The notes under the pieces are model-generated. The model did no database searches, had not been told where the DNA came from, and saw only the letters and a program-made list of their open reading frames with translations. Below, one piece after another: positions 1 through 64,000 of a stretch of 64,000 nt of DNA (within the stretch, counting starts at the first letter, position 1; each line of letters begins with the position of its first letter). This DNA is from Lingula anatina. Taxonomy: Eukaryota; Animalia; Brachiopoda. The DNA is taken from positions 2,170,001 through 2,234,000 of the forward strand of contig CM120641.1 in the NCBI GenBank assembly GCA_051362555.1. Direction: 5' to 3'. The translations under genes and the position numbers were made by a program.

Positions 1-3000
1 AGGGGTACAGGTTTCATACTTGACTGGCACAAAAATTATTTGTGGTGCTTAACTTTAAAATAATCCCCAAACGATGAATATTGTATTTCCTTGATCTGTA
101 TTTCACAGCGGTGAGTGCAGACAAATGTAAAAAAGATGCCGTAGTCTTGCGATTAAATGGGCTATTAAAGTCTTCAGGAGCTGGGGATGATTTATTTATG
201 GGGGGACAGTGTAATACTGGTAATGTTTCACCTGAATCAGAACTACACTGGTGTACAGATGCCCTGTGCTGTAGAAGCAGGTAGTAAATATTCATGGACA
301 GTAGAGATGGTTCCAGTTACATAGGTTACCCACTCTGCATAGCAATTACATAGATTAGATTAAAGGCCTGTGGGCATGAGGCTGTGTAAAAGAGCCATAT
401 TAGATGCATCTCTGAGGCTCTTAATGATTATTGCTGATTAAGTAATTGAAATATTGTGTCCTGATGCTGTTAGTTGACACTGTTTTTTCTGCTGATATGC
501 AGTTGTTCGATTTGCTTGCGCCCATCCCTTTCCTTCCTGCTGTTTAAAAGCATTTGCAAATCAAATCTCGGAGAAAATGTTGCTTATGCGTAGCAAAGCG
601 AAAAACAATCCAATCTATTCAGTTACTGACACTACTTTTCTTAATGCGTGAGGAGATTTGATATACATTGTTTTTGAAAATCAGATATTGATTTCAGCTG
701 AATTGTTTTTTATTTTAAATCTTGGAAAAAGAAGAATATGTTCTTACACTCGTATGCATATACTCATGCACTGACACGTGCAACACATGCATGCACAAAC
801 TTCTGAACAGATACACAAAGCACCATTTTCATCAACCCTCATCAAAAAATTGATCAAATATTCATATGGGCAAAACAAAACCACAACAGCCCACCTAAGT
901 AACTTCACAGCTGGCTGGCCTATGCGTGTATTTAGAGCCCAGAAGTTTCTTTTTTTTTCTCTTCATAGGACTGACTCTGGATGTTTACATAGCGCATCTT
1001 TCTCCCATCTGTTACTAATCAGGTAACTAGGGCTAGGTATGCCGTTCCTTGGCCTCGGCTCATTCTTACTACATACCTCCGAGAGCACAGCGAGATGCTG
1101 CTGGAAACTCTGGATCTCTGGCTTGGAGAGTTTTTGAAGGAAATTGTTGTGAGAGGCTTCACAGCAATTTTTCTTAGTTTCCTAGCAAAGTTTTTTTTTA
1201 CATATCTTGAGTATTCAACTAAGGCAATTTTCAGTCAGAGGTTTCTGGAAAGTTTAGTGCTCTGTCTGTATTTTTTTGGCAACTTTTGCTTGATCTGAAC
1301 TTCCTGCAAGTGTATTTTTTTTAACTCTGCCAGATGTCTTATTATGATGAAGCAGATAGTAAAACTGAAGAAAAAACATTTAATGCACAAAATATTTTGT
1401 ACAAACTTGGTTCTACACAAAGCTGACATAAAAAAAACAAAAAAAAAAAATGCGCCCATGATTTTGCCCTGAAAATCTACTCTTAGCAACAAAAAAAATC
1501 ACCCCAGCTTTAGTCAGAACTAAAGAATATTTCCCCAAAAATGGTATGGTCAAAAATCAATAAATATTTCTTGAGATGGACCCCGGCACTGAGCTATTCC
1601 CAGCACAGGTAGAACTAGATTCTGGGACCAAATATAACTGGTCTGACTTGAACACCTAGGAGACGGTGATTTCATGTTGAAGTCACGGTGTCTAGGGAGT
1701 TCTAGCTGATCAATGCAAACCAACAGGATGGTTAATTGGGAAATATTCACAGCAAATCAAAGGAGATCAGAGACTGTGGAATATGAAAGTGGGAGTATGG
1801 AGAGAGAGAGAAAGACAGAGAGAAAGATCATCCTACACATGTTAAGCAAATCGGTTTACCTTCTTAATTGAATCAGAGGGGAGCAGATAATGCTGGTGTT
1901 TGCGGCACTTAGCCGTGGAGTGACATGATGAATGGCTTTATGATTGTAGCCAGGTTGCTGCAGCCAAACAACATAGTTGAGAGATGTTGATTTATTTCAA
2001 AGGTGGTAGCATGGAGATGATCAGGCTATCGTAACAGTCTAGTGGGAAAATTACCAGTGAATTCTCTACCTGTCTTGAAACCCACATGCAATGCACACAG
2101 CAACAAAACAACCTGGCTTTTACTGCTCAACGGTAATTAATTGATAACCTTGTTTACCAAAATCATACCTGACTTTTGATTTATGGTCAGAAGGGGTGGA
2201 AGGTGGCGACTCCTGGTGGCGGCTGTGGTACCTTCAATTAGATTTTTAAGACTTCCCGTTTGTTGAACAAGAAGACAAAAAAAAAATAGAAAAAAGCAAG
2301 CATTTTAAAGAAATTCTCATTTTTTTAACAAAAAGACGAAAAAAAAACTTGGAAAAAGCTGGTGTTGGGCTCTTGTGTTGTTTTAGTTCATATTTTTAAG
2401 AATGTTTGGTTTTCATATGAAGTCTTTTCCAACAAGTTGACATCAACTGTGCATACTAGAAAGAAACCAAAAGGATCCTGATAGAAATGGAAATATTCAA
2501 GAATTTTTTTACTGAAATGATGATCCATAAAGAAGCAATGATGTTTCTTTTCACTTTTTTCACAACCATATAAAGCGTTTTACCCAGCTGAAATTCATTA
2601 CTCATTAGTCTGTTGGATGCTGAGAGAGAGAGAGAAAAATTCCAAAGCATTCCCAGTCACTTGGCCCCATCTGACACATAGTCTAGGGGGATGATTTGTG
2701 GAAGGTAATTCCCCCTATAAATCAGTCTGATATTATTCACCTTGTGGCATATCATATTCTCATGAAGTGCAAACTGTTAAGACTATTGTGAATTTATAGT
2801 CAACCGCCTTGCTCACGTACTGCCGCAGAAGAATTAAATGCAATCACGAACATCTCTTTGTTCGATTAGAGAAGAATTTTCCCTTGCATGTCATGATGAA
2901 GATTATATAACCATGACACATGCCTTTTTCATTTCAAGCAGAGATAACCAAGACATGCAAATTAAGTAAAAAAAATGTTAAAACAAGTACTTTATAATGG

Positions 3001-4602
3001 ATGGTGTAGGTGTGTAAGGAGATTGTGTTGGTTGCCTCATAGAAATCTCAACTGCCACAATCTCCTCCAGTATCAGTTCAGGAAGAATGTGTTCTGCATT
3101 GGGTCTAAGCCAAGGTTTACAAAGTTGCCATCCCATAAATTTGCGTAATTCCTAGAACTAGTTTAGTTGGAATTTATTTTGTTTTGATAGAAATACAAGG
3201 AGTTATGTGCAGTTGGTGAATGACTTTTCCCTGCACTTGTTTGTTCACTTGGGAATTTTAACTCTGTGGTGCCAACAAAATAAAGGGAGGTTGAATTAAA
3301 TATTTAAAAACTCCTTTGAGTATTTTTACTGTTTTTTCCAGATATGTCTTCCTGTTAATTTGATGTTAATTTAAAGGGATAATAAGTCTTCATATGAGGT
3401 CTATATTTCACAATAAAAACATTGTGAATAACTCAAAGAAATATAATATATTCTGTTTTACGACAAAAACAGCAGTTAAAGCTATTATTCTGATATCTGA
3501 GCTTGTCTTCAGACCACGTGACCTCCATTGATGGCTATACTCTGTTATAATCTCTTAAGAGATTTTAACAAAAAACCAAACTTTTTAGAAAAAAACCAGG
3601 GACTAACTTTGAATGTAAAAATGGATTCATTAACCATTGGCAAGTACGGGAAAATTGTTTTTGACCCCAGGAAAATTCATTTTTTGGCCAAAATGAAGAG
3701 TTATTATCCCTTTAATATTAACCTCCTGTACATGTAGAATAGGACATTACATGTAATTGTAATAAGCAATACCAAAATTTATCACAGCAGTTAGTGTGTT
3801 TAAATATTATGTATTTTATTGTTAGAAGGAAGTAATGCCAAAATTTACCTGTGAATTAGGGGGATTTTTATTAAACAATTAAAATTAGCTATAGCATCAT
3901 GGCAAAATACCATTAAATATAACCTGAGAAGAATTAAGATGTGCTCAACAGATATTGATGACAGCAAATAAATATAAACTGCTGGCATTTTTCCAGTGAG
4001 TCTGGCACACAGTTTTAAGGACATTCAGGCTGGAATCCAACAGCTTTTTGGCAGAGTCTTATCTTGTTGTCAATATTAACCATTAATCAGGTTTCGCTGT
4101 AACCCTGAATGAGGTTTTGTTAATTTTTTATTCTGAAATTAATGATAGGCTTCAGGCCCATTTCCAGTACAGTTGTGATGGTGTGTGGTAACAGGATATT
4201 GTAACGGGAGTCATCCGAGATTGCCAAAGTCTCACTGTTTTTCCTAAAATTGAACAAGATTTCATGAGGTTTGGGAGAGAGTGGGGTCAGCATTATTGGC
4301 AGATTGAGACTTCAGTTTTGTCTTGTCTTGTATTTTAACCCTGCTTATCACTCTGCCACACTGCCATAAGTTCAATCTCACTGTGTTCATCAGGATGTGA
4401 CTCGTGCTCAGCAAATGTTTATTGGTTATTCATTGGTTGTGATCAGAGTGCCTACCGTACACGCAAGGCATGATCTAGCCCACTTGTCTAACTGACTGCC
4501 AGTTGGTTAATATCATCGTATCAATTAATGCTTAAACCACATAAAGTGGTAATAAAAAAGATACAAGGGTTATATTGGCTATTTGTAATTTGTATCTTTC
4601 AG

Positions 4603-28741
<24,139 letters not shown>

Positions 28742-31700
28742 TTTTCACAGAAGCCCACTCACAAAGCTGAGTGAATAGACTGGCAGACTGGAATTGCTAC
28801 TACTACTACTACTTCTACTATTTCTATCTCAGTGATCCCAAGGCAGCAGACTCGGAGACAAAGAAATATGCCTGTGGTTTGGACTCTTTCATATAATTTT
28901 TTTTTCAAATCGGGAGCGACACAGGCATATTGGGGCATGGTTTGTCTAGTACGCCATCTAGTGGCAGAACATTATGGGATGGTCATGGAAGCCACTGCCA
29001 TGGCATCAGACATTGGTCCACCTCTGGTGACGAAGATGTCCATGAAATAGTGGCAAATCGAAGAGTATGGTCATCGAGTTGTATTCCATTTTATTTATGG
29101 TCATCTCTAAGGACAGAGTGGCTGAAAAAGTAGTGACCAATAAAGAGGGGATTGGTCACTTCATATTTGGAGGGGCTGATAAGTTGAGCCAAGCAGATGT
29201 TGAAGGAGGTCTCTATTGTATCATAAAAGGCAATTTGAATATTCTTCTATTGCAATATTCTGAGTTGTGAGAGAGAGAGGACTTCAGAGAGAATTGTGAC
29301 ATATTATGAAAAAAAAACGAGTTCTATTTATTGTTCATGGTCAGTGTTTAAAGCTGACAAAATGTATTATATTGTTTATGTATAGATTTATGTTTTAGGC
29401 CTAGCCTAGAAGAGCCTCTGCTCACATGCTGGCAGTTAGTGCTATTTAAGGGTCTTCCCTGTTTAGTATTTAAGAGAACTGGGACTTAATTCCCAGTAAT
29501 TCCCAAATACTTGGAACTGTTTTGATTTTAAAGTGCATGTTATTATTTACATTTTATGTGCTGTCTAGAGGACACACGCTCCTCTAAGGTTCAATTTGCA
29601 AACTTGTCTATATGCAATGGTTTTAAGAATCTTGTGTCTGAATTGTTTTTTCCTTTATATGCAGATCATCTTTCTTTGTTTTAGAATATTGCTTTTAGAA
29701 ATATTGACTATATAAATCAGTTTGAAGAATGCTTTCAAAAAGGGCATATGCAGTGAAAGCATCATTTTCGGCAAATTCTGTTAATTGTTATTGTTCAGGA
29801 CAGTGAGAAACTATTTTGTATAATTTGGTGCTGAAAGGGATGAAATTGTTCTTCATCTCTTTGTATGAATTTACAGAAACTATCTTTCTAACTACAATTT
29901 TTTAATATCTAAAAGAAAGAGGGGTATGCAATTGTATAGAATTTGCCCTTCCTTCTACGGCACTATTTATGAACAAAATAACTCCTACACTCTCTCTCTC
30001 TCTCTCTCTCTCTAACTCTCTCATACATCAAAATAAAAAACAAAAATGAACAACTGAAACTATGGTCATGTAGAAAGGCAGTGTTTGAACATAGCATATC
30101 TTAGGCCAATATATGTTTTTGGCTAATGCTGCGAACTCTATATATGTGTACATTGTACAGTCCTTCCCCCTTCAGTGGAAAACGGACCCTGAGAGGCACT
30201 GCATGTGCCAATCAGAGACAAGCTATAGTGCACTTTCTTTATCTTGCCACCTATGGCATTTTGTAAGATAGAATTCTTATGATTATTACAATTATCATTA
30301 TTAATACAATTCAATTTTAGTACATTTGTATAGTATTTTGTGTTGTTGGTTGTCGATATTGAAAAAAAATATAGTATTTTAGAGACAATGTCCAAGTATT
30401 CGTATACGTGTAATTTGTCGTTTTAAATTATTAGTGACATATTAAATATCTATTCTTTGTAAATAAATTATTCTTAAATGATCACATTTCATAGTCCCCT
30501 ATCCCATTGAGTTGTAGGATTGATTTTTTGATCTTACACCAAGATAATTTTACTTAATTCGTCAGACATGAAGGATACCACTAGTTTGTGACCAAGTTTT
30601 CTTTTAAGTTCTTCATTCAGATTTAAGATGAAGACCTATTATTTTGTACATTTTGCTTATCATAATTTATTTGGTATGCTTGTGGAGAAAAGTGTCATGT
30701 AACTGATGCATAGCCTTGCCGAAGCAAAAACCAGATATGGGCAAGAATGTCCCATGTGCCAGATATTTCCTTTATTGGAACAACTTGAGAAAACCATATT
30801 TAATTACATATTACGTTTGAATGCCCATTTTGAACACATTGGCACTAGATTTTATTAATTTATTTTTATATCAAGACATGCATCAACCACCTTAGATTAA
30901 TAAGCTCTCTCTTAGTTCATGTGGCACTCCACTGAGTGGGATGGCATTTTGGTTATAAGTATTGGGACCACCAGAAAGAATAGTGAGGAAATTTAGACAT
31001 TTCTAAACATCCTCACCAATTAAAAGTTTATATTTGCCCATTCTGCAAGAGTACCACAGAACTAATTTGGAGCCTCAAAAGAGTAACTCTGTTTGTGCCA
31101 GTCTTTTCACACCTTTGTTGTTTTTTTTTAAATCCACCAGGTAAAGTCCATGATAATTTTTGTATTTATACAAATGAAGTTGATCTATAGTTGTGAGTTT
31201 TGGTACAAGTACCCAGGAACCAGGGCAGGTTTTTTTTTTTTTTCATTAGCTTGCATGTCACCATCGTATAAACATTTAGAGATGTTATAGATCTCTTACT
31301 GTGATGGATGAGTCTGTTCTTGACAATTAAGACATGCAACAAGTACAAGATCACCAGTTTTATCCGATAGTATTGATTTATTTCAAACACTTGATATTGC
31401 ACTTATCATGGTCTCATTATGTCTCTCCTAAGATGGCACACAGAGATGAGCCTCAACCAGGCTGTTGCAAGAAGGAATTCAGAGCAGAAAAAAAAATGGT
31501 TCACATTTGTATACGAGAAAGTGGAAGTGTAGGGCATGGAAAAAGGAATGTTTAGAAAAAAAACGGGCATGTGAACAAAGCAGTCTTAATCCCATTATAG
31601 AAAGTGTCACTTTTTCAGTTTGTTTTATGGCCTCCAAGTTTTGGGATATTATAATTGTAAGGTATGGCTATTATATGGTTTATTGGGCATCATTCTGATT

Positions 31701-31839
31701 TTTGAGAAATACTGAAACTTCAACCTTCAGGCTCTGTGCAATGTATTGCTTTCGGTTCTCATGGCAGTGCATGATTGTGAATATTACCAAAAGATCAAAC
31801 TTAGTCAGCATTAATAATGTGATCATCAGTATTTATATA

Positions 31840-31845
31840 AATAAA
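31840..31845 (+). terminator. Candidate polyadenylation signal (AATAAA) for ZMIZ, implying a ~3.1-kb 3'UTR
   Basis: AATAAA followed by T/G-rich sequence, shortly before the 3' end of the convergent gene; other AATAAA hexamers exist upstream, so position is tentative. Confidence 0.35.
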
Positions 31846-32510
31846 ACAGATTGGCGTCTGAATGAAACTTGTCTCATTTGTTGCTTCCTCTTAATTTTAA
31901 AATTCTATCATAGTAAACCTAAAGTTAAGTATGGGATAGTCCTCTCTTTGGATTTTATGACAAATGTGAGCAAATTTGAAATTGGATCCCAAAATTTTTT
32001 AATTTTCATGACGTGGAACATTTAAATGTCTTTTAAACAAAAGAGCAGATGTCTGAAAGAATCAAATAGTGGGTGATGGGGACCAAAAACAGGAAGAATG
32101 AGAGAATACGGTGAACTTCTGTATAGTATATTTTATTCAGCAAAGACTGCATATAGAAACATACAATTGGTTTAAAACCCTGAGTAACAGACTCGTAACG
32201 AGATACAGAATAAAGATTTTAAAAAGTTGTATGAGATTTAAAAATCTTTTCTGCTTTACTGAGGACATATGCACCACTTCTGTCATTTGAAACGTCTATT
32301 TACCATTGGTGCAGTCTGTGGGTGTTTTTTTTTTTTTTTTTTTTGTGACAGTGGTAACATTAAATTCAAATAATTTCACCTCATATTTGAAATATTCCAT
32401 TTTTTTTTTTTTTTTTTTTTTTGCAAGAGTGTATAATATAAGTACTAAATAATATATAAACATTTTGTTAAATACATATAACCAAAATTAAGAAAGCTCT
32501 TATTTATGAT

Positions 32511-32545
<35 letters not shown>

Positions 32546-32910
32546 TCTATTTAACACCGGTTATGAGGGAAACATACTGAAATGAACATGTGGCAGAGCC
32601 TGTCTGCTGATCGCTGGGGTTGAATTTTTTTATAAATAAAACAGTGCATTTTGATCGTTTGAATGAAAGCTATATAAATCCTCTCATCATTTCAATGCCC
32701 AACATGTTCATAATATGAGCTTTGATTTATCGCTATGACTTTTTCACGATGACTTTTTTCTCAGATTAAACATTTTTCATATATCATATTTTCATCATTT
32801 GACCGTTTAATTGCATCTTAATGTGATGTTTTTAATTTCCTTAAAAATCAATAAAAATATTAAATACATCCCCCCACCCGAAGGCATCGTAAAATTGAGA
32901 TGCCTTTGTA

Positions 32911-35900
32911 TTAGTCCTCGAAATCGGACAAATAGCCCTCTTCACCCCAGGCTTCTCGAGCACGCTTAGCTGTGTTTTGTACAGGTGTTGCTGGTTTCTT
33001 ACGGCGGCGACGATGATGTGCGGCGGTAGGCCGAGAACCTTTGGTCACCTTCCTTGTTTCATTGCCCTTTTCCTCATTTGTCCGTCGTGATGTCCTATTT
33101 TCTATAACAGTGGGGGCTGGTGTGACAGCTCGAGGTTTGACTGTCACGTGGTTGTTGCTGGCTGTAAGGCGCTGCTGAAGACGCTGTGTGGTCTTGTACG
33201 CGCGAGGTAAAACGAAGCCACTTGAGGCTTTGTCAGTGCGGCGGGCCGAGGCAGGGTTGCTCCCAAGTCCTGAATCTTGACTATACTGAGCGTTGCCCAA
33301 TGTGGGTGGAGTCTGGGCTGTGGCCCCCGATCTGGATATATAAAACGAATTTCTTTAACCCAACTGATTCTCTCTTTTAGTATTGCACATTGAACTTATA
33401 AATACTAAATATCATGTCATTTCACCACCAATTTTAAAAGATAAAACCATGATTAAGTAAAAAAAATGATAAAAGTTTAATTAGAATATTATCACGCCGT
33501 TCTCCATCTATAAACAATTAACCATAGTTATGTAAAAGAAATAAGACTCTTACCTGAAATGTTCAGATTGGACAACCCCACGGTTTAGTATTGATTGTGA
33601 ACAAGGTGGCGATAAAGCTATTTCAGAAACACTTGAATCAGAGTCTGTTCCACAAACAGATTTTGGGGTGCTGTTTTCCCTGGAAGCTGTGTTTCCGACG
33701 GCGATTTCTTCCCCAGGTTGGGATATGACGCTGGTAGCTCTATCATGGCCATTTTGGAAGTTGTTCTCTTCTTGGTGAACAGTTTCAATTTGGTTAGATT
33801 CCGATGAGACGCTGGAGTGTATTTCCTCTGAAATAGATGTTTCAGTAACTGGTTTGATGTCAGTCGAGAGGAACGTCTCAGAAAAACAACTGTATGGAGC
33901 GATGTCTTCAATAATACTAAGGTCGCTGTCAGACCCTGGCACCGCTTTCACAGTATTAACCAAGTGCGAGTCATCTGGTGTTAAAGGCGACTCGACACCA
34001 GTCTTCGTATAATGTTGGACGTTTTCACAGGATCCACAAATTTCCTCTGAGATGGAGGTTTCACTAGTGCTGATGTCTGGTCTTGTTACTGAGGTCTTAT
34101 TGCTGCTGGATAAAACAGAAATCTCAGACAAGCAGCTGAACGCAGCAAGGTCTTCAGGGATGGTTGAATCACTTCTGTCGCTAGAATTTCCACCCTTAGC
34201 TGCAACTGAATCTGGAAACATGGATAAGGCGGGTTTTACCCTGGATCCGTCGCCCGTATCCGCGTACCGATGTTCATGTACTTCCCCTATATCCTCTGGG
34301 ATAGAGATGTCACTTGTCCTAATATCGGGTCTTATATTTGGTGCTTTGTTCTGGTCCACCTGTATTTCCCCGATTTCCTCTGGAATAGAGGTATCACTTG
34401 GGCTTATGTCGGGTATTGCTGCTGGTGCTTTATTGGTATCCGACCCACGAGAATCAGATGAACAGCTGAAGGAATCAAGATCCTCGGGGATACTTAATTC
34501 ACTTTTGTCGCTGTCGGATCCTTGTTCAGCTTCAAGTGAATCAGGCGACTGTTGCACAGTAGGTACTATTATGGACACGACTCTTGTTTCATTGGCCTGA
34601 TGTACGTGTGTGTCCACTTCCCCGATTACCTCTACAATAGAGGTGTCACTGCTGCTGATATCGGGTCTTAGTTTTGGTGCTTTGTTGATATCTGACATAG
34701 GAGAGTCTTCAGATGGACAGCTGAAGGCGACAAGAACCTCTTTGATGCTGATATCAGTTTCGTCGCTGTTTGTTTCCTGCTCAGCCACAACTGGAGCAGG
34801 CGACTTTGATGCAGATGGTGCAACTGATGCAATTGGTGTTCCGTGATTCTCGCTTCTGATTTCTTCAAAGAAAGTGTTCCCACTTGAGTCAATTTCCTGC
34901 CCAGCTTTAGGTGCGTTGTCGGTATTTGGTCTAAGAGAGTCATCTGAGGGGCGGCGGAAGGGAACAATTTCGCCCAAAATGACTTTGTTTTCAAAGACAG
35001 CGTGCCCACTTGAGTCAATTCCCTGTCCTTCTTTAGGCGTGTTGTCGGTATTTGGTCCAAGAGAGTCGTCAGATGGGCAGCGGAAGGGAAGAATTTCGTC
35101 AAAAATTATATCGCCTTCAAAGACAGTGTGCTCACTTGAGTCAATTCCTTGCCCTGCTGCAGGTGCGTTGTCGATACTTGGTCCAATAGAATCATTAGAT
35201 GGGCAGCGGATGGGAACAATTTGAAAGCTTGAGTCAAGTTCTTGCCCTACTGCGGGTGCGTTGTCGGTATTTTGTGTAAGAGAGTCGTCAGACGGGCAAT
35301 GGAAGAGAAATTTTTTGTCAAAAATGACTTCTTCAAAGAAAGTGTTCCCGCTTGAGTCAAATTCGTGTCCTGCTTTAGCAGCCGTGTCGGTATTTGGTCG
35401 AGGAGAATCATCAAATGGATATTTGAAGGGAACGCTTTCGTCATGTTTATCCTTGTTGGATCTAGGTTTAGCTGAATCAGGCAACTTTGATGCAATCGGT
35501 GTTCCGAGTGAGACCTCTTTCTTATTCTGATACTCGCTTCTGATTCCTTCAAAGACATTATTCCCACTTGAGTCAATTCCCTGCCCTGTTTTAGGTGCGT
35601 TGTCGGAATTTGGTCTAAGAGAGTCATCTGAGGGGCGGCGGAAGGGAACAATTTCGCCCAAAATGACGTTGTCTTCGAAGGTAGCGTTCCCACTTGAGTC
35701 AATTCCCTGTCCTACTTTAGGCGTGTTGTCGGTATTTGGTCCAAGAGAGTCGTCAGATGGGCAGTGGAAGGGAACAATTGTGTCAAGAGTGACTTCCATA
35801 TCAAAGAAAGTGTTCCCACTAGAGTCATACCCATGCCCTGCTTTAGCAGCGTTGTCGGTATTTGGTCCAGGAGAATCATTTAATGGATATTTGAAGGGAA

Positions 35901-38567
35901 CATTTTTGTCAATAACGTTTTCGTCACATTTATCCATGTTGGATCTAGGTTTAGCTGAATCAAGCGACTTTGATGCAATCGGTGTTCCGAGCGCGAACTC
36001 TTTCTCATTCTGATGCTCGCTTCTGATTCCTTCAAAGATAGTCTTCCCACTTGAGTCAATGCCCTGTCCTGCTGCAGGTGCGTTATCAGTATTTGGTCCA
36101 AGAGAGTCGTCAGATGGACAGCGGAAGGGAACAATTTCGTCAAAAACGATTTTCCCTTCAGAGGCAGTGTTCCCACTTGAGTCAATCCCCTGCGCAGCTC
36201 TAGGTGTGTTGTCAGAGTTTGGTCCAAGAGAGTCGTCAGATGGACAGCGGAAGGGAACAATTTCGCCCAAAATGACGTTGTCGTCGAAGGCAATGTTCCC
36301 ACTTGAGTCAATTCCCTGTCCTACTTTAGGTGTGTTATCGGAATTTGGTCCAAGAGAGTCGTCAGATGGGCAGCGGAAGGGAACAATTTCGTCCAAAATT
36401 ATTTCCCCTTCAAAGACAGTGTGCTCAATTGAGTCAATTTCCTGCCCTGCTGCAGGTGCGTTGTCGGTATTTGGTCCAAGAGAGTCGTCAGATGGGCAGC
36501 GGAAGGGAACAACCTTGTCAAGAATGACTTCCATATCAAAGACAGTGTTCCCACCTGAGTCAATTCCCTGTCCTGATTTACGTGCGTTGTCGGTATTTGG
36601 TCCAAGAGAGTCGTCAGATGGGCAGCGGAAGGGAATGATTTCGTCAAAAATCACTCCGTTGTGTTTATCCATGCTGGATCCAGGTTCAGCTAAATGGGGA
36701 GATGGTGCATCTTTCTCCTCGCCCCATACCTCCAAGATGGAGGTTGCACTTGAGCTGATGTAAGCACGGGCCTTAGGTGTATCGCTGATGTATGACAGGA
36801 CAGAGACGTCGCTCGGAGAGCTGTAGGCTGCCGGGTCCTCACGGATAATGTCGTCGCTTGCGCCGCTGTTTTGTCTCATGCACCCAGGTTCACTGAGAGT
36901 GGCACATGAAAGTGAGACTTCAGATGAAGAACCAGACACATCTACTTTGACGGGACCTGGTGTTTCATTAGATACAGCTGCCGGCAATGTGTCATCTTCC
37001 TCAGGGGTGTAAGGTGACACAAAGATCACGGTTGTTGGCTGTGGTTTCTCAGGAGTTTCTTCAAGTGAGCTGCTGTATTTGCTCTCAGTGCAGGCTCCTG
37101 AGGTGGTCTGGTGAACAGCTTGCACCTGTACCTCCACCATTTGCTTCATGTCTTCCTGTCCAATGAATGCGGGCAGTGACATATCTGAGGTACCGTGAAA
37201 AGCTGTAGTTATCTCGCTCATCCCGTCAGCCATAAAAGTGTCATCTAGTCCAATGTAAGATCCAGCGTCATCTGCCTTGGTTTCTGTAAAGGACACAGAC
37301 AAGGTGACTACTTCATCGGGACTGCCACTTGTTCCAAGGGAAACTGCTTTCTCGGTCTCTCTGGGCAGATTTGCGCTCGCTACAGTCTCGCTGGTGGTGT
37401 CTATGGTTTGTGTAGGGAACGCATTTCCCGGTGTTTCAGGTGTTCTAGAGGGAGGCGGTGGAGGGATAGCCTCACCCTCTGGGGTCTCACTTTGCTGGGT
37501 CCTAGGTTCTGGGGATAGTACTAGACCTGGGACGACTGCGGGCAAAGGATCAACCACAGCTACTCTATAACAATAAATAAAACCAATTTTCGAAAAGTCG
37601 AAAACGCCAACGTCTAGCAATTTTTACTAGGTCTATTCTTACACAGTTATTATTTAACAGTAAATGAGAATATTTTTTTAAAAAGTTAAAAGCGCCAGTA
37701 TGCAGCAATCCTAATTAGGCCTTGAATAGTTTATATTAGTTGTAGGTATAAAATAACTTATATTGTTTGTGCTTTTGAACTCTTTTTATAGGTGACGCCA
37801 GGTAGCTGACGTCGTTTTGATCATCCAGTCTTCGTTAAAAAAACATATCTGACAAAGCAAGTGAATAAGTTCTGGTATGCATGATAGGTTTAGCTTCCAA
37901 TGGAATGTAACTTTTTATTTACAGAGACAGATGATGCAAAAAATGGGCAGAAAAGATGTTGTAAATTATTTTTTAAAATCTGCATGCTTGGCTTATATCT
38001 TTTTTTAAAAAAAACTTACTTTACCATTTAATTTGTGCAGAAAGGGATATCATATAAACCCATTGTTTAAATAACAAAAAAAAAAAAAAAAAAAAAAAAA
38101 AAAACAAAGTCCCTGCCCACAAGCCAAGTGCCAAGTAACACAATAATACCTTAACATACTATACATGCGATCCCTACTCATTATTTCTAACTAAGATTAT
38201 TTGTTAAAGAAATTTAAACCTCTCCATTATAAGAGAGAAACAGGCCGCTGATTGAAGGAAGTTTTTGTATAACTTTTCATTTTCTTTCACTTAAGTGAGA
38301 CTAGATGATCATTGAATTGACGCTAGCTGTGGTTTGTTATATTTATGTAATACACAACTTTTCATAATTCGTAGGCATTGAGAGTAATGAGACAACGTAA
38401 TATGTGAATATGGAGTCTCTAGTAAGAGCAAAGGAAAGCAATACTTACTGTGTCAGTTTTTCATTGTTCTCGGTTACGGAGTCTGGTCTCCTGAACTCTA
38501 TAACTCGGGTCGAACCCGAAGAACAACAACTGACACTTCTCCAGGCTCTTCTTAGCCAGGAAGGCAT
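32911..38567 (-). CDS. Uncharacterised 1516-aa Ser/Asp/Glu/Pro-rich protein with 42-aa tandem repeats (3 exons)
   Basis: Exon 1 38567-38449 (MPSWLRRAWRSVSCCSSG..., CA|gtaagt), exon 2 37564-33554 (4011 nt, ttatag| ... AG|gtaaga), exon 3 33331-32911 (tccag|, ends ...AWGEEGYLSDFED*). Phases 2/2 join the three ORFs in frame (4551 nt). No recognisable globular domain. Confidence 0.8.
34860..36660 (-). repeat. Coding tandem repeat, 126-bp / 42-aa unit (~13 well-conserved copies, plus degenerate copies on both sides)
   Basis: Consensus IxFDEIVPFRCPSDDSLGPNTDNAPxxGQGIDSSGNTxFExx; DNA motif ccaagagagtcgtcagatgg recurs at 126-bp spacing (e.g. 36476, 36602); periodic ~36-aa insert (IRSE...GTPIAS) gives higher-order structure. 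Confidence 0.92.
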
Positions 38568-38644
38568 ATTTTTTGCATTATTATTCGCAACATTTTGAAT
38601 ACGCGCATATCTACATTTCGACAGTGCGGTTTCTATGAAAGCAA

Positions 38645-38697
38645 TGACGTCACAATGAATCGTTGCGTGGTACTGGGGATTAGAGGAAATGACGTCA
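38645..38697. promoter_or_regulatory. Two full CRE palindromes (TGACGTCA) upstream of the repeat-protein gene
   Basis: ATGACGTCACAAT occurs twice (cores 38645-38652 and 38690-38697), ~80-130 bp 5' of the ATG at 38567. Confidence 0.45.
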
Positions 38698-39864
38698 CAA
38701 TCAAAACCCATCCGATATAGCCTTAAAAAACGAGGCTGGCAGCGCTGTGCGACATCATGCCATATGGCCTAGATCTACATATGTGTGGATGAATTCAATC
38801 AGCTATTTGATTGCCATTATTTCTGACCCCATTTCCCCGCAAATCCCGCGAAATCTCACGTGAATTTAGGACAAACAAGAAATTGACCTCCTTTTTTTTG
38901 TGTGTGTGTGTGTGCGTGTGTGTGTGTGTGTCCAAGATGGACTCTAGAAGCACATCTACAAACCACATGAGAATTCATGTTCTGATAAGTTTTTAATTAA
39001 CAAATACATGGCAAAGTGCTATAATTGTTAATTTGACACGGATTTACGTACACTGTAGGTAAATTCACGGCTGTTTATAATTAGACATTAACTGTCCTAA
39101 TCCTTGTAACGTATATTTATTTTGTATAATCAAGTTTTGTATTCAAATACGTGTAGACGTATAAATAAATAAATGCAACCCATCAGTAAAAGCAAGTTGA
39201 AAATGTAAGGTCATAACACACAAAATTAGAGGAGTTTTGCAGTCGTACAAGTGTAAGTGCAGGGGTTCGATATTCTCTTTCCTTATTTCTATCGCCAGCG
39301 CACCATGTTCCCATTCTGAGATTTGAAAATCTTGAGAAAGAAAGTGTTGACAGTTAACATTATCATTAGCATGAGAAAAGTTGCTCAATGATTTAGTCGA
39401 TACAGTATTCGTGCCAATTGTTAATTTTAGTTGCACTTTGTTTTCCATTGTTTGCTTCATCTTAGACAGTCGAACGGCATATTTCTAAAAGCCAGCAAGC
39501 AGTTTATGGAGGAACTTCCTCAATTTCCAGTAAGCTCTAGTAGGCTTGAAAAACAAATAACAGATGGTACATTAACTATGACAAAGAAATGGGGAAAAAA
39601 CTTGCTCTCATATCAGTACAAGAAACGCTATTCAAACTGCAAAAGCAAAGGAGGAAAACATTTTTCCATTAGTGGATAATAACCTAAATGGAAATTAAGA
39701 TCAATTTTCTTTTTTTTTTAACAAAGTAATTGTGATAAAAATAAATTCATTTGAATTAATATAGACTGATAATTATGTAAAGGCTATAAATAGTGTTGAA
39801 GAACGAGTAAGTTTCAACATAAAGACCAAGACCCGTAAACCTCGAGGACCAAAAACCGTGAATC

Positions 39865-42086
39865 ATGACGGGATTATTTTGTCTTACAATCTTGATCATT
39901 TCTGTTACCACAGGACAAGGAACACCAAGTTTTTTACAGCGTCCCTCTAACTGCGATAAAGATGTACGACTGGCGTATTCTGTTCTCAGCACACACGACG
40001 TTTATAACAGACTCCAGTGCTACTTGAAATGCCTTGATGAGCCGGCATGCCTCTCCTTCAACTTTGAAGATGTGTCAGAGAACAAGACTCGAGTTTGCGA
40101 GTTGAATTCGAAAATAGTGGACAAAAGAGGAAACAATTTGAAAACAAAAAAGGGCTTTGCTTACTACGAAAAGGTAATTTTTAATATCTGCTACATAAAA
40201 CATTATCTTCTAGTCGCAACAAACAGTATGATATTTCAGATAGCTAGTACATGTTTTGCTTTTCTGAATTTATGATGAAATGAAGTAGTGTTCTTAGAAA
40301 GTTTTCTTTGTTTTATTTTCAGACGAGTGGGTTTGATAATGGTATCCAAAGCTGTACACTAACTGAAACAAGTAAGTCACTTTAATCATGACCATGCTTT
40401 ATAATGCTCCAACATAAAGGACATCTTTTTTTATATACATATAGAGAGAAAACGGTATTCAAACGATCTTTTCAATCTCTCTTTGCGGCTGCTTATATTA
40501 TTCTATTAAATATGGAGGTTTTCTTTCATCTTTCAGCACATGAACATACCAGTATCTAGTTGCAGTTAAAAAATTCCCGACATGCTATTTTACAGATGAC
40601 AGTTCTGATTCTGACATGAATAAATTTTAAGATCTTAATGTCTGTGTCTTATAGTATACAATTGCACAAATCCAAATAAAATATAATATGATGCCATATT
40701 ATATAGCCCAAATAACGACCTGTTTCAATCTTCCAGCATATGTATACACAGATATACATCTCCAGTCTAGGAACTTCCCGACATATTACTTTTCATACGA
40801 CACCAGCGCTTCTGACAGAGCTAAAATCCTTCTGGACGACAGAAAGACTTTCAGAATTCTACGACCTGGATTGACGGGAGAGGAAGGAACTGTTTCCATC
40901 GAGTCCAACGATAAACCGGGTCACTTCTTTCGGTACCGCGCAGACACCAACGCCGTAGATCTCTGGGGAACCGATCCAGAATCTTACAGTCCAGAAACTT
41001 TCTACGAGGACGCTACCTTCAAAATTCGATATGGCACCTGGTTTAACGGGTATTTGGCGTTTGAGGCAGCGTATAATCCAGGGAAATATATTTCTCACGG
41101 CAGCCACCTTTTGTCTGTGAGTTCTTTTCAAGATACTGATGTCTACAAAAACAGCGTTTCTTTTAAAATCCGTAAGTATATTCTGATGACACGTAAACAA
41201 AATTAAGCCCTAAATCTGTATTTTGTTTTCGTTATTTCGTTTTATCAGCAACAAACTGGCGCAATGTCGACATAGGTGCTGGTTTTAGCATCTTGAACAT
41301 CTTTCCTATTCTTGCACAATTTGATGTTAGCCTCTAGGGAATTAAAGCAAGATTGAAGCAAATTGTGTTGGTGTATAGAGTGGTCTATCTTGGTAACTGT
41401 TTAATAAGGAACTGAAAAAAATGATGATCTTGAAACTCGTATACATGTACATGCGTCAGAACAGACTGACGTAAAGGTTCATTCGAGTAAAAATGACAGG
41501 ATTTGAAGAAAATGTTATATTTGGGTGTACCTGGAGGGTCTGAAGTTGCTTGCTTTGACTTCTATCCATGCTTTAAGATGTTATTTATTTATTTATTTTA
41601 TTTTATTTTATTTTATTTTATTTATTTATTTTTTTTTTGACAGTTCCAGCTCCAACTTATCTTCAGAAGGGTGTGAAAATTCAGTCCTATAACTTTCAGT
41701 CTTACTTCATGACCTACGACAGCAATACCAACTACTGCCATATTATCAACGGTGATTCCAAAACCTTCAACATTTGGAGTCCCGGTCTAACTGGAGTGGC
41801 GGGAACGGTGTCCATCGAATCTGTTGACAAGCCTCATTGGTTCTTTCGGTACAAGATCTCTAACTCGGCCTATACCAATCTTGAATACCGACCATCCCCA
41901 GCACAAGGCAGTTCGAATTTTGATGAGGAGGCGACCTTTATCATCAGGCAGGATATTTTATACACCGGATGGTTTGCTCTGGAAGCTTCTACGATGCCCA
42001 ACTACTACCTTCGCCACACTGGATATCGCATGTACCTACACCAACATATTCAAACAAGTCCTGATGCTGCCTTCCGTTTTGTTTAG
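39865..42086 (+). CDS. Secreted PAN/apple + 2x AbfB(CBM42)-like beta-trefoil protein, copy A (411 aa)
   Basis: Exons 39865-40173, 40323-40371, 40737-41171, 41644-42086; hydrophobic signal peptide MTGLFCLTILIISVTTG; PAN pattern CYLKCLDEPACLSFNF...CELN; AbfB-type repeats (LQSRNFPTYYF / VSIESNDKPGHFFR / DATF / FEAAYNPGKYISH). TATA-like TATAAAT at ~39785. Confidence 0.85.
40537..40630 (+). pseudogene. Decayed duplicate of exon-3 start inside intron 2 of copy A
   Basis: tttcag|cacatgaacataccagtatcTAGttgcag...gacagttctgattctgac; homologous to the copy C exon-3 start, with an in-frame stop and a frameshift. Confidence 0.7.
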
Positions 42087-44897
42087 CCACGGCTGTGTTT
42101 CAAAGCTATAGCTATACGTTCTGAGACAAGGGCCCAACATTGCAGTTAACTGTTACGTAAAGAGATCGTAAACGCTCTACATACATTTTACAAGAAGGTA
42201 ATGAATGAACGGGCCCATCCGGCCTTTAGAAAGAGATTTAGGGTGATCTTTTAAAGGAAACCGACTCTTTCCCTGCTCGTTTTGCTAAAAACATTATCTT
42301 TTAATTGCTGCATGCCGCATACCCGTGCTTTACTTTATACCAATGAATATTTAAAATTTTCCTTTGTCGTTTATAAAATTATCTTATTCTGAGCAGTATT
42401 GCAGATTAACGGATGGCCTTGGTCCCCCGGAAACCGTCTAGTTTTAATGGATCGAAAACTGTAATGTAAAACTAAAATGTAAATACATGTGAAAGTAACT
42501 TTTGTAAAAAATTCTCGTTCTTGTAAATGTTGATATCACAGAAGCCGCCAGTTCCCCTCTGTAAAAGTGAAATCGAAATTAACCGATCGAAAGCCTCCAT
42601 CGACTGACAAGGGATGTGACGCACAAAACATCTTTTCTTAATTGACATGTGTTTAGAAAAAAAAACATTTCGTATAGTTTAACTATTCTTTAATGTTAAT
42701 GCCGACGCCGGTGAAGGCGCCAATTTTCGCTCGGAAAATGAAATCGGAGCTTGTTGATCGAAAGCAACTGTCTGTCAGAGACCTTTAGTGGATACAGCAC
42801 AACAGTCCTACCTTATATCCATTATATACATGTACATGCATTTATGGATGTTTTGTTAATACGTGTATAAAAACGAGACACTGTATTGTATTGTATATTT
42901 GTTTTCGTTAAAGTAATTTTAAGCAACTCGATAAATGAAAACTATTTCCACATTGTTACAGAATATTATTTCACATTATGTAGTCTTTTAATTTATTTAA
43001 TTCATTAATTGTAACCATAAAACTGCATTAAATGGATCACAGCACAATTTGCAATCGCATTTTTCTTTCTTTCGTTATTTCACTAAGCAGTTTGTAGACC
43101 TTTATGGTCCCATTCAGAATAGATGATCCGAGTACTAACTGGTCCGCGGACTAAATATGGCCGAGCACGCTTCAAAACGGATGCTGCTGATTACTAATGG
43201 TCTCCCCGCCTCCGCGCAGTCGCTGCAATTCATATTTTGAAGAGGAATTTCACCACATTTGCAGAGATGGAGCAAATGAAAATTTTTTTATCATCATTAC
43301 TTTTGAGAAATTTTGGATGATCGTTGCATGACATAATTTTTTATATTTCCTGGTTATATTTTTCTTATTAGCATTATTAGCATTTTTCTTATAGTGTACA
43401 GAAAGGACACCGACGGTTTTCTGACCTTGGGTGATATCCTTTCTCATATAGTATTTTCAACATTCTTTACATGTTTGCTTTATCAGAGCCAGCAGTCTTG
43501 CCATTTAAACGCAATCGTATCATTTTATGTTGTTAAGATACCTATAAATAAATCTAGGAAAAGCCTACCCTGCCGTACTCCGGTAGGAACATCACGTTTT
43601 ATTGTAGGAACATCACGTTTTATTGACCTAGTGTCTCAAGTGCTGCAATGAAGCAAAGAGATCGATGTCATTCTTTTGTTCCCTTCAACGATGTAAGACC
43701 ATGTTTGGGGACTGGAGTTGTGCGAGAGGATAGGACTATCGATTATGATGGGAAATAAATATGGATTTTTCAGTGAGAAGGGTAGAAGTCTCTATTTGAT
43801 CATCCGGGGCTCCGCGGTGACTTACACATAAACGTATACTGCTATGGGGTCATGTTCTGGGGTTCTAAATATAACTTTTTTTTGCTATAAACCATGCTTG
43901 ACTTGCGTTTACCTTACATAGACAGGGATGTGCACTATATCGCTCTCCCCCCCCCTACCAAATACAAAGGGCATGTCTGGCGAGGAACGCGTTCCCGTTG
44001 ATTACTTGAAATCCCAGAGCTATTTTATTACTTTTTTGTTCCAAAGTATGTGAATGCTATCAGTTAATACTTTTCTATGGAACCATAAATAACTGTTTTG
44101 ATAATGAAGATAAATTGTTCATTTATTCATTTAATTTGCACAATGAAATAACATGCAGCAATTTTTGCCAAATTTAAAGTTAATCTAAATTTAGACATTA
44201 CTTAAAATGGTCCTTAAAACTACAAACCATCAGTTATAGCAAGTTGGTAAAAGTAAAATCATAACACAAAAAGTTGAATTAGTTCGGCAGTTATAAAGCT
44301 CTAAGTGCAGGGATTCGATAGTTCTCTTTCCTTTTTCGATTGCCCAGCGCACCAAGTTTCTATTTGGACATTTTAAGATCAGTGAAAGCGTTGACAATTC
44401 AATTCTTACAGTTAACATTATCGTTTTACATGAGAAATGTTGCCAATTATTTTAATCGATACAATGTTCCTGCTATTTGTTCATTTTTTCGTCTTTTGTT
44501 TCACTCTGTTTGCTTGAACGTTTTCTGCCCGGCAAGCTATTGTTGAAAGTCAGCGGCTAAGTTGCAGAAGAGATACATCTGTTTCCAGTAATCCCAGTAA
44601 TCAGTTTCAGGAACAAACAACCAATAGTAAATATATAACAATGAAGAATGGGAGAAAACTTGTTTAATAATCAGTTTTGAAAAGTTGCTATTCAAACTGC
44701 AAATGCAAAGGAAAATATTGAACTTTCAGTGAAAAGGAAAATAACGATCAAGTTTCATTATTTCATTGTACCTAGGTATTTGCATTGATATAATTCTATT
44801 TGAGTGATACTGAAATGATATAAAATAGTTGACGAGCGGCTAAGTTTCAACATAAAGACCGAGAACCATAAACCTTGAGGACCAAAAACCGTGAATC

Positions 44898-46945
44898 ATG
44901 CCGGGATTATTTTGTCTTACAATCCTGACCATTTTGGTTACCACGGGGCAAGGAACACCAAGTTTTTTACAGCGTCCCTCTAACTGCGATAAAGATGTAC
45001 GACTGGCGTATTCCGTTCTCAGCACACACGGCGTTTATAACAGACTCCAGTGCTACTTGAAATGCCTTGATGAGCCGGTATGCTTGTCCTTCAACTTTGA
45101 AGATGTGTCAGAAAACAAGACTCGAGTATGCGAGTTGAATTCGAAAATAGTGGACAAAAGAGGAAACAATTTGAAAACAGAAAAGGGCTTTGCATACTAC
45201 GAAAAGGTAATTTGTGTTACATGAACATTTTCTACTCGTCTTATAAAAACAAAGTAATACATTTTGGGGCTGGTGCATGATTTTCTTTTCTAGATTTATA
45301 AAAGAAAACATTTGAATTGGGGGGTTTCGTCTGCATTCTGAAAACGAGTTCTTTGAAAGTTTTCTGTCTTATTTCCAGACGAATGGTTTTGATAATGGCA
45401 TCCAAAGATGTATACATCTTGAAACAAGTAAGTCATTTTAAATATCACTCAATTGTGATGCTTCCGACTGCTTTTTGATAGAGGGAGAAAACGCTATTAA
45501 AACTTTCAATGCTCATTTCGTAACTCTCTTCGCGACTGCTTATTTCGACTGTCTTTTTGCTTTTTCTGTTTTTATCTTTCAGCATATGTGTACACCAGAA
45601 TACAGTTACTGTCTAAAAACTACCCTACGTACTATTTGACATATGACAGCTCTGATTTGACGGAGCTAAAATCCTTCTGGACGACTTTGCCTTGTAATGT
45701 ACAATTGCATACAGCAAAATAAAATATAATAAGACACCACGTAATAAGCTATAACCCAAATAACGACCTGTTTTAATCTTCCAGCATATGTATACACAGA
45801 TATACAACTCCAGTCTAGGAACTTTCCGACATATTACTTTTCATACGATACCAGCGCTTCTGACAGAGCTAAAATCCTTCTGGACGACAGAAAGACTTTC
45901 AGACTCCTACGACCTGGGTTGACGGGAGAGGAAGGAACTGTTTCCATCGAGTCCAACGATAAACCGGGTCACTTCTTCCGGTATCGTGCAGACACCAACT
46001 CCGTAGATCTCTGGGGAACCGATCCAGAATCTTACAGTCCAGAAACTTTCTACGAGGACGCTACCTTCAAAATTCGATACGGAACTTGGTTTACCGGGTA
46101 TTTGGCGTTTGAGGCAGCGTATAATCCAGGGAAATATATTTCTCAGGGCAGCTACCTTTTGGCCGTGAGCTCTTTTCAAGATACTGATGTCTACAAAAGC
46201 AATGCTGCTTTTAAAATCCGTAAGTACATTCTATTCGGTCTATTAACACGTGAATGAAATTAAGTCCTAAAAATGCTGACTATTTGATAACTCTTCACAA
46301 AGAAATGGAAGAAATGATGATTTCGAAATTCGCATACTTCTTTTTGCGGCAGAATCGATTGATGTAAGGGTTCATGTGAGGAAAAGGGCAGAAACTGAAG
46401 AAAAATAAAACTTGATTGATTTGACTTTAATCCAAGTTGGTGTTTAGAAATATGTTTTTGCAGTTCCAGCTCCAACCTATCTTCACAAGGGCGTCAATAT
46501 CCAGTCCTATAACCTTCAGACTCACTTCATGTCTTACGACGGCAACAACTTCGTCTACCTTATCAACGGTGACACCAAAACCTTCAACATTTGGAGTCCC
46601 GGTCTTACCGGAGTGGCGGGAACGGTGTCCATCGAATCTGTTGACAAGCCTCATTGGTTCTTTCGGTACAAGATCTCTAACTCGGCCTATACCAATCTTG
46701 AGTACCGTCCAGCGCCAGCACAAGGCATTTCGAATTTTGATGAGGAGGCGACATTTATCATCAGGCAGGATATTCTACACACCGGATGGTTTGCTCTGGA
46801 AGCTTCTACGATGTCCAACTACTACCTTCGCCATACGAATTATCGTATATACTTAAATGAAAATGCCCAAACAACTGATGATGCTGCGTACCGTTTTGCT
46901 CCGTTCTTCGACATCGACACATCATTGCAGATATCTTTATCATAA
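44898..46945 (+). CDS. Secreted PAN/apple + 2x AbfB-like protein, copy B (424 aa)
   Basis: Exons 44898-45206, 45379-45427, 45785-46219, 46464-46945; first three exon sizes identical to copy A (309/49/435); open frame throughout; C-terminal extension APFFDIDTSLQISLS. Confidence 0.85.
45583..45685 (+). pseudogene. Decayed duplicate of exon-3 start inside intron 2 of copy B
   Basis: tttcag|CA TAT GTG TAC ACC AGA ATA CAG TTA CTG TCT AAA AAC TAC CCT ACG TAC TAT... then 1-nt frameshift and truncation after DD. Confidence 0.7.
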
Positions 46946-47164
46946 AGAGACCCTAAGGGCTTTGTATACATTTAACTACATGTACTATAAGAAGGTAATG
47001 TACATACTAATCCGGTCTATGAACGGATCAAATCCGGTCTATAAACGAGCCGGGCCGGTCTATAGAAAGTAAGGAGATTTTTTGGATGGTAATCTTGCCT
47101 TCTTGCACGGTACCTTTCTGCAAGATGTGAACACACCCGACAGAGCGTAATACTGTATATAGTT

Positions 47165-48909
47165 TCGATAGATCATTTCTAGATCTAAGAAGACATCATG
47201 CCTCCTTGACCCTATGCCGACAACTCTGCTCTCCCAGATTCTCCCTGCAATCATTGGTCTCATAACTCACATTGTAAACATTTGCTTTAAAACCGGGAAT
47301 TTTCCTGAATTGTTTAAGTCTGCAATTATCCGTCCACTACTGAAAAAGCCTAACCTAAATGCAGAACTCTTGCAAAATTATCGACCTGTATCTAACTTGT
47401 CATTTCTGTCTAAAGTGGTAGAGCGTGTGATCGCCACAAGATTGTTCAATCACTTAGATGCAAATAACTTGGTTGAGAAAATGCAGTGGGCATACAAGGT
47501 GAATCATAGCACCGAGTCAGCACTCCTTAGAATTAAAAATGATTTGCTATGTGCGGTCGACAGTCACTCCGCTGTGTTACTTGTTCTCTTGGCCCTATCG
47601 GCCGCATTTGATACTGTTGATCATCAGGTACTGCTGTCATTTTTGGAAGAAACTGTTGGGATAAAAGATACAGCACTTAATCTTTTCCGTTCTTACCTCA
47701 CAGGCAGATCACAACAAGTATTCGTGGACGGAGTTCTCTCTGAATTAGCTCAACTTGTCTTTGGTGTTCCACAAGGCAGTGTGTAAGGACCACTCATATT
47801 TTGTATTTATACTTTACCGCTTGGTGCAATCCTTCGTTTTCATGAGATTGGTTATCACATTTATGCTGATGACACTCAGCTTTACACATCCTGCAATATT
47901 AGAAACCCTGAATCATCAATTACTAAAATAGCCAACTGTATTTCTGATATAAGGGGGTGGATGATCAGAAACAAACTCAAGATCAACGATGAGAAAACTG
48001 AATTCCTAGTAATATCTCAACCACACAATAAGAACATTGCCCGCAGTCTTAGCATGTCAATAGGTGCCAGCGTGGTACAAGTCTCATCTCACGCCAAAAA
48101 TCTGGGAGTTTATTTTGACAGTACATTGTCCATGAACAGGCAAATTTCCAACGTATCCAAAACATGTATGTTCAATATTAGAAACGTTGGTTCCTTACGA
48201 AAACATTTAACCGACTCTTCTACAGCAACAGTTATACATGCCCTGGTTACATCGAGACTTGATTTCTGCAACTCCCTTCTTTATGGATCTTCAGAGGAAC
48301 AAATCAAACGGCTACAGCGTGTACAGAATATATCTGCTCGCCTACTAACCCGCATTCCAAAAGACAACCACATTACTCCTGTTTTAATGATGTTGCACTG
48401 GCTCCCTGTCCGAGCACGCATTTTATTCAAACTTTTAACATTTGCACATGCAGCATTTTATAAACTTGCACCTTCTTATTTAAATGAGCTTGTTTCACAC
48501 TACGTGCCATCAAGAAATCTCAGATCAGGTGATCACCTTCTTCTTAAGGTTTATAAGGCAAGATTAGTATCATACGGTGATAAAGCTTTTAAATTTGCAG
48601 CACCAAAAGAATGGAATATTTTACCCATCAGTCTTAGACAAATTGTGGACCCTGGACATTTTAAAAAGGAACTAAAAACCCACCTTTTTAAACAATATTA
48701 TCTTTAAATTCTTTAAAAAAAAACACTTCTTAAGAAAAACTGTTCTTAGTCATAGTTTTAAATTTCCCCTTTTTTATCCATTTTATATATCCATTCATCT
48801 TATAACCATTAGCAATATTTTTCTTTTAATTTGAATTTTATAATTTTTGTAAAGTCTACTGAACACATGTTGGATTTTAGACTATAAATAAATATTATTA
48901 TATTATTAT
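47165..48909 (+). mobile_element. 5'-truncated, inactivated non-LTR retrotransposon (L2/CR1 group LINE), RT region + 3'UTR + (ATT)n tail
   Basis: One frame 47214-48707 broken by a single TAA at 47784-47786 (GVPQGSV*GPL); RT motifs NYRPVSNLSFLSKVVE, LSAAFDTVDH (catalytic D to A in LLALS), YADDTQLY; C-terminal HITPVL..LHWLPV typical of L2-like elements; 3' hairpin agtcta/tagact, AATAAA 48887-48892 and (ATT)n tail. 5' boundary approximate. Confidence 0.92.
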
Positions 48910-49512
48910 GAGATATGTGTAATTTTCCTTAGTCGTTGCAGACTAACTGACGGACGACATTGGTCTCCAAGAAATTCTTCTATTTTAATCGATGAAAATT
49001 TGAGTAGTCTTTAACATTTTAGTGAATACCTGTGAAAGTAATTTTTGTACAAATTTCACATCCTTGTAAATACTGTTGTCACAGAAGCCGTCCCCTCGAT
49101 AAAAGTAAAATTGAAACCTGACGTGCTTGCAGAGTGAAAAACATCTTTCCTTTGGTATGAGTATTCTTTTATATGTATGAATGCTGACTCCAGTAAAAAC
49201 GCCCATTTTCGCATAATAATTCAATATAAACTTGCAATTGTTAGCCACCTTACGCAGACACCACAGTCCTCCTTACAAAAATATGTTAAAATAACCAGAC
49301 ACTATTTATTGTATTGCATTTTTTCGGAAAAGGACATTCTACTTTTTTTTAGCAACTCAGCTGAAATCTCCGCCAAGGAGTCGCATCGTCGTCAACTCAA
49401 ACATGGACGAATACCACGTTTTCTTATAGATATATTTCCTCCAAATTCCAGAATATTATTTGAATAGAAAATGTGTGAAGATCTAAATATGTGTAGAACA
49501 GGACCATCCGCA

Positions 49513-49514
<2 letters not shown>

Positions 49515-49547
<33 letters not shown>

Positions 49548-49571
49548 TGTGTGTGTGTGTGTGTGTGTGTG
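49515..49571. repeat. (GT)n microsatellite
   Basis: Directly visible. Confidence 0.9.
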
Positions 49572-49965
49572 TTTTGATCCTGATAATCACGTGTACAACT
49601 GATTTTATGTCTATATAAAATTGCTTAACAGTGGACAATGCCCCTGTCATTTATAATATTTTCTTTTGTATTTCGGCTATAATAAAAAAACACGGAATGG
49701 GTGCAATGGAGTGTGAATGAGCACATGTTTCAGTCTACGTACAAATAAAAGAAAAAATCTAAGAAATTACAAAAGTAATATCAAAATCTGTAAAAGAGAA
49801 GCACTGATTCTCTACATATTTATACCTTCAGCACAATGCAAACTGGCACCGTAAAGAAAAAGATTGGCCACTAACCATGTGATCAATGGATAAAACATAT
49901 GTCTTAAAGAGTTCAACAGTTATATAGATCTAAGTGCGGAGATTCGGTATAAACTACTTCTGTAA

Positions 49966-50148
49966 GGCCGCATTGACAACAGCAGACTAACTAGTTCGCA
50001 GATCAAATTTGGCTGACCCAATTGAATGCTTTGTGGGAAATCCCGAGGATAATGTATTCAGTGTCTGTTAGGAGATTAGACAGCAGCTTTTAAGTGGGTC
50101 GCCATATTAGATCCAAGGACTAGTTAGTCCGCTGTACTGAATGCGGCC
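49966..50148. mobile_element. MITE-like element (possibly PIF/Harbinger-derived)
   Basis: ~39-bp imperfect TIRs ggccgcattgacaacagcagactaactagt / actagttagtccgctgtactgaatgcggcc; flanks taa / aaa. Confidence 0.65.
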
Positions 50149-50809
50149 AAAGAAGCCTAAGACCACAGATCAAATAGGACCCACCCACTCGTAAGCTTGG
50201 CTGAAAGCTTGCCACATAATCTCCACTAGAAATCTAGTCAATGTTTATTAAGTGATGACTTGACAAGTTTGAAATGGCCATATTTGACTCACGGGCTAGT
50301 TAGTCCGGGGATCGACTGGTTATGAATGCTCTCTCACTTATCTTTCTTTTTTCGTTCGCTCGGCGCACCACGTATCAATCCTGGCATAATTTTTAAAGTC
50401 GTCGGTATAAGCATTGGCAATTCTAAAATATTGCAGTTTACACTATATCATTTGCATTTGGCTGCTCAATAATTCAACCCATATAATACAATATTCAAGC
50501 CATTTGCTATTTTATTTGTCCTTTGTTCTTCATTGTTTGCTTCATCTTGGACAGTGTAACAACCTACATCTAAAAGCCAGCAAGCACTTTACAGAGGAGC
50601 TACCTCAATTTCCGGTAAGCTCTTATGGGGTCGAAAAAACAAACAGGCCTCACCGATAGTAAATAAAATATAATAAAGAAATTAGAGAAAACTTGGTCTA
50701 AAATCAGTATATGAAAAGCTATTCAAACTGCAAAAGCGATAGAAAGCATTTTACCATTAGTAGATAATAACGCAAAAGGAAACTAGGATCAATTTTCATT
50801 AGTAACCAA

Positions 50810-51036
50810 GGGTTCATTCCCAGTGAAACTTTCGTTTTACGTAGATCGAACCAAACTAGATTCTCGCTGAATGCAATTAGATTGATAGATAAACACGGCT
50901 CCTCTTGTTTCCAACTTACTCGTATTACCACCAGGTTTTCTACATTTTGCTCAACGCCAGAAGGATGCGTGTTAATCTCATTCAGCAAGAGTTCCCGTGG
51001 ACTTGGATCGATCTACATTTCATTGGGAATGAGCCC
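50810..51036. mobile_element. MITE-like element in the promoter region of copy C
   Basis: TIRs gggttcattcccagtgaaa / tttcattgggaatgagccc plus inner gtagatcgaaccaa / ttggatcgatctac; flanks caa / taa; absent at homologous positions of copies A and B. Confidence 0.72.
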
Positions 51037-51146
51037 TAAAATAGAGCCCGGTAATTACTTAAAGGCTATCAAAAGAGTTTATGATCCACTTCGTTCCAAC
51101 ATAAAGAACGAGAACCATAAACCTCTAGGACTAAAAACCGTAAATC

Positions 51147-53180
51147 ATGACGGGTTCATTTTTTCTTACAATCTTGACCATTTTGGTTACCACAGGACAA
51201 GGAACACCAAGTTTTTTACAGCGTCCCTCTAACTGCGATAAAGATGTACGACTGGCGTATTCCGTTCTCAGCACACACAACGTTGATAACAGACTCCAGT
51301 GCTACTTGAAATGCCTTGATGATCCGGCATGCTTGTCCTTCAACTTTGAAGATGTGTCAGAAAACAAGACTCGACTTTGCGAGTTGAATTCGAAAATAGT
51401 GGACAAAAGAGGAAACAATTTGGAAACTAAAAGGGGCTTTGCATACTACGAAAAGGTAAATCCTGCTACATAAATCTTCATAATATCTTCTAGCCGTAAC
51501 AAAACAAAGTAATCTTTTATGTAGCTGGTATATACAAATTTCTCTCATCGAAATGGATAAATCTTTGAGGGTATGACAACCATATTGAGCAACCCTGTAT
51601 ATAAAAGCCGTTAAAGAATCTTGAGTTTTCGAGAGTTTTCGAGCACATATTGAAAATGTGTTCTGAGAAAGTTTTGTTTCATTTTCAGACGAACGGGTTT
51701 GATAAAGGCGTCCAAAGTTGTGCACTCACTGAAGCAAGTAAGTCATTCCAATTGTAACTGCTCTATGATGCTTCCAACGTAAGGGGCTTGTTTAGCGGGA
51801 GAAACGTAATTCACATAATCTATGCTCATTTCCACAATCTTTTGCGACTTCTTTTTACGACTATTTGTTAAATATGGGGGTTTCCTTTCTTTTTTCAGCA
51901 TATCCATACACCTGTATCCAGTTGCAGTCCAAAAACTACCCGACGTACTATTTTACATATGACAGCTCTGATTCTGACAGAGCTAAAATTCTTGAGGACG
52001 ACAGAAAGACCTTCCGAATCCTTCGACCTGGATTGACGGGAGAGGAAGGAACTGTTTCCATCGAGTCCAACGATAAACCGGGTCACTTCTTCCGGTACCG
52101 CGCAGACACCAATGCCGTACATCTCTGGGGAACCGATCCAGAATCTTACAGTCCAGAAACTTTCTACGAGGATGCTACCTTCAAAATTCGATATGGCACC
52201 TGGTTTGCCGGATATTTGGCGTTTGAGGCAGCGTATAATCCAGAGAAATATATTTCTCATGGGCACTTTCATTTGTCTGTGAGCTCTTTTCAAGATACTG
52301 ATGGCTACAAAAACAATGCTGCTTTTAAAATCCGTAAGTACATGGGTGAAATATAGCCCTAAAGCTGTTGAAATATTTTCGTTTTATCGGTAACAAATGT
52401 CGACGTAGGTGCTGGCTTTTGAATCTTGAACACCTTTACTTTTTCAATATTTGATCTCAGCTGCTATGGAAAGGCAGGAAAACAAGATTGAAGGGAATTG
52501 TTCAGGGTCTACTACTTGGTCACTGTTGAATAAGATATGTTTAATAAAATATTTAAGAGTTGACTTTGAAATCGGTTTAAATATTCGACAGTATAAATTG
52601 TAACGATTGATGTTAGGGCTCGTTTAGGGAAAATGACAGTATCAGAAAAAATGATTTTCTTGAGGTGAAAGGAAAACTTGATTGTTTTGACTTCAATTGA
52701 AGTTGGCTTTTTTGTAACTGTATTTTTACAGTTCCAGCTCCTACATGCACTTACCTTCAGAAGGGTGTGAAAATGCAGTCCTATAACCTTCAGACTTACT
52801 TCATGACGTACGACAGCAATACCAACTACTGCCACATTATCAACGGTGACACCAAAACCTTCAACATTTGGAGTCCCGGTCTAACCGGAGTGGCGGGAAC
52901 GGTGTCCATCGAATCTGCTGACAAGCCTCATTGGTTCTTTCGGTACAAGATCTCTAACTCGGCCTATACCAATCTTGAATACCGTCCAGCGCCAGCACAA
53001 GGAAGTTCAAATTTTGATGAGGAGGCGACCTTTATCATCAGGCAGGACATTTTACACGCCGGATGGTTTGCTCTGGAAGCTTCTACGATGTCCAACTACT
53101 ATCTTTATCACTCGGGATATCGAATCTACCTTAACCAAAATGTTCATACGTTGGATAGTGCTGCCTACCGTTTTGTTTAG
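51147..53180 (+). CDS. Secreted PAN/apple + 2x AbfB-like protein, copy C (413 aa)
   Basis: Exons 51147-51455, 51689-51737, 51899-52333, 52732-53180; GT-AG, phases match copies A/B; open frame. Confidence 0.85.
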
Positions 53181-56100
53181 ATAAGACTTTGTATCAAAGA
53201 TTCGTTTTTTTCGATAGTGTCTGAACATAGCAGTCAATTGTAACATTAAAAGATCCAAAAAGCTCTGTTTGCATTTTTACTATGTACTAAATTACTATGT
53301 TTTTGCTGTTTAATTCATATATTTATTTTTTGTCCTCTCACGTTAGTTTTCAGGTCTCCAGAGGATGTTATTCAGAAAATAAAATCAGTGTGGCCTTAGT
53401 ATAGTACAGTATCAGAGCAAAGTAATAAGTTCATTTGAAACTTAAGAGTTCATGGCTAAATTATATATTAAATGCTTTATGGGTATTGTACGCCTTTATT
53501 ATACTCCAGATACCGAAAATTAGTTTTTCTTGAATCTAATTATTCAATAATGTGTCTATCTTTGTGCTAATTAAAAAAAAACAATAAAATATTGGCGCCT
53601 GTATTTTTCGTTGCAATGTAAAGTATAAGGAACTCAAAGCTTTTATCAAGAAATAGCAATTGGTATGGGGCGTAACTTCATCCCTGAACAAGATTTTATC
53701 ACGAAAATTGAAATAGTTGACCATAAATCAATGGGCTACAATTCCGTGTCGCCATTTTGGTTAAATGATTTTGTTATGGAGTTGTGATCCCCTAATTACA
53801 GATTTTCATTATACAAAGGTATTATTTTGCTTTATCACTGGTAAAATATGAACTAAGGATTTTAAGGAAAATCTCTGGCAGGGTACTAAATGGTGTCATT
53901 AAATTGGCGTTAAAACAGTGTTCGTAGGTGCTCAGGTAAAAGAGAAATTGAGAAAAAAAAAATTCAAACTTTACCCTCAAACCGCAATAGTGACGTCACC
54001 CTTAAGTTGACATGTGGATAACTGAAAAATGAAGATTTATCCGGAAGAATGTGAGGTAGTAAAAAAGGATTTTTTTTTTTTTTTTTTTTTTGGCAAAAGC
54101 TTATTAATATAGTATCCTGAAAAAACTTGATATTGTTTCTATTATTTCCTTTTTTCGTCACATTGCCAGTTGTGCAGAGATTTCGTCTTCTCTACTGCAA
54201 TCGTGCGTCACATTGCTTCTTTGATCCATATAACGACTGGGGAGGGGGGGCTAGAGTCAAGCATTTTTGCGTTTTTTTACAATCTCCACATTTGATATCA
54301 CACACAGAGACTGATAATTAAATTCTCTCACTGTTTTCTTAAAATACTTTTGTATCAAAGTGGTTTCTTCACACTATTTTTTATTATGTTCATTATTTTA
54401 TTTATTTATTTAATATGATTGGTTTAAAGGGGGAGGGGGAGGGGTCATCAAGTCCTTTTCTACATTTCAAAACCCAATTCCTTCCTTGACTCAGTAAATC
54501 AACATTTCAACAAGTTATAAAACACTGATGCAATAAAACAAGATGTGAATCAATTTGACAGTATTTAATGCAAATACTCATACAATCCATATCCAGAGTT
54601 CAAGTCCTACTGATAAGTAAGAATTTAGCTTCACAACCTTTATAATAAATAAGCATTGGGCTACATACCAGCACGTAGCAGAATTTTTTAATTCTTGCAA
54701 CTAAAAAACTGGGTGTTCCTTGAAAAATGCCTCAGTTTCCACTAGGAAAACTGTTTCACTGAGCATCATAATTTCAACTTTTGTTCAACATTTCTTGTAA
54801 GTTTCCCCTTGCATACAAACTTTCACTCATTCTCTACAAGTGATCATTCATTTCTCAAACACTACAGCACAACAGCAATTGCAAATTTTTGATTGCAAAA
54901 AGAAAATTCTCTTAAAGATGATTTTTAAATTATTTCTCTCCAGAATTACTGACATGATGCTAAATATACATATATATAAAATGAAAACAAGAAAAGGACT
55001 AAAAAACTTCTGGAATACCAGCGATCCACCAAAAACTGTTATATGAAACTACTATCATTTAAACATTGCCCTCATGTTGTTCATTAAGCCAGTCTGAGCT
55101 GCTGTAACTTTGGTAAAAGGTGCTAAATAATAAAAGATAAAATTGCAATCCTGCTTTTTTGTGTGGTTTTCATGGTTTCAGTCAGGACTACATCTGATAA
55201 CAATATTTTAAGTTATCAACGCATTAAAAAAACCTGAACAACACAAACTTAGCAGGTAACTGAAATAAAGTTAATGATAAAATTTGCGCAGTGCTTTCAC
55301 TGATCATGTCAAACTGTGAGCACAATATTGCCAAGTTAATTTCTGTGGTGTGAAAATTTGTGAAATTGTCAAGATCTACTAATACTATAATTAGGTCTTG
55401 AACAGTTTGGAATTACTAATTATCTTTTTATGAAAATTTCAGAATAAAGAAGATGAATGCAATCTCAAAGCACACTGCCTTGCGTTACAACATACTTGTA
55501 AGCTAAAATACCATGGCTTTGAAAACCTTTGTTATTATGAATGTATAGATCTTAATGCATTATTTAATGATGAAAATATATAAAATACTTATTCTACTAT
55601 AGGTATATACACTAATATACAGTGCAGAACAAATTATCAACCCCTCACATTTTACAGATAAAAATGGCATTTGGTCCCTTATTGAAGGCAGTGAACAAAC
55701 CAATTATTTCTAGGCAAAACCTGATTGAAAAATTAAGCATCTTTTTTTAAAAGCTGTGGCAAAAGTCACCTTTTATCTCTTCAGTATAACTTCAATGGCA
55801 ACTGTATTGAATAAAGAGAAAACTATACGATAAAAACTTTTTGCAATATGTAAGATATACTTTTAGATGTCCACTTTGGGCTATACTGCCCAACAGGAAG
55901 CAGATGGTGAGTAAATCATCAGCAATGAATTGAAGAAATTTGAAGGCCTTCTCATATTGAGTGGTATACTTGAGCAATAGTGTCTGTACCAGTCCACTTT
56001 GAGAGAACTTAAACCACTTAACTGTACGAACTTTAGATGAGGGGGTCACCTAAACACGACCCCTGTGCTCACGCACACATGGCCAATTGATCAACTTCTG

Positions 56101-56741
56101 CACAAACAGTGGGATGGAATCACGCTAGTTAAAGCCAGTACAACGTGTTTGACAATAACCAGTAAGGACATGTCCAGTCTAAGTGTTATAGTACAGAATG
56201 TATCCTAAAGTGTACTGCTTCATGTGAAAAGGGTCCTGAGCATGACAGTAATCAGCTGGCTTATATGTCTACTCCCCATGCTCTCCTTAAACTAAATGCT
56301 ATATATGTTAATTAAAATCTAATCAGTGATAGGAAATTAAAAAAAAATCTGAAGGGTGTTGCCACATTTGTAGAAAAATGTAAATGGTTTCCCCTAATCA
56401 AATTTATGACAATTAAAATGTATGAACTGTGAGGTCCAGAGATAGGCCAGTCCAGGAGTGTGACAAAACTTGGGGGGAAAACTGAGCAACAAAGTCATCC
56501 AGTTGCAGTGAAAACTTGTTTTCTAGTGAATTCCAGACAATATCTCAACTCATTGGTGTTGCTTCAAATTATCCATCTTGTATCGTGATCCACATACTAA
56601 AAGACTCCTATATATTTATAATCATACTGCCATAAATCCAAATGTTTGTCATTGCCCATGACAGTGCATCCAATATATATACCATCTGAATATAACCAAC
56701 ATTGAAACAATTCACATTCTAGGGGTTACGAGGACTACCTG

Positions 56742-56911
56742 GCCCCGGTTTCACAAAAAAAAAATTAAGTCAGGTTCCTTGGCTAAGAACTTAATTACCA
56801 TGGTTACATGGTCACATCTTACCCTATCTGGCACATTGTTACAGCACTCTCATGGAAATCCTACTCAACTAAGCCAGGAAACTAACTTAAGTTTTTTAGT
56901 GAAACTGGGAC
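56742..56911. mobile_element. MITE-like element with 3-bp CTG target-site duplication, in the putative CDC42SE 3'UTR
   Basis: TIRs gccccggtttcacaaaaaa / ttttttagtgaaactgggac; ctg at 56739-56741 and 56912-56914. Confidence 0.68.
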
Positions 56912-57805
56912 CTGTACTATGACAATGAAGTTCTCCATGTTCAGCACATGTGGGTGTTTGTGACATGTTCTGTGCTCCCAGTAATGTAAGACCAGATACT
57001 TTCACTGCTATCATTTCCAGTTTCTTGGTAAAATACTGTAGACGCCAGGAGGCATGTGAGCCAGCCACCTGGGGGTTCCTTTTGATAAATAAAACCAGTA
57101 CTTCATGTCTGCTTTGACAGTCCAGTGATGTGCTGATGTGTATATATGTGTTATGACATACGTATCCATATACTAGTACGTGTAAAATCCATATTTCAGT
57201 TTTGAATTTTGCACCACAAAGCTGCTGCTGTTACTACACTACTGTGCCCCCTTTACATCATGTATATCCAGATATATCTGATATATATATATATATAAGT
57301 ATATCAAAACCCATGCATCATCTCAGCACACAATGTGCAGCTGCTGTCAGTCTATAATTGTCTGCATTCTTGTTCATTTGGTCAATGCTTTCTTCAGACT
57401 GTGTTTGCATAGGCTGTCTCCCTGCTGCACTGTCATTGTGTGGTTATATTGAATGGAGATCTGGGCACAGGTTTATTACAGCACTGGGGGCTTGGCAGTG
57501 TGAACAGTTTGTTTTCTTTTATAAAATATCATCCATCAAAGGACAGTGAGCAACCTGAAATAGATTTGCAAAATATCAATTCTTTGTGTCTTTTTGAATA
57601 GTTAACTGTTTTATAGTCTTTTTGCATTAATGTTTATTAAGCTAGACTGTAGATCATTGTTATTATTATCACAACACCTTTCAAGAATATTTCAAAATGG
57701 AGCTGGTGCAAGTCTTAAATGTGCATCTGGTATTTCCCACTCTTTTAAAGGTGATAACATATATGAAATGTATATTATTAAATTTGTATCTAACTCCACT
57801 TACCC

Positions 57806-59277
<1,472 letters not shown>

Positions 59278-62200
59278 CTTGTGAGCAGCGGAGGACCCCA
59301 GCTTGACAGGCGGACGCTTCACCAGCTTAACTGCAATCAAGAGAAAGGAATATTAACACACAGAACATATGGTATAAGAACAAGACCCACCAGTTTCAAT
59401 GCAATCAAAAAATATACATACTATAATACATAATTATATCATTGTCTGTAAGCAAGACCTAATATAGGAAGGGTATGTCAGCTAAACCACGATCAACAAG
59501 GAAGAGACAGAACAGGAGCTAGGAATGGACTGAATACATCCTTGTGTGCTGAAATATAAACTTTTCCATTATATCTGCAGAGACATAGGACTGCAGGTCA
59601 CAATAATAAAATAATAATAATAAAATGGCCCATTCTAAAATTGAACCAGTCCATTTTTTTAGTTATATATTTCCGGACATGTTTGGCCTCCCCAAACTTC
59701 ATGTTGAGAAGAACCAGAGCTGGCATATGGGCCCCAGCACTACTATACTACACTGTGTGGAACAACTGCTTGCCTTGGTACAAGCAGTGGCTATTTCCTT
59801 TAGGCCAGTTTCCACTCAGTCTGACCCACCTCAGGAAGAAGTCTAATGAATTGTGATTAGCTCACCATAAGAAGCCAATCTAATCTATCTGTTGCCCCAC
59901 CTGTCATCACTGTAATTGAAATACATTGCCTTGCTATGTTAAGTTAATAATATCCAGATTTCCTGAGCTGAAATAGTTCATACTACGTAAGGCCCACCTA
60001 TCTCCAGTGGAAACTGGCCTTCAGATTTGTGAAGAGGTCCATGGCTAGGTCAGTCTGTCATGTAGACTGAAGCCCAACACACAATTACACTGGTCAACTG
60101 TCAACAAGAGACAGCCTTTCTAAATACTATTATTGTTTTTTATTTAAAGAAGCATGTAAAACAATCCATAAACCATAATTTATAGAGCTTCAAACTAAAA
60201 CTTTTCTTTCCTTTTACAATGCATGAGACAATAACATAAGTATGAAAAAAAAACATACTGACAAAAAAAAAATTACTGCAGTAAAATGTTTGATTATGTG
60301 GTCTTTATATTACCAAGGCCAAAATGTTTGACAATGTTTCTGGTTAATCTCCTTGCCTGTGTTAGGGAGGCTCAGCCTTTTACAAAGCAATTTTCCAATC
60401 CTGACATTGGTTTTAAAAAAGAATGTTTTGGGGATTGCGTGCTATGTGCCAGTAACCAGCTGTTAGGAAAAGCTTGCATATTTATAAATATTAAATGCAA
60501 CAAAGATCACACCCTTATGATGACTTGTCAACTGAAAAATCATACTTAATTCAAACCTATGTATTATTTTGGAAACTGTTCTTCATACATTTCATATTGC
60601 AGGTGTCTTTTATTACATAAACTTAACTGAGGACTGGAAGTGGATAATAAACATGGCATGATAATTTTTATCTGACATAAAGTCATATTTATTACTTATT
60701 CCTCCTAAGGAAAAAAAAACATTCACAAAAATGTAGTAGTTAACACAGTGAAAAGGTCCCAGTAAAAAATACAGAAAGCCTGATCTAAAATGGCAGTTTT
60801 AATGCCCTTACTCCAAGATGTCAACCCTGTAAGAACTTACTGATAAGGTCCAATCCAGTACAAATTCATAACAAGTAAATATCAAGTTTCAAAGTGAATG
60901 AAGTAACAGCATTTCAAGCCCGTTTCACCTCATTCTGGCCAGACTTCCCAGCATTCTGTGTCATGGCATAATTTACAAAAATTGAAATTATTTTAGCATG
61001 GCCTTCTAAACCACTACGTCTGAGTTTCCATCCATATAAGATTTGAAGATATGACTTGAACTATAAAACAGCCCATAAATATATCATGTCCTCATAATAT
61101 GTTTCATAACACACAAAGAGGTGACTCAACCAACTTTTTTTTTCATCATCAAAATAACATTTTCTTACCTTTTTCTTTGTCGGGTCAGTAAGTCCTGTTT
61201 ACTGTGGTGGAAAAACGGTCCTGTTTTTAAAAAACTTTATCTCTGCCTTACTTAGATAACAGTTTCTCATCTCATGACAAGTCTCTCAACAGATAACTGT
61301 GTGCTACCGCTTTTTATGTTTTGTTTGTTCATGTAAGCCGACACAAGTCAACTGTACGATCTTATCACCTTTTGCCACTCGGTTCACGAGCCGATGAGAA
61401 GAAAAGGTCTAGGTTACAGGTAGATATGTGCGGCAACTTTAACATCAGAGCTCTGATTAATTAAGGTATGCTTCCTCATCTTGGTAATCAATTCCCCTGT
61501 TAATATCCAGCATTATCAGAAGTATGGTGAACTTTTCAACCTCCATATCAACCTATTAGGTATATATACATGCTCTTTTTATCACTCCATGAGAAATGTT
61601 ATTCCCTCACTTACCAAAATGTTCACAACACCTGTCTGGTTTTGATGCCTTTATCTTTCAAGGTCATTAAAAAGAACACGTCCTTATCATGCATAATATA
61701 TATGATTCTTTCTCCCTTCTCTGCTTACCTTGTCCTTGGAAACAATGTCTTACTGCAGTAAAAATAAGTATAGCATACACCAGAAAGATGACAGGAGCGA
61801 GAGAAAAAAAAACCAAAATGGGAATTTTTCTAAGACTGAGCAGAAAAAATTTTATATATGTATCCGGATTCTTAGTGCGCTGAAAAACCACAGTGACATA
61901 ATAGCGTGTCACAGTTAATTAACTTTCACATCTAGCCAGACACACTGAATTCATAAAAAACAAGAATTTTCAATGTGTTTTATAATACAGTCAAACCATA
62001 ACATTTTTAAAGATCCTTGTCTATATATAAACACTGTTTCTATCAGACTTTTAACAATCACAAACTGTACTTTAATTCAGCCACTTTGGGGCACTGTAGT
62101 ATGTATACGTCTTAGCACTAAAAGGTGCCTGGATGACGGCAATTTTAATTTTAATTGGTAACAATATTACTTCATCAAACAACAGAAAACAAAAACTCTG

Positions 62201-63137
62201 TATCACCATGCACGTACACAGTTAAAATCTATTTACTCACTAAACATACTTCTGCTGCTTAAATGGCACGAATAGGTACACTCGAGAGACTTTTAAGTTG
62301 ACTTTCCCACTTCAGCAAACAAATAAAAAATATATAATACCTTTACTTTCCACACAAGAACATTCCATTTCATCGACTGGAGCTGTGACCCCTTTGTGCA
62401 TCCCCATCTGGTAAATATTAATATTTTGTCACCACTCTCACAGGACTGTACTTTAAAAAAGTCACCTCGAGATCGACCACCTACTGTGACAGAAACCCAC
62501 TTTAGCCTTAACTTCATTAATCCAGCCAGGTAAATAGTTTCATAAGACCCCCAGGATGGCTGCCTCTGCCCAGAGAATGCTAAATGAATGGTGATAAATG
62601 CAAATTCAACAAAGCATAATATCTATTAATCCTTTACCTCTGATAAACTCTACCAGAGATTAGTTAAATTTGGTGACGGGGATTTGTTTGAAGGTGGCAT
62701 GTGGGGGGAACAGGTTGATTAAGTGTTTTCTAATTGTTTCCCTCTACCATCCATTACATGTGTACTACATGAGTACAGGTAATTAAACCACTGGGAGGAT
62801 GATTCGTTAAGCCGGCTCATCTCCTCGTTAAACACGCTCTTCACCTGAGACAGCTTATTAACAGTTAGTAGCTATTAATTTTACCTTTGAGCTATCTCTT
62901 AGACTGGTAATGTTTTTTTTTTTTTTTCTAAAACATTTAAGCTCACTTGTATTTAATTTTTGGCATCTTTATAATGTGTACAAATAACAATCTTTGGACT
63001 TGACTTTAATAAAACAACAGAGAAAGAAAGATAAATTCCAAAATATACAAGTTTGGTAAAAAAAAAAGTACTATCACCATTATCCTATTAATTTTACATG
63101 TTATATTTGAATAATGAATGAAGAAATAAAAGTGCAT

Positions 63138-63249
63138 CTGTTCACCCAAGGACTTCGTTAGACCAGAGTTGGTCCTATTTGTATCAGTGTAGCTTGCATA
63201 AGACCTTGAAGACTGACTTTCAGGTCTAAAACTATCCTTGTGTGAACAC
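63138..63249. mobile_element. Short inverted-repeat (MITE-like) element
   Basis: tgttcacccaaggacttcgttagacc vs reverse complement of ggtctaaaactatccttgtgtgaaca. Confidence 0.45.
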
Positions 63250-64000
63250 ACCCAGTGATGTTGAATCCATGAACCACCTAATGCTAGTAACAGTGCAGAT
63301 TATTCCCATACCTGGCCTGCTGGCAGCTCAGTCTGGGTGGCGTAATGGCATGCCCTCCCAGTACCTTGAGACACCTGAACTCCTGATTTATTCTCACCTT
63401 TTATTACCACACTGAGTGCTACATGCAACTGAAGGCAACCGATAGCAATCATCATCACTGTTAAATTCATATTTCACCTTTTGTGCACCTGCTTGTCTGT
63501 CAAATCAATCCAGTATCTTAGAGTTCCAGTGTAGTAGAAAGAAAGTGATAAGTTTGCTACTGAAGGATTCATTAAGGAGATGGCCATCACATCTTTCAAA
63601 TAAGGTCTGTGTAATTGTTTATAAAAATGAATCAAGAGCACAAAAAGTATCTTGCTACAGTAAGTTGCATCAACTATGGGGGAAAAAAAGTCCATTTTTT
63701 CAGATAAAGTCTCCACCCCACCTTTTCCTTGGAAATCCCTGGGTATGGGCCTGATAGTTCTGGTTGGTAAAAGCTTTTACTGACTCTTCTAGTACACCTA
63801 GTCCAAAAACAAGGGTGGTGCACATCTATCGGCTAATTGTTTTAGAATGAGGCAGCACAGTTGCCGCAGTTAATTAAAATATCTTCAACTCCAAATTTGT
63901 CACCTATTTTCTGCCATGTGGAAAACTGACAACCCCTGACATCCCACCTCCTGTGACACTGACAATATGTGACAACCTAGTTCTGAGAGAGAGAGAGAGA

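What the first reader, a model, noticed from the sequence alone, without database searches (positions are those of the whole stretch)
39865..53180. Tandem family of secreted PAN/apple + double AbfB(CBM42)-like beta-trefoil proteins: candidate new animal lectin system
Seen: three intact paralogs (411/424/413 aa) with identical 4-exon layout, one module per exon: signal peptide + PAN, a short Cys linker, trefoil 1, trefoil 2. There is no catalytic or transmembrane region. Established: AbfB/CBM42 trefoils are arabinofuranose-binding modules of fungal and bacterial arabinofuranosidases and are sparse in animals (otogelin-like proteins); PAN/apple modules mediate protein or carbohydrate binding. 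Inference: a non-enzymatic, multivalent secreted glycan binder, possibly recognising microbial, algal or dietary furanose glycans (innate immunity, mucus or symbiosis). The architecture is not one I recognise as a described family, and the trefoil may be of ancient horizontal origin and since intronised.
Basis: partly seen in the sequence, partly recalled or inferred. Interest (0 to 1): 0.78.

Follow-up and report, generated by a model that had tools for sequence, protein, structure and literature searches.

The report
Brachiopod lectin-like genes with retooled pockets
Three intact neighbouring genes, closest to uncharacterised genes of the lamp shell Lingula, each encode a likely secreted protein with an "apple" cap and two domains of a microbial sugar-binding family. 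Only 2 of their 18 sugar pockets keep the classic residues, so they likely act as mucus or surface-coat binders of something other than, or in addition to, the plant sugar arabinose.

Summary
There are three intact 4-exon paralogs (411/424/413 aa), each with one PAN domain and two AbfB (PF05270) domains. Trefoil 1 folds closest to CBM42 (Z 19-22; ricin and fascin types 17.7 or less). The nearest relatives are uncharacterised Lingula anatina RefSeq proteins with the same architecture.

- AbfB is not sparse in animals. Enzyme-free tandem AbfB proteins occur in hydrozoans, a tunicate and an annelid, and one was found in Hydra's secreted glue.
- The window proteins are poor candidates for a multivalent arabinofuranose binder: 2 of 18 subdomain sites keep the His/Tyr/Asp pocket.
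- Each beta subdomain has His replaced by Tyr and a 6-7-residue longer loop, yet it is the most constrained part (pN/pS 0.11). The gamma sites vary between copies (0.55).
- Trees place the trefoils among animal sequences. A Lingula-specific transfer from bacteria is unsupported but not rejected.
- RNA reads show spliced expression of paralogs, not of these three copies.

Best reading: a lineage-specific, exon-shuffled variant of an unnamed invertebrate family of secreted CBM42-like proteins, likely in mantle mucus, with retooled ligand sites. Binding is untested.

The parts
39865..40173 (+). Gene 1 exon 1: likely signal peptide + PAN/apple domain (5 of its 6 Cys)
40323..40371 (+). Gene 1 exon 2: carries C114, likely the closing Cys of the apple domain
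   Evidence: disulfide pairing inferred
40537..40660 (+). Dead partial duplicate of the start of exon 3 inside intron 2 of gene 1 (end approximate)
40737..41171 (+). Gene 1 exon 3: AbfB trefoil 1 (beta site His->Tyr, gamma site Asp->Ser)
   Evidence: 13 paralog RNA reads break at 40737
41644..42086 (+). Gene 1 exon 4: AbfB trefoil 2; gamma site keeps His389/Tyr392/Asp405; stop
44898..45206 (+). Gene 2 exon 1: likely signal peptide + PAN/apple
45379..45427 (+). Gene 2 exon 2 (sixth Cys)
45583..45685 (+). Dead partial duplicate of the start of exon 3 inside intron 2 of gene 2
45785..46219 (+). Gene 2 exon 3: AbfB trefoil 1 (gamma His->Gln, Asp->Asn)
   Evidence: loose RNA end at 45785
46464..46945 (+). 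Gene 2 exon 4: AbfB trefoil 2 with canonical H-x-N-Y...D gamma site, 13-aa longer tail; stop
47172..48707 (+). Non-LTR-type reverse transcriptase fragment with one in-frame stop, inserted in gene 2's 3' flank; not part of the family
   Evidence: RVT_1; flank homology to gene 1 resumes on both sides
51147..51455 (+). Gene 3 exon 1: likely signal peptide + PAN/apple
51689..51737 (+). Gene 3 exon 2 (sixth Cys)
51899..52333 (+). Gene 3 exon 3: AbfB trefoil 1
52732..53180 (+). Gene 3 exon 4: AbfB trefoil 2; gamma His and Tyr kept, Ser at the Asp column (Asp one residue earlier); stop

Best explanation
These three tandem genes encode PAN-capped double AbfB-trefoil proteins with no enzyme domain that are likely secreted into the mucus or surface coat of the brachiopod mantle and likely bind there through retooled sites: a nearly invariant beta face predicted to hold a fixed partner, and a variable gamma pocket predicted to bind sugars that differ between copies. 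Shown: gene structure, domains, trefoil-1 fold, pocket substitutions, the selection contrast, and spliced expression of paralogs. Inferred: secretion (hydrophobic N-terminus), tissue (a published, unmapped Lingula AbfB-like transcript), origin by exon shuffling of a PAN cap that Lingula also puts on C-type lectins, and any binding. The partner of the beta face may be a host mucus glycan or a protein; this is untested.
For: Domains and fold: pLDDT 92.8; four CBM42 entries at Z 19.4-21.6, next 17.7. Pockets: the arabinose-bound CBM42 uses His/Tyr/Asp (PMC12493170 passages). The beta His is Tyr in 12 of 12 distinct Lingula trefoils, but His in 17 of 21 domains of named other animals and 19 of 21 bacterial domains. 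The His-to-Asp span is 25-26 residues vs a median of 19. Selection: beta pN/pS 0.11 (95% 0.03-0.25) vs gamma 0.55 (0.34-0.89); 13 of 113 beta columns vary across 5 paralogs vs 73 of 180 alpha+gamma columns; 5 amino-acid-changing to 14 silent codons vs 52 to 34, Fisher p 0.01. Cap: the same PAN and Cys spacing heads Lingula PAN+C-type-lectin protein LOC106163219, and the nearest non-Lingula trefoil is fused to a C-type lectin in Owenia. Setting: Hydra LOC100202073, an AbfB-only hit of my search, is basal-disc enriched and was found by mass spectrometry in the secreted glue (PMC5080974 section 15). A Lingula gene with an AbfB best hit has FPKM 280 in mantle, 49 in lophophore and at most 1 elsewhere, and is listed with mucin-5B, FCGBP and zonadhesin-like genes (PMC4595640 Suppl. 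Table 19).
Against: No binding was measured. The mantle-high gene (id 27258) could not be mapped to this family. RNA reads laid on gene 1 were few (75 in 4 runs, 1 at 99% or more likeness) and their ends match paralogs elsewhere, so these three copies are not shown to be expressed. Beta conservation may partly reflect gene conversion, since silent divergence is also lower there (pS 0.11-0.13 vs 0.18-0.37), or a purely structural constraint. No region shows pN/pS above 1, so gamma variation may be relaxed selection, not diversification. Only three DNA copies were compared. Pocket calls rest on sequence alignment, not on model coordinates, and trefoil 2 and PAN were not folded with an alignment.
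Confidence: 0.45

Rival explanations
1. They are immune pattern-recognition lectins that bind microbial or algal furanose sugars (arabinofuranose, galactofuranose) as CBM42 does, and agglutinate or opsonise the target.
For: The trefoil-2 gamma site keeps His/Tyr/Asp in genes 1 and 2, with canonical H-x-N-Y in gene 2. Tandem expansion with variation concentrated at alpha and gamma sites. One further gamma variant is seen in 4 RNA reads (read by eye). Tandem immune-lectin expansions are common in lophotrochozoans (recalled).
Against: At most one canonical pocket per chain (2 of 18 sites), so cross-linking would need oligomers or the altered sites. No pN/pS above 1. No challenge data.
Confidence: 0.2
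2. The trefoils have given up sugar binding and serve as protein-protein scaffolds of the mantle or shell extracellular matrix, with the conserved beta face as the contact surface.
For: Loss of pocket residues at 16 of 18 sites with strong constraint on the altered beta subdomain. AbfB is also a module of the matrix protein otogelin (PMC4948705 passage).
Against: The gamma site of trefoil 2 keeps His+Asp in 5 of 6 distinct Lingula trefoil-2 domains. Term searches of two Lingula shell-proteome supplements found no AbfB shell protein: 0 hits in PMC13425148, and one hit in PMC4595640, in a mantle expression table.
Confidence: 0.2
3. The family is real, but these three copies are recent, mostly silent or redundant duplicates drifting toward loss, and the working copies lie elsewhere.
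For: RNA reads match paralogs like LOC106180613/LOC106180625 rather than genes 1-3. Dead exon fragments and a retroelement lie in the array.
Against: All 12 exons are intact, while introns have diverged to 70-80% and exons to 76-95%. pN/pS is well under 1 in the trefoils. Only 6-30% of each run was read, tissues are unknown, and the animals may be a different population.
Confidence: 0.15

Closest known systems
Lingula anatina LOC106154099, LOC106180613, LOC106180625 (RefSeq, uncharacterised)
   Same: PAN + AbfB architecture, 74-98% identical to the window proteins, same pocket substitutions
   Different: LOC106154099 is annotated with four trefoils (684 aa); signal peptides, linker and gamma sites differ; none has a described function
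CBM42 of microbial arabinofuranosidases (3KMV, 9NXH/9NXI, 3AKF, 1WD3)
   Same: Fold (TM about 0.8, rmsd 1.6-2.0, Z 19.4-21.6), Pfam AbfB, one near-canonical gamma pocket
   Different: No glycoside hydrolase partner; alpha and beta His replaced by Tyr; longer beta loop; tandem pair behind a PAN cap
Hydra basal-disc AbfB proteins (XP_002159690.1 / LOC100202073; PMC5080974)
   Same: Animal, signal-like N-terminus, tandem AbfB domains without a catalytic family, partly degenerate pockets; found in secreted glue
   Different: Four trefoils, no PAN; the paper calls it a glycosyl hydrolase; binding untested
Hydra PPOD cuticle agglutinins (PMC3531485)
   Same: Works-like model: secreted, two tandem beta-trefoils, surface coat; agglutination inhibited by sulfated glycans
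   Different: Fascin/FRG1-type trefoils with Trp sites, Hydra-specific, no PAN; no such Pfam hit here
Owenia fusiformis CAH1779436.1 (AbfB + C-type lectin) and CAH1799281.1 (PAN-like + AbfB, partial)
   Same: The first groups with the Lingula trefoils (88/95 and 94/85) and also lacks the beta His; the second joins PAN and AbfB
   Different: One trefoil each; both on long branches; the PAN score of 21.1 is just under the 21.4 cut-off; the second does not group with the Lingula domains

Membership tests
AbfB domain family (Pfam PF05270) | Profile match above the curated cut-off over most of the 137 positions | tested here: met
   6 of 6 trefoil exons, 43.1-59.1 bits vs 22.8
AbfB domain family (Pfam PF05270) | Beta-trefoil fold closest to solved CBM42 | tested here: met
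   Trefoil 1 of gene 1: pLDDT 92.8; Foldseek ranks 1-18 listed are CBM42/AbfB; VIA Z 19.4-21.6 vs 17.7 next. The model was built from an alignment of AbfB hits. Trefoil 2 was tested by sequence only
CBM42 as a functional arabinofuranose-binding module | His + aromatic + Asp pockets in about two of three subdomains | tested here: not met
   2 of 18 sites in the window; both beta and gamma intact in 0 of 12 Lingula domains vs 16 of 21 bacterial and 15 of 21 named animal domains
CBM42 as a functional arabinofuranose-binding module | Measured binding to arabinofuranose side chains | not testable with these tools
   Needs recombinant protein
PAN/apple domain (PF00024) | Profile match above cut-off | tested here: met
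   3 of 3, 30.8-34.2 bits vs 21.4
PAN/apple domain (PF00024) | Six Cys in the apple pattern forming three disulfides | tested here: inconclusive
   C30, 52, 56, 62, 78, 114 in all three; the C1-C6, C2-C5, C3-C4 pairing is recalled, and the whole-protein fold failed (pLDDT 31.8)
R-type (ricin B) or fascin/PPOD-type trefoil lectins | Pfam match to Ricin_B, Fascin or FRG1 | tested here: not met
   No such family at E up to 1 for the 6 trefoil exons; these folds score lower (HA33 17.7, fascin 15.3, SeviL 15.3)
GH43/GH54 arabinofuranosidases | Catalytic glycoside hydrolase domain | tested here: not met
   No GH family in exons 1, 3 or 4 or in the full-length relatives; exon 2 is only 16 codons
Secreted animal lectins | Signal peptide, no membrane anchor | tested here: inconclusive
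   Hydropathy only; no dedicated predictor available
Secreted animal lectins | Carbohydrate binding or agglutination | not testable with these tools
   Bench test needed
Lineage-specific horizontal transfer from bacteria | Nesting among bacterial sequences, absent from related animals | tested here: inconclusive
   The best trees separate 14 bacterial from 30 animal domains, but the AU test does not reject Lingula+bacteria (p 0.27, 0.20); no fungal or otogelin rows

The most novel reading that the evidence does not exclude
Invertebrates carry a large, unnamed class of secreted CBM42-like lectins, mislabelled as glycosidases, that work in mucus, glue and surface coats. Cnidarian, tunicate and annelid members keep two intact furanose-type pockets per trefoil. 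The Lingula PAN-capped members have evolved a new, conserved beta binding site plus a diversified gamma site, making them two-ligand bridges between host mucus and foreign glycans.
Probability: 0.3. Interest if true: 0.72.

Novelty: new variant of a known kind. Interest (0 to 1): 0.45.

Why it matters
I recall no animal CBM42-type domain with measured sugar binding, and the searches listed found none. Animals are not known to make arabinofuranose (recalled), so such a binder would point to recognition of algal, fungal or bacterial glycans, or to a change of ligand. This locus offers a compact test. Natural paralogs differ mainly at alpha and gamma sites and share a retooled beta site, and relatives with intact pockets (Clavelina, Clytia, Hydractinia) serve as positive controls. 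It also suggests that 'AbfB glycosidase' labels in invertebrate transcriptomes (Hydra glue, possibly Lingula mantle) refer to binding modules.

Tried and rejected
- No whole genome is held, so the copy number elsewhere in this genome is unknown.
- Single-sequence fold of the full-length relative P0003 failed (pLDDT 31.8) and was not used.
- The two-copy complex prediction gave no verdict.
- No RNA holder of the stretch was listed in the index; 8 of the 9 raw-read runs offered were laid instead.
- No splice joint within genes 1-3 was listed.
- Atlas search with the whole protein gave one weak ricin-type hit (0.83); with trefoil 2 alone AbfB clusters came first (0.96).
- PAN exon vs PDB: no real hit.
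- The genome-contig scan returned 1 locus. AbfB was found in 5 of 61 genomes of that phylum; these were used only as bacterial tree rows.
- Trees: L008 (long branch) and 161 unnamed rows were left out of the 44-row trees; the 206-row tree is weak at depth.
- Positive selection was looked for and not found (no region above 1).
- An IL-1-like cytokine reading was considered because of weak IL1/IL33 profile and fold hits. It was rejected because CBM42 scores higher, and the IL-1 origin paper has 0 AbfB mentions.
- Gerdol et al. 2018 on Lingula immunity (PMID 29278680) is not held and may mention these genes.
- Look-ups of earlier findings by sequence and by full word set were empty.
Full report
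OBSERVATION. The region holds three + strand genes: 39865-42086, 44898-46945 and 51147-53180. Each has four exons, canonical GT-AG introns and phases 0/1/1, and they splice to 411, 424 and 413 aa. Exon 1 matches PAN_1 above the cut-off in 3 of 3 genes; exons 3 and 4 match AbfB in 6 of 6. The N-terminus is the only strongly hydrophobic segment. The copies are 85-88% identical as proteins, with exons 76-95% and introns 70-80% identical, and homology extends into the flanks, as expected for tandem duplication. No further copy lies in the window. Exon 2 supplies a sixth Cys (C114) with the same spacing as in two other Lingula PAN proteins, so it is likely the end of the apple domain rather than a linker (pairing recalled). 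Genes 1 and 2 carry a dead partial copy of the start of exon 3 in intron 2, and a reverse-transcriptase fragment with a stop sits behind gene 2.

WHAT IT IS. The closest proteins are three uncharacterised Lingula anatina RefSeq entries with PAN and AbfB domains. Gene 1 differs from the first 390 residues of LOC106154099 at 8 positions, so a lingulid brachiopod is inferred. An alignment-based model of trefoil 1 is confident (pLDDT 92.8). Its best matches are CBM42 structures by Foldseek and VIA-align (Z 21.6, 21.5, 20.7, 19.4; rmsd 1.6-2.0; next entry 17.7; fascin 15.3). The alignment was made of AbfB hits, which favours that answer, but plain sequence searches of the PDB agree.

DISTRIBUTION. 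A full-library search with the 413-aa relative gave 454 proteins at E up to 0.001; the best 150 were listed. I scanned 149 of the 150 with Pfam (one was too long). PAN and AbfB occur together only in the query and in one partial Owenia protein, whose PAN score is just under the cut-off. Many hits look like single-exon gene calls, so architectures are under-sampled. Of 20 hits looked up by name, 11 were animal, 1 bacterial and 8 uninformative. The animal ones are AbfB-only tandem proteins of Clavelina, Clytia, Hydractinia (2) and Hydra (2); three Owenia proteins joining AbfB to PAN, a C-type lectin or kringles; and two Lingula PAN proteins, one with C-type lectin domains by Pfam. Two word-based profile searches added no other PAN+AbfB protein among 9 and 28 hits, which is weak evidence. 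So the trefoil is a widespread, shuffled invertebrate module, while PAN + two trefoils was found only in Lingula.

ORIGIN. In 44-row trees of named domains, the 14 bacterial rows form one side of a branch (97/87 and 98/92). The 12 Lingula domains group with the Owenia AbfB+C-type-lectin protein (88/95; 94/85), which has a long branch. The AU test does not reject Lingula plus bacteria (p 0.27, 0.20, and 0.18 with the Owenia row). Fungal, protist and otogelin rows are missing and bacterial sampling is narrow (Actinomycetota and one Maribacter protein). The simplest reading is vertical inheritance within animals; an older transfer into animal ancestors cannot be judged here.

POCKETS. In arabinose-bound CBM42 the beta and gamma pockets use His, Tyr and Asp, and Asp-to-Ala mutants bind less (PMC12493170, passages). 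I scored these columns in 257 distinct domains. The beta His is Tyr in 12 of 12 Lingula domains, against His in 17 of 21 domains from 9 named animal representatives, 19 of 21 bacterial and 130 of 180 unnamed domains. Both beta and gamma His+Asp are intact in 0 of 12, 15 of 21, 16 of 21 and 96 of 180. The alpha His is absent in 12 of 12 Lingula and 44 of 44 named-animal domains (isoforms included) and present in 12 of 21 bacterial ones. The beta His-to-Asp span is 25-26 residues in Lingula against a median of 19. In the window only the trefoil-2 gamma sites of genes 1 and 2 keep the full set (2 of 18 sites); gene 3 has its Asp one residue off. The proteins belong to the AbfB sequence family, but I do not file them as functional CBM42 modules.

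SELECTION. The altered beta subdomains are the most conserved part: 13 of 113 columns vary among five paralogs against 73 of 180 in alpha+gamma. pN/pS among the three window genes is 0.11 (0.03-0.25) for beta, 0.33 for alpha, 0.55 (0.34-0.89) for gamma and 0.48 for PAN. Silent divergence is also lower in beta, so gene conversion may contribute, but 14 silent to 5 amino-acid-changing codons against 34 to 52 (p 0.01) points to purifying selection. Nothing exceeds 1. A decayed site would not be expected to be this constrained, hence the inference of a retooled site.

EXPRESSION. Eight of nine offered RNA runs were laid, 6-30% of each. On gene 1, 75 reads from 4 runs fell almost only on exons 1, 3 and 4. 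In three of the four runs the first mates lay only on the - strand, as expected for a + strand RNA. Thirteen reads break exactly at the exon-3 acceptor, with an upstream end that translates to the exon-2 peptide of LOC106180625. This confirms the splice site for the family. Only 1 of the 75 reads was at least 99% alike and no joint was listed, so genes 1-3 themselves are not shown to be expressed. Luo et al. 2015 (PMC4595640; passages, supplement term search and supplement part 7) list a Lingula gene with best hit ABFB_EMENI at FPKM 280 in mantle, 49 in lophophore and at most 1 elsewhere, beside mucin-like genes. I could not map it to this family.

HOW IT LIKELY WORKS. Secreted through the signal peptide (inferred). 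The disulfide-closed PAN cap likely acts as an interaction module, as on Lingula PAN+C-type-lectin proteins (inferred). The conserved beta faces are predicted to bind a fixed partner in the mucus or coat, and the trefoil-2 gamma pocket is predicted to bind a sugar that may differ between copies. Two analogies support the setting. Hydra LOC100202073, a four-trefoil AbfB-only hit of my search, was detected in secreted glue (PMC5080974, passages and section 15). Hydra PPODs, double trefoils of another family, are cuticle agglutinins inhibited by sulfated glycans (PMC3531485, passages). Rivals: furanose-specific immune lectin (0.2), protein scaffold (0.2), redundant silent copies (0.15).

LITERATURE. 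Ten searches of the open-access library listed no paper describing a PAN+AbfB protein or sugar binding by an animal AbfB domain; most results were seen as listings only. Passages were also read in PMC9589958, PMC4948705, PMC13736523, PMC13425148 (plus a supplement term search), PMC2518083, PMC8878817 and PMC10744619. The Lingula immunity survey (PMID 29278680) is not held and could bear on novelty.

VERDICT. Real and undescribed in the papers searched, but a lineage-specific exon-shuffled variant of a broader invertebrate AbfB-only class, already present as uncharacterised database entries. The conserved, altered beta site is the most interesting feature. Interest 0.45.

Noticed in passing
P0005, P0008, P0009, P0020, P0011, P0030: AbfB proteins of Clavelina, Clytia, Hydractinia and Hydra (tandem, AbfB-only) and one Owenia kringle protein keep both canonical His/Asp pockets; they are better candidates for true animal furanose lectins than the window's proteins.
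   Followed up: partly
P0001 (Lingula LOC106154099): Annotated with PAN + four trefoils (T1, truncated T2, T1, T2); its first 390 residues are 98% like gene 1. It may be an internal duplication, or an assembly or annotation join.
   Followed up: partly
window 42011 (run X9): Four RNA reads leave gene 1 right at the trefoil-2 gamma site and, read by eye, encode a gamma variant not seen in genes 1-3 or P0001-P0004, suggesting another paralog or allele.
   Followed up: no
window 4492-28394 (+): Exons of a ZMIZ1-like gene (Zmiz1_N and zf-MIZ); an ordinary animal neighbour.
   Followed up: partly
window 33550-37623 (-): A 1357-codon open frame with no Pfam hit, acidic and Ser/Pro-rich, with arrays of 126-bp (42-aa) repeats; a further open piece at 32911-33354 may be the next exon.
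   Followed up: no
window 47172-48707 (+): Reverse-transcriptase fragment; RNA reads of other copies of this element cover it and differ at the in-frame stop.
   Followed up: partly
window 43110-43150, 49960-50150, 50296-50330: Short interspersed repeats that attract many partly matching RNA reads from other loci.
   Followed up: no
P0089, P0133 (Lingula LOC106165600, LOC106163219): They share the signal + PAN cap and Cys spacing, followed by C-type lectin domains (by Pfam in P0133; by eye only in P0089), which suggests a reusable cap exon on Lingula lectins.
   Followed up: partly
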